Assembly (NCBI RefSeq): GCF_050920415.1
Contig: NZ_CP169309.1
Direction: 5' to 3' (one strand)
From: Escherichia coli
Lineage (GTDB): Bacteria > Pseudomonadota > Gammaproteobacteria > Enterobacterales > Enterobacteriaceae
Length of the DNA: 64,000 bases
Made by a program: the position numbers and the translations under genes. Numbering within the stretch: position 1 is the first letter of the stretch; every line of letters starts with the position of its first letter. Shown in pieces: positions 1-64,000 of the stretch. Below the pieces are notes generated by a model. It ran no database searches. It worked only from the letters and a program-made list of their open reading frames with translations, and had not been told where the DNA came from.

Positions 1-797
1 GAGGCCAATGGCAGCGGGAAGTGCAGGGCTTTGGCTGTATCGGCAACCAGACCAAGATCCTTAACAAAAATATCGACGGCTGAATGCGGGGTGTAATCGC
101 CATCCACCACATGACGCATCCGGTTTTCGAACATCCAGGAATTTCCGGCAGCATTGGTCACGACGTCATACATCACATCCAGCGGGATCCCCGCACGGGC
201 TGCAAGTGCCATCGCTTCGGCTCCGGCAGCAATATGTACGCCCGCTAACAACTGGTGAATAATTTTTACGGTCGAACCTAGTCCCGGTTCTGCACCTATG
301 CGATAAACTTTTCCGGCAACGGCTTCCAGCACGGGTGCCAGTCGTTCAAAGGCAATATCGCTACCGGAGGCCATGACAGTCATTTCACCGTTAGCGGCTT
401 TTACTGCACCACCAGAAACTGGCGCATCCAGCATTTCCAGATCGAATCCAGCCAGAGCGGTAGCAATTTCTTGCGCATCAGCACTAGCGATAGTGGAAGA
501 AACCATTACTGCCGTACCGGGTTTCAGATGTTGTGCAACGCCTGTTTCACCAAACAGCACCTGTTTAACCTGGGCTGCATTGACCACCAGCACCAGCAGA
601 GCGTCCAGTTTTTCGGCAAACGTCGCGGCGTTATCAGAAACCCCGCAAGCACCTGCCTCTTTCAACGTAGCGCAGGCATTGCTGTTCAGGTCTGCGCCCC
701 AGGTAGAAAGACCTGCGCGGACACATGACAGTGCTGCTCCCATTCCCATTGACCCTAAGCCAACGATACCGACATGAAACTCAGATCCCGTTTTCAT
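1..797 (-). CDS. ygbJ: NAD-binding 3-hydroxyisobutyrate-dehydrogenase-family oxidoreductase (ygbJ-like), N-terminal part only; gene runs off the window start
   Basis: Minus-strand ATG at 797; N-terminus MKTGSEFHVGIVGLGSMGMGAA is a Rossmann GxGxxG dinucleotide-binding motif; position next to ygbI matches K-12 order. Confidence 0.8.
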   Translation of the reverse strand, partial: MKTGSEFHVGIVGLGSMGMGAALSCVRAGLSTWGADLNSNACATLKEAGACGVSDNAATFAEKLDALLVLVVNAAQVKQVLFGETGVAQHLKPGTAVMVSSTIASADAQEIATALAGFDLEMLDAPVSGGAVKAANGEMTVMASGSDIAFERLAPVLEAVAGKVYRIGAEPGLGSTVKIIHQLLAGVHIAAGAEAMALAARAGIPLDVMYDVVTNAAGNSWMFENRMRHVVDGDYTPHSAVDIFVKDLGLVADTAKALHFPLPLA

Positions 798-992
798 CTG
801 CTCTCCTTGTTAATTTAAGTGATATTTTGTTTGATATTGTGAATATAAGCGCTGGAAGATAACGATATGGTGAGCTGATTCACAAAAATTAACATTATGT
901 GTTATTTTATGTGAACTAAGCGTTAGTTGCGCCGCGCACGTTTCGCAGGCAAATAGCGTAGAATGTCAGCAGGACAAAGGAAGGAGCAAAAG

Positions 993-1760
993 TTGATACC
1001 CGTAGAGCGTCGCCAAATCATCCTTGAGATGGTAGCTGAAAAAGGCATTGTCAGTATTGCTGAACTAACGGACAGAATGAATGTGTCACATATGACCATT
1101 CGTCGGGATTTACAAAAACTGGAGCAGCAGGGAGCCGTTGTGCTGGTGTCCGGAGGCGTCCAGTCTCCGGGACGCGTGGCGCATGAACCTTCTCATCAGG
1201 TAAAAACTGCGCTGGCAATGACGCAAAAAGCGGCTATTGGCAAGCTGGCGGCAAGTCTTGTTCAGCCGGGAAGTTGTATCTATCTGGATGCGGGAACGAC
1301 CACGCTAGCGATAGCACAGCATCTGATTCACATGGAGTCACTGACTGTGGTCACAAACGATTTCGTTATTGCGGACTACTTGCTCGACAACAGTAATTGC
1401 ACAATTATTCACACTGGCGGTGCAGTGTGTCGGGAAAACCGTTCCTGTGTCGGGGAAGCCGCTGCGACCATGCTGCGCAGCCTGATGATTGATCAGGCTT
1501 TTATTTCTGCATCGTCATGGAGTGTGCGGGGGATTTCTACGCCAGCGGAAGATAAAGTCACGGTGAAACGGGCGATTGCCAGTGCCAGCCGCCAGCGAGT
1601 TTTGGTCTGTGATGCGACGAAATATGGTCAGGTGGCGACATGGCTGGCGTTACCATTAAGCGAGTTTGATCAGATTATTACAGACGACGGTTTGCCGGAG
1701 AGTGCCAGTCGCGCGCTGGCGAAGCAGGATCTCTCTTTGCTGGTAGCGAAAAATGAATAA
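993..1760 (+). CDS. ygbI: DeoR-family transcriptional regulator
   Basis: ORF 963..1760; HTH-containing N-terminus (IVSIAELTDRMNVSHMTIRRDLQKLEQQG). Probable TTG start at 993 preceded by AAGGAG gives 255 aa; ATG at 963 is the alternative. Confidence 0.85.
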   Translation: MIPVERRQIILEMVAEKGIVSIAELTDRMNVSHMTIRRDLQKLEQQGAVVLVSGGVQSPGRVAHEPSHQVKTALAMTQKAAIGKLAASLVQPGSCIYLDAGTTTLAIAQHLIHMESLTVVTNDFVIADYLLDNSNCTIIHTGGAVCRENRSCVGEAAATMLRSLMIDQAFISASSWSVRGISTPAEDKVTVKRAIASASRQRVLVCDATKYGQVATWLALPLSEFDQIITDDGLPESASRALAKQDLSLLVAKNE

Positions 1761-1783
1761 TGGCCTGCAATAACACCGGGTTA

Positions 1784-1820
1784 CTCATGCTTCACAGAAG
1801 AAGCATGAGACTACTTTATT
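1784..1820. terminator. Perfect 10-bp-stem hairpin (CTCATGCTTC-acagaa-GAAGCATGAG) followed by T-rich run, between convergent ygbI and pphB
   Basis: Inverted repeat read directly from sequence; T-rich tract downstream on + strand. Confidence 0.6.
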
Positions 1821-2467
1821 TTATAAAATGACAGCCGCCCGCTTTTCGGCGATCCGGTATCAATATAAATCTGGTTTGCGAACGTCTGGATGTTATCAAA
1901 CATCATATGACCGAAGATAAAGCAGTCGGCGCCGTTTATTTCCTGTAACTCGCCTTTGAGCGATTTCAGTACGCGATCAACAGGCCAGAGCAATTCTCTC
2001 TCCGCTATTTCTTTGCCAAAGAGATATTCATTCCCCGGATAATCTGCATGCGCGATGACATATTTTATTATGTCGTTAGTGATTTCAACAATATGCGGAA
2101 GATTATGAAAACGTAGCAACAGGTCTATTGCTTCTTTTTGTTCCGTATCACTTAACTCAAAGAACCAGTCGCCACCGCTGGCAAGCCACATATTGCCATC
2201 GCCGGTCGCGAACGCATCCAATGCCATCGCTTCATGGTTGCCTTTAACCGATGTAAACCAGGGCTGGTTTAGCAGGCGCAGCACGTTAAGACTCTCCGGC
2301 CCACGATCAATATTATCGCCGACAGAAATAAGTAAGTCGATTTCAGGGCAAAAAGAGAGTTGATGTAAGCGGGATTGTAATAATTGATAGTCACCATGAA
2401 TATCACCAACGGCCCATATATGGCGATAGTGATGGGCATTAATTTTTTGATAGCGTGTAGATGGCAT
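1811..2467 (-). CDS. pphB: Serine/threonine protein phosphatase 2 (calcineurin-like metallophosphatase)
   Basis: 218-aa ORF with GDIHGD and GNHE metallophosphatase motifs. Confidence 0.9.
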   Translation of the reverse strand: MPSTRYQKINAHHYRHIWAVGDIHGDYQLLQSRLHQLSFCPEIDLLISVGDNIDRGPESLNVLRLLNQPWFTSVKGNHEAMALDAFATGDGNMWLASGGDWFFELSDTEQKEAIDLLLRFHNLPHIVEITNDIIKYVIAHADYPGNEYLFGKEIAERELLWPVDRVLKSLKGELQEINGADCFIFGHMMFDNIQTFANQIYIDTGSPKSGRLSFYKIK

Positions 2468-2572
2468 GGTTTTACCCTGTAAAATAAGATTTCCTATTAT
2501 ACAGGGTATTTTTATTTGATTTGTCAGTTGTCGTTAATATTCCCGATAGCAAAAAACTATCGGGAATTGTTA

Positions 2573-5134
2573 TTACACCAGACTCTTCAAGCGATAAATC
2601 CATTCCAGCGCCTGACGCGGGGTAAGTGAATCCGGGTCAAGATTTTCCAGCGCTTCGACCGCTGGCGACGTTTCTTCCGGTACTGACAGCAAAGACATTT
2701 GCGTACCATCCACTTGCGTAGCGGCGGCGTTCGGCGAAATGCTTTCCAGTTCACGCAGTTTTTGCCGTGCGCGCTTAATCACCTCTTTTGGCACGCCCGC
2801 CAGAGCAGCAACCGCCAGGCCGTAGCTTTTGCTCGCCGCGCCATCCTGCACACTGTGCATAAAGGCGATGGTGTCGCCGTGCTCCAGTGCATCGAGATGC
2901 ACGTTGGCGACGCCTTCCATTTTCTCCGGCAGTTGAGTCAGTTCAAAGTAGTGGGTAGCAAACAACGTCAACGCTTTAATCTTATTCGCCAGATTTTCAG
3001 CGCACGCCCATGCCAGCGACAGACCATCGTAAGTGGACGTTCCGCGCCCAATCTCATCCATCAACACCAGGCTGTACTCCGTGGCGTTATGCAGAATATT
3101 GGCGGTTTCGGTCATCTCCACCATAAAGGTTGAACGCCCGGATGCCAGATCGTCAGCCGCGCCCACACGGGTAAAGATACGATCGATAGGTCCAATCTCG
3201 ACTTTTTGCGCCGGTACGTAGCTGCCGATATAGGCCATCAGCGCAATCAGTGCGGTCTGGCGCATATAGGTACTTTTACCGCCCATATTCGGACCGGTGA
3301 TGATCAACATGCGACGCTGCGGCGACAGGTTCAGCGGGTTAGCGATAAACGGCTCATTCAGTACCTGTTCAACCACCGGATGGCGACCTTCGGTAATGCG
3401 AATGCCCGGTTTATCAATGAAGGTCGGGCAGGTGTAGTTCAGGGTATAGGCTCGTTCCGCCAGGTTTACCAGTACGTCGAGTTCTGCCAGTGCGCTCGCG
3501 CTCTGTTGCAACGCTTCCAGATGCGGCAACAGCAGGTCGAACAACTCTTCATAAAGCTGTTTTTCCAGTGCCAGCGCTTTACCTTTCGAGGTGAGTACTT
3601 TGTCTTCATACTCTTTTAGCTCTGGAATAATGTAGCGTTCGGCGTTTTTCAGCGTCTGACGACGCATATAGTTGATGGGTGCCAGATGGCTTTGTCCACG
3701 GCTAATCTGAATGTAATAACCATGCACCGCGTTAAAGCCGACTTTCAGCGTGTCCAGGCCGGTACGTTCACGCTCGCGAACTTCCAGACGCTCCAAATAA
3801 TCTGTCGCGCCGTCAGCCAGCGCGCGCCACTCATCCAGCTCTTCGTTATAGCCTGATGCGATAACACCACCGTCGCGTACCAGCACCGGCGGTGTGTCGA
3901 TGATTGCTCGCTCCAGCAGATCGCGCAGCTCTGCAAACTCGCCCATTTTCTCACGCAGCGCCTGTACCGGTGCACTATCGACACTTTCTAACTGCGCGCG
4001 TAGTTCTGGCAGTTGCTGGAAAGCGTGACGCATACGGGCCAGATCGCGTGGGCGAGCAGTCCGTAAAGCCAGACGTGCCAGAATACGTTCCAGGTCGCCG
4101 ACCTGACGCAGTACCGGCTGCAGCTCAGCGGTGAAATCCTGCAATGCGCCAATAGTTTGCTGGCGCTCAAGCAACACGCGGGTATCGCGCACTGGCATAT
4201 GCAGCCAGCGCTTCAGCATACGACTCCCCATCGGCGTTACAGTGCAGTCGAGCACGGAAGCCAGCGTGTTTTCCGCACCGCCCGCCAGGTTCTGGGTAAT
4301 TTCCAGGTTACGGCGCGTCGCGGCATCCATAATGATACTGTCCTGCTCACGTTCCATAGTGATAGAACGAATGTGCGGCAGAGTCGTACGTTGAGTATCT
4401 TTCGCATACTGCAACAGACAACCGGCGGCACAAAGTCCGCGCGGCGCGTTCTCGACGCCAAAACCGACCAGATCGCGAGTGCCAAATTGTAGATTCAACT
4501 GCTGGCGCGCGGTGTCGATTTCAAACTCCCACAGCGGACGACGACGCAGGCCGCGACGACCTTCAATCAGCGACATTTCAGCAAAATCTTCTGCATACAG
4601 CAGTTCCGCCGGATTAGTGCGTTGCAGTTCTGCCGCCATCGTTTCGCGGTCAGCCGGTTCGCTCAGGCGAAAACGACCGGAACTGATATCCAGCGTCGCG
4701 TAGCCGAAACCTTTACTGTCCTGCCAGATAGCCGCCAGCAGGTTGTCCTGACGCTCCTGCAACAGCGCTTCATCGCTGATGGTGCCCGGCGTAACGATAC
4801 GCACAACTTTGCGCTCAACCGGACCTTTGCTGGTCGCCGGATCGCCAATTTGTTCGCAGATGGCAACGGACTCGCCCTGATTCACCAGTTTGGCGAGGTA
4901 GTTTTCCACCGCATGGTATGGAATCCCCGCCATCGGGATCGGCTCTCCCGCGGAAGCGCCGCGTTTGGTCAGTGAAATATCCAGCAGTTGTGACGCACGT
5001 TTTGCGTCGTCATAAAACAGTTCGTAAAAGTCACCCATCCGGTAGAATAGCAGGATCTCGGGATGCTGGGCTTTCAGCTTGAGATACTGCTGCATCATGG
5101 GCGTATGGGCATCGAAATTTTCTATTGCACTCAT
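2573..5134 (-). CDS. mutS: DNA mismatch repair protein MutS
   Basis: 853-aa ORF; Walker [10 protein letters not shown]; full-length MutS architecture. Confidence 0.97.
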
Positions 5135-5380
5135 GGGGTTATGTCCGGTTCCCTGATATTAAATGGGGTGTGATGGTTTTTATTTTCGTTGTAATCACAT
5201 AAGGCGCACATGATACCGGAGTTAATCATTTCAGGGGAAGAAGCGAACGGCGAGTTCTTGATGGTGATTCCGGGAAAGATGCTGTTTTGCAGCTTTTGCG
5301 TGATGCTTATGAAGCAAGTACGCAAAATTGTATCAGTTGGCGACCCCTTCTTCTTCAGAGCCATAGTCCCCTTTCAAATT

Positions 5381-5403
5381 AAGTTGTAATATAAATACAT
5401 CTT
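5381..5403 (+). promoter_or_regulatory. Candidate NsrR operator (11-1-11 inverted repeat AAGTTGTAATA-T-AAATACATCTT) upstream of ygbA
   Basis: Resembles NsrR consensus AAGATGCATTT-N-AAATGCATCTT; lies about 20 bp upstream of the ygbA start. Confidence 0.55.
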
Positions 5404-5420
5404 AAGAGTATGGAGGCAGC

Positions 5421-5774
5421 ATGTCTGGCAAGCGTATCTCTCGTGAAAAACTGACGATTAAAAAAATGATCGATCTTTATCAAGCGAAATGCCCGCAGGC
5501 GTCAGCGGAGCCGGAGCATTACGAAGCGTTGTTTGCCTACGCGCAAAAACGGCTGGATAAATGTGTGTTCGGCGAAGAGAAACCCGCCTGTAAGCAGTGT
5601 CCGGTGCACTGTTACCAGCCTGCAAAGCGTGAAGAGATGAAACAGATTATGCGTTGGGCCGGGCCGAGAATGCTGTGGCGTCATCCGATCCTAACCGTAC
5701 GCCATCTCATTGATGACAAGCGTCCGGTGCCGGAGTTGCCAGAAAAATATCGCCCGAAAAAACCTCGTGAATAG
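5421..5774 (+). CDS. ygbA: Nitrous-oxide-stimulated-promoter family small protein (cysteine-rich)
   Basis: 117-aa ORF with CPxxxxxxxxxC...CKQCPVHC cysteine pattern; position between mutS and fhlA. Confidence 0.85.
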   Translation: MSGKRISREKLTIKKMIDLYQAKCPQASAEPEHYEALFAYAQKRLDKCVFGEEKPACKQCPVHCYQPAKREEMKQIMRWAGPRMLWRHPILTVRHLIDDKRPVPELPEKYRPKKPRE

Positions 5775-5812
5775 TATACCGGACAGGCAGATCTGTCCGG
5801 CACCTCATGCAG

Positions 5813-7891
5813 TTAAACCAATGCCGATTTATCAATCCCCAGTCGTTTCATCCGTGATAGCAGTGTGGTGCGTTTTAGTCCCAGACGTTGCGCCGCGCCT
5901 TTCGGCCCGGCAACCACGCCGTTAGTCTCTTTTAATACACGCACAATTAGCTGATATTCATCTTCGCCCTCCTGAGCGACGACCGTTGCAGTCGGCGGCG
6001 TTTTAGGTTCCGGTAAAGCAATATCAGGCAATGACAGCTGCAGCACGTTGCCACGTGTCAGCAATACCGCGCGCTCAATGACGTTTTCCAGCTCGCGTAC
6101 ATTACCTGGCCACTCCATATTGCTCAACGCGCGCAATGTTTCGGCAGGAATGCTGTCGATATTACGCCCCAGACGGCGGGCAATTTTAAAAGTAAAGGCT
6201 TTCGCCAGCAGCGGAATATCTTCCGGACGCTCGCGTAGTGGCGGCAGGTGGATCGGGAATACGTTCAGACGGTAATAGAGATCGCTACGGAACTCGCGGT
6301 CGGCAACCATTTTTTTCAGATCGCGGTTAGTCGCGGCAATTAAACGCACGTCCGTCTGTATAATTTTATTACTGCCGAGACGTTCAAACTCCTGTTCCTG
6401 TAATACACGCAGCAACTTCGGTTGTAACTCCAGCGGCATATCACCCACTTCATCGAGGAACAGGGAGCTTTTATCCGCCAGTTCAAAACGACCGATACGC
6501 TGGGCGCTGGCTCCGGTAAACGCACCACGCTCATGGCCAAACAGATCGCTTTCCAACAATCCGGCAGGCATCGCCGCGCAGTTCATTTTTACCATGCGGC
6601 GATTATTACGCCCACTGAGATTATGGATCGCGCGGGCAATCAGCTCTTTACCAGTGCCAGTTTCACCGAGGATCAGAACTGTACTGTCACTTTGTGCCAC
6701 CATTTCAACTTGTTTAAGCACGCTGTACATGGCTTCACTGCGACCAATAATCTCGCCAAATTCACTATCAACATTGTTGAGCTGCTCGGTCAGGGCGAGA
6801 TTTTCATCAACCAGTCGTTCTTTCAGACGATGAATTTCCTGATAGGCAAGGGCGTTATCGACAGCGATTGCCACACGTTCGGCAATCTGGCGCAGTAAAT
6901 TCAGATTGGTCGTGGTAAACACTTTCTCTTCGCATTGCGCCAGTTTCAGCACGCCCAGCATGGTGTCGCCAGACATCAGCGGTAACAGGCACAAGGTTTG
7001 AATCTGGTTGCCCCAGGTGTCGAACAACATGCGTTCGTAGGGGGCTAAATTATCTCGCTCGTGGAGATTAATCAGCAGCATCTCTTTGCTTTTAAACACG
7101 CGTTCGGTGAGGGTTCCTGCTTCATCGACTTCGCTCTGTTCGTGAGCGGGATGCTGTTTATCAAGATAGTGAGTGGAGTAGATGTTGAGTTTGTTTTTAC
7201 GGTGGCTGCGTAAGACGATGCTGATATCGTCAATGTCGAAATAGTAATGGATTTCTTTGGCGACTTCGCTGACCAGTTCGTCCATATCCAGGCGAGAAAG
7301 CACCGCGTTGGTGATGGCAACCAGGATGCGGAAGTTATCGCGTTCCCGGCATAACAACTCATAGTCGACATTATTGACGACGCGGCTCTGGATTTGTTCG
7401 GTGACGACAGAAATGATCTGCGTAAAAGTTTGCAGGCGATTGAACTCTTTTTCACTCCACGGGCGATCGTCATAACGAATAAATTCACAGCCACCAAAAA
7501 TATGCCCTTCCGCCGCCAGTGGCATCAGGCAATAGTGACCAAATTTGGGGTATAGCCCACCAGCGGCCAGCTGCGGCCAGGTTTCACAAAATTCTTCGTA
7601 ACTGCAATGCAGTGTATCAGGGCGCGACAAAATGCTGCGCACCGGACCGTGTGCCAGAACAGTTTCGTCTTCATAATTTATGGGGGTGTCTTTTTCACGC
7701 GACGCGTAATAAGACGCACGTTGAGTATGCGCTTGCCACAACACAATAGCTGCATTGTCGGCGAGCGCAGAACGCTTTACCAATTGCGAAAGAGCCTCAC
7801 ACAGCGAGGCCAGATCGGGCTGCTGCAATAGTGTCCGAGTGATGTCGAACAACCCTTGTTGTCCGAGATCACTCATCGGTGTATATGACAT
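5813..7891 (-). CDS. fhlA: Formate hydrogenlyase transcriptional activator, sigma54-dependent enhancer-binding protein
   Basis: ORF 5813..7927 trimmed to the MSYTPMSDLGQQ start (692 aa); AAA+ sigma54 activator motifs GETGTGKE and GAFTGA; C-terminal HTH. Confidence 0.93.
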   Translation of the reverse strand: MSYTPMSDLGQQGLFDITRTLLQQPDLASLCEALSQLVKRSALADNAAIVLWQAHTQRASYYASREKDTPINYEDETVLAHGPVRSILSRPDTLHCSYEEFCETWPQLAAGGLYPKFGHYCLMPLAAEGHIFGGCEFIRYDDRPWSEKEFNRLQTFTQIISVVTEQIQSRVVNNVDYELLCRERDNFRILVAITNAVLSRLDMDELVSEVAKEIHYYFDIDDISIVLRSHRKNKLNIYSTHYLDKQHPAHEQSEVDEAGTLTERVFKSKEMLLINLHERDNLAPYERMLFDTWGNQIQTLCLLPLMSGDTMLGVLKLAQCEEKVFTTTNLNLLRQIAERVAIAVDNALAYQEIHRLKERLVDENLALTEQLNNVDSEFGEIIGRSEAMYSVLKQVEMVAQSDSTVLILGETGTGKELIARAIHNLSGRNNRRMVKMNCAAMPAGLLESDLFGHERGAFTGASAQRIGRFELADKSSLFLDEVGDMPLELQPKLLRVLQEQEFERLGSNKIIQTDVRLIAATNRDLKKMVADREFRSDLYYRLNVFPIHLPPLRERPEDIPLLAKAFTFKIARRLGRNIDSIPAETLRALSNMEWPGNVRELENVIERAVLLTRGNVLQLSLPDIALPEPKTPPTATVVAQEGEDEYQLIVRVLKETNGVVAGPKGAAQRLGLKRTTLLSRMKRLGIDKSALV

Positions 7892-7964
7892 TTTGTTCTT
7901 CCAGGAAAGCACCGCAAAGCGGTGCAAAAGGTCATTGACTAAATATAGGAGATTTAGAATTTTA

Positions 7965-8975
7965 TTAGCATATACGCGGAAGCGGTTCGGCGTGTGGTAA
8001 ATCGAGGGTTCGTTTCACGCCATACAGACCGGCAAGACGAACACCTTTACGTTCCACCACTTCACCAATCAGCGCCGCGTCTTTCCCCAGTGGATGGGAA
8101 TGTAACGCCGCCAGCACTTGCTCTGCTGCGTTGCGTTCAACGGCGATCACCAGTTTGCCTTCGTTGGCAAAGTTAAGGGCGTCCAGCCCCAGCAGTTCGC
8201 AAACGCCGCGCACGGCAGGTTTAACCGGCAGTGCCGCTTCTGAAATTTCAATACCACAACCGCAGGCTGCCGCGAACTCATGAACTACCGCGTTCACTCC
8301 ACCACGGGTGGCGTCACGCAGTGCCTTCACACCGGGAATATCACGCAGCGTCTGGATGAGCGGCGTCAGCACTGCGCAGTCGCTGACCAGTTCGCCATCC
8401 AGCCCCAGTTGCTCGCGCAGATTAAGAATAGTTGCTCCGTGGTCGCCGAGAGTTCCACTCACCAGCAGAACATCGCCTGCGGTTAGCGTCTGTGCGCCCC
8501 AGTGAATATTCGCCGGGATCGCGCCCATGCCAGCGGTGTTGATAAACAGTTTATCTGCCGCGCCGCGTTGCACCACTTTAGTGTCGCCAGTAACGATGGC
8601 AATGCCTGCCGCGCGGGCGGTTTCTGCCATGCTGGTCACCACGGCTTTTAGCGTCTCCATCGGCAATCCCTCTTCGAGGATAAAGCCACAAGAGAGATAG
8701 CGCGGAATAGCGCCACTGACCGCAACGTCATTCGCGGTGCCACAAATCGCCAGCTTGCCAATATTGCCACCAGGAAAGAACAGCGGGTCGATGACGTAGC
8801 TGTCGGTGGAGAACGCCAGCCGGTCGCCTTCTGCCACCAGCTGCGCCAGCTCAAGGCGCGCCTGGTCTTCCTGTTCTGCCAGCCACGGATTGGCAAAAGC
8901 TTCCATAAACAGGCTGTTGATTAATTGCTGCATCGCCTGGCCGCCGCTGCCGTGGGCGAGTTGGATATTATTCAC
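7965..8975 (-). CDS. hypE: [NiFe]-hydrogenase maturation protein HypE (carbamoyl dehydratase)
   Basis: 336-aa ORF; AIR-synthase-like fold; C-terminal PRIC. Confidence 0.95.
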   Translation of the reverse strand: MNNIQLAHGSGGQAMQQLINSLFMEAFANPWLAEQEDQARLELAQLVAEGDRLAFSTDSYVIDPLFFPGGNIGKLAICGTANDVAVSGAIPRYLSCGFILEEGLPMETLKAVVTSMAETARAAGIAIVTGDTKVVQRGAADKLFINTAGMGAIPANIHWGAQTLTAGDVLLVSGTLGDHGATILNLREQLGLDGELVSDCAVLTPLIQTLRDIPGVKALRDATRGGVNAVVHEFAAACGCGIEISEAALPVKPAVRGVCELLGLDALNFANEGKLVIAVERNAAEQVLAALHSHPLGKDAALIGEVVERKGVRLAGLYGVKRTLDLPHAEPLPRIC

Positions 8976-10093
8976 GCTTCACTCTCCTGCTGACGATACT
9001 GATACCACGCGGCGCATGCTCCTTCGGAGGAAACCATCAGCGCGCCAAACGCGGTTTGAGGATTACAGGTGTTACCAAACAGCGGGCATTGATGCGGCTT
9101 ACATTTGCCCGTCAATACTTCGCCACAACGTGCGCGCGGGTCATCGCAAACCTGCTGCGGTGCCGGGCGGAAATGCGCTTCGGCGTCAAATCGTTGATAG
9201 TCTGGCGTCAGGTGTACACCAGAAGATTCAATCACGCCTAAGCCGCGCCATTCGCTGTCGCCGTTGACGCAGAAGACATCCGCAATCGCCTGTTGCGCCA
9301 GCAGGTTACCGGCATCCGGCACCACGCGCCGATACTGATTTTCTACCTTGCTGTGGGCCGCTATTTTCTGCTCCACCAGCATGACCACGCCTTGTAGTAG
9401 ATCAAGCGGTTCGAATCCAGCAATCACCAGAGGACGATGAAAATCACTGGCGATAAAATTATAGGCGTCGGTGCCGATAACCATACTGACGTGACCCGGC
9501 GCGAGGAACGCATCGATACCGTTATCCGGCTGTTCCAGCAAACTGCGTAGCGTTGGGATCAGCGTAATATGCTGGCAGAAAAAGTAAAAATTTTGCACAT
9601 CGCGGGCTTTCGCCTGTTGCAGAGTGATGGCCGTCGTCGGCATGGTGGTTTCAAACCCTAAGCCGAAGAACACCACTTTACGAGTTGGATTCTCCTGCGC
9701 CAGTTTCAACGCATCCATTGGCGAGTAAACGATGCGAACATCGGCACCGCGCGCTTTTGCCTGTAACAGCGACCCCTGTTTCCCCGGCACGCGCATGGCG
9801 TCTCCAAAGGTACAGAAGATGACTTCCGGATGGCTGGCAATCTCCACGCAGGTGTCGATTCTTCCCATCGGCAGTACACATACCGGGCAACCCGGACCGT
9901 GGATAAACTCAACGTTTTCCGGCAGTAACTGGTCGAGGCCGAATTTAAAAATGGCGTGGGTATGACCGCCGCACACTTCCATAATCCGCAGAGGGCGTTC
10001 AGCGGTGTAAGAGAGATGTGAAGCACGTTCGCGCAGATGCTCAATTAACTGCATCACCTGTTCCGGCGCGCGATATTCATCAACAAAACGCAT
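8972..10093 (-). CDS. hypD: [NiFe]-hydrogenase maturation Fe-S protein HypD
   Basis: 373-aa ORF; conserved CGxH and GPGCPVC motifs; 4-bp overlap with hypE. Confidence 0.95.
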   Translation of the reverse strand: MRFVDEYRAPEQVMQLIEHLRERASHLSYTAERPLRIMEVCGGHTHAIFKFGLDQLLPENVEFIHGPGCPVCVLPMGRIDTCVEIASHPEVIFCTFGDAMRVPGKQGSLLQAKARGADVRIVYSPMDALKLAQENPTRKVVFFGLGFETTMPTTAITLQQAKARDVQNFYFFCQHITLIPTLRSLLEQPDNGIDAFLAPGHVSMVIGTDAYNFIASDFHRPLVIAGFEPLDLLQGVVMLVEQKIAAHSKVENQYRRVVPDAGNLLAQQAIADVFCVNGDSEWRGLGVIESSGVHLTPDYQRFDAEAHFRPAPQQVCDDPRARCGEVLTGKCKPHQCPLFGNTCNPQTAFGALMVSSEGACAAWYQYRQQESEA

Positions 10094-10365
10094 TATTTTT
10101 CCTCGCCATACAACAGCGCACCGACATCCGGCTCAACGTCAAACATGTTTTGTAAGGCGTCGAGAGTGTCGCGCGCTTCGGCTTCATTAATTACGCTCAT
10201 GGCAAAGCCAACGTGAACCAGTACCCACTGGCCCACGCGTGGCTGACCGTTTTCATCGCAGCTGCCGACTAACGTTAGATCGACGTCGCGCTGAATACCG
10301 CAGACGTCGACTTTCGCCTGGTTGCCGTCAATGGTGCGGATCTGGCCGGGAACGCCTATGCACAT
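10093..10365 (-). CDS. hypC: [NiFe]-hydrogenase maturation chaperone HypC
   Basis: 90 aa from the MCIGVPGQ start (Cys2); the supplied ORF has a 9-aa upstream extension. Confidence 0.9.
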
Positions 10366-11228
10366 CGCTGTGTCTCCAGCCAGTTCAGCCACTGGTCCAT
10401 CCCTTCGCCGCTGGTGGCGGAAATAAGGATGATTTCAATTTCTGGATTGACTTCGCGGGCGCAGGCGATGCACTTCTCAACGTCGAAATTGAGATACGGC
10501 AGCAGGTCAACTTTGTTGAGCAGCATCAGTGAGGCGGCGGCAAACATATGTGGATATTTCAGCGGTTTGTCTTCACCTTCGGTAACGGAAAGCACCGCCA
10601 CTTTGTGTTTTTCACCGAGATCGAAGCTCGCCGGACATACGAGGTTGCCAACGTTTTCGATAAACAGAATACCGTTATCGTCCAGTGGCAGGCGCGGCGC
10701 GGCGTCGGCAATCATCTGTGCGTCAAGATGGCAACCTTTACCGGTATTCACCTGAATCGCTGGCGTGCCGGTAGCGCGAATGCGCGCGGCATCGTTCACG
10801 GTTTGCTGGTCACCTTCAATAACTGCGCACGGAACGCTGTCTTTCAGGCGTATCAAGGTTTCCGTCAGCAGGGTGGTTTTACCGGAACCAGGGCTGGAAA
10901 CCAGGTTGAGTACCAACTGATTGCGGGCAGCAAAGCGCGCTCGGTTGCGTTCAGCCAGACGGTTGTTTTTGTCCAGCACGTCAATTTCGACTTCCAGCAT
11001 CCGACGCTGGCTCATGCCCGGCGCGTGAGTACCCGCTTCGCCATGACCGTAATGCAGGTCGCCTTCTTCAGTCTGGCTGGGGGTAAATTCAGGCGCTTTA
11101 ATGCCGGTGATTTTCATCTTCGGGCGTGCCGCCGGGGCAAATGGCGCGCTACGAAACGCGGAATGAGGGTTATGTTCATCACCCTCGATATACAGGTTGC
11201 CTTCACCGCAACCGCATGTTGTACACAT
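10356..11228 (-). CDS. hypB: [NiFe]-hydrogenase nickel-incorporation GTPase HypB
   Basis: 290-aa ORF; N-terminal [10 protein letters not shown] metal-binding motif; P-loop GSGKTT. Confidence 0.95.
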
Positions 11229-11231
11229 CGC

Positions 11232-11582
11232 TCACTCCTGGTCTATTTCTATCCGCCGAATCTGTAAACCGTCGTCTGCCACAATTTGTAGCATGTCGCC
11301 ATGACACTGTGGACAGCGTCGGACGCGCTGGGTTAATAGCGTCACATATTGTTGGCATGTTTCGCACCAGCATTCGGCCTCTTGTTCTTCGAGGTGCAGT
11401 TTACAACCTTCCGCCACGCTGCCGCGGCAAACCAGATCAAAACAAAAGGCAAGAGAGCTGGTTTCGACACAAGAAAATGCGCCAATTTTGAGCCAGACCC
11501 CAGTTACGCGTTTTGCGCCGTGTTTTGCGGCCTGCTGTTCGATCAATTCCAGTGCCCGTTGGCAGAGGGTTATTTCGTGCAT
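11232..11582 (-). CDS. hypA: [NiFe]-hydrogenase nickel insertion protein HypA
   Basis: 116 aa from MHEITLCQ; zinc site CxxC...CxxC; GGGAGG Shine-Dalgarno upstream. Confidence 0.92.
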   Translation of the reverse strand: MHEITLCQRALELIEQQAAKHGAKRVTGVWLKIGAFSCVETSSLAFCFDLVCRGSVAEGCKLHLEEQEAECWCETCQQYVTLLTQRVRRCPQCHGDMLQIVADDGLQIRRIEIDQE

Positions 11583-11613
11583 ATCGCCTCCCATTAACTA
11601 TTGCCAGCTACAA

Positions 11614-11628
11614 GCAATAATTGTGCCA
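11614..11628 (-). promoter_or_regulatory. sigma54 (-24/-12) promoter for hypA: TGGCAC-aatta-TTGC on minus strand
   Basis: Plus strand reads GCAATAATTGTGCCA; exact match to TGGCAC-N5-TTGC. Confidence 0.8.
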
Positions 11629-11654
11629 GTGTTGATTATCCCTGCGGTGAATAA

Positions 11655-11700
11655 TGTCGATGATGTCGAAATGACACGTCGACACGGCGACGAAATTCAT
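11655..11700. promoter_or_regulatory. Putative FhlA upstream activating sequence between the divergent hyp and hyc promoters (repeated TGTCGA/CGAAAT motifs)
   Basis: Repeated and inverted TGTCGA, TCGACA and CGAAAT(G/T) elements between two sigma54 promoters of FhlA-activated operons. Confidence 0.45.
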
Positions 11701-11741
11701 CTTTAGCTTAAAAATCGCTTTAATAACAATAAATTAAAAGT

Positions 11742-11757
11742 TGGCACAGAAAATGCT
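11742..11757 (+). promoter_or_regulatory. sigma54 (-24/-12) promoter for the hyc operon: TGGCAC-agaaaa-TGCT
   Basis: GG-N10-GC spacing exactly as consensus; about 37 bp upstream of the hycA start. Confidence 0.8.
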
Positions 11758-11793
11758 TAAAGCTGGCATCTCTGTTAAACGGGTAACCTGACA

Positions 11794-12255
11794 ATGACTA
11801 TTTGGGAAATAAGCGAGAAAGCCGATTACATCGCACAGCGGCATCGTCGCCTACAGGACCAGTGGCATCTCTACTGCAATTCGCTGGTTCAGGGGATCAC
11901 GTTATCGAAAGCGCGCCTGCATCACGCCATGAGCTGTGCGCCAGACAAAGAACTCTGTTTCGTCCTTTTTGAACATTTTCGCATTTACGTCACCCTGGCG
12001 GATGGCTTTAACAGCCACACCATCGAGTATTACGTCGAAACGAAAGAGGGTGAAGAAAAACAGCGGATTGCGCAGGCACAATTGAGCATTGACGGAATGA
12101 TAGATGGCAAGGTCAACATCCGCGATCGCGAACAGGTGCTGGAACACTATCTCGAAAAAATCGCTGGCGTTTACGACAGCTTATACACCGCCATTGAAAA
12201 CAATGTACCGGTGAATTTAAGCCAACTGGTAAAGGGACAAAGCCCGGCGGCATGA
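11794..12255 (+). CDS. hycA: Formate hydrogenlyase regulatory protein HycA
   Basis: 153-aa ORF, first gene of the hyc operon. Confidence 0.92.
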   Translation: MTIWEISEKADYIAQRHRRLQDQWHLYCNSLVQGITLSKARLHHAMSCAPDKELCFVLFEHFRIYVTLADGFNSHTIEYYVETKEGEEKQRIAQAQLSIDGMIDGKVNIRDREQVLEHYLEKIAGVYDSLYTAIENNVPVNLSQLVKGQSPAA

Positions 12256-12379
12256 GCTGAGGCTTTGCCCGTTTTGCAGGCGTTACGCCTGTTTGGGGAT
12301 GGGCGTGTCGATGAGTGTCGAAAATGACATTTCATCGGCATGTTTTCGTCAAAAATGACAATCACCTGAGGAATGCCTG

Positions 12380-12991
12380 GTGAATCGTTTTGTAATTGCT
12401 GACTCCACGCTCTGTATCGGCTGCCACACCTGTGAGGCCGCCTGTTCAGAGACGCATCGCCAGCACGGCCTGCAATCAATGCCGCGCCTGCGAGTGATGC
12501 TAAATGAAAAAGAATCTGCGCCGCAGCTCTGTCACCACTGTGAAGATGCACCCTGTGCGGTGGTCTGCCCGGTTAACGCTATCACCCGCGTTGATGGGGC
12601 AGTGCAGCTGAATGAAAGCCTGTGCGTAAGCTGCAAACTGTGCGGCATCGCCTGCCCGTTTGGCGCAATCGAATTTTCCGGCAGCCGTCCGCTGGATATT
12701 CCGGCAAACGCCAATACCCCGAAAGCGCCACCGGCACCGCCTGCTCCGGCGCGTGTCAGCACGTTGCTTGACTGGGTGCCGGGTATTCGCGCGATCGCCG
12801 TCAAATGTGACCTCTGTAGCTTTGATGAACAAGGTCCGGCCTGCGTGCGGATGTGCCCAACCAAAGCCCTGCATCTGGTGGATAACACCGATATCGCCCG
12901 TGTCAGCAAACGTAAGCGTGAGCTGACTTTTAACACGGATTTTGGCGATCTCACCTTGTTTCAGCAGGCTCAAAGTGGAGAGGCTAAATGA
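12380..12991 (+). CDS. hycB: Formate hydrogenlyase subunit 2, 4Fe-4S ferredoxin-type
   Basis: 203-aa ORF with multiple CxxCxxCxxxCP clusters; GTG start. Confidence 0.95.
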   Translation: MNRFVIADSTLCIGCHTCEAACSETHRQHGLQSMPRLRVMLNEKESAPQLCHHCEDAPCAVVCPVNAITRVDGAVQLNESLCVSCKLCGIACPFGAIEFSGSRPLDIPANANTPKAPPAPPAPARVSTLLDWVPGIRAIAVKCDLCSFDEQGPACVRMCPTKALHLVDNTDIARVSKRKRELTFNTDFGDLTLFQQAQSGEAK

Positions 12992-14814
12992 GCGCAATTT
13001 CCCTGATCAATAGCGGCGTGGCGTGGTTTGTTGCCGCCGCTGTTCTGGCATTTCTCTTTTCTTTTCAAAAGGCGTTAAGCGGCTGGATTGCCGGAATTGG
13101 CGGCGCGGTGGGTAGCCTGTATACGGCAGCCGCAGGCTTCACTGTGCTGACTGGCGCGGTTGGCGTGAGCGGCGCGTTGTCGCTGGTAAGCTACAATGTG
13201 CAAATCTCTCCGCTTAATGCGATTTGGCTGATAACCCTCGGCCTGTGCGGTCTGTTTGTCAGCCTCTACAACATTGACTGGCATCGCCATGCGCAGGTGA
13301 AGTGTAACGGCTTGCAGATCAATATGTTGATGGCTGCTGCCGTCTGTGCCGTCATTGCCAGCAATCTGGGCATGTTCGTAGTAATGGCAGAAATCATGGC
13401 CCTGTGTGCGGTGTTCCTCACCAGCAACAGCAAAGAGGGCAAACTGTGGTTTGTGCTGGGGCGTCTTGGCACTTTGCTGCTGGCGATTGCTTGCTGGCTG
13501 CTGTGGCAACGTTACGGCACGCTGGATCTGCGCCTGCTGGATATGCGCATGCAACAGCTGCCGCTTGGTTCCGATATCTGGCTGCTCGGTGTGATTGGTT
13601 TTGGCCTGCTGGCCGGGATTATCCCGCTGCACGGCTGGGTGCCGCAGGCACATGCTAACGCCTCTGCGCCAGCTGCGGCGCTGTTTTCCACGGTGGTGAT
13701 GAAAATTGGCCTGCTGGGTATTTTAACCCTGTCTCTGCTGGGCGGTAATGCGCCGCTGTGGTGGGGAATTGCACTTCTGGTACTCGGCATGATCACCGCG
13801 TTCGTCGGCGGTCTGTATGCGCTGATGGAGCACAACATTCAGCGTTTGCTGGCTTACCACACTCTGGAAAATATCGGCATCATCCTGCTGGGGCTGGGCG
13901 CTGGCGTAACGGGTATCGCGCTTGAACAACCGGCGCTGATTGCCCTTGGCCTGGTCGGTGGTCTGTACCATCTGCTTAACCATAGCCTGTTCAAGAGCGT
14001 ACTGTTCCTCGGGGCTGGGAGCGTCTGGTTCCGTACCGGTCATCGCGATATCGAAAAACTCGGCGGTATTGGCAAAAAAATGCCGGTTATCTCCATCGCC
14101 ATGTTGGTCGGTCTGATGGCAATGGCTGCGCTGCCACCGCTGAACGGTTTTGCCGGGGAATGGGTTATCTATCAATCCTTCTTCAAACTGAGCAATAGTG
14201 GCGCGTTTGTTGCTCGTCTTCTCGGGCCGCTGCTCGCCGTGGGGCTGGCAATTACCGGTGCGCTGGCAGTGATGTGTATGGCGAAAGTTTATGGCGTTAC
14301 TTTCCTTGGCGCGCCGCGTACCAAAGAAGCCGAAAACGCCACCTGTGCGCCGCTCCTGATGAGCGTAAGCGTAGTGGCACTGGCGATTTGCTGCGTGATT
14401 GGCGGTGTTGCTGCGCCGTGGCTGCTGCCGATGTTGTCTGCAGCCGTACCTCTGCCGCTGGAGCCTGCTAATACAACCGTTTCTCAACCAATGATCACGT
14501 TGCTGCTGATTGCCTGCCCACTTCTGCCATTCATCATTATGGCGATTTGCAAAGGCGACCGTCTGCCGTCGCGTTCCCGCGGCGCTGCCTGGGTATGTGG
14601 CTACGACCATGAAAAATCAATGGTGATTACCGCTCACGGTTTTGCCATGCCGGTGAAACAGGCATTTGCGCCAGTGCTGAAACTGCGCAAATGGCTGAAT
14701 CCGGTGTCGCTGGTACCAGGCTGGCAGTGCGAGGGGAGTGCGTTGCTGTTCCGCCGGATGGCGCTGGTTGAACTGGCGGTGCTGGTGGTGATTATTGTTT
14801 CACGAGGAGCCTGA
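12988..14814 (+). CDS. hycC: Hydrogenase-3 membrane subunit (NuoL-like antiporter module)
   Basis: 608-aa polytopic membrane ORF. Confidence 0.95.
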   Translation: MSAISLINSGVAWFVAAAVLAFLFSFQKALSGWIAGIGGAVGSLYTAAAGFTVLTGAVGVSGALSLVSYNVQISPLNAIWLITLGLCGLFVSLYNIDWHRHAQVKCNGLQINMLMAAAVCAVIASNLGMFVVMAEIMALCAVFLTSNSKEGKLWFVLGRLGTLLLAIACWLLWQRYGTLDLRLLDMRMQQLPLGSDIWLLGVIGFGLLAGIIPLHGWVPQAHANASAPAAALFSTVVMKIGLLGILTLSLLGGNAPLWWGIALLVLGMITAFVGGLYALMEHNIQRLLAYHTLENIGIILLGLGAGVTGIALEQPALIALGLVGGLYHLLNHSLFKSVLFLGAGSVWFRTGHRDIEKLGGIGKKMPVISIAMLVGLMAMAALPPLNGFAGEWVIYQSFFKLSNSGAFVARLLGPLLAVGLAITGALAVMCMAKVYGVTFLGAPRTKEAENATCAPLLMSVSVVALAICCVIGGVAAPWLLPMLSAAVPLPLEPANTTVSQPMITLLLIACPLLPFIIMAICKGDRLPSRSRGAAWVCGYDHEKSMVITAHGFAMPVKQAFAPVLKLRKWLNPVSLVPGWQCEGSALLFRRMALVELAVLVVIIVSRGA

Positions 14815-14816
14815 GA

Positions 14817-15740
14817 ATGAGTGTTTTATATCCGTTAATTCAGGCGCTGGTGTTATTTGCCGTTGCGCCGCTGCTCTCCGGTATTACCCGCGTGGCGCGC
14901 GCCCGCTTGCATAACCGTCGCGGGCCGGGCGTGTTGCAGGAGTATCGCGACATTATCAAACTGCTGGGTCGTCAGAGCGTTGGTCCCGATGCCTCCGGCT
15001 GGGTGTTCCGCCTGACACCGTACGTAATGGTTGGCGTCATGTTGACTATCGCTACCGCGCTGCCGGTAGTGACTGTCGGTTCTCCGCTGCCGCAACTGGG
15101 GGATTTGATCACTTTACTGTATCTCTTCGCCATTGCGCGTTTCTTCTTTGCCATTTCTGGTCTGGATACCGGTAGTCCGTTTACTGCTATTGGCGCGAGC
15201 CGTGAAGCGATGCTTGGCGTGCTGGTCGAACCGATGTTGCTGCTTGGTCTGTGGGTCGCCGCGCAGGTGGCCGGTTCCACCAACATCAGCAACATCACCG
15301 ACACCGTTTATCACTGGCCGCTGAGTCAGAGCATCCCGCTGGCGCTGGCGCTTTGTGCCTGTGCGTTCGCCACCTTTATCGAAATGGGCAAACTGCCGTT
15401 CGACCTGGCGGAAGCCGAGCAGGAGCTGCAGGAAGGTCCGCTCTCTGAGTACAGCGGCAGCGGCTTTGGTGTCATGAAATGGGGTATCAGCCTGAAACAG
15501 CTGGTGGTGTTACAGATGTTCGTCGGGGTGTTTATTCCGTGGGGACAAATGGAAACCTTCACTGCCGGTGGGCTGCTGCTGGCGCTGGTGATTGCCATCG
15601 TCAAACTGGTGGTCGGCGTACTGGTTATCGCGCTGTTCGAAAACAGCATGGCCCGTCTGCGTCTTGATATTACACCACGCATTACCTGGGCTGGTTTTGG
15701 CTTTGCATTTTTAGCGTTCGTCTCCTTGCTGGCGGCGTGA
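14817..15740 (+). CDS. hycD: Hydrogenase-3 membrane subunit (NuoH-like)
   Basis: 307-aa membrane ORF. Confidence 0.95.
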   Translation: MSVLYPLIQALVLFAVAPLLSGITRVARARLHNRRGPGVLQEYRDIIKLLGRQSVGPDASGWVFRLTPYVMVGVMLTIATALPVVTVGSPLPQLGDLITLLYLFAIARFFFAISGLDTGSPFTAIGASREAMLGVLVEPMLLLGLWVAAQVAGSTNISNITDTVYHWPLSQSIPLALALCACAFATFIEMGKLPFDLAEAEQELQEGPLSEYSGSGFGVMKWGISLKQLVVLQMFVGVFIPWGQMETFTAGGLLLALVIAIVKLVVGVLVIALFENSMARLRLDITPRITWAGFGFAFLAFVSLLAA

Positions 15741-15757
15741 TTAAAGAGAGTTTGAGC

Positions 15758-17467
15758 ATGTCTGAAGAAAAATTAGGTCAACATTATCTCGCCGCGCTGA
15801 ATGAGGCATTTCCGGGCGTCGTGCTGGACCACGCCTGGCAGACCAAAGATCAGCTGACTGTCACCGTAAAGGTGAACTATCTGCCGGAAGTGGTGGAGTT
15901 CCTCTACTACAAGCAGGGGGGCTGGCTGTCGGTGCTGTTTGGTAACGACGAACGCAAACTGAATGGTCATTACGCCGTTTATTACGTGCTGTCGATGGAG
16001 AAGGGCACCAAGTGTTGGATTACGGTTCGCGTCGAAGTTGACGCCAACAAACCAGAATATCCGTCCGTGACGCCGCGCGTTCCGGCGGCGGTGTGGGGCG
16101 AGCGTGAAGTGCGCGATATGTACGGTTTGATTCCGGTAGGGCTTCCGGATGAACGCCGTCTGGTGCTGCCGGATGACTGGCCGGATGAACTCTACCCGCT
16201 GCGTAAAGACAGCATGGATTATCGTCAACGTCCGGCACCAACTACTGATGCTGAAACCTACGAGTTCATCAACGAACTGGGCGACAAGAAAAACAACGTC
16301 GTGCCGATTGGTCCACTGCACGTCACTTCTGACGAACCGGGCCACTTCCGTCTGTTCGTTGATGGCGAAAACATTATCGACGCCGACTACCGCCTGTTCT
16401 ACGTCCATCGCGGCATGGAAAAACTGGCGGAAACCCGCATGGGTTACAACGAAGTGACCTTCCTCTCTGACCGAGTTTGTGGGATCTGCGGCTTTGCCCA
16501 CAGCACCGCTTACACCACATCGGTGGAAAACGCGATGGGTATTCAGGTGCCAGAACGTGCGCAGATGATTCGCGCCATTTTGCTGGAAGTGGAACGCCTG
16601 CACTCGCATCTGCTCAACCTTGGACTTGCCTGCCACTTCACTGGCTTTGACTCCGGTTTTATGCAGTTCTTCCGCGTGCGTGAAACCTCCATGAAAATGG
16701 CGGAGATCCTTACCGGTGCGCGTAAAACTTACGGTCTGAACCTGATCGGCGGGATTCGTCGCGATCTGCTGAAAGATGACATGATCCAGACCCGTCAACT
16801 GGCGCAGCAGATGCGTCGTGAAGTGCAGGAGCTGGTGGATGTGCTGCTGAGCACACCGAACATGGAACAGCGCACTGTCGGCATTGGTCGTCTGGACCCG
16901 GAAATTGCCCGCGACTTCAGTAACGTCGGCCCGATGGTCCGCGCCAGCGGTCACGCTCGCGATACCCGCGCTGATCACCCGTTTGTTGGTTATGGCCTGC
17001 TGCCAATGGAAGTCCACAGCGAGCAGGGCTGCGACGTGATTTCCCGTCTGAAAGTGCGTATCAACGAAGTCTATACCGCGCTGAACATGATTGACTACGG
17101 TCTGGATAACCTGCCGGGCGGCCCGCTGATGGTGGAAGGCTTTACCTACATTCCGCACCGTTTTGCGCTGGGCTTTGCCGAAGCGCCGCGTGGCGATGAT
17201 ATCCACTGGAGCATGACCGGCGACAACCAGAAGCTGTACCGCTGGCGCTGCCGTGCCGCGACCTACGCGAACTGGCCGACCCTGCGCTACATGCTGCGCG
17301 GCAACACCGTTTCTGATGCGCCGCTGATTATCGGTAGCCTGGACCCTTGCTACTCCTGTACTGACCGCATGACCGTGGTCGATGTACGTAAGAAGAAGAG
17401 CAAAGTGGTGCCGTACAAAGAACTTGAGCGCTACAGCATTGAGCGTAAAAACTCGCCGCTGAAATAA
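15758..17467 (+). CDS. hycE: Hydrogenase-3 [NiFe] large subunit
   Basis: 569 aa from MSEEKLGQ; N-terminal RxCGxC Ni-Fe ligand motif and C-terminal DPCYSCTDR; the C-terminal extension is the HycI cleavage substrate. Confidence 0.95.
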   Translation: MSEEKLGQHYLAALNEAFPGVVLDHAWQTKDQLTVTVKVNYLPEVVEFLYYKQGGWLSVLFGNDERKLNGHYAVYYVLSMEKGTKCWITVRVEVDANKPEYPSVTPRVPAAVWGEREVRDMYGLIPVGLPDERRLVLPDDWPDELYPLRKDSMDYRQRPAPTTDAETYEFINELGDKKNNVVPIGPLHVTSDEPGHFRLFVDGENIIDADYRLFYVHRGMEKLAETRMGYNEVTFLSDRVCGICGFAHSTAYTTSVENAMGIQVPERAQMIRAILLEVERLHSHLLNLGLACHFTGFDSGFMQFFRVRETSMKMAEILTGARKTYGLNLIGGIRRDLLKDDMIQTRQLAQQMRREVQELVDVLLSTPNMEQRTVGIGRLDPEIARDFSNVGPMVRASGHARDTRADHPFVGYGLLPMEVHSEQGCDVISRLKVRINEVYTALNMIDYGLDNLPGGPLMVEGFTYIPHRFALGFAEAPRGDDIHWSMTGDNQKLYRWRCRAATYANWPTLRYMLRGNTVSDAPLIIGSLDPCYSCTDRMTVVDVRKKKSKVVPYKELERYSIERKNSPLK

Positions 17468-17476
17468 GGAATCGCC

Positions 17477-18019
17477 ATGTTTACCTTTATCAAAAAAGTC
17501 ATCAAAACCGGCACGGCGACCTCGTCTTACCCGCTGGAGCCGATTGCGGTTGATAAAAACTTCCGTGGTAAGCCAGAGCAGAACCCGCAGCAGTGCATCG
17601 GCTGCGCAGCCTGCGTCAATGCCTGCCCGTCAAACGCCTTAACCGTTGAAACTGATCTCGCCACCGGTGAGCTGGCATGGCAGTTCAATCTCGGTCGCTG
17701 CATCTTCTGTGGACGCTGCGAAGAAGTCTGCCCGACGGCGGCGATCAAACTGTCGCAAGAGTACGAACTGGCGGTGTGGAAGAAAGAAGATTTCCTGCAA
17801 CAGTCTCGCTTCGCGCTGTGCAACTGCCGCGTCTGCAATCGTCCTTTCGCCGTCCAGAAAGAGATCGACTACGCCATTGCGCTGCTTAAGCACAATGGTG
17901 ACAACCGTGCGGAAAACCACCGCGAAAGCTTTGAGACTTGCCCGGAATGTAAGCGCCAGAAATGCCTGGTGCCGTCTGACCGTATTGAACTGACTCGCCA
18001 TATGAAAGAGGCCATCTGA
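17477..18019 (+). CDS. hycF: Formate hydrogenlyase Fe-S subunit (2x 4Fe-4S ferredoxin)
   Basis: 180-aa ORF with [12 protein letters not shown] and [12 protein letters not shown]. Confidence 0.95.
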
Positions 18020-18786
18020 TGAGCAATTTATTAGGCCCCCGTGACGCCAACGGCATTCCGGTCCCGATGACGGTGGATGAATCCATCGCCAGTATGAAGG
18101 CGTCGTTACTGAAAAAAATCAAACGTTCTGCCTACGTTTACCGCGTGGACTGCGGCGGCTGCAACGGCTGCGAAATTGAAATTTTCGCTACCTTATCGCC
18201 GCTGTTCGATGCAGAACGCTTCGGCATTAAAGTTGTGCCGTCTCCGCGTCATGCGGATATTTTACTGTTTACCGGCGCGGTCACCCGTGCAATGCGATCC
18301 CCTGCGCTGCGTGCGTGGCAGTCTGCGCCGGACCCGAAAATCTGTATCTCCTACGGCGCCTGCGGTAACAGCGGCGGGATCTTCCACGATCTCTACTGCG
18401 TGTGGGGGGGTACGGATAAAATCGTCCCGGTGGATGTCTACATTCCGGGGTGCCCGCCAACGCCTGCCGCCACGCTGTACGGCTTTGCAATGGCGCTCGG
18501 CCTGCTGGAGCAGAAAATTCACGCCCGTGGGCCGGGTGAACTGGATGAACAACCGGCAGAGATCCTGCATGGCGATATGGTGCAGCCGCTGCGTGTAAAA
18601 GTAGATCGCGAAGCACGCCGCCTGGCGGGTTATCGTTACGGTCGCCAGATTGCCGATGATTTCCTGACGCAGTTAGGGCAGGGTGAAGAGCAGGTTGCAC
18701 GCTGGCTGGAAGCGGAAAACGATCCGCGTCTGAACGAGATTGTCAGCCATCTGAATCATGTTGTTGAAGAGGCGCGTATTCGATGA
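18019..18786 (+). CDS. hycG: Hydrogenase-3 small subunit (NuoB-like)
   Basis: 255-aa ORF; CGGCNGC and GCPP motifs. Confidence 0.95.
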
Positions 18787-19193
18787 GTGAAAAGGTGGTG
18801 TTCAGTCAACTGAGCCGTAAATTTATTGATGAGAACGATGCTACGCCCGCCGAGGCGCAGCAGGTGGTCTATTATAGCCTGGCGATTGGTCACCACCTTG
18901 GGGTTATCGATTGCCTGGAAGCCGCGCTCACCTGCCCGTGGGATGAATATCTGGCATGGATTGCCACTCTGGAGGCGGGCAGTGAAGCCCGCCGTAAAAT
19001 GGAAGGCGTGCCGAAATATGGTGAGATCGTTATCGACATTAACCATGTGCCGATGCTGGCCAACGCATTCGATAAAGCCCGGGCAACGCAAACTTCGCAA
19101 CAGAAAGAATGGAGTACCATGCTGTTAAGTATGCTGCATGATATTTATCAGGAAAATGCCATCTATTTGATGGTGAGGAGACTGCGTGACTGA
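18783..19193 (+). CDS. hycH: Formate hydrogenlyase maturation protein HycH
   Basis: 136-aa ORF; 4-bp overlap with hycG. Confidence 0.9.
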
Positions 19194-19656
19194 CGTTTTA
19201 CTCTGTGTTGGCAATAGCATGATGGGCGATGATGGCGCAGGTCCGCTGCTGGCGGAAAAGTGCGCCGCCGCGCCGAAAGGTAACTGGGTGGTGATTGACG
19301 GCGGAAGCGCACCGGAAAACGACATTGTCGCCATCCGCGAACTGCGCCCGACACGACTGCTGATTGTCGACGCCACGGATATGGGGCTAAACCCCGGCGA
19401 GATCCGCATCATCGATCCGGATGACATCGCCGAGATGTTTATGATGACTACCCATAACATGCCGCTGAACTACCTTATCGACCAGTTGAAAGAAGATATT
19501 GGTGAAGTGATTTTCCTCGGTATCCAGCCGGATATCGTCGGTTTTTACTACCCGATGACCCAGCCGATTAAAGACGCCGTAGAAACCGTTTATCAACGTC
19601 TGGAAGGCTGGGAAGGGAATGGTGGATTTGCGCAGTTAGCGGTGGAAGAAGAGTAG
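19186..19656 (+). CDS. hycI: Hydrogenase-3 maturation endopeptidase HycI
   Basis: 156-aa ORF; GTG start overlapping the hycH end. Confidence 0.92.
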   Translation: MTDVLLCVGNSMMGDDGAGPLLAEKCAAAPKGNWVVIDGGSAPENDIVAIRELRPTRLLIVDATDMGLNPGEIRIIDPDDIAEMFMMTTHNMPLNYLIDQLKEDIGEVIFLGIQPDIVGFYYPMTQPIKDAVETVYQRLEGWEGNGGFAQLAVEEE

Positions 19657-19823
19657 TTCGTAGACAAACATATTCACGTTTTTGAATTTGGACGTGCTAT
19701 TGTGACGGTTAGACGGGTGTTTACATATTGTGAACACTCGTGTGATCAACTACTATAGAAAAATAAAACCGAAGGAACGGGTAGTCCAGGCTTAGTCATT
19801 CAGGCGCTGATAAGGAAGTTAAA

Positions 19824-20135
19824 ATGCACATCATTTCTAAAGCGCCATTTGAAGAGTCTGCGCGTAAATATCCTAACGACGCTCTGGCTCTACACTCATT
19901 GTATCGGGTTATTAAGGAAACGGATTTTTCTACGCCAGAAGAAATGCGAACGGCGTTTCCCAACCTCGACAATTTTAAATATCGCAATAAATGGTACGTT
20001 CTGGATGTAGGCGGGAACAATCTTAGGGTTATTGCCTACATAAACTTTGTTAATAAGCGGTTCTTTGTGAAGCACATAACGAATCATGCCGAGTATGACA
20101 AACTGACACGTTACTACAGAGAGAACAAAGAATGA
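19824..20135 (+). CDS. HigB-family type II toxin (RelE/ParE-superfamily mRNA interferase), accessory gene
   Basis: 103-aa ORF; FPNLDNFKY...VGGNNLRVIAY...HITNHAEYD pattern resembles HigB as I recall it; AAGGAAG Shine-Dalgarno; toxin-first order; 4-bp ATGA overlap with the downstream antitoxin. Confidence 0.75.
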   Translation: MHIISKAPFEESARKYPNDALALHSLYRVIKETDFSTPEEMRTAFPNLDNFKYRNKWYVLDVGGNNLRVIAYINFVNKRFFVKHITNHAEYDKLTRYYRENKE

Positions 20136-20551
20136 CTGCTAATGCTGCACGCGCTGTTAAAGCAACAAGAGAACTGGTCAATGCAGTCCCCTTTCTGGGA
20201 GGCAGTGACTCAGAAGATGATTATCGTGAAGCACTGGAACTGGTCGAATATTTGATTGAAGAAGATGACACCAATCCACTTATCGACTTTCTGGCGAGCC
20301 GTATTGCAGAATATGAAAACAACCACGAAAAGTTTGCAGAGTTCGATAAAGCCGTTGCAGCAATGCCGATTGGCGTGGCGTTACTTCGCACGCTGATTGA
20401 TCAACATAATCTGACCTATGCGGATTTGAAGAACGAAATCGGCTCTAAATCCCTGGTCAGTCAGATTTTGTCTGGACAAAGATCCCTGACGATATCCCAC
20501 ATTAAGGCACTTTCAGCCCGATTTGGCGTTAAGCCGGAATGGTTTCTTTGA
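20132..20551 (+). CDS. HigA-family antitoxin with C-terminal XRE-type helix-turn-helix
   Basis: 139-aa ORF; C-terminal SKSLVSQILSGQRSLTISHIKALSARFGV HTH; start overlaps toxin stop. Confidence 0.75.
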   Translation: MTANAARAVKATRELVNAVPFLGGSDSEDDYREALELVEYLIEEDDTNPLIDFLASRIAEYENNHEKFAEFDKAVAAMPIGVALLRTLIDQHNLTYADLKNEIGSKSLVSQILSGQRSLTISHIKALSARFGVKPEWFL

Positions 20552-20578
20552 TTTTTGACAGATGCCAAACGCCAGATT

Positions 20579-20658
20579 GCCCGATGTGCTGCGCTTATCG
20601 GGCCTACATGTCGCACGAACTATGTAGGCCGGATAAGGCGTTCACGCCGCATCCGGCA
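20579..20658. repeat. BIME: two REP elements in opposite orientation
   Basis: GCCCGATGTGCTGCGCTTATCGGGCCTACA and TGTAGGCCGGATAAGGCGTTCACGCCGCATCCGGCA are typical REP palindromes. Confidence 0.8.
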
Positions 20659-20665
20659 CGTTTGC

Positions 20666-23556
<2,891 letters not shown>

Positions 23557-23641
23557 CGGATTTTATCCTGTTATCAGTAGGGTAGAGGTAGTTGTTATCA
23601 GTCGACGTGACGGGAAATTGCCGATGCTGAAACGGAATTAA

Positions 23642-23653
23642 GAAACCGGTTTC
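23642..23653. promoter_or_regulatory. Perfect 12-bp palindrome GAAACCGGTTTC, candidate AscG (LacI-family) operator
   Basis: Perfect palindrome in the ascF-ascG divergent promoter region. Confidence 0.6.
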
Positions 23654-23715
23654 ACAAAATCATGAATAGTTGATACTGATTAAGCAAGAGAGTTAATTGC
23701 TCATTTTTTATATTT

Positions 23716-23729
23716 GTGAAACCGGTCAC
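23716..23729. promoter_or_regulatory. Second AscG-type operator-like site GTGAAACCGGTCAC
   Basis: Shares the AACCGGT core with the first palindrome, 74 bp away. Confidence 0.5.
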
Positions 23730-23815
23730 CTGAATATTTTTCCCGCTGCTTGCGCAAGGACAATCAGCCAACGGTGCAGTACACTGCGTTGATTGCGTGT
23801 AAAGGGATGAAAATG

Positions 23816-24826
23816 ATGACGACGATGCTGGAAGTGGCGAAGCGCGCCGGGGTTTCAAAAGCGACCGTTTCCCGCGTGCTTTCAGGTAATGGCTACGTCA
23901 GCCAGGAGACTAAAGATCGCGTGTTTCAGGCGGTGGAAGAGAGCGGCTACCGCCCAAATTTGCTGGCGCGCAATCTGTCAGCGAAGAGTACCCAGACGCT
24001 AGGGCTGGTAGTGACCAACACGCTTTACCACGGCATTTATTTTAGTGAATTACTGTTTCATACCGCGAGAATGGCGGAAGAGAAAGGGCGTCAGCTGCTA
24101 TTGGCAGATGGCAAACATAGCGCCGAAGAAGAACGCCAGGCGATTCAGTATCTACTGGATCTGCGCTGCGACGCCATTATGATTTACCCGCGCTTTTTAA
24201 GCGTAGATGAGATTGATGACATCATTGACGCACACAATCAGCCGATAATGGTGCTCAATCGCCGCCTGCGCAAAAACAGCAGCCATAGTGTCTGGTGCGA
24301 TCATAAACAGACCAGCTTTAACGCCGTGGCAGAGTTGATAAACGCCGGACATCAGGAGATTGCTTTCCTTACCGGTTCGATGGATTCCCCCACCAGCATT
24401 GAACGCCTTGCCGGATATAAAGACGCGCTGGCGCAGCATGGTATTGCACTCAATGAAAAACTTATCGCTAACGGTAAATGGACGCCTGCCAGCGGGGCCG
24501 AAGGGGTAGAAACGTTGCTCGAACGTGGGGCTAAATTTAGCGCGTTAGTTGCCAGTAACGACGATATGGCGATAGGTGCGATGAAAGCGTTGCATGACCG
24601 TGGTGTAGCGGTGCCGGGGCAAGTGTCGGTTATTGGATTTGATGATATCGCAATTGCCCCCTACACCGTTCCGGCGCTCTCCAGCGTAAAAATTCCGGTG
24701 ACTGAGATGATTCAGGAAATAATTGGGCGGCTGATATTTATGCTCGATGGTGGTGCTTACTCACCGCCGAAAACCTTCAGCGGAAAACTAATCCGCCGCG
24801 ACTCACTCATTGCTCTTTCGCGATAA
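23816..24826 (+). CDS. ascG: LacI/GalR-family repressor of the asc operon
   Basis: 336 aa from MTTMLEVAKRAGVSKATVSRV (HTH); supplied ORF has a 22-aa upstream extension. Confidence 0.9.
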   Translation: MTTMLEVAKRAGVSKATVSRVLSGNGYVSQETKDRVFQAVEESGYRPNLLARNLSAKSTQTLGLVVTNTLYHGIYFSELLFHTARMAEEKGRQLLLADGKHSAEEERQAIQYLLDLRCDAIMIYPRFLSVDEIDDIIDAHNQPIMVLNRRLRKNSSHSVWCDHKQTSFNAVAELINAGHQEIAFLTGSMDSPTSIERLAGYKDALAQHGIALNEKLIANGKWTPASGAEGVETLLERGAKFSALVASNDDMAIGAMKALHDRGVAVPGQVSVIGFDDIAIAPYTVPALSSVKIPVTEMIQEIIGRLIFMLDGGAYSPPKTFSGKLIRRDSLIALSR

Positions 24827-24839
24827 ACATTGTCATCAC

Positions 24840-24876
24840 ATGTCATCGTCACTAGTGTCGATGACATCGTTTTTTC
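24840..24876 (+). terminator. Rho-independent terminator after ascG
   Basis: ATGTCATCG-tcactagtgt-CGATGACAT hairpin followed by CGTTTTTT. Confidence 0.75.
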
Positions 24877-24975
24877 TGCATTGCAGAATTTAATTTCTTT
24901 AAATAACAATGAATTAAAAATTGGCATGATTTGTGAATGTATCGGCAGCATTAACTGTCATTGCTGGAGAATTTG

Positions 24976-25503
24976 ATGAACCGTTTCATCATTGCTGACG
25001 CGAGTAAATGTATTGGTTGTCGTACCTGTGAAGTGGCGTGCGTGGTTTCTCATCAGGAGAATCAGGACTGTGCATCGCTGACCCCGGAAACTTTTTTACC
25101 GCGAATCCATGTCATTAAAGGTGTGAACATTTCCACGGCGACAGTCTGCCGTCAGTGTGAAGATGCACCGTGCGCTAACGTCTGCCCGAATGGTGCTATC
25201 AGCCGTGATAAAGGGTTTGTTCATGTCATGCAGGAACGTTGCATTGGTTGCAAAACCTGCGTTGTGGCTTGCCCGTATGGTGCGATGGAAGTGGTAGTGC
25301 GTCCGGTGATTCGCAACAGCGGCGCAGGGCTTAACGTACGCGCTGACAAAGCCGAAGCTAATAAATGCGACCTCTGTAACCATCGTGAAGACGGCCCGGC
25401 GTGTATGGCTGCTTGCCCGACCCATGCGCTGATTTGTGTCGATCGTAATAAACTTGAACAACTGAGCGCAGAAAAACGCCGCCGCACGGCGCTGATGTTC
25501 TAA
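24976..25503 (+). CDS. hydN: Electron transport protein HydN (4Fe-4S ferredoxin-type)
   Basis: 175 aa from [15 protein letters not shown]; four CxxCxxCxxxCP-type clusters. Confidence 0.93.
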
Positions 25504-25655
25504 AAATCTTACAGAACTGTTCTGGCATCAAAGGAATTCCCGGAAATATTCGTAGAATACGGAGCGGGCGGTATCGCCAACCTGTGACTACCGGATGCGA
25601 CGCGGTCGTGTCCGGCTGGGCGGGTTACGCAATTCATGATGGCGGGAATAACTCA

Positions 25656-27908
25656 ATGGCAAAAAACACATCTTGCGGTGTCCAACTGCGTATTCGTGGC
25701 AAAGTGCAGGGCGTCGGTTTTCGTCCCTTTGTCTGGCAACTGGCACAGCAATTAAATCTTCACGGCGATGTCTGTAATGACGGCGATGGCGTGGAAGTCC
25801 GGTTGCTGGAAGATCCGGAAATGTTTCTTGTTCAATTGCATCAGCACTGCCCGCCGCTGGCGCGTATTGATAGCGTCGAATGTGAGCAGTTTATCTGGAT
25901 GCAGCCGCCCACTGAGTTCACCATCCGCCAGAGCGCGGGCGGCGTCATGAATACGCAAATTGTTCCCGATGCCGCAACTTGCCCTGCCTGTCTTGCCGAA
26001 ATGAATACTCCAGGCGAACGGCGTTATCGTTATCCGTTTATCAACTGTACCCACTGCGGCCCGCGTTTCACCATTATTCGCGCGATGCCTTACGACCGTC
26101 CATTTACCGTGATGGCGGCGTTTCCGCTTTGTCCGGCCTGCGATAAAGAATATCGCGACCCGCTCGATCGTCGCTTCCACGCCCAGCCGGTGGCCTGCCC
26201 GGAGTGTGGCCCGCATCTTGAATGGCTAAGTCATGGTGAACATGCAGAACAAGAGGCGGCATTACAGGCAGCTATCGCACAGTTAAAAATGGGCAACATT
26301 GTCGCCATCAAAGGGATTGGCGGATTTCATCTCGCCTGCGATGCGCGTAACAGTAACGCGGTGGCGACACTTCGGGCACGCAAACATCGCCCGGCGAAAC
26401 CGCTGGCGGTCATGTTGCCAGTGACAGAAGATTTACCAGACGCTGCCCGTCAGTTGCTCACCACGCCCGCCGCGCCGATTGTGCTGGTGGATAAAAAATA
26501 TGTTCCGGAACTTTGTGACGATATCGCCCCTGGCCTTAACGAAGTCGGGGTGATGTTGCCTGCGAATCCGCTCCAGCATTTGCTGTTACAGGAACTGCAA
26601 TGCCCGCTGGTGATGACCTCCGGCAACCTGAGCGGTAAACCACCGGCTATCAGCAACGAACAGGCGCTGGAGGATTTGCAGGACATTGCCGACGGATTCT
26701 TGATTCATAACCGCGACATCGTGCAGCGGATGGATGATTCAGTGGTGCGCGAAAGTGGCGAAATGTTGCGCCGCTCGCGGGGGTATGTACCGGATGCGCT
26801 GGCTTTGCCTCCGGGCTTTAAAAATATTCCTCCTGTGTTGTGTCTCGGTGCGGATCTGAAAAATACCTTCTGTCTGGTGCGTGGTGAACAGGCGGTGTTG
26901 AGTCAACATTTGGGCGATTTAAGTGACGATGGCATTCAGATGCAGTGGCGCGAAGCGTTGCGTCTGATGCAAAACATCTACGATTTTACTCCACAGTTTG
27001 TGGTGCATGATGCGCATCCGGGCTATGTCTCCAGCCAGTGGGCGCGTGAGATGAATCTGCCGACGCAAACGGTGCTGCATCACCATGCCCACGCGGCGGC
27101 GTGTCTGGCAGAACATCACTGGCCGCTGGATGGCGGTGATGTCATTGCTTTGACGCTCGACGGTATTGGTATGGGCGAGAACGGCGCTTTATGGGGCGGC
27201 GAGTGCTTGCGGGTGAACTATCGCGAATGCCAGCACCTGGGCGGTTTGCCTGCGGTGGCGCTTGTTGGTGGCGATTTGGCTGCAAAGCAGCCGTGGCGTA
27301 ACCTGCTGGCGCAGTGCCTGCGCTTTGTGCCGGAGTGGCAGAATTACTCTGAAACGGCAAGTGTGCAACAGCAAAACTGGAGCGTGCTGGCGCGGGCCAT
27401 TGAGCGTGGAATCAATGCTCCGCTGGCATCATCGTGTGGGCGGTTGTTCGATGCCGTATCGGCTGCGCTGGGCTGTGCGCCAGCCACGTTAAGTTATGAA
27501 GGTGAAGCGGCTTGTGCTCTGGAGGCGCTCGCAGCTTCGTGCCACGGAGTGACGCATCCGGTGACGATGCCGCTGGTGGACAATCAACTGGATCTCGCCA
27601 CTTTCTGGCAGCAGTGGCTGAACTGGCAGGCTCCGGTTAATCAACGCGCGTGGGCGTTTCATGATGCACTGGCGCAGGGTTTTGCCGCGTTGATGCGTGA
27701 GCAGGCCACGATGTGCGGTATCACTACGCTGGTATTTAGCGGTGGGGTTATTCATAACCGTTTGCTGCGTGCACGTCTGGCGCATTATCTTGCTGATTTT
27801 ACGTTGCTCTTCCCGCAGAGTTTACCTGCGGGGGATGGCGGGTTGTCTCTGGGGCAGGGGGTTATTGTTGCGGCCCGTTGGGTGGCGGGTGAAGTCCAGA
27901 ACGGATAA
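25656..27908 (+). CDS. hypF: Carbamoyltransferase HypF ([NiFe]-hydrogenase maturation)
   Basis: 750 aa from [10 protein letters not shown]; acylphosphatase domain, two CxxC zinc-finger pairs, YrdC and Kae1-like domains. Confidence 0.95.
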
Positions 27909-27930
27909 ACGTGTTGCATTTGGGCGCAGT

Positions 27931-27961
27931 GCCGGATGCGGCGTGAACGCCTTATCCGGCC
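27931..27961. repeat. REP element
   Basis: GCCGGATGCGGCGTGAACGCCTTATCCGGCC between convergent hypF and norW. Confidence 0.75.
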
Positions 27962-28001
27962 TTGTATTATCCCTCCAGGCATTTTGGGTACAGTAGCCCG
28001 C

Positions 28002-29135
28002 CTACATCGGCAAGGTTTTCAACATTCCAAACGCCTCTTTCATCCGATCCTCACTGACTACAAAGGCGCGAAGCTGGTCGGCATCGTCAACGCCGCGCGC
28101 CACCATTCCCTGGCTTTCGGTACAAATCTGCCAGCGCAAATCCTGACGCTGGGTTTCGCCTGCCAGATGCAGCGGTAATTCCGGCGTTTTGATTTTCACC
28201 AGCATCGCCGGTAGTTTCAGCGGCGTGTTATTGCCGAGAAGATTTTTTGCCAGCACCATCGCGCTAAGTTGAATCGGCTGGAGGAACGGCAATACCTGAC
28301 CGTTAATTTCTGCGCAATCGCCCAGCGCGTAAATATCGGCATTACTGGTTTGCAGATAGCTATCGACGCAAACGCCGCGATTAATCGTCAGCCCGGCGCG
28401 TCGTGCCAGGGCGGTTTCCGGGCGCAGTCCGGTGGCGGCAATTACCGCATCCACTTCGATGCTGCGCTGGCGGTCCAGCGTTGCCAGAATGCCATAATTC
28501 GTTTTTTCCAGCCCCTGCAACTGAGATTTCAACAGCAGATGAACGCCCATCTCCGTCAACCGATGCTGTAAGCGACTGCTTACTTCCGGTGGCATTAACG
28601 ACGCCAGAATACTGGCAGCGTTGTCGATTAGCGTGACCGCTTTGCCTGCCCGACAAAAATCCATCGCCAGCTCGCTACCAATCAAGCCACCGCCTACAAT
28701 CAACACCCGTCGGGCATCCCGCAGTTGTGTTTCACAGGCGCGATATTCTTGCTGACTATTTAACGTCAGCATTAACTCACGCCCAGGCACCGGCGGGACA
28801 AAGGCGCTGGCTCCGGTAGCCAGCACTAGCTTGTCGTATTGCCACTGATTATTCTGGCTTTTCACCACATGGGCTTCGGCATCGATATCCGTCACCCAGG
28901 TGTGCGGAAACAGGCGCAGATTAAACTGCTCGGCAAATTCACCCGCCGTCTGGCGGGTAAGGTCGTCGGCACGTTGCCCCTGACTGATCACATGGCTAAG
29001 ATCAGGTTTGTTGTACTCATCCATGCTGTCGGCGGCAATCAGGGTCAATGGAATACTGGCGTCCTGTTTGCGAATATTTTTCACCAGTTGGCGGGCGGCG
29101 AAGCCCGAACCAATGATCACAATGCCGTTGCTCAT
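28002..29135 (-). CDS. norW: NADH:flavorubredoxin reductase
   Basis: 377-aa ORF; FAD/NAD Rossmann motifs GSGFAA and GGGLIG. Confidence 0.95.
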
Positions 29136-30571
29136 TTTGCCTCCGATGCCAGTTCGTCAAAGACGTCTTTGCCAAGGGAGCATTCCGGGCACAGGAAGTT
29201 ATCCGGGACTTCACTCCACGGCGTTCCTGGCGCAACGTCCTGCATTGGCTCGCCTTTTGCCGGATCGTAAATCCACTGGCAGACGCTGCACTGCATCCGT
29301 GGGCCGAGGTCAGCCGTCGTGGTGGCACAGGTTTCTTCTTTAACCACCGTATTCACCGTGCTTTGCGGCAGCGGCGAAAGCGCCCACTGACGGGCAATTT
29401 CACGACCGTGTTCACGGCATAATTCCAGTGCATCCTGGTCCGGTCGCCATTTGGCTTTCAGGCTAAGCGACATTTCGAAACCCGCATCTTGCAGGCGCGT
29501 GGAAAGACGATCCACGGCACCGCCGCTCCAGCCGTGAGAGCCGAAAGCACTGGCGCGTTTGTTACGGAAGCGTAATCCGGTCATCTCCTCCACCAGCCCG
29601 GCGATTTTCGGCATCATCACGTTATTCATCGTCGAAGTGCCAACCAGCACGCCTTTTGAGCGGAAGACATTGGTCAAGATTTCGTTTTTATCGCTTCGGG
29701 CGACGTTGAAAATTTTCACCGCCACGCGCGGGTCGGTTTCCGCAATCCCCTGGGCGATAGCGTCAGCCATCATGCGGGTGTTATTCGACATGGTGTCGTA
29801 GAAAATGGTGATTCTGTCTTCCTGATAATCCGCCGCCCATTTCAGGTACAGCTCGACAATTTGCGTCGGGTTATCGCGCCATACCACGCCGTGAGAGGTG
29901 GCAATCATATCGACCGGCAAGTTAAAGCCCAGGATCTCGGTGATTTTCGGCGTTACCAGGCGGCTGAACGGTGTCAGGATATTGGCGTAGTAACGCTGAC
30001 ACTGCTCGAAAAGCTCGGTCTGATCCACTTCATCGTTGAAGAGATGCTCGTCGCAGTAGTGCTGACCGAAAGCATCGTTACTGAACAGCACCGCGTCGCC
30101 CGTCAGGTAAGTCATCATGCTGTCCGGCCAGTGCAGCATTGGCGTTTCGACAAAAATGAGCTGTTTGCCGTTGCCGATATCCAGCGTGTCACCAGTTTTC
30201 ACCACATTAAAATTCCACTCCGGATGATGGTGATGACCATTTATTGAGTCGATAGCGTTGGCAGTACAATAGATCGGCGTATCGGGAATTTGCGCCATCA
30301 GTTCGGTCAGCGCCCCGGCGTGGTCCTCTTCAGCATGGTTAATCACGATGTAATCGATATCCGCCAGATCGATTTCATTACGCAGGTTCTGCACAAATTC
30401 GCGGCTGAATTTATGGTCGACGGTGTCGATCAGCACGTTTTTTTCTTCACGAATGAGGTAGCTGTTGTAGCTGCTGCCGCGCAGCGTTTTATATTCCGTG
30501 CCGTGAAAATCACGCACTTCCCAGTCACGTTGACCAACCCAATGAATGTTATTTTTCACCACAATAGACAT
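29132..30571 (-). CDS. norV: Anaerobic nitric oxide reductase flavorubredoxin
   Basis: 479-aa ORF; metallo-beta-lactamase plus flavodoxin domains and C-terminal rubredoxin CxxC...CPxC. Confidence 0.95.
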
Positions 30572-30617
30572 AGCAACCTCAATTTATTCAGCGTGTTCTA
30601 AAAAGATGTCTTGCTAA

Positions 30618-30634
30618 TTGCAGATTGCGTGCCA
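30618..30634 (-). promoter_or_regulatory. sigma54 promoter of norVW: TGGCAC-gcaat-CTGCA on minus strand
   Basis: Plus strand TTGCAGATTGCGTGCCAG; GG-N10-GC spacing as consensus. Confidence 0.8.
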
Positions 30635-30689
30635 GTTTTTTATCTGATTGTTTTTACTATACAAATAAAATTATGCTCATTAATGAGTA

Positions 30690-30745
30690 GTCAAAATGAC
30701 TATCAATCAAATGGTCGATATGACAATATCTATAGTCAAATTGAC
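30690..30745. promoter_or_regulatory. Three NorR enhancer sites (GT-N7-AC inverted repeats)
   Basis: GTCAaaaTGAC (30690-30700), GTCgatatGAC (30714-30724), GTCAaatTGAC (30735-30745); centres 24 and 21 bp apart, upstream of the norV sigma54 promoter and overlapping the norR promoter. Confidence 0.8.
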
Positions 30746-30757
30746 AGTGAGGCAAAG

Positions 30758-32272
30758 ATGAGTTTTTCCGTTGATGTGCTGGCGAATATCGCCATCGAAT
30801 TGCAGCGTGGGATTGGTCATCAGGACCGTTTTCAGCGCCTGATCACCACGCTGCGTCAGGTGCTAGAGTGCGATGCGTCTGCGTTGCTACGTTACGACTC
30901 GCGGCAGTTTATTCCGCTTGCCATCGACGGGCTGGCGAAGGATGTTCTCGGTAGACGCTTTGCGCTGGAAGGGCATCCACGGCTGGAAGCGATTGCCCGC
31001 GCCGGGGACGTGGTGCGCTTTCCCGCAGACAGCGAATTGCCCGATCCCTATGACGGTTTGATTCCAGGGCAGGAGAGTCTGAAGGTTCACGCCTGTGTTG
31101 GTCTGCCCTTATTTGCCGGGCAAAACCTGATCGGCGCACTGACGCTCGATGGGATGCAGCCCGATCAGTTCGATGTTTTCAGCGACGAAGAGTTACGGCT
31201 GATTGCTGCGCTGGCGGCGGGAGCGTTAAGCAATGCGTTGCTGATTGAACAACTGGAAAGCCAGAATATGCTGCCAGGCGATGCCACGCCGTTTGAAGCG
31301 GTGAAACAGACGCAGATGATCGGCCTGTCGCCAGGCATGACGCAATTGAAAAAACAGATTGAGATTGTGGCGGCGTCCGATCTCAACGTCCTAATCAGTG
31401 GTGAGACGGGAACGGGTAAGGAATTGGTGGCGAAAGCGATTCATGAAGCCTCGCCGCGGGCGGTGAATCCGTTGGTCTATCTCAACTGTGCCGCACTGCC
31501 GGAAAGTGTGGCGGAAAGTGAGTTGTTCGGGCACGTGAAAGGGGCGTTTACTGGCGCTATCAGTAACCGCAGCGGGAAGTTTGAAATGGCGGATAACGGC
31601 ACGCTGTTTCTGGATGAGATCGGCGAGTTGTCGTTGGCATTGCAGGCCAAGCTGCTGAGGGTGTTGCAGTATGGCGATATTCAGCGCGTTGGCGATGACC
31701 GCAGTTTGCGGGTCGATGTGCGCGTGCTGGCGGCGACTAACCGCGACTTGCGCGAAGAGGTGCTGGCAGGGCGATTTCGTGCTGACTTGTTTCATCGCCT
31801 GAGTGTGTTTCCGCTTTTGGTGCCGCCGCTGCGTGAGCGGGGTGATGACGTCATTCTTCTGGCGGGGTATTTCTGTGAGCAGTGTCGTTTGCGGCTGGGG
31901 CTCTCCCGCGTGGTATTAAGTGCCGGGGCGCGGAATTTATTGCAACACTATAGTTTTCCGGGGAACGTGCGCGAACTGGAACATGCTATTCATCGGGCGG
32001 TGGTGCTGGCGAGAGCCACCCGCAGCGGCGATGAAGTGATTCTTGAAGCGCAACATTTTGCTTTTCCTGAGGTGACGTTGCCGCCGCCAGAAGCGGCGGC
32101 GGTGCCCGTTGTTAAGCAAAACCTGCGTGAAGCGACAGAAGCGTTCCAGCGTGAAACTATTCGCCAGGCGCTGGCACAAAATCATCACAACTGGGCTGCC
32201 AGCGCACGGATGCTGGAAACCGACGTCGCCAACCTGCATCGGCTGGCGAAACGTCTGGGGCTGAAGGATTAA
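30758..32272 (+). CDS. norR: NO-responsive sigma54-dependent transcriptional activator NorR
   Basis: 504 aa from [12 protein letters not shown]; GAF domain, AAA+ GETGTGKE and GAFTGA motifs, C-terminal HTH. Confidence 0.93.
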
Positions 32273-33234
32273 ATAATCCCGGCCTGATAGAAATCCTGCA
32301 GGTTAATTGCGCCGGTAAGTTTGCCGTTTTCATCCACCACTGGTGCGGCGGTGATTTTGCGCTTCATCAGGATCTCTTTGGCGTCGATGGCGCGACTTTG
32401 CGATAGCAACGTCGTGCCGCCTGCCGTCATCGCTTCATTAACTGGCGTGGTGAGTGCACCGCCGCCAACCAGCCAGCGACGTAAATCCCCGTCGGTAAAG
32501 ACGCCTTTCACCAGTCGTTGATCGTCGCACACTGCTACCAGTCCCAGACCGGTGCGACTGAGTTCCAGCATCGCATCCATCACGCTGGCGGTTAACGCCA
32601 CCTGCGGGATGGCGTCATCACGGCGCATCAGATGATGCACTTTGTTCAGCAAGCGAGCGCCCAGTGCCCCAGCTGGGTGGGAGCGGGCAAAATCTTCTTC
32701 ATTAAATCCGCGCGCCTGCATGACCGCCATCGCCAGCGCGTCGCCCATCATCAGGGTATTGACGGTGCTGGAGGTCGGTGCAAGATGCATCGGGCAGGCT
32801 TCGCGTTCTACAGAGATATCCAGCACCGCTTTCGCCGCCAGGCCCAGCGGTGATGTCGGTTTACCGGTCATCGCCAGCAGCGCGATAGATTTGTCTTCCA
32901 GACGCGGAATAATCAGATCCAGTTCCTTTGCGCCACCGGAGTAAGAGATAAACAGCATCACATCGCGGCTTTCAATCATCCCCAGATCGCCGTGCAGTGC
33001 CTCTGCCGGATGGACAAAAAAAGCCGGTGTGCCGGTACTGGCAAGCGTTGCGGCGATTTTCTTACCAATGTGGCCCGATTTGCCAATTCCCGAAACCACC
33101 ACTTTGCCTTCGCAGTGCAGGATGATATTGGCGGCGCGAACAAAATCATCGCCCAGACGTTCTGGTAAACGGCTTGCTTCCTGCAACTCCAGCATTAACG
33201 TCTGACGTCCCGCGTTCAGTAGTGCTTCACTCAT
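32269..33234 (-). CDS. gutQ: D-arabinose 5-phosphate isomerase (SIS + CBS domains)
   Basis: 321-aa ORF; SIS motif VSGIGKSG; 4-bp overlap with norR end. Confidence 0.93.
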
Positions 33235-34000
33235 TGCTCTCTCCGGTTATGATCACGTCGATCCCTTTTTCTTCCAGCGCCTGACGAAACGCTGGATCGA
33301 TACCTGCGTCGGTAATCAGTTTATCGACGCTTTCAAGACTACAAACCACGTTGGGGCTTTTACGGCCAAACTTCGATGAGTCAGCCATCAAAATAACTTC
33401 GCGCGCGGCATTACACATCGCTTTACTGACGGTATAGACCTCGTTGAAGGTGGTTACGCCTGCATTGAGATCGATGCCATCGGTGCCCATAAACAATTTA
33501 TCGAAGCTGAAATGTTCGAAGGCGTTCTCTGCCAGCTGCCCGTGAAATGAGGCCGATTTTTTACGAAATGTGCCGCCTGGCATCAGGATAGTTTGTTCGT
33601 TATCCAGTTCGGATAGCGCATTGACGATGTGCAGGCTGTTGGTCATTACTGTGATGTTATTAAAGCGCGAGAGCAGGGGGACCATCTGCAAAACGGTGCT
33701 GCCAGCATCAAGAATGATCGAATCGCCATCATGGATAAAACTAACGGCAGCTTCTGCAATCAGCTCTTTCTTGTGGGTGTTGATGAGTGTTTTATGATCG
33801 ATAGGCGGATCGGATTCCTCTTTATTCAACACCACTCCGCCATAAGTACGAATGACGGTTCCTGCATGTTCCAGAATGACCAGATCTTTGCGAATGGTTG
33901 TGCCTGTGGTGTCAAAGTATTGCGCCAATTCTTCAACCGAGCATTTACCCTGCTTTTGCAGATACTCCAGAATGGCGGCCTGACGCTGACGAGGTTTCAT
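33227..34000 (-). CDS. srlR: DeoR-family glucitol operon repressor
   Basis: 257-aa ORF; N-terminal HTH, DeoR C-terminal domain. Confidence 0.93.
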
Positions 34001-34066
34001 GGGCGTGATTACCTGATTTAGGTTTCAAAATGATAACTTCGCAAGCAAGTAACATTCACAACGAAA

Positions 34067-34426
34067 TTATCCACGTTTCAGTTTAAGCGCCAATGATAGA
34101 GCATTCTGTGATAGTGGATCATGGGGAAAGATCACATCGGGCTGTAAATCAGCAGAATGCATGCCCGTAATTGCGGGAATTTTTTGCGGTCGGGCGAAGA
34201 CAGTCAGTCCTTTCATAAACAAGGTGTCGACGATGCGCTGCTGATCGTCCAGGGCGATGGCGACCACGACCCGCGGTTTAAAGCGCCCGCTGGAACGGCC
34301 CACGCCAACCCGCCCTTGCTGGCATAGTGTGTCGAAGGCACGGTTAAAACGAGAAATTTGCCAGCCGCCTAAGGCCAGTTGCGCACACCAGGCGATAACG
34401 GCGACGGTGATGAGTGCGGATACCAT
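34067..34426 (-). CDS. gutM: Glucitol operon activator GutM
   Basis: 119-aa ORF with N-terminal hydrophobic segment. Confidence 0.9.
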   Translation of the reverse strand: MVSALITVAVIAWCAQLALGGWQISRFNRAFDTLCQQGRVGVGRSSGRFKPRVVVAIALDDQQRIVDTLFMKGLTVFARPQKIPAITGMHSADLQPDVIFPHDPLSQNALSLALKLKRG

Positions 34427-34457
34427 AACTTTTCCTTAATGTAGTGGCGGAAGTCCT

Positions 34458-34487
34458 GTAGGCCTGATAAGCGTAGCGCATCAGGCA
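34458..34487. repeat. REP element
   Basis: GTAGGCCTGATAAGCGTAGCGCATCAGGCA. Confidence 0.75.
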
Positions 34488-34500
34488 TTCTATTAGTCTC

Positions 34501-34525
34501 GCGGAGATCCTTAACGGATCTCCGC
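34501..34525 (-). other. Perfect 10-bp-stem hairpin immediately downstream of srlD, no U-tract (intra-operon stabiliser or attenuator-like)
   Basis: GCGGAGATCC-ttaac-GGATCTCCGC. Confidence 0.6.
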
Positions 34526-34531
34526 TGTTGA

Positions 34532-35686
<1,155 letters not shown>

Positions 35687-35696
35687 GTTTCAGCCT

Positions 35697-37234
<1,538 letters not shown>

Positions 37235-37274
37235 TTATTGTTTTATTACCAAATGGCAACCTAATCTAATCAGA

Positions 37275-37338
37275 TTGAAAGATTTAAAAGTGTTATTTTG
37301 ATCTCAAAATGAAAGATAAATATTTTAATTTGAAAGTT
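37275..37338. promoter_or_regulatory. srl promoter region: three direct TGAAAG-containing repeats plus a CRP-like site (TGTTA-N6-TCTCA, 37291-37306)
   Basis: TTGAAAGAT (37275-37283), ATGAAAGAT (37309-37317), TTGAAAGTT (37330-37338); candidate DeoR-family (SrlR) direct-repeat operators. Confidence 0.4.
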
Positions 37339-37471
37339 TGTATAAAAGGATAGTGAGGCGGATGAGTTGAGTTATGTAAAGTCTGTATCGGGCAGTGACT
37401 ACCGCTTCCTTGTGCAGGGCGGGATGCTTTACCATACTTGCCCCTGGTTGAATTTGTTAAATGGACCCCTC

Positions 37472-38557
37472 ATGTTCAAGCGTCGTTATGTAACATTGCT
37501 TCCCCTTTTTGTGTTGCTTGCCGCCTGTAGCAGCAAGCCAAAACCTACTGAGACTGAAACGACCACCGGAACGCCGTCTGGCGGCTTCCTGCTTGAGCCG
37601 CAGCACAATGTGATGCAGATGGGCGGCGATTTCGCTAACAACCCGAATGCCCAGCAGTTCATCGACAAAATGGTGAGCAAACACGGTTTCAATCGTCAGC
37701 AGTTGCAGGAAATTCTCTCCCAGGCGAAACGTCTGGATTCGGTATTGCGGCTGATGGATAACCAGGCACCAACCACATCGGTGAAACCGCCATCAGGTCC
37801 GAACGGCGCATGGCTGCGTTATCGCAAAAAATTTATTACGCCGGACAACGTGCAAAACGGCGTGGTTTTCTGGAATCAGTATGAAGACGCGTTGAATCGT
37901 GCGTGGCAGGTGTATGGTGTACCGCCGGAAATTATCGTCGGGATTATCGGCGTCGAAACTCGCTGGGGACGCGTGATGGGGAAAACCCGTATCCTCGATG
38001 CGCTGGCAACGCTGTCATTTAACTACCCACGCCGCGCGGAGTATTTCTCTGGTGAGCTGGAAACCTTCTTGCTGATGGCGCGCGACGAGCAGGACGATCC
38101 GCTCAATCTGAAAGGCTCGTTTGCCGGTGCGATGGGCTACGGTCAGTTTATGCCATCGTCTTATAAACAATATGCGGTAGATTTCAGCGGCGACGGGCAT
38201 ATCAACCTGTGGGATCCGGTTGATGCCATCGGTAGTGTGGCGAACTATTTTAAAGCGCACGGCTGGGTGAAAGGTGATCAGGTTGCGGTGATGGCAAACG
38301 GTCAGGCTCCAGGCTTACCGAATGGCTTCAAAACCAAGTACAGCATTTCACAACTTGCTGCAGCTGGACTAACGCCACAGCAGCCGCTGGGCAATCATCA
38401 GCAGGCCAGCTTACTGCGCCTGGATGTTGGCACCGGTTACCAGTACTGGTACGGTTTGCCGAACTTCTACACTATCACCCGTTACAATCACAGCACCCAT
38501 TACGCAATGGCCGTCTGGCAGTTAGGACAAGCCGTGGCACTGGCGCGCGTTCAGTAA
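37472..38557 (+). CDS. mltB: Membrane-bound lytic murein transglycosylase B (lipoprotein)
   Basis: 361 aa from MFKRRYVTLLPLFVLLAAC (lipobox LLAAC). Confidence 0.93.
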   Translation: MFKRRYVTLLPLFVLLAACSSKPKPTETETTTGTPSGGFLLEPQHNVMQMGGDFANNPNAQQFIDKMVSKHGFNRQQLQEILSQAKRLDSVLRLMDNQAPTTSVKPPSGPNGAWLRYRKKFITPDNVQNGVVFWNQYEDALNRAWQVYGVPPEIIVGIIGVETRWGRVMGKTRILDALATLSFNYPRRAEYFSGELETFLLMARDEQDDPLNLKGSFAGAMGYGQFMPSSYKQYAVDFSGDGHINLWDPVDAIGSVANYFKAHGWVKGDQVAVMANGQAPGLPNGFKTKYSISQLAAAGLTPQQPLGNHQQASLLRLDVGTGYQYWYGLPNFYTITRYNHSTHYAMAVWQLGQAVALARVQ

Positions 38558-38566
38558 CTCTTTGCA

Positions 38567-38598
38567 AGAGGGGGGTTAAACTTCCCTCTGTTTTCTTA
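38567..38598 (+). terminator. Rho-independent terminator after mltB
   Basis: AGAGGG...CCCTCT stem followed by GTTTTCTT. Confidence 0.65.
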
Positions 38599-38835
38599 CT
38601 GTTTATTCGAATGACGTAATTGCTTGATTTTTTTCGACAGCGATATCGCATATCCCAGGCAGACAACGCCTAACGCAGCCTGACCGAAGTCGAAAGGTTC
38701 AAGGTAGCCAGAAGATAAAATTTTACATATCACTGAAACCAGTGCACCGATGCCACCAATGATGACCCAAATACGCATTTGCGTGGTTTGTTTAAGCGCG
38801 TTTTGTGGCGTGTTATCCGTTTTCTTTGTTGCCAT
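38596..38835 (-). CDS. Hypothetical small membrane protein (79 aa, two predicted TM helices)
   Basis: ATG at 38835 preceded by AGGGAGAG Shine-Dalgarno; MATKKTDNTPQNALKQTTQMRIWVIIGGIGALVSVICKILSSGYLEPFDFGQAALGVVCLGYAISLSKKIKQLRHSNKQ; the longer 165-aa track ORF would overlap the pncC start. Confidence 0.5.
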   Translation of the reverse strand: MATKKTDNTPQNALKQTTQMRIWVIIGGIGALVSVICKILSSGYLEPFDFGQAALGVVCLGYAISLSKKIKQLRHSNKQ

Positions 38836-39017
38836 TGCTATTCTCTCCCTGTGAATACATATCAATGTGAACGCGGCATGGTAGCGCTTTTTCTTTACCG
38901 ACTGGTCGCAACAGTCTTTTTCCGGAACGCAACTCGTAAAATGAATCGCTCGTCCCCATCTTCTGCGGGAAAGTGCTATCTTGTCCGGCATATATTTTTT
39001 GACTGACTGAGGTTGTG

Positions 39018-39511
39018 ATGATTGACAGTGAACTGATGCAGTTAAGCGAACAGGTAGGGCAGACGCTGAAAGCCCGTGGCGCAACCGTAACAACTGCCGA
39101 GTCTTGTACCGGCGGTTGGGTAGCGAAAGTGATTACCGATATTGCCGGTAGTTCCGCCTGGTTTGAACGCGGATTTGTCACCTACAGTAACGAAGCCAAA
39201 GCGCAGATGATCGGCGTACGCGAAGAGACGCTGGCGCAGCATGGCGCGGTGAGCGAACCCGTCGTGGTGGAAATGGCGATAGGCGCACTGAAAGCGGCTC
39301 GTGCTGATTATGCTGTGTCTATCAGCGGTATCGCCGGGCCGGATGGCGGTAGTGAAGAGAAACCTGTCGGCACTGTCTGGTTTGCTTTTGCCACTGCCCG
39401 CGGCGAAGGCATTACCCGCCGGGAATGCTTCAGCGGTGATCGTGATGCGGTGCGTCGTCAGGCTACTGCGTATGCATTGCAAACCTTGTGGCAACAATTT
39501 CTACAAAACAC

Positions 39512-39515
<4 letters not shown>
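39018..39515 (+). CDS. pncC: NMN amidohydrolase (CinA-like)
   Basis: 165-aa ORF (ATG at 39018; GTG at 39015 alternative). Confidence 0.92.
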
Positions 39516-40656
<1,141 letters not shown>

Positions 40657-40672
40657 TCGTCTTGTTTGATAC

Positions 40673-40706
40673 ACAAGGGTCGCATCTGCGGCCCTTTTGC
40701 TTTTTA
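40673..40706 (+). terminator. Rho-independent terminator after recA
   Basis: AAGGGTCGCA-tc-TGCGGCCCTT hairpin followed by TTGCTTTTT. Confidence 0.75.
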
Positions 40707-40723
40707 AGTTGTAAGGGTATGCC

Positions 40724-41224
40724 ATGACAGAATCAACATCCCGTCGCCCGGCATATGCTCGCCTGTTGGATCGTGCGGTACGCATTCTGGCGGTGCGCGA
40801 TCACAGTGAGCAAGAACTGCGGCGTAAACTCGCGGCACCGATTATGGGCAAAAATGGCCCGGAAGAGATTGATGCCACGGTAGAAGATTACGAGCGTGTT
40901 ATTGCCTGGTGCCATGAACATGGCTATCTCGATGACAGCCGATTTGTTGCGCGCTTTATCGCCAGCCGTAGCCGCAAAGGTTATGGACCTGCGCGTATTC
41001 GTCAGGAACTGAATCAGAAAGGTATTTCCCGCGAAGCGACAGAAAAAGCGATGCGTGAATGTGACATCGACTGGTGCGCACTGGCGCGCGATCAGGCGAC
41101 GCGAAAATATGGCGAACCTTTGCCAACTGTCTTTTCAGAAAAAGTTAAGATCCAGCGTTTTCTGCTCTATCGCGGCTATCTGATGGAGGATATCCAGGAT
41201 ATTTGGCGAAATTTTGCCGACTGA
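40724..41224 (+). CDS. recX: RecA regulator RecX
   Basis: 166-aa ORF immediately downstream of recA. Confidence 0.93.
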
Positions 41225-41351
41225 ACGCATACGGTATTTTACTTCCCAGTCAAGAAAACTTATCTTATTCCCACTTTTCAGTTACCAGCCCGGCGGTTAA
41301 GACACGCTGTAGCTGGTGGCGATATTTCGTTAGCTTGATTTCAGGATAATT

Positions 41352-43982
41352 ATGAGCAAGAGCACCGCTGAGATCCGTCAGGCGTTTCTCGACTTTTTCC
41401 ATAGTAAGGGACATCAGGTAGTTGCCAGCAGCTCCCTGGTACCCCATAACGACCCAACTTTGTTGTTTACCAACGCCGGGATGAACCAGTTCAAGGATGT
41501 GTTCCTTGGGCTCGACAAGCGTAATTATTCCCGCGCTACCACTTCCCAACGCTGCGTGCGTGCGGGTGGTAAACACAACGACCTGGAAAACGTCGGTTAC
41601 ACCGCGCGTCACCATACCTTCTTCGAAATGCTGGGCAACTTCAGCTTCGGCGACTATTTCAAACACGATGCCATTCAGTTTGCATGGGAACTGCTGACCA
41701 GTGAAAAATGGTTTGCCCTGCCGAAAGAGCGTCTGTGGGTTACCGTCTATGAAAGCGACGACGAAGCCTACGAAATCTGGGAAAAAGAAGTAGGGATCCC
41801 GCGCGAACGTATTATTCGCATCGGCGATAACAAAGGTGCGCCATACGCATCTGACAACTTCTGGCAGATGGGTGACACTGGTCCGTGTGGCCCGTGCACC
41901 GAAATCTTCTACGATCATGGCGACCACATTTGGGGTGGCCCTCCGGGAAGTCCGGAAGAAGACGGCGACCGTTACATTGAGATTTGGAACATCGTCTTCA
42001 TGCAGTTCAACCGCCAGGCAGATGGCACGATGGAACCGCTGCCGAAGCCGTCTGTAGATACCGGTATGGGTCTGGAGCGTATTGCTGCGGTGTTGCAACA
42101 CGTTAACTCTAACTATGACATTGACCTGTTCCGCACGCTGATCCAGGCAGTAGCGAAAGTCACTGGCGCGACCGATCTGAGCAATAAATCACTGCGCGTA
42201 ATCGCTGACCACATTCGTTCTTGTGCGTTCCTGATCGCGGATGGCGTAATGCCGTCCAACGAAAACCGTGGTTATGTACTGCGTCGTATCATTCGTCGCG
42301 CAGTGCGTCACGGCAATATGCTGGGCGCGAAAGAAACTTTCTTCTACAAACTGGTTGGTCCGCTGATCGACGTTATGGGCTCTGCGGGTGAAGACCTGAA
42401 ACGCCAGCAGGCACAGGTTGAGCAGGTGCTGAAGACTGAAGAAGAACAGTTTGCCCGCACTCTGGAGCGCGGTCTGGCGCTGCTGGACGAAGAGCTGGCG
42501 AAACTTTCTGGCGATACGCTGGATGGCGAAACTGCTTTCCGTCTGTACGACACCTACGGTTTCCCAGTTGACCTGACGGCTGATGTTTGTCGTGAACGCA
42601 ACATCAAAGTTGACGAAGCTGGTTTTGAAGCAGCAATGGAAGAGCAGCGTCGTCGTGCGCGCGAAGCCAGCGGCTTTGGTGCCGATTACAACGCAATGAT
42701 CCGTGTTGACAGTGCATCTGAATTTAAAGGCTATGACCATCTGGAACTGAACGGCAAAGTGACTGCGCTGTTTGTTGATGGTAAAGCGGTTGATGCCATC
42801 AATGCAGGCCAGGAAGCGGTAGTCGTGCTGGATCAAACGCCATTCTATGCGGAATCTGGCGGTCAGGTTGGCGATAAAGGCGAACTGAAAGGCGTTAACT
42901 TCTCCTTTGCGGTGGAAGATACGCAGAAATACGGCCAGGCGATTGGTCACATCGGTAAACTTGCTGCGGGTTCTCTGAAAGTGGGCGACGCGGTGCAGGC
43001 TGATGTTGATGAGGCTCGTCGCGCTCGTATTCGTCTGAATCACTCCGCAACGCACCTGATGCACGCTGCGCTGCGCCAGGTTTTGGGTACTCATGTATCG
43101 CAGAAAGGTTCACTGGTTAACGACAAAGTGCTGCGCTTCGACTTCTCACACAACGAAGCGATGAAACCAGAAGAGATTCGTGCGGTTGAAGACCTGGTGA
43201 ACGCGCAGATTCGCCGTAACTTGCCGATCGAAACCAACATCATGGATCTCGAAGCGGCGAAAGCGAAAGGTGCGATGGCTCTGTTTGGCGAGAAGTATGA
43301 TGAGCGCGTACGCGTGCTGAGCATGGGCGATTTCTCCACCGAGCTGTGTGGCGGTACTCACGCAAGCCGCACCGGTGATATTGGTCTGTTCCGCATCATC
43401 TCTGAATCGGGTACTGCTGCAGGTGTTCGTCGTATCGAAGCGGTAACCGGAGAAGGCGCTATCGCCACCGTTCATGCAGACAGCGATCGCTTAAGCGAAG
43501 TCGCACATCTGTTGAAAGGCGATAGCAATAATCTGGCTGATAAAGTGCGCTCAGTACTGGAACGTACGCGTCAGCTGGAAAAAGAGTTACAACAGCTTAA
43601 AGAACAAGCTGCCGCACAGGAGAGCGCAAATCTTTCCAGTAAGGCAATTGATGTTAATGGTGTTAAGCTGTTGGTTAGCGAGCTTAGCGGTGTTGAGCCG
43701 AAAATGTTGCGTACCATGGTTGACGATTTAAAAAATCAGCTGGGGTCGACAATTATCGTGCTGGCAACGGTAGCCGAAGGTAAGGTTTCTCTGATTGCAG
43801 GCGTATCTAAGGACGTCACAGATCGTGTGAAAGCAGGGGAACTGATTGGTATGGTCGCTCAGCAGGTGGGCGGCAAGGGTGGTGGACGTCCTGACATGGC
43901 GCAAGCCGGTGGTACGGATGCTGCGGCCTTACCTGCAGCGTTAGCCAGTGTGAAAGGCTGGGTCAGCGCGAAATTGCAATAA
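41352..43982 (+). CDS. alaS: Alanine--tRNA ligase
   Basis: 876-aa ORF with class II aaRS catalytic domain, editing domain and C-terminal DHHA1-like region. Confidence 0.97.
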
Positions 43983-43996
43983 TATAAGCGTCAGGC

Positions 43997-44023
43997 AATG
44001 CCGTGGACTCGCTTCACGGCATT
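43997..44023 (+). terminator. Hairpin downstream of alaS (AATGCCGTG...CACGGCATT), weak U-tract
   Basis: 9-bp perfect stem; no strong T-run. Confidence 0.4.
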
Positions 44024-44216
44024 CGCATTAACGCTATCGACAACGATAAAGTCAGGTTGAAGTTGTGTATATCGGCTAAACTTAGGTTTAACAGAATGTA
44101 ATGCCATGACTGCTTACATGTAATGTGTTTGTCATTGCTTACTTTTTGGCGTTATATGATGGATAATGCCGGGATACAGAGAGACCCGACTCTTTTAATC
44201 TTTCAAGGAGCAAAGA

Positions 44217-44402
44217 ATGCTGATTCTGACTCGTCGAGTTGGTGAGACCCTCATGATTGGGGATGAGGTCACCGTGACAGTTTTAGGGGTAAAGGGCAAC
44301 CAGGTACGTATTGGCGTAAATGCCCCGAAGGAAGTTTCTGTTCACCGTGAAGAGATCTACCAGCGTATCCAGGCTGAAAAATCCCAGCAGTCCAGTTACT
44401 AA
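44217..44402 (+). CDS. csrA: Carbon storage regulator CsrA
   Basis: 61-aa [51 protein letters not shown]. Confidence 0.98.
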
Positions 44403-44626
44403 TCTTTCCGCGTCTCATCTTTATCGGTGAGACGCACCCTCAAAATTCCTCCTTCACTCCATTGTTTTTTCGCTTTACTCCCGTTCATTCAACTTTAGTC
44501 TCCATTTTTTGCATTACTGCTATCTGTCAGACCTCCGTTTTTCTGTTGATAAAACACTCTTTTTGACGTTTTTACAGACTAATTGAGCGTGAAGTGTGCA
44601 AACGATAAAAGTGTGGGAAAAATTGT

Positions 44627-44654
44627 TTGACTTATAAGTCTCAGAAAGTAATAT
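44627..44654 (+). promoter_or_regulatory. Candidate sigma70 promoter of the serV-argVYZQ tRNA operon
   Basis: -35 TTGACT (44627-44632), 16-bp spacer, -10 TAATAT (44649-44654). Confidence 0.6.
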
Positions 44655-44716
44655 GTGCGCCACGCAGCGACGATGAGCGATAAACAAGTTCTTCGAAGCA
44701 CTCGTAAGAGGCGTGT

Positions 44717-44809
44717 GGTGAGGTGGCCGAGAGGCTGAAGGCGCTCCCCTGCTAAGGGAGTATGCGGTCAAAAGCTGCATCCGGGGTTCGAATCCCCGCC
44801 TCACCGCCA
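44717..44809 (+). tRNA. serV: tRNA-Ser (anticodon GCU)
   Basis: 93-nt cloverleaf GGTGAGGTGGCCGAG...CGCCTCACCGCCA, long variable arm, anticodon loop CTGCTAA, encoded CCA. Confidence 0.95.
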
Positions 44810-44812
44810 TTT

Positions 44813-44889
44813 GCATCCGTAGCTCAGCTGGATAGAGTACTCGGCTACGAACCGAGCGGTCGGAGGTTCGAATCCTCCCGGATGCACCA
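44813..44889 (+). tRNA. argV: tRNA-Arg (anticodon ACG)
   Basis: 77 nt GCATCCGTAGCTCAGCTGGATAGAGTACTCGGCTACGAACCGAGCGGTCGGAGGTTCGAATCCTCCCGGATGCACCA. Confidence 0.95.
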
Positions 44890-45088
44890 TATTCTACGAA
44901 ATCTTCAGCGATGAAGGTGTCGAAGAGGTGGCGGTACTAACTGCAAGCACCAGGGAGGATAACGTTGCTTTAGCAACGGCCCGAAGGGCGAGCCGTAAGG
45001 CGAGTAATCCTCCCGGATGCACCATCTCTTACTTGATACGGCTTTAGTAGCGGTATCAAAAAATCTGCAGTAAAGTAAGTTTCCCGAT

Positions 45089-45165
45089 GCATCCGTAGCT
45101 CAGCTGGATAGAGTACTCGGCTACGAACCGAGCGGTCGGAGGTTCGAATCCTCCCGGATGCACCA
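45089..45165 (+). tRNA. argY: tRNA-Arg (anticodon ACG)
   Basis: Identical 77-nt sequence to the first copy. Confidence 0.95.
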
Positions 45166-45362
45166 TATTCTACGAAATCTTCAGCGATGAAGGTGTCGAA
45201 GAGGTGGCGGTACTAACCGCAAGCACCAGGGAGGATAACGTTGCTTTAGCAACGGCCCGAAGGGCGAGCCGTAAGGCGAGTAATCCTCCCGGATGCACCA
45301 TCTCTTACTTGATACGGCTTTAGTAGCGATATCGATATCAGCAGTAAAATAAATTTCCCGAT

Positions 45363-45439
45363 GCATCCGTAGCTCAGCTGGATAGAGTACTCGGCTACGA
45401 ACCGAGCGGTCGGAGGTTCGAATCCTCCCGGATGCACCA
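45363..45439 (+). tRNA. argZ: tRNA-Arg (anticodon ACG)
   Basis: Identical 77-nt sequence. Confidence 0.95.
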
Positions 45440-45637
45440 TATTCTCCGAAATCTTCAGCAATGAAGATATCGAAGAGGTAGCGGAATTAACCGCAGGCAC
45501 CAGGAGGGATAACGTTGCGCCAGCAACGGCCCGAAGGGCGAGCCGCAAGGCGAGTAATCCTCCCGGATGCACCATCTCTTACTTGATATGGCTTTAGTAG
45601 CGGTATCAATATCAGCAGTAAAGTAAGTTCTCCCGAT

Positions 45638-45714
45638 GCATCCGTAGCTCAGCTGGATAGAGTACTCGGCTACGAACCGAGCGGTCGGAGGTTCGAATCC
45701 TCCCGGATGCACCA
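45638..45714 (+). tRNA. argQ: tRNA-Arg (anticodon ACG)
   Basis: Identical 77-nt sequence. Confidence 0.95.
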
Positions 45715-45994
45715 TATTCTCCGTAATCTTCAGCGATGATGGTATGGAAGAGGCGATGGTAATCACCGTCTGCTCCAGGGAGGATAACGTTGCGGCAGCA
45801 ACGGCCCGAAGGGCGAACGCCAGTGAGTCATCCTCCCGGATGCACCATCTTCTCCAAAAAATCCCCTTCAAAAATATCTCATTTCTAAATAGCTACTTTA
45901 TCCATTTCCTGAATATTCTTCTCCTTCGCCATCAGCGACAAAATCAAGCAATTACGCTAAAGTAGCGTCATATTTTTCGACTTGCGAGAAGACC

Positions 45995-46561
45995 ATGTAC
46001 GAGCGTTATGCAGGTTTAATTTTTGATATGGATGGCACAATCCTGGATACGGAGCCTACGCACCGTAAAGCGTGGCGCGAAGTATTAGGACACTATGGTC
46101 TTCAGTACGATGTTCAGGCGATGATTGCGCTTAATGGCTCGCCCACGTGGCGCATTGCTCAGGCGATTATTGAACTGAATCAGGCCGATCTCGACCCGCA
46201 TGCGCTGGCGTGTGAAAAAACAGAAGCAGTCAGAAGCATGTTACTCGATAGCGTCGAACCACTCCCCCTTGTTGAAGTGGTGAAAAGCTGGCACGGACGT
46301 CGACCAATGGCTGTAGGAACGGGGAGTGAAAGCGCCATCGCTGAGGCACTGCTAACGCACCTGGGATTACGCTGTTATTTTGACGCCGTCGTTGCTGCCG
46401 ATCACGTCAAACATCATAAACCTGCGCCAGACACATTTTTGTTGTGCGCGCAGCGTATGGGCGTGCAACCAACGCAGTGTGTGGTCTTTGAAGATGCCGA
46501 TTTCGGTATTCAGGCGGCCCGTGCTGCAGGCATGGACGCTGTGGATGTTCGCTTGCTGTGA
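45995..46561 (+). CDS. yqaB: HAD-family sugar phosphatase (fructose-1-phosphate phosphatase)
   Basis: 188-aa ORF; HAD motif I FDMDGT. Confidence 0.92.
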   Translation: MYERYAGLIFDMDGTILDTEPTHRKAWREVLGHYGLQYDVQAMIALNGSPTWRIAQAIIELNQADLDPHALACEKTEAVRSMLLDSVEPLPLVEVVKSWHGRRPMAVGTGSESAIAEALLTHLGLRCYFDAVVAADHVKHHKPAPDTFLLCAQRMGVQPTQCVVFEDADFGIQAARAAGMDAVDVRLL

Positions 46562-46986
46562 GTGAAGTTTTATCGCTTTTCTCGTTGTTTGCCAGTAGTT
46601 TCCTCAGCGCTACACTATTACCCGGTAATTCCGAAGTCGTGCTGGTTGCAATGTTGCTTTCCGGGGTAAGTCATCCCTGGGTTTTAGTTTTAACAGCAAC
46701 AATGGGTAATAGCCTTGGAGGGTTAACTAACGTTATCCTTGGGCGTTTCTTTCCATTGCGTAAAACATCGCGCTGGCAAGAGAAAGCTACCGGCTGGCTG
46801 AAACGCTATGGTGCAGTCACGCTATTATTAAGCTGGATGCCCGTGGTTGGCGATTTACTGTGTCTGTTAGCGGGATGGATGCGCATCTCCTGGGGGCCAG
46901 TAATCTTTTTTTTGTGCCTTGGTAAAGCGTTACGTTATGTTGCAGTTGCAGCAGCGACCGTTCAGGGCATGATATGGTGGCACTAA
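46558..46986 (+). CDS. yqaA: DedA/SNARE-associated-family inner membrane protein
   Basis: 142-aa membrane ORF; 4-bp overlap with yqaB. Confidence 0.9.
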   Translation: MSEVLSLFSLFASSFLSATLLPGNSEVVLVAMLLSGVSHPWVLVLTATMGNSLGGLTNVILGRFFPLRKTSRWQEKATGWLKRYGAVTLLLSWMPVVGDLLCLLAGWMRISWGPVIFFLCLGKALRYVAVAAATVQGMIWWH

Positions 46987-47031
46987 TTGTAGGCCTGCAC
47001 ACATGGTCACCATTACAGTTATGCTAATTAA

Positions 47032-48615
<1,584 letters not shown>

Positions 48616-48623
48616 CAGAAAAG

Positions 48624-48696
48624 AAAAAGGCCACTCGTGAGTGGCCAAAATTTCATCTCTGAATTCAGGGATGATGATAACAAATGCGCGTCTTTC
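48624..48696 (-). ncRNA. micA: MicA (SraD) small RNA, sigmaE-dependent, Hfq-binding
   Basis: Minus-strand sequence GAAAGACGCGCATTTGTTATCATCATCCCTGAATTCAGAGATGAAATTTTGGCCACTCACGAGTGGCCTTTTT matches MicA as I recall it, including the terminal hairpin plus U-tract. Confidence 0.9.
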
Positions 48697-48702
48697 ATAT
48701 AC

Positions 48703-48731
48703 TCAGACTCGCCAGGGAAGAAAGAGTTCAG
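48703..48731 (-). promoter_or_regulatory. sigmaE-type promoter of micA (-35 TGAACTC, -10 TCTGA)
   Basis: Minus-strand CTGAACTC...GTCTGAG just upstream of the MicA 5' end. Confidence 0.7.
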
Positions 48732-48764
48732 AAAATTTTTAAAAAAATTACCGGAGGTGGCTAA

Positions 48765-49280
48765 ATGCCGTTGTTAGATAGCTTCACAGTCGATCATACC
48801 CGGATGGAAGCGCCTGCAGTTCGGGTGGCGAAAACAATGAACACCCCGCATGGCGACGCAATCACCGTGTTCGATCTGCGCTTCTGCGTGCCGAACAAAG
48901 AAGTGATGCCAGAAAGAGGGATCCATACCCTGGAGCACCTGTTTGCTGGTTTTATGCGTAACCATCTGAACGGTAATGGCGTTGAGATTATCGATATCTC
49001 GCCAATGGGCTGCCGCACCGGTTTTTATATGAGTCTGATTGGTACGCCAGATGAGCAGCGTGTTGCTGATGCCTGGAAAGCGGCAATGGAAGACGTGCTG
49101 AAAGTGCAGGATCAGAATCAGATCCCGGAACTGAACGTCTACCAGTGTGGTACTTATCAGATGCATTCGTTGCAGGAAGCGCAGGATATTGCGCGTAATA
49201 TCCTGGAACGTGACGTACGCATCAACAGCAACGAAGAGTTGGCGCTGCCGAAAGAAAAGTTGCAGGAATTGCACATCTAG
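48765..49280 (+). CDS. luxS: S-ribosylhomocysteine lyase (AI-2 synthase)
   Basis: 171-aa ORF; HxxEH metal motif (HTLEHL). Confidence 0.97.
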
Positions 49281-49293
49281 TCAATTGAAGAGG

Positions 49294-49324
49294 CCGGGCA
49301 GGTGATATCACCGCCCGGTTTTTA
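49294..49324. terminator. Strong near-palindromic hairpin (CCGGGCAGGTGATATCACCGCCCGG) plus T-run; luxS terminator, directly abutting the stop codon of the accessory HD/kinase gene on the opposite strand
   Basis: 25-nt near-perfect palindrome followed by TTTTTATT. Confidence 0.8.
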
Positions 49325-50437
49325 TTACCTGTCAGTCACCCGATATTCCACGCTATGTGCTTCATCAGGTTGAGGAACTTCCAGCCTTGAGGCCATCCGC
49401 ATCACGACCGCTTCAGGAACGGCATACTCGCGCCTGGCATTTTGCTGCTTCCATTGCGCCCACGGTACTTCCAGATAAACGATTTTTACTCGTGCACCGT
49501 AAGCCGTAAACAGACTGATGAGCTGGCTACGCAACTGGCGGGTAATGTTCGTTGCATTCCAGATGAACGGCTTCTTCTGGCGTAAAAAAACGCGCGCTTC
49601 TTCTTTTGCCTGTTGCACAATACGCCCGGTGGCGGTTTTGTCGTCCGGACTGGCATTGATTCGCCGCCGCATATCATCAAGGCTGATAACGTTCACTCTC
49701 TGGCACTGTTCACTGATAAAGCGATCTTTGCCCATACCCGGTAAACCACACAGCAAAATAACCTCAAAAGATTCAGCCTCCCAGGGAACAAAATCAGGAG
49801 AACTTTGTTCATGGGTCAGGTAATGCCAGCGTGCGGAATCCGAAGCGAATGAACGCACTTTTCCCCAGCATTGTTGCTCCTGGCAAAATAGCTCGAACAG
49901 ATCGATGCGTTCCAGCATTGATTGCTGATCATGACAATGGCGACCAAGCAGATCGGCACGAGCAAGCAAAGCGAGCAGACGCGTGTCGATACGCATTGCA
50001 GCCGTGAGCAGCAAACGCTCCGGTTCCGGACGTTCCAGTAACCATAGCGGTAACCCATGCAGACGCACCAGTGCAACAATTTGCTCGCGTAGCACGAACG
50101 GCGTCGGGATATCGCGCCATAAAATTTGTCGGGCCGTCAATTCACCCCGACGAGCATGACCAGGAGACTGAATACGTCCGTTTTCCTGCACGGTAGTACT
50201 GCGCTTTTCAACGTCATGCAATAACGCCGCCGCCCATAAAATTTCCTGCTGCTGAGCGGGGAGTTGCTGAAACTCAGCCATCGCAACGAGTGCGTTCAGC
50301 ACCATTTCAGTATGCACACCAACGTCGCCTTCACCATGATGCTCCGGGTCTTGCGGCGTGTTATGCATATCCTCAACCCAGCTAAAACGCTGGCGTAGCG
50401 TCGACCAGCGTTTGTCGTCGGTAAGTTGCCAAATCAT
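49325..50437 (-). CDS. HD-domain phosphohydrolase fused to P-loop polynucleotide-kinase-like domain; putative RNA end-healing enzyme, accessory gene
   Basis: 370-aa ORF; HD motif (H..., LLHDVEK around residues 33-80); Walker A GLPGMGKD (res 231-238) and Walker-B-like VISLDD; ATGA start/stop overlap with the upstream ligase gene. Confidence 0.7.
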
Positions 50438-51141
50438 GACTGTTCTCCATAAGCGAACTCATGGGCCATCCGCGCCCGTCGCCAGTGGCGTTTCCAGTGC
50501 TCGGTGGTTTTGACATGATTTTTGCGTACATACTTGAAGACGTTATGCGAAAAGTCAGCGACGGAAAACGCATCACTATTCCGGCTGACAATGCCTTCCA
50601 GCGTACAGGGTTGCCCGGTTTGCGTATCCCAGGGATCGAACGCGCCGCGCGCATTGGTCAGCGCCAGAAAATCACGTTGCCAGCTTTTTTCATCATTCCC
50701 CGGCTGCGGGCCGGAGATTTCGGGAACGCAGGGGAAATCAAACAGAGCGGCGTAAAACTGCACCTCTTCCCAGCTCAGCCACATATCCTGGCAGCGAACG
50801 GCAAACAGATAAAAATCCTGCTCCAGGGCGCGATATTCAATCGAATGAACGGCATAAAGATTTTCACCAAACAACTCCAGATCGCCGAGATCGTTTTTCA
50901 GCAGTTGCCAGCGTTGGCGAATTTTATAGGTCCATGCCGATTGTGTAGGCGCGGCATGGGAACGGGCAAACACGCCGTAGCGGTTAAGGCAGTTATTTTC
51001 ACCGTCGAGTTTTTCTGTGTGCACCAATTGCGTGATGGCCTGTAAATCCTGCCAGTAATCGGTGTTAATACGGTCATCGCTGGTGGTGCCAGGGGAGAAA
51101 GGATAATGCCAGGTTCTCCCGTATTTACGTTGGGTATTCAT
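50434..51141 (-). CDS. ATP-dependent RNA-ligase-family protein (covalent nucleotidyltransferase), accessory gene
   Basis: 235-aa ORF; motif I KLDGEN (Lys44), motif III-like FGENLYAV, motif IV EGIVSR, motif V FKYVRK. Confidence 0.7.
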
Positions 51142-51361
51142 AATAATCCATTATTTTTTGTGTAATAAACGTACGCCCGCGAGGGTGCGAGTTATGGGGT
51201 TAAAAAAAATGTGAGTATCACCCGCGAAAGCGAGGGCGAAGAAAAAAGAGAGTTAACAACCTGAGCGAATGCTCAGAACCGGTTAATGGTGAATGGAAGA
51301 GTTTGGGGCGGCGAAAAGATACACCGTTTGAGATGATAAAACAACCGTTTACAGAATGAGC

Positions 51362-51389
51362 AAATAAAAAGGGAGCCGCAGCTCCCTTT
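51362..51389 (-). terminator. Rho-independent terminator after emrB
   Basis: Minus-strand GGGAGC-tgcg-GCTCCC hairpin followed by TTTTTATTT. Confidence 0.8.
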
Positions 51390-51396
51390 GACAACC

Positions 51397-52935
51397 TTAG
51401 TGCGCACCGCCTCCGCCGCCACCTGCGCCAAATGGCGGTTTAGCAAACCACACCAGCCCCAGCAGGACGAGGAATATCCCGGCTGACATCCAGAAGATCT
51501 CATTGGCGGAAATAATCAGCCCCTGATTGGTGATCTGCTGGGCAATCCAGCCTGATGCCTGTTGTTGCGTCATCCCCAGCCCTTCCAGTTGGCTGTACAT
51601 CGCCTGAGCGTTCGGGTTAAACGGGTTTACCGACTCGGTTAACTGTGCGTGGTGCATCGACTCGCGGTTAGTCCACATGGTGGTGGTGATGGATGTGCCG
51701 ATAGACCCCGCCAGCGTTCGCGTAAAGTTAGAGAGGCTCGATGCCGCCGCCAGTCGTTCCGGTGGCAAACCAGACAGCGTAATGGTGGTCAGCGGCATAA
51801 AGAAGCAGGCCACTGCGAAGCCCTGGATAAACTGCGGCCAGGCCGACGCACCAAAATCCATACCCGGTTCAAAGGTATAGGCACGCCAGTAGAAGCAGAC
51901 GGCATACATAATAAAGCTGAAGGTTACCAGCCGCCGCATATCCAGTTTATGCGCGAAGCGGCCGATAATCGGCGACAGGATCACCGGAATAATCCCTACC
52001 GGCGCAGAGGCCAAACCTGCCCAGGTCGCCGTGTAACCGTAGACCTCCTGCAACAACTGCGGCAGCAGAACAATCGCGCCGAAGTAGAGCATATACGCGA
52101 GGCTGATACACAAGCAGCCGATGGTGAAGTTGCGCGACTTAAACAACGACAGATCGACTATCGGGTTATCGTCGGTCAGCTCCCAGACAATCAGGAAGCA
52201 GATAGCCACCACCGCCACCACGGTGAGGATGATTATTTCCTGCGATGAGAACCAGTCCAGCTCTTTACCGCGGTCGAGCATAATCTGCAGGCTGCCGATA
52301 CCAATCACCAGCAGTGCCAGCCCCACGGCATCAATCCGCCGCCGTTCGGTGCGGGTTTCGCGTCCGCGCAGGGTTTGCAGTGTCATCAACACCACCGCCA
52401 CGCCAATCGGCACGTTGATGAAGAATATCCAGCCCCAGTGGTAATTATCGCTGATATAACCGCCGAGGATCGGGCCGCAAATTGGCGCGACAATCACCGT
52501 CATCGACCACAACGCCAGCGCGATCGAGCGTTTTGCTGGCGGGTAGTTATTCAGCAATAGACTTTGCGAAAGCGGGATCAACGGCCCGGCGACAATTCCC
52601 TGAATCACGCGGAAGAAGATCAGCATATTCAGGCTGCTGGAGACACCACACGCCCACGACGCAATAGCAAAGGCGATGGTCGACCAGAGGAACAGCTTCA
52701 CTTCCCCAACGCGCTTTGCCAGCCAGCCGGTAAGCGGGATCGAGATGGCATTCGCCACCCCGAAAGAAGTGATTACCCACGTTCCCTGGCTGAGCGATGA
52801 GCCCAGATTCCCGGCGATAGTGGGGATCGCCACGTTAGCAATGGTGGAGTCCAGCACCTGCATGAATGTCGCCAGTGACAGCGCAATCGTCATAATGACC
52901 AGTTGCGCGCCTTCCAGCGGTTTTTGCTGTTGCAT
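51397..52935 (-). CDS. emrB: Multidrug efflux MFS transporter EmrB (14-TMS DHA2 family)
   Basis: 512 aa from MQQQKPLEGAQLVIMTIALSLATF; C-terminal glycine run. Confidence 0.95.
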   Translation of the reverse strand: MQQQKPLEGAQLVIMTIALSLATFMQVLDSTIANVAIPTIAGNLGSSLSQGTWVITSFGVANAISIPLTGWLAKRVGEVKLFLWSTIAFAIASWACGVSSSLNMLIFFRVIQGIVAGPLIPLSQSLLLNNYPPAKRSIALALWSMTVIVAPICGPILGGYISDNYHWGWIFFINVPIGVAVVLMTLQTLRGRETRTERRRIDAVGLALLVIGIGSLQIMLDRGKELDWFSSQEIIILTVVAVVAICFLIVWELTDDNPIVDLSLFKSRNFTIGCLCISLAYMLYFGAIVLLPQLLQEVYGYTATWAGLASAPVGIIPVILSPIIGRFAHKLDMRRLVTFSFIMYAVCFYWRAYTFEPGMDFGASAWPQFIQGFAVACFFMPLTTITLSGLPPERLAAASSLSNFTRTLAGSIGTSITTTMWTNRESMHHAQLTESVNPFNPNAQAMYSQLEGLGMTQQQASGWIAQQITNQGLIISANEIFWMSAGIFLVLLGLVWFAKPPFGAGGGGGGAH

Positions 52936-52951
52936 CACACGCACCTCTGGA

Positions 52952-54124
52952 TTAGCCAGCGTTAGCTTTTACGATATCGTCGATCAGTTTATTGACAGGT
53001 GCCAGGCTGATTTCACGCGCGGTGCTTACCGCGACCGGTGTGGAACGTACTTTATTTGCCAGTACCTGACCGTCACGGTTAGTGGTATTGACGCTCACCA
53101 GCGTGGATAAACCGATACGCAGCGGGTATTGTTCCAGCTGTTTCTGGTCCAGTTCAATACGAACAGGCAGACGCTGAACGACTTTGATCCAGTTACCGGT
53201 GGCGTTTTGCGCCGGAAGCAGCGAGAACGCGCTACCTGTGCCCATATCCAGACCAACCACTTTACCGGTGTATTTCACATCATCGCCGTAAATATCGGTG
53301 GTGATGGTGACCGGCTGACCGATACGCATATTGGCAATCTGCGTCTCTTTAAAGTTGGCATCCACCCACATATTGGTGGCTGGAACGACCGCCATCAGCG
53401 GCGTCGTTGGGCTAATTTGTGCCCCAGGCTGTACCGCGCGGCGGGAGACATAACCGGTCATCGGACTGACAATACGGGTACGCTCCAGCGCCAGCCAGGC
53501 GTTACGTACTTCGGTGGCAGCCTGTTGCACGGCAGGCTGATCTTCCAGTTTAGTCCCCAGAATCATCGCCTGATTGGCATTGTATTGTTGAATGGCGACA
53601 TCCAGTTGCGCCTGGGCACTGGTCACCGCGTCGCGGGCGTGTTGCAGCTCTTCGCGACCAATCAGGTTGGCATTGCCCAGCGGCACACGGCGGTTGTAGT
53701 CGCTTTGTGCTTTCGCGAGGGCGATTTTTTGCACCTCAATATTCGCCTGCAACTGTTTGCTGTTAATCATCAGCTGGTGGGTTTGGCGCACGCTGGAAGC
53801 CAGTGCCGTTTTGGCTTTTTCAAACGCCTGGCGAGCATCTGTCGGGTCGAGAGTGACCAGCACATCGCCTTCTTTTACAAAATCGGTGTTATCGGCCCAG
53901 ACTTTCGTCACGCTGCCAGACACCTGAGACATAATTTGAATCTGATTTCCTGCCACGTATGCGTCATCGGTTTCTTCGAAATGACGCAGTACCAAAAACC
54001 AATAAATCCCTATCGCTACGGCAATAATTATAAAGAGCAAGGTGAGAAGGAGGAGCAGACGCTTACGTTTGCCGCTCTTCTTTACCGGTTGCTGCGGGGT
54101 TTGAGTCTCCGCATTTGCGCTCAT
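52952..54124 (-). CDS. emrA: Multidrug efflux periplasmic adaptor (membrane fusion protein) EmrA
   Basis: 390 aa from MSANAETQTPQQPVKK; single N-terminal TM then coiled-coil/biotinyl-like domains. Confidence 0.95.
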   Translation of the reverse strand: MSANAETQTPQQPVKKSGKRKRLLLLLTLLFIIIAVAIGIYWFLVLRHFEETDDAYVAGNQIQIMSQVSGSVTKVWADNTDFVKEGDVLVTLDPTDARQAFEKAKTALASSVRQTHQLMINSKQLQANIEVQKIALAKAQSDYNRRVPLGNANLIGREELQHARDAVTSAQAQLDVAIQQYNANQAMILGTKLEDQPAVQQAATEVRNAWLALERTRIVSPMTGYVSRRAVQPGAQISPTTPLMAVVPATNMWVDANFKETQIANMRIGQPVTITTDIYGDDVKYTGKVVGLDMGTGSAFSLLPAQNATGNWIKVVQRLPVRIELDQKQLEQYPLRIGLSTLVSVNTTNRDGQVLANKVRSTPVAVSTAREISLAPVNKLIDDIVKANAG

Positions 54125-54172
54125 ATTGTTCTCCACGATCTTCTTAACTCATCGGCTGAGCCGACCTGCTTG

Positions 54173-54203
54173 CCAAAAAGGCCAGCATGTTGCGATGCTG
54201 GCC
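54173..54203 (-). other. Hairpin with U-tract between mprA and emrA (intra-operon attenuator/partial terminator)
   Basis: GGCCAGCAT-cgcaac-ATGCTGGCC followed by CTTTTTGG on the minus strand. Confidence 0.55.
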
Positions 54204-54250
54204 AGTCATTTTTTCTTTTATAAATCTGGATTTTTGAGCGAGATGACGCG

Positions 54251-54781
54251 TTAGCTCATCGCTTCGAGAACCACACCGTCTTGTTCCATCTGGTCGAGAC
54301 GGGAGAGCAATTTGCGGGTGATTTGCTCGAGTTGATCTTTTTCTGTTGTGCTGAGCGCGGACCAGAGTTGATGCAGGCAGTTATGCTGCGGTGGTAAAAC
54401 CTCGCGCAAAAACTCGTGACCTTTTTCCGTTAATTGCAGATGCAGGCAGCGGCGATCGTTATCGCTTTCACGACGTTCGATCCAACCGCGTTTTTCCAGT
54501 TCATCGGCAATACGCGTCGCGTTGGTACGGGATGATCCAAGAGCACAACTCAATTCAGAAGGCTGAATACTGTGGTTTTCCTGAGACTCCAGCGTAATCA
54601 ACGCCATAAACAACGTCTCGTTAATCCCCTGAGCCTTCAGCATTTTATTGCGGTTCTCCAGCAGCTTGCTTTGCATGTGCATGCAAAGACGAGTCAGAAG
54701 GATCTCCTGATAAGGAAAATCTTCGTGGCGGCTGGCGCGAAATTTTAGCATTTGTTCAATGGGCGTAAACGAACTATCCAT
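54251..54781 (-). CDS. mprA: MarR-family transcriptional repressor of emrAB
   Basis: 176-aa ORF with winged-helix MarR core. Confidence 0.95.
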
Positions 54782-54871
54782 TTGGGTATGACCTCATTAA
54801 TTTCAGCCGATATAGTAACGACAGTGACAAATAAAGTAAATGTATTGTTTTAGAAAAATGATTCTTGTGGG

Positions 54872-55207
54872 TTATATAATCGCCATCACTTTCCAGGCGA
54901 GCCCATAGGCCAGCGCACTAAGCAGTGTTGGGATGATAATGCTGCGTGTTTTATAGAAACTGGCACCCAGTACCGCGAAGCCGACCAGAGTGGGCACGAA
55001 ACGGCGTGTATCGTGCATCACTTCTGGTGCGGTAGAGACAACCAGCAGAGCGCATATCGAGGCGATGCCAATGGTGTCGAGCAAAATACCTACCGCGCCA
55101 CGTTTGGTTGGGCGGGCATTACCCACACGCAGGCGCAGCGGCAAATAGCGGAAGCAATAATTCGCCGCGCCAACCAGTAACCCAAGCAGCAGAACCTCAT
55201 AGCTCAT
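54872..55207 (-). CDS. ygaH: Branched-chain amino acid (L-valine) exporter small subunit (AzlD-like)
   Basis: 111-aa membrane ORF overlapping ygaZ end. Confidence 0.9.
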
Positions 55208-55934
55208 CGGGCGCTCCTTGCCAGAATGCCTGGATTAACGCAGTGAGGCAGCCACAGACAATGCCTGCCAGAATGGCGACGGGAATAGAAAATAGCGTTA
55301 CGCCTGCAAGGGCACCAACTAACGCTGCGGTAACGCAAAGAGATTGTTTGCGCTGGAAAGAGGCGAGCAGGAAACTCATAAAGAGTGCCGGAAGCATAAA
55401 ACCTAATGCTGCTTCAACGGCGGGATATCCTTGCAGCAAGCCGCTGCCGGAGAATGCCCCTATTACCGTACCAAATACCCACGATGACCATGAACTGAAG
55501 GCAATGCCGATCATCCAGTTCTCGCTCCAGCGGCGATTATTGCGTACCAGTTTTGCGGTTGCGGCGGCAAAAACCTCATCCGTCAGGCCAAACGCCCACA
55601 GGGCAGTTTTCGATTTTTGCAGACGCTGAATAATACGGCTACGCAGTGACGGGCCATACAAAACATGGCGAACATCCATTGCCATGACGGTCAGTGCAGC
55701 AACCCACAAACTACTCCCGGCTGCCAGCATCGCGGTAATGACGAACTGGCTCGCGCCTGCATAAATGATGCAGGAGAAAAAAACGCTTTCGAGAGGAGAG
55801 AATCCCAGACGGGTCGCATTCAGACCGAACGCAAAGGCCACCGGAATATAACTAATAACAATCGGTAAACTGTCTTTGCATCCTTCCATGAAGGTCGCCG
55901 AACCAGGAGCAGGCTGTGGAGTAGGGCTTTCCAT
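55197..55934 (-). CDS. ygaZ: Branched-chain amino acid (L-valine) exporter large subunit (AzlC-like)
   Basis: 245-aa membrane ORF. Confidence 0.9.
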
Positions 55935-56057
55935 AGAGTGTACGCTTAACGATTGTTAATATTATAAATAGACTGAATGAATATCTTAACCTTATCAGAC
56001 TGATGGGCTTCTTAACACCCTTATAAGTGTAAAGCCACGAAAACGGTTGCTGATTGC

Positions 56058-57242
56058 TTAATTTGCGGCTTCCTGACGATGAAAACCTCGCCACCAGACC
56101 AGTAAGTTAACCAGGGCAATCGTCGCGCCAGCCAGACAAACGCCAGCCCAACCGCCATGTTGCCAGGCTGAGGCTGAAATTAGCGAACCGGCGGCACCGC
56201 CAATGAAGTAGCTGGTCATGTAACCTGCGGTCAGGCGATTACGCGCATCAGGGTGTATTCGATAAATTACCGTCTGGTTAGTGATATGCACGCCCTGCAC
56301 GGTGAGATCCAGCACCAGGATGCCGATAATCAGCGCCAGTACGGAAGTGTGACCAAACCAGATCGCCAGCCATGAAAGTAACAGCAGCAGCAGACCGAAA
56401 GTTGTGGTGTGGTGCGATTTGCCCTTATCGGCAAATCCGCCCGCCGGACGAGCGCCCAACGCTCCGGCTGCTCCCGCAAGTCCAAACAGACCAATGACGC
56501 CATCGCTGTAATTAAAAGGCGGAGCGGCGAGCAAAAAGGCCATCGAGGTCCAGAGAATGCTGAAGTTGGCAAAGGTCAGGCAGCCCAGCAACGCGCGGGT
56601 GCGCAGAATTTTATCGCTGATAAACATGCTGAAAACGGAACCAAGCAACTGTGGGTAGTTGAGGTGGGTTTCTGATTTCATTTGTGGCAGACCACGCCAT
56701 AATGCCAGCGCCATCAGTGCCATTAACACCGAGGCAACCCAAAAGACGGTGCGCCAGCCGCCGAGGTTTGCCAGCAACCCGGCAACGGTTCGTGCCAGCA
56801 AGATCCCCAACAGCAGCCCGCTCATAATGGTGCCGACCACTTTGCCGCGTTTGTCCGGTGAAGCCAGCGTCGCTGCCAGCGGAACCAGAATTTGTGCCAC
56901 GACCGAGAATAAACCGGTTAATGCCGTACCGAGGATCATCATCGCCAGCGACTGACTGCTGGCGGTAATCAACATACCGCCCGCTGCCAGTAAGGTCATC
57001 GAGACAATCAGGCGGCGGCGTTCAAACATATCACCGAGGGGAACAAGAAACAGCAGACCTGCGGCATACCCCAACTGCGCGGCGGTAACAATAAAGCCCG
57101 CCGAACTGGCGGAAAGGGAAAAGTTACGCGCGATGGTGTCGAGCAATGGCTGGGCGTAATAGTTACTGGCTACCGCCAGACCGGTGGCGATAGACATCAG
57201 CACGATCAGCGCCGGGCTAAGCTCATGATTAGGTTTAGTCAT
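56058..57242 (-). CDS. ygaY: MFS transporter, intact (K-12 ortholog is a pseudogene)
   Basis: Uninterrupted 394-aa 12-TMS-like ORF. Confidence 0.85.
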   Translation of the reverse strand: MTKPNHELSPALIVLMSIATGLAVASNYYAQPLLDTIARNFSLSASSAGFIVTAAQLGYAAGLLFLVPLGDMFERRRLIVSMTLLAAGGMLITASSQSLAMMILGTALTGLFSVVAQILVPLAATLASPDKRGKVVGTIMSGLLLGILLARTVAGLLANLGGWRTVFWVASVLMALMALALWRGLPQMKSETHLNYPQLLGSVFSMFISDKILRTRALLGCLTFANFSILWTSMAFLLAAPPFNYSDGVIGLFGLAGAAGALGARPAGGFADKGKSHHTTTFGLLLLLLSWLAIWFGHTSVLALIIGILVLDLTVQGVHITNQTVIYRIHPDARNRLTAGYMTSYFIGGAAGSLISASAWQHGGWAGVCLAGATIALVNLLVWWRGFHRQEAAN

Positions 57243-57343
57243 TATTTTTGTTCATCAGGTGATGATTAAGCTGGAAATCAATAATAGCGGATGTTGATGA
57301 ATATGGGATGAAAGATAGATTGTTGAAATGTGCGGTGTGGTTT

Positions 57344-57424
57344 GTAGACATGATAAGACGCGCCAGCGTCGCATCAGGCATTGTGTACAGAGCGGCGGAT
57401 GAGGCAAAAACGCCTTATCCGCCC
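57344..57424. repeat. REP-type palindromic elements (pair) between ygaY and proX
   Basis: GTAGACATGATAAGACGCGCCAGCGTCGCATCAGGCA and GCGGATGAGGCAAAAACGCCTTATCCGCCC. Confidence 0.7.
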
Positions 57425-57433
57425 GAGTAAAAA

Positions 57434-58426
57434 TTACTTCTGCGCTGCCAGCGCCTCATTCACCCAGCCATCGAACTGCTGCTGGTGGGCTTTGATCCAG
57501 CCATCAACGTGGCCCTGAATATCGCCTTCTGAGGCTTTGCCGTCATGCATAATGGCGTTCTGGGCGTTAATATCTGCCACTGGTAACTGCATAATGGCAA
57601 ACAGTTTCGCTGCTGCCGGGTTTTTCTCGGCCCAGGCTTTGTTGGCAACGATATGCATGGTACTGACCGGGAAGCCGTAATTCGCGCCATTCGGCAGTTT
57701 GGTATCGGCATTTTTATCGCCCGGCAGTGCGGAGAACGGCACCTGCAACCAGACCACATCTTTCCCCGGTTTCAGTTCGTTACTCACCCAGTACGGCGTC
57801 CAGGTGTAGTAAAACACCGGCTTACCCTCTTTGTAACGACTGATGGTGTCAGCCATCATCGCTGCGTAGTTCCCCTGATTATGCGTCACGGTATTGGTCA
57901 GTCCATACGCGGCAAGCTGGTGGTTGATCGCACCTTCGCAGCCCCAGCCTGGGTTACAGCCGGTTAAATCCGCTTTACCGTCGCCGTTGGTATCGAACAG
58001 TTTGGCGATCTTCGGATCTTTAAGTTGCGCGATGTTGGTAATTTTATACTGGTCGGCGGTTTTCTTATCGATCAGGTAACCCTGTGCCGCGCCGTTAACA
58101 AATACTCCTTCACGATAAAATTTCTTATCGCCACCGGCAGCTTCGTACATGTTGTCATGCAGTGGCGTCCAGTTCACTGCGGTGAAGGTTGCATCGCCGG
58201 AAGCAAGCGAGGTGTAGCCAACGTTGTAATCCACTTCGCTGGGTTTATTGACGGTATAACCTAATTTCTCCAGCGCGCGGCTGACCAGCAGCGTCTGGAA
58301 AGTTTCTTCGGTGATGGTGCTCTGAACCGGATTAACAGTAATGCCTTTGCCCGGCAGGTCGGCAGCAAAAGTTTGTGTAGAGATAAGCGTGGCAAACGCT
58401 GTCGCAAAAAGTACGCTATGTCGCAT
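57434..58426 (-). CDS. proX: Glycine betaine/proline ABC transporter periplasmic binding protein
   Basis: 330 aa from [26 protein letters not shown] (signal peptide). Confidence 0.95.
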
Positions 58427-58483
58427 TGTTATTCCTTTTTTTGGCAGGGTGATAATGCCCGGCGTCACCGGGCAAGTGCAGAG

Positions 58484-59548
58484 TTACTTAATGAATGGGC
58501 GGGTCAGCAGACCGACAGGTCCAGTGGTGTACCAGCGACGGTTGCCGCGACTGCGTGAGTCGCGCCCAACGGCCTGCGTCAGGCGGTCGAGGATAATGGC
58601 GAGGATCACAATCCCGACGCCGCCAACGGTGGCAAGCCCCATATCCAGACGACCGATACCGCGAAGTACCATCTGACCCAGCCCGCCGACGGCAATCATC
58701 GAGGCGATGACCACCATAGAAAGGGCCAGCATCAGCGTCTGGTTAACGCCCGCCATTATGGTCGGCATCGCCAGCGGTAACTGAACTTTGAACAGCATTT
58801 GACGCGGGCTGGCACCGAATGAGCGCGAGGCTTCAATTAAATCCGCCGGAACCTGATTAATACCAAGAATCGTCAGACGGATAATCGGCGGCAGAGCAAA
58901 GATTATAGTCACCACTACGCCCGGCACGTTGCCGATACCAAACAGCATGACGATTGGCACCAGATAAACAAACGCTGGCGTGGTCTGCATGGCATCAAGC
59001 AGTGGACGAATAATTTTCGCCGCTCGCGGACTTCTCGCCAGCCAGATCCCCAACGGCAAACCTATGACGATACAGAACAGCAGGGCGGTTAACACCAGCG
59101 CCAGGGTAACCATGGCCTGCGACCAGGCACCGATTGCGCCGATGGCAATCAGCGAAACCAGAGTCGCCACGCCCATTCCGACCCCGGAAATCTGCCAGGC
59201 GATGAGAGCGAAAACGATAATCGCCACCGGCGCGGGCATACCCAGCAGCAATTGCTGGAAACCGTTGAGGATGTAATCAACCGGAACGCGCACGCCCTGA
59301 AAGACGGGACGAAAATGGGTAACGACCCAGTCGATCCCTTCAGTGACCCAACTGTCGAGCGGGATTAGCGTTTTATGGAACGGATCGAGAATATTAAAAT
59401 GCTCGACGTTTGGCGCAGGCGTACTGGTCAGCCAGTCAGCGCCACCGCCGTCAGTCGGTGCAGTCGCCGGTGTACCCCAGGCGTCTGCAGATTGTGCAGC
59501 ACTGTCCGCCGCTGGCGTGGTATCCCACGGATTATTTTGATCAGCCAT
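58484..59548 (-). CDS. proW: Glycine betaine/proline ABC transporter permease
   Basis: 354-aa membrane ORF; 8-bp overlap with proV end. Confidence 0.95.
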
Positions 59549-60743
59549 TATTTACCCCCTCACGATCTAAAGCGCGCAGCAGCATTCCTTTCGAAATGAT
59601 GCCGACATACTGTTGGTCCTCGTCGACCACGGGCACCGCACAGGGCGCTTGTCCGACATGAGAGAGCAACTCGCTAAGAGGCGTTTGCGCATCGACTGCT
59701 AATGGCGCATCAATCAGCGCCGCATCAAGACCTTGCTGCTGCGTTAACGCGGTTTTAAGCGAATCGATAGACACAGCGCCGACAAACTTATTACCGCGTT
59801 CGATAACGTAGCCATATTCGCGGTCTTCATCCTGCAATAATTTCAATGCCGAACGTGGGCCGAAGCCAGGGGTTTTACGAATTAAGCCATTCGGTGTCCG
59901 ACGGGCAATATCTTTCGCACTGAATACCTGACTAATATCAACGCCACGGAAGAAGGTACGGACATAATCATTCGCCGGATTATTGAGAATTTCATCCGGT
60001 GTGCCAACCTGCACCACTTCACCATTTTGCATAATGGCAATTCGGTCGCCAATACGCATAGCTTCGTCGAGATCGTGGGAAATAAAGACAATGGTACGTT
60101 GATGTTTCGCCTGTAATTTTACCAGCTCATCCTGCATCTCAGTGCGAATTAATGGATCAAGCGCCGAGAAGGCTTCGTCCATTAATAATATATCCGGATT
60201 AATTGCTAATGCGCGGGCTAATCCGACGCGTTGACGCATCCCACCAGAGAGTTCGTCCGGGTAGCTATGGGCATAATTTTCCAGCCCGACCTGACGCAGT
60301 GCATCAAGGGCTTTTTCCCGGCGTTCTTCGGCATTAATTCCGGCCAATTCCATACCGAATGCAGTATTGTCCAGCACGGTCATATGCGGCATTAAGGCAA
60401 AGGACTGGAAGACCATCGCAATCTTTTTTCTGCGCACCTCACGGAGTTCGGCGTCGGATATTTTGGCAATATCCACACCATCAATCAGCACTTGCCCGCG
60501 GGTGGGTTCAATCAGGCGATTGAGAAGGCGTACCATTGTGGATTTACCCGAACCGGATAATCCCATGATGACAAATATCTCGCCTTCTTCAATGGCCAGA
60601 CTGGCGTCTTTTACGCCAAGCGATAGCCCGGTTTTTTCCAGAATTTGTTCTTTTGAAAGTCCTTGTTCGATATATTTGAACGCTCGCTGAGGATGCTCGC
60701 CAAATATTTTATAGAGATTTTTAATTTCTAATTTAATTGCCAT
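59541..60743 (-). CDS. proV: Glycine betaine/proline ABC transporter ATP-binding protein with tandem CBS domains
   Basis: 400-aa ORF; Walker [13 protein letters not shown] signature LSGGMRQR. Confidence 0.96.
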
Positions 60744-60811
60744 GCAATAGAAAGATTCCTGTTATTTGTTTATGTCGATACATTACCCAATGGAAATAGT
60801 CACTTTTTTCT

Positions 60812-60839
60812 ACCCTAACATACTGAGAATCTGAGGCAA
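60812..60839 (-). promoter_or_regulatory. proU P2 promoter (-35 TTGCCT, 16-bp spacer, -10 TAGGGT)
   Basis: Minus-strand TTGCCTcagattctcagtatgtTAGGGT about 70 bp upstream of the proV ATG; AT-rich region further upstream. Confidence 0.75.
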
Positions 60840-61098
60840 CCCCTGATGGCAAATGTGGCATGAATATTGATGCGAGCAAATCGCCGGAATTTCCCATGAT
60901 ATAAGGGCTGAGAGCAAATCGAGAAAGTTGATATTTTTTTGTCATAGATAGCGAAAAAACGCCTGAATATTGTGGTTTCAGGCGAATAATGCAACAGAGT
61001 ATCAGTGTAGATCACCACAAAATATTTGCGTGATAAAAAGCTATTTGGCGGGAATTATTTCCCCTGCTGAAGTTGGTGAAATTTTGAAAAATAACCGG

Positions 61099-62067
<969 letters not shown>

Positions 62068-64000
62068 TTAAAGCGCGCAGGAGACGCAGCCTTCAATTTC
62101 AGTACCTTCCAGCGCCATCTGACGCAGGCGGATGTAGTAGAGCGTTTTGATACCTTTGCGCCAGGCGTAAATCTGCGCTTTGTTGATATCGCGAGTGGTG
62201 GCGGTATCGGGGAAAAACAGTGTCAGCGACAGTCCTTGATCGACATGGCGAGTCGCTTCGGCGTAGGTGTCGATGATCTTTTCTGCGCCGATTTCGTAAG
62301 CGTCCTGATACAGCGCCAGATTCTCGTTAGTCATAAACGGGGCAGGGTAGTAAACGCGTCCTGTTTTGCCTTCTTTGCGTATCTCTACTTTCGCCACAAT
62401 CGGATGAATACTCGACGTGGCATGGTTGATATAAGAGATGGAACCGGTTGGCGGCACCGCCTGGAGATTTTGGTTGTATATGCCATAGCGCATCACGTCG
62501 TCGCGCAGTTGCGCCCACATTTCGCGGGTAGGTAACGTGATGCTGCTACGAGCAAACAACTCGCCAACTTTCGCCGTTTTCGGTTGCCAGTTACCTTGCA
62601 GATATTGGCTAAAATATTCACCGCTGGCATAGCGTGACTGTTTGAACCCGGCGAAGGTTTCACCGCGTTCGCGCGCCAGCAACATTGAGGTACGCAGCGC
62701 GTGCCAGGTGATGGTGTAGAAATAGAGATTGGTGAAATCCAGTGCTTCCGGCGAACCATAGGCGATGCCTTCTCGCGCCAGATAACCGTGTAAATTCATC
62801 TGCCCCAGACCGATAGCGTGTGAGGCGGCATTTCCGGCTTCGATGGACGGCACGCTGCGAATATGACTCATATCTGACACCGCAGTTAAACCGCGCACGG
62901 CAGTCTCTACCGTGCGGGCAAAGTCGGGGGAATCCATGGTGTGGGCAATATTCAACGAACCTAAATTGCAGGAAATATCATGGCCTGTGCGGGCATAGTC
63001 GAGATTCTCGTCATACTCTGAGGCGCTGTTAATCTGTAAAATTTCTGAGCAGAGATTGCTCATATTTATACGCCCGGCAATAGGGTTAGCACGGTTAACC
63101 GTGTCTTCATACATGATGTAGGGATAGCCGGATTCAAACTGGATCTCCGCCAGCCGCTGGAAGAAATCACGGGCGTTGATGTATTTTTTACGGATGCGTT
63201 CATCGGCTACCAGTTCGGCATAGTGTTCGCTGATGGCGATATCGGCAAACGGCTTGCCATAAACTCGCTCAACGTCATAGGGCGAAAACAGCGCCATCTG
63301 CGCATTCTCTTTTGCCAGATGGAAGGTGATATCCGGGATAACCACGCCCAGCGACAGTGTTTTAATGCGGATTTTCTCGTCGGCATTTTCCCGTTTCGTA
63401 TCGAGAAAACGCAGAATATCGGGATGATGGGCATGTAAATAGACTGCGCCAGCACCCTGACGCGCGCCGAGCTGGTTGGCATAAGAAAATGCGTCCTCCA
63501 GCATTTTCATCACCGGAATCACGCCAGAGGATTGATTTTCAATACGTTTAATTGGTGCGCCCGCTTCCCTCAGATTCGACAGCAAAAATGCCACGCCGCC
63601 GCCGCGTTTCGACAGTTGTAGTGCGGAATTTACTGCCCGGCCAATCGACTCCATATTGTCTTCAATACGCAGCAAAAAACAGGAAACCAGTTCGCCGCGC
63701 TGCCGCTTACCGCAGTTGAGGAATGTCGGTGTTGCAGGCTGAAAGCGTCCTGACAGCATCTCATCGGTCAGTTGCGTAGCCAGTGTTTTATCGCCTTGTG
63801 CCAGCGTCAGCGCCACCATCGTGACTCGATCGGCAAAATCTTCCAGATAACGCTTACCGTCGAATGTCTTCAACGTATAGCTGGTGTAAAACTTCCATGC
63901 TCCGAGGAATGTCTGAAAACGAAAACCGCTGGCGTGTGCGTGGGCAAACAGTGTAATGACAAAATCGCGAGAGTAGCGATTAAGGACGCTTTCATCATAG
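62068..64000 (-). CDS. nrdE: Class Ib ribonucleotide reductase alpha subunit, C-terminal ~640 aa; N-terminus lies beyond the window end
   Basis: Minus-strand frame stays open to position 64000; catalytic motifs NLCSEI and C-terminal CxxC (EGCVSCAL). Confidence 0.93.

Follow-up and report, generated by a model that had tools for sequence, protein, structure and literature searches.

The question raised by this locus is whether ygaY, a pseudogene in Escherichia coli K-12, is an intact and functional gene in other E. coli strains, and how the K-12 copy was disrupted. The locus lies in a 64,000-nucleotide stretch of E. coli DNA (contig NZ_CP169309.1, assembly GCF_050920415.1), hereafter referred to as the window. 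In an earlier note on this DNA, a continuous 394-aa ORF encoding an MFS transporter was placed where K-12 carries a disrupted ygaY, and was taken as a mark of a non-K-12 strain and as the ancestral full-length form of the gene. According to the present analysis, the ORF is very probably an intact, functional ortholog of YgaY, namely, a YnfM-family MFS secondary transporter encoded between proVWX and ygaZH, which was lost in K-12 by a 7-bp deletion. The gene and its neighbours are arranged in the window as follows:

58484-59548, minus strand: proW, upstream of ygaY
57434-58468, minus strand: proX, upstream of ygaY
57243-57433, minus strand: proX-ygaY intergenic region with a REP-type element inside (Rfam match and promoter scan)
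56058-57242, minus strand: intact ygaY coding sequence, 394 aa plus stop (ORF list, Pfam MFS_1, and a RefSeq CDS at matching coordinates)
55935-56057, minus strand: ygaY-ygaZ intergenic region, 123 bp, 100% identical to K-12 (alignment)
55197-55934, minus strand: ygaZ, downstream of ygaY
54872-55207, minus strand: ygaH, downstream of ygaY
54251-54781, minus strand: mprA, downstream of ygaY

The ORF listing of the window agreed with the earlier note on the extent of the ORF and added its strand, which the note had left unstated. The ORF starts with ATG and is 1185 bp long. RefSeq labels the equivalent 1185-bp CDS of the near-identical genome NZ_CP169399.1 as "MFS transporter", and the encoded protein is 100% identical to widespread E. 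coli proteins. The gene is flanked by proX/proW/proV on one side and by ygaZ/ygaH/mprA/emrAB on the other, in an order colinear with K-12; the window from 62558 to 52551 formed a colinear alignment (97.2%) with 10 kb of K-12 MG1655 (nrdF-proVWX-ygaY-ygaZH-mprA-emrA). Both chromosomal position and similarity, with a single match in each of 5,418 genomes, identify the ORF as the ortholog of K-12 ygaY.

In the proX-ygaY spacer, Rfam detected naRNA4 (RF02564, nucleoid-associated ncRNA 4) at positions 57347-57424 of the minus strand, with a score of 63.5 bits (gathering score 59.5 bits; E 5e-10). This REP-type element is located where the proU literature puts a terminator or insulation zone. The ygaY-ygaZ spacer contains a promoter-like site (TTAAGA-17-TATAAT, positions 55989-55961) oriented towards ygaZ.

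In K-12 MG1655, ygaY (b2681; UniProt P76628; TCDB 2.A.1.36.3) occupies the syntenic slot with the same flanking genes and is annotated in RefSeq as a pseudogene of 1178 bp (2808316-2809493 of NC_000913.3), whereas the 1185-bp copy in the window, with ~97% nucleotide identity, is open through all 394 codons. Global alignment of the two sequences revealed 35 substitutions and a single 7-bp gap after approximately nucleotide 254. The K-12 disruption named in the earlier note was thereby confirmed, and the alignment to the K-12 region that it had proposed located the lesion: the 7 bp are missing from K-12 at codons 85-88, which shifts the reading frame and results in a stop after 88 codons. The rest of the K-12 protein is readable in another frame, past the premature stop. 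Before and after the lesion, K-12 encodes exactly the amino acids of the window protein, and the 35 substitutions are thus synonymous throughout. The lesion corresponds to the following site:

56973-56990, minus strand: site of the K-12 lesion, codons 85-90 (L-A-A-G-G-M; CTGGCAGCGGGCGGTATG on the coding strand; pairwise alignments)

The bases absent in K-12 align to approximately 56982-56988, the placement being ambiguous by a few bases. According to the hydropathy scan, the lesion falls in the predicted TM3 (residues 78-96).

The distribution of the lesion was assessed with probes spanning the K-12 junction. An 81-bp probe matched 354 genomes at an identity of at least 99%, among 5,405 genomes with a match, and the best 60 matches all belonged to K-12 derivatives. 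A 40-bp probe, which extends some 20 bp to either side of the junction and does not seed on the common intact alleles, was fully matched in 353 of the 5,426 complete E. coli genomes; 19 full-length matches, sampled evenly, were all K-12 derivatives or K-12-like. The sampled carriers include MG1655, DH5alpha, C600, J53, MC4100-type strains, transconjugants, and O16:H48 isolates from mouse-gut evolution, with genomes of 4.46-4.79 Mb. The 7-bp deletion is restricted to strains of the K-12 lineage and can be used as a simple marker of this lineage. Because the lesion is absent from about 93% of the complete genomes of E. coli, an intact ygaY is not a distinctive feature of the window strain.

The non-K-12 affiliation of this strain, as claimed in the earlier note, is supported by a divergence of ~3% in proVWX and ygaY, by an insert between luxS and emrB, and by near-identity to strain MFDS1022581 (Korea, animal-source food). 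Positions 40000-64000 of the window differ from the MFDS1022581 sequence (NZ_CP169399.1) at one of 24,001 bases, the next-best genome showing 98.9%. This 24-kb surrounding region is covered to at least 80% in one piece by only 344 of the 5,426 genomes. The sole difference is located within ygaY, at position 56450:

56448-56450, minus strand: ygaY codon 265 (Arg)

The substitution is non-synonymous (Arg265 in the window, Ser265 in MFDS1022581), and Arg265 is invariant in the Escherichia/Citrobacter alignment. Within positions 54251-62058, identity to K-12 amounts to 95.3-97.4% for nrdF, proVWX, and ygaY, 99.1-100% for the ygaY-ygaZ spacer, ygaZ, ygaH, and mprA, and 97.5% for emrA. The divergence shifts abruptly at the 3' end of ygaY, and the whole pattern suggests that homologous recombination has made this region a mosaic. 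The insert mentioned above was found by comparison with K-12, in which emrB is directly followed by luxS:

approximately 49325-51141, minus strand: two-gene insert between luxS and emrB

The product of one of its genes, 370 aa long, matches an HD domain weakly and also has an AAA_33 kinase-like domain; that of the other is a 235-aa RNA_ligase (PF09414) protein. The insert looks like a polynucleotide-kinase/ligase RNA-repair cassette; PADLOC gave no defence-system match for it.

As for the protein itself, its assignment to MFS transporters in the earlier note held in the comparison with the Pfam MFS_1 model (PF07690), which gave 142.2 bits (cut-off 33.4 bits) and an E value of 2.6e-41, far beyond what is expected of a chance ORF. 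The Pfam MFS_4 model aligns to residues 31-381. A Kyte-Doolittle scan showed 10 clear peaks, a broad segment at 278-322 that accommodates two helices, and a weaker one around 338-360. About 12 hydrophobic segments are predicted in two halves, six before and six after a charged loop (residues 186-216).

Motif A of MFS transporters, G-x-x-x-D-R/K-x-G-R-R/K, is located in the loop between TM2 and TM3. The YgaY sequence V67-P-L-G-D71-M-F-E-R75-R76 aligns with G-P-L-S-D-A-I-G-R-K of the E. coli protein YnfM, and retains the aspartate and the two arginines of the motif, the two glycine positions being substituted. Motif C of antiporters, G-x-x-x-G-P-x-x-G-G, is located in TM5. The corresponding sequence of YgaY, G146-I-L-L-A-R151-T-V-A-G-L-L, contains no G-P and does not represent the motif C of DHA1-type drug:H+ antiporters, which weakens the assignment of YgaY to efflux proteins. 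The NCBIfam Bcr/CflA, EmrD, and Cmx models scored far under their cut-offs.

In TCDB, E. coli YgaY (P76628) is listed as 2.A.1.36.3 in the "acriflavin-sensitivity (YnfM) family" with the function "Unknown" (PMC5417439). Membership in this family (TCDB 2.A.1.36) is indicated by the listing and by full-length homology to K-12 YnfM (b1596; TCDB 2.A.1.36.1), which showed 26% identity over about 390 residues in BLASTP (E 2e-20). The helix register of the two proteins matches, and the aspartate and arginines of motif A, as well as the TM5 arginine (R151 in YgaY), are conserved in both. However, YnfM is only a distant paralog; its gene is paired with that of the LysR-type regulator ynfL, whereas ygaY has no adjacent regulator, and Asp312 of YgaY corresponds to Ser in YnfM.

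In E. coli BL21, YnfM has been reported to export glutarate in a CCCP-sensitive, proton-dependent manner (PMC12622518), and its orthologs of Salmonella and Pseudomonas were proposed to be copper importers (PMC13101709), so that reports on the YnfM family differ in both the direction of transport and the class of substrate. By family analogy, YgaY would be a proton-coupled carrier operating by MFS alternating access, and it may export a small organic metabolite, perhaps an anion, in the way reported for glutarate and its paralog YnfM. Such an exporter is the most likely assignment by this analogy, the chances of export and import being roughly balanced. Other searches gave no indication of the substrate. 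None of the NCBIfam models reached its curated cut-off, the best being an aromatic-acid symporter subfamily (78 against 418 bits), and a PDB sequence search found only remote MFS proteins (GlcP, 3e-08; SotB sugar efflux transporter, 5e-04).

It was also considered that YgaY serves its neighbours, either in osmoprotectant traffic with ProVWX or in branched-chain amino-acid export with YgaZH, and is not an independent YnfM-like exporter. The order proVWX-ygaY-ygaZH is the same from E. coli through to Citrobacter, and the K-12 ygaY transcript increases after hyperosmotic shock, the ygaY DNA being bridged by H-NS to the proU downstream regulatory element (bioRxiv 10.1101/2023.07.10.548347). Yet this context of ygaY was found in close relatives only, such as Citrobacter. 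Four homologs with 46-57% identity are located in unrelated and variable neighbourhoods (flagellar genes, an AraC-type regulator with an FMN-binding protein, housekeeping genes) that share no recurring partner gene and contain no ProU or AzlCD genes. Moreover, ygaY is reported to be transcriptionally insulated from proVWX in wild type (bioRxiv 10.1101/2023.07.10.548347), and the REP element lies between proX and ygaY. A role tied to the neighbours is consequently considered quite improbable, and the independent YnfM-family carrier is preferred.

Apart from several unrelated materials-science papers, a full-text search of the literature for "ygaY" returned only the TCDB listing and uses of the K-12 locus. 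The latter include a pseudogene control (bioRxiv 10.1101/072470), a neutral integration site (in several titles), and the H-NS bridge anchor mentioned above, where the "crypticity" of K-12 ygaY and its in-frame stops were remarked (bioRxiv 10.1101/2023.07.10.548347).

Whether the intact form is ancestral was assessed by comparison with other species. The YgaY homologs of E. fergusonii, E. marmotae, E. albertii, and Citrobacter consist of 393-394 aa and show 93-98% identity. Residues 82-91, including the LLAAGGML sequence of the lesion site with G88, are invariant across the Escherichia/Citrobacter alignment. The gene order in Citrobacter (nrdEF-proVWX-ygaY-ygaZH-mprA-emrAB) is that of the window. 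In general, Escherichia and Citrobacter orthologs annotated as "MFS transporter" (e.g., WP_332832689.1 and WP_000165680.1) are 93-100% identical, 393-394 aa long, and syntenic, with no material difference from the window protein. Since the outgroup species have full-length proteins with an invariant lesion site, the intact form is ancestral, and the K-12 state is a recent loss specific to that lineage. The statement of the earlier note that the window gives the ancestral full-length form is thus valid for the protein; at the DNA level, the window allele is not the direct progenitor of the K-12 allele, which is of the type found in strain NCTC9087 (see below). Separately, a 5.4-kb metagenome contig in ENA encodes a 596-aa YgaY-like protein (73% identity) that scores 1092 bits against 834 bits for the self-match, which points either to an internal duplication or to an artefact of assembly.

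Comparison of seven intact E. coli alleles showed that pairs from different lineages differ at 29-44 synonymous bases and at 0-4 amino acids, with a dN/dS of roughly 0.01-0.03; such a ratio of changes is a mark of strong purifying selection. Taken with the conservation of the protein, it indicates that intact ygaY is a functional gene in wild E. coli. An alternative reading is that the gene is open but silent or decaying in E. coli generally, K-12 carrying only the first visible lesion. Consistent with this, the promoter scan predicted no consensus sigma-70 promoter for ygaY in the proX-ygaY spacer, promoter and terminator scans around the gene gave nothing above shuffled expectation, and the literature search found no published function of YgaY. 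In addition, the gene was disrupted independently in two other strains. In CM2010-0578/1 (NZ_CP087564.1), ygaY lacks one base at nucleotide 144, is annotated as "frameshifted", and is found on the background of the G88C repeat allele described below; in PCP06021 (NZ_CM129877.1), a large deletion leaves 13% of the gene, adjoining ygaH. These are sporadic inactivations independent of K-12. However, a decaying gene would hardly show the above excess of synonymous changes between phylogroups, nor would its protein keep a constant length and 93-98% identity as far as Citrobacter, E. albertii, and E. fergusonii, and the gene is present at a coverage of at least 80% in 5,413 of the 5,426 genomes, a pattern unlike decay. 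General silence or decay is therefore very improbable, and ygaY is further treated as a functional gene.

The origin of the 7-bp deletion was traced through intact alleles. The first 29 bases of the 40-bp junction probe, which require the string CTGGCGGCATG, matched exactly in 789 non-K-12 genomes, two of which (NCTC9087 and E. coli C) were retrieved. The ygaY gene of NCTC9087 differs from that of K-12 solely by the additional 7 bp (0 mismatches) and is the nearest intact allele to K-12; that of E. coli C has one mismatch besides the 7 bp. In both strains, the site reads CTG GCG GCA TGC GGC ATG (L-A-A-C-G-M), with Cys88, and forms a perfect 7-bp tandem repeat, GCGGCAT-GCGGCAT, of which K-12 has one unit. 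The B-strain allele reads CTG GCG GCA GGC GGC ATG, with Gly88 and an imperfect repeat. The window, EC958 (B2), Xuzhou21 (O157), and one O111 strain share CTG GCA GCG GGC GGT ATG; the window allele has no 7-bp repeat and keeps the invariant Gly88.

These alleles can be arranged in a three-step path. Synonymous changes would have converted the widespread allele (GCA GCG GGC GGT) to the B-strain type (GCG GCA GGC GGC); a G-to-T substitution (G88C) would then have created the perfect repeat GCGGCAT-GCGGCAT, as in NCTC9087 and E. coli C; finally, the K-12 lineage would have dropped one repeat unit. This path seems the most economical route to the K-12 lesion, and replication slippage the most likely cause of the unit loss. 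A 61-mer representing the presumed intermediate allele in a K-12 sequence context had no perfect match in an exact search, which is explained by downstream synonymous differences; the intermediate codon pattern itself is present in the B-strain lineage. The NCTC9087-type allele can also be read as a K-12-like allele with a frame-restoring tandem duplication of GCGGCAT, but an insertion in non-K-12 strains, or an artefact of K-12 sequencing, is scarcely credible, since the frame is full-length, with Gly88, in outgroups and in every other phylogroup, one G-to-T change suffices to turn the B-strain allele (GCGGCAG GCGGCAT) into the repeat allele without any indel, and a junction common to 353 independently assembled K-12-derived genomes excludes sequencing error.

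An intact ygaY is the usual state of E. coli, and both the K-12 pseudogene and the "MFS transporter" of other strains are already present in standard annotation; the finding is therefore correct but ordinary, and matters little in itself. What is added here is the precise lesion, its likely origin by slippage from the 7-bp repeat of the G88C allele, its restriction to one lineage, and a quantitative estimate of purifying selection. As a natural ygaY null, K-12 may have kept a strongly conserved transporter invisible to nearly all K-12-based functional genomics. It is possible, though unlikely, that this null hides a physiologically relevant conserved exporter or importer, for example, of a dicarboxylate-like metabolite or one linked to the osmotic or amino-acid export roles of the neighbouring genes, in which case K-12 would be atypical for that trait. 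Still more speculative is the idea that the perfect 7-bp repeat of the G88C allele, found in 789 genomes, may serve as a slippage-prone on/off switch. Since wild E. coli carries ygaY as a genuine gene under constraint, results obtained with ygaY as a neutral locus in K-12 are not transferable to other strains. The K-12 lesion, as the loss of one 7-bp repeat unit, would offer a clean repair target for identifying the substrate of the transporter.

Follow-up and report, generated by a model that had tools for sequence, protein, structure and literature searches.

Introduction

The P2 promoter of the proU (proVWX) operon is already known and is among the best-studied osmoregulated promoters silenced by H-NS. 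In Escherichia coli K-12, it is sigma70-dependent, lies 60 bp upstream of proV, has a non-consensus -10 element with three G:C pairs, and is stimulated by K-glutamate in a purified system (PMC10656529). Its suboptimal 16-bp spacer has been tied to supercoiling and osmotic control (PMC3937201; PMC4770202), and it has been proposed that spacer lengths other than 17 bp make initiation sensitive to DNA twist (PMC3937201). Compared by description only, the osmoregulated opuA promoter of B. subtilis, with its 18-bp spacer, shares this non-17-bp spacing, but its sequence and organism are unrelated and no H-NS is present. A second, cryptic, sigmaS-dependent promoter, P1, is found 250 bp upstream of proV in K-12, and its transcripts undergo Rho-dependent termination (PMC10656529).

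H-NS has been described on both sides of the K-12 promoter. Nucleation takes place near +25 and +130, in the DRE, at two high-affinity sites of identical sequence separated by about 10 helical turns (PMC5418058; PMC10656529). According to the coordinates compiled in PMC10656529, most of the region from -198 to +30 is protected by H-NS in DNase I footprinting in vitro, with five footprints spread from -198 to -44. The URE of K-12 is curved, binds H-NS in vitro and cooperates with the DRE, and the URE-DRE contact detected by 3C is weaker on osmotic shock. A stereospecific positioning of the upstream curved element is required (PMC10656529). A note in Supplementary Data 1A of the same paper nevertheless states that a preference of H-NS for the upstream curved region is not corroborated by studies in vivo.

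We have analysed a 64-kb stretch of E. coli DNA, hereafter the window, in which an initial annotation had recognized P2 and an AT-rich region upstream of it. The value of this finding is that of a positive control, as a promoter of weak consensus was correctly named from the letters alone, without tools. Comparison between species moreover provides two small leads, an upstream conserved block and a polymorphism in an H-NS site.

Materials and Methods

K-12 features were transferred to the window using a primer sequence from Supplementary Data 1A of Rashid et al. (2023; PMC10656529) as anchor, together with a pairwise alignment. The K-12 coordinates are second-hand, being taken from that paper, whose annotation credits footprints and starts to Lucht 1994 and Dattananda 1991. 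In Supplementary Data 1A, the -35 element is at 1860-1865, the -10 element at 1882-1887, the sigma70 start at 1894/1895 (last A of AGAAAAAAG) and the sigmaS start at 1704/1705. Sequence, orthology with K-12, conservation, composition and predicted curvature are directly established here.

Species loci were collected from one genome per species by searching for the first 18 proV codons written as degenerate bases, independently of the promoter. Curvature was predicted with an approximate wedge model, using the parameters of Bolshoy 1991, and checked on phased A-tracts. Conservation of the hairpin described below was assessed by pair counts on its columns.

Results and Discussion

The nrdF-proV intergenic region

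The region designated by the initial annotation (60744-61098) is exactly the whole nrdF-proV intergenic region, of 355 nt, delimited by the following genes:

62058-61099, minus strand: nrdF coding sequence, whose stop codon is the upstream limit of the spacer
59541..60743, minus strand: proV coding sequence, 400 aa, first gene of proVWX (ORF list; ATG at 60743)

On the minus strand, the order is thus the end of nrdF, the spacer (61098-60744), proV, proW and proX. Of 5426 complete E. coli genomes, 5420 contain a match to a 651-nt query, invariably chromosomal and located between nrdF and proV, with at least 99% identity in only 3 of the 5420; in a RefSeq E. coli genome 100% identical over the query, the same gene names are annotated. 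When the spacer is compared with that of K-12 MG1655 by pairwise alignment, no difference is seen between positions -91 and +22, counted from the P2 start. Over 60600-61110, 22 differences are found, 12 of which are clustered just 3' of the nrdF stop. Locus and gene order are the same as in K-12, as are the -35, the 16-bp spacer, the -10 and the start context of P2, the -10 of P1, the hairpin and H-NS site 2. The window differs from K-12 by an A-to-G change at +24, inside H-NS site 1, and by two single-nucleotide insertions, one at +44 in the 5' UTR and the other in the upstream A-tract.

On these grounds, the site is almost certainly P2, the osmotically induced promoter that depends on sigma70 and serves the proVWX (proU) operon, which encodes a glycine betaine/proline ABC transporter. 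The promoter is in its usual place after nrdF, and the copy is an ordinary one.

No RNA family was matched by an Rfam scan of 59400-62200 (E≤1). A 70-aa ORF overlapping the promoter (60945-60733) was discarded: its ATG is due to a T-to-A change specific to the window, and K-12 has a frameshift relative to it.

The P2 core promoter

The core promoter and the proV leader comprise the following elements:

60834..60839, minus strand: P2 -35 element, TTGCCT (sequence; aligns to the K-12 '-35 promoter sequence')
60833-60818, minus strand: 16-nt P2 spacer, CAGATTCTCAGTATGT (sequence)
60812..60817, minus strand: P2 -10 element, TAGGGT (aligns to the K-12 '-10 promoter sequence')
60819..60820, minus strand: TG of a putative extended -10 motif (TGn), with TGT preceding TAGGGT (TGN in 107 of 107 loci)
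60811..60842, minus strand: near-invariant core island of 32 nt, spacer included, GGGTTGCCTCAGATTCTCAGTATGTTAGGGTA (per-column conservation)
60804, minus strand: inferred P2 (sigma70) start, last A of AGAAAAAAG (transferred by alignment from the K-12 TSS annotation)
60744..60803, with the start at 60804, minus strand: 5' UTR of proV, 61 nt including the putative start
60760-60757, minus strand: Shine-Dalgarno sequence AGGA, in the proV 5' UTR (ACAGGAA conserved across species)
60780..60837, minus strand: homologue of the K-12 IHF-protected site, -33 to +25 (mapped by alignment)

TTGCCT-16-TAGGGT is present on the minus strand at 60812-60839, as had been proposed, where it occupies the same bases as the annotated -35 and -10 of K-12. 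It occurs once in the 64 kb, and none of 100 dinucleotide-preserving shuffles holds the pattern. The two hexamers together match the sigma70 consensus at 7 of 12 positions. The -10 element, with its three G:C pairs, contributes only 3 of 6 matches to TATAAT; for this reason, a sigma70 consensus scan of 60400-61400 reports no promoter, P2 included, as expected for P2.

The initial annotation had called for a comparison with mapped starts. The K-12 features fall on the window at 60839-60834 (-35), 60817-60812 (-10), 60804 (P2 start) and 60996/60995 (P1 start), so that the mapped sigma70 start of K-12 fits these hexamers and not another place; the start in the window is itself deduced by alignment. 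It precedes the proV ATG by 61 nt, compared to 60 nt in K-12, owing to the 1-nt insertion in the UTR. More generally, we infer the start site, the binding of factors and the osmotic regulation in the strain of the window from its orthology with the systems described in the K-12 and Salmonella literature. This also applies to IHF, for which the protected region of K-12 is that of Khodr 2015, as annotated in Supplementary Data 1A (PMC10656529).

The proV 5' UTR (60744-60804) is unusually unstructured, with a minimum free energy of -2.5 kcal/mol (z +1.98), 200 of 200 shuffles folding as well or better.

Conservation of P2 in Enterobacterales

Among the 110 species loci with enough upstream DNA, TTG[CT]CN-16-TAGGGT is kept in 107, which span Escherichia, Citrobacter, Salmonella, Klebsiella, Enterobacter, Serratia, Yersinia, Pectobacterium, Morganella, Photorhabdus and others; the three exceptions are Moellerella and two Providencia species. 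The -35 element is TTGTCT in 76 loci, TTGTCA in 18, TTGCCT in 12, which include all Escherichia loci, and TTGCCC in one. Between the TG and TAGGGT, the base is free (T in 87 loci, G in 10, C in 6, A in 4). An invariant TG followed by a free base is the signature of an extended -10 motif, and the TG upstream of TAGGGT probably acts as such. In Salmonella enterica, the TAGGGT -10, the TG two bases upstream and the 16-bp spacer are shared with the window, together with the AGAAAAAGG start context, whereas the -35 is TTGTCT instead of TTGCCT.

When 99 species loci are aligned, conservation in the core island (60842-60811) is mostly at least 0.9, versus 0.1-0.6 in the flanks, and the bases of the P2 spacer are conserved as strongly as the hexamers. 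A perfect palindrome, CTCAGA-N-TCTGAG, is found in the spacer of 28 of 100 species (60822-60834 in the window); in Escherichia it has one mismatch, CTCAGATTCTCAG, and it is imperfect too in Citrobacter, Yersinia and Serratia.

The retention, across an order, of so weak a -10 together with a 16-bp spacer and a TG argues that the weakness of the promoter is selected, in agreement with the proposals that spacer length and twist give osmotic and supercoiling sensitivity. The preservation of this 'bad' -10, of the spacing and of the TG fits the idea that weakness is the regulated feature. RNA polymerase would thus use a deliberately poor promoter, made of TTGCCT, a suboptimal 16-bp spacer and TAGGGT with its three G:C pairs, probably with the help of the TGn motif. 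Upon hyperosmotic shock, the rise in K-glutamate and supercoiling would favour the formation of the open complex.

P1 and a terminator-like hairpin in the upstream stretch

The upstream stretch contains two elements that were absent from the initial annotation, P1 and a terminator-like hairpin:

61004..61010, minus strand: -10 element CTACACT of the sigmaS-dependent proU P1, with C just upstream (K-12 annotation by alignment)
60996/60995, minus strand: inferred P1 start, 252-253 nt before the ATG (K-12 sigmaS TSS by alignment)
60954..60984, minus strand: terminator-like hairpin, CGCCUGAA-9 nt-UUCAGGCG, then U6 (folding, covariation)

P1 is located 192 nt upstream of P2, and its CTACACT is kept in Escherichia, Citrobacter, Salmonella, Kosakonia, Yokenella and Trabulsiella.

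The hairpin (60984-60954) has an 8-bp stem and a 9-nt loop (delta-G -11.2 kcal/mol, z about -3) and begins 114 nt past the stop codon of nrdF and only 11 nt beyond the start of P1, so that P1 transcripts would carry it at their 5' end. Compensatory changes are observed in Enterobacteriaceae: at least 6 of the 8 pairs are kept in 39 of 54 rows, at pair 2, A-U replaces G-C in 13 of the 54, and at pair 3, C-G is replaced by G-C or U-A in 7. The hairpin is also shared, with compensatory changes, by S. enterica. RNAalifold gives no consensus on all 54 P1-region sequences, because the Klebsiella-type sequences disrupt it, and a terminator scan of 60400-61400 does not report the hairpin, since its 9-nt loop exceeds 8 nt. 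The sole call of that scan, on the plus strand inside nrdF (61206-61220), is unconvincing. With its stem, loop and U-tract, the 60984-60954 hairpin has the features of an intrinsic terminator and most likely ends nrdHIEF transcription.

Downstream of P1, the sense strand between P1 and P2 (60850-61000) is C-rich and G-poor across 52 species loci, C exceeding G in 85-100% of them for most 40-nt windows from P1 to the conserved block described below. Such a leader is rut-like and would suit the Rho-dependent termination reported for P1 transcripts. Besides a cryptic sigmaS promoter, with Rho stopping its transcripts, the upstream half of the spacer would harbour a hairpin that is likely to close the nrdHIEF transcription unit.

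The presence of a second promoter 192 nt upstream could be taken to mean that TTGCCT and TAGGGT are a chance pair of hexamers, proV being transcribed from P1 or by read-through from nrdHIEF. The poor match of the pair to the sigma70 consensus (7/12) and its omission by the consensus scan go in the same direction. However, zero occurrences are expected by chance, the bases are identical to those of an experimentally annotated K-12 promoter, and the element is near-invariant in 107 species while its flanks diverge. Furthermore, P1 is reported to be cryptic through Rho-dependent termination, and a hairpin followed by a U-tract stands between nrdF and P2. We consider a chance pair extremely improbable, and P2 is retained as the promoter of proV.

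AT content, curvature and H-NS elements on both sides of P2

The elements related to H-NS in K-12 are placed as follows:

60851..61034, minus strand: URE, -229 to -47 in K-12 (K-12 annotation by alignment)
61003-60982, 60979-60951, 60945-60915, 60908-60880 and 60869-60848, minus strand: homologues of five H-NS DNase I footprints of Lucht 1994, in the URE (alignment)
60627..60844, minus strand: DRE, -40 to +177 in K-12 (K-12 annotation by alignment)
60775..60784, plus strand: homologue of H-NS high-affinity site 1 (+21 to +30), TCGATACATT (one mismatch from K-12 TCGATATATT)
60667..60676, plus strand: H-NS high-affinity site 2 (+129 to +138), exact TCGATATATT, inside proV (sequence match)

The DNA upstream of P2 had been described as very AT-rich and typical of H-NS nucleation, and a profile of AT content or curvature had been suggested as a check. 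This profile does show low GC, and predicted curvature peaks on both sides of the promoter. The GC content of 60744-61098 is 0.38, within the lowest 0.36% of all 355-nt windows, compared with 0.526 for the window as a whole; for the part that precedes the -35 (60840-61098), it is 0.394, within the lowest 1.7% of windows of the same length. With a GC content of 39% versus 52.6%, the upstream region is AT-rich, but 'very' overstates it, as the nrdF-proV spacer is the seventh lowest in GC among 25 crude intergenic gaps of the window. The AT-richest stretch is 60703-60822, with a GC content of 0.258, the second lowest among 120-nt stretches of the window. Most of it is located past the P2 start, where it covers the 5' UTR and the initial codons of proV. 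The GC content of the URE and DRE is 0.38 and 0.349, respectively, versus 0.526 for the window.

More extreme AT-rich spots are found elsewhere, at 37217-37366, a divergent intergenic gap, and at 30530-30760 (GC 0.21-0.28 over 120-150 nt).

Predicted curvature reaches at least the 99th percentile at 60920-60960 (-116 to -156), 61080-61110 and 60620-60660 (+145 to +185). The two peaks upstream of P2 are located within the upstream curved region described in the literature and the third is at the downstream end of the DRE, so that AT-rich DNA predicted to be curved flanks the promoter on both sides.

The link made with H-NS nucleation has therefore to be amended. The upstream region does align with in vitro footprints of K-12 and is predicted to be curved, but the mapped nucleation sites and the AT minimum (26% GC) are downstream of P2. 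In the extreme, the AT-rich DNA upstream of P2 could be ordinary intergenic DNA, made up of the nrdHIEF terminator, P1 and a C-rich, G-poor Rho-loading leader, the nucleation region being located downstream of P2. Besides the rank of the spacer among the gaps and the position of the AT minimum and of both high-affinity sites, this would account for the excess of C over G from P1 to the conserved block (85-100% of 52 loci for most 40-nt windows), for the conserved hairpin and P1 -10 in this stretch, and for the in vivo studies that, according to Supplementary Data 1A (PMC10656529), do not corroborate preferential upstream binding. It accommodates less easily the five in vitro footprints from -198 to -44 in K-12, the cooperation of URE and DRE, whose 3C contact is weakened by osmotic shock, and the predicted curvature of the URE, at or above the 99th percentile. 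We regard it as possible, although rather doubtful, and the two readings of the upstream region are not mutually exclusive.

We favour a scheme in which both sides of P2 contribute. At low osmolarity, H-NS would nucleate at the two 10-bp sites that follow the start, at +21 to +30 and at +129 to +138, then spread and bridge to the curved, AT-rich upstream element, which would silence P2. IHF would bind across the core promoter.

A natural variant of H-NS site 1

The mismatch in site 1 is an A-to-G change at 60781 (sense strand, minus; +24), in the A/T core of the site. The 68-nt allele extending from the -35 to site 1 is present in 1898 of 5396 E. coli genomes (about 35%), including B2 strains, of which Nissle 1917 and the type strain ATCC 11775 are examples. 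As the other Escherichia species and Citrobacter keep an A, the G at +24 is probably derived. In S. enterica, site 1 is AACATATCGA. Rashid et al. disrupted H-NS binding by mutating site 1 together with other positions of the DRE (PMC10656529). The natural change could plausibly weaken H-NS nucleation, and the strength of silencing may differ here.

A conserved block upstream of P2

Outside the core, comparison between species reveals a further conserved element:

60893..60910, minus strand: conserved block of 18 nt (-106 to -89), CAGCCCTTATATCATGGG (species conservation)

Its consensus, CAGCCCTTATnTCAyGGG, is found in 49 of 100 species loci. The block is preceded by a conserved AAAAAATATC, with AAAAAAATATC at 60940-60930, and it overlaps the homologue of the K-12 H-NS footprint from -104 to -76. 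It lies upstream of the -35, and the distance from its start to the first base of this hexamer is always 70 or 71 nt, although the DNA in between is not conserved. S. enterica, for instance, shares the block and the P1 -10 with the window but differs from it between block and core. This fixed distance may relate to the need for a stereospecific positioning of the upstream element.

None of the promoter, IHF, CRP or Fis readings of the block fits, the IHF, CRP and Fis consensus being judged by eye. On the antisense strand, an extended -10 (TGATATAAG) was rejected, as its would-be -12 base varies between T, G and A and its -7 base is G. The -10 readings on the sense strand fail in the species with TTATCTCA. 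When the core and block sequences were looked for in the literature, PMC5418058 was the sole match, through the core sequence.

The conserved P2 spacer and this block could be sites for a specific regulator other than RNA polymerase, H-NS and IHF. A spacer as conserved as the hexamers, bearing a palindrome that is perfect in 28 of 100 species, would be in line with such a protein, as would the GC-rich ends of the block, atypical of H-NS sites, and its fixed distance to the promoter. We nevertheless judge it very unlikely: proU responds to K-glutamate in a purified system without any trans-acting factor (PMC10656529), Escherichia, Citrobacter, Yersinia and Serratia have only an imperfect palindrome, and the block matches by eye no IHF, CRP or Fis consensus. 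In K-12, moreover, IHF protection extends from -33 to +25 and the block is covered by an H-NS footprint, and the stereospecific positioning of the upstream curved element could by itself explain the fixed spacing. A broader possibility is that the block is either a site for a specific factor or a rut or insulator element acting on P1 transcripts and on read-through RNA from nrd, and that the A-to-G change in site 1 tunes the basal silencing of proU, which would add a layer to the classic promoter. We consider this combination unlikely, and P2 under H-NS control is the reading that we retain.

A hairpin just after the nrdF stop (61064-61045) was discarded, being no better than shuffles in the window sequence (z -0.33). 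The first 40 nt or so after this stop (61058-61102) are hypervariable and hold 12 of the 22 differences from K-12; in Salmonella and Klebsiella, longer inverted repeats are found just after the nrdF stop.
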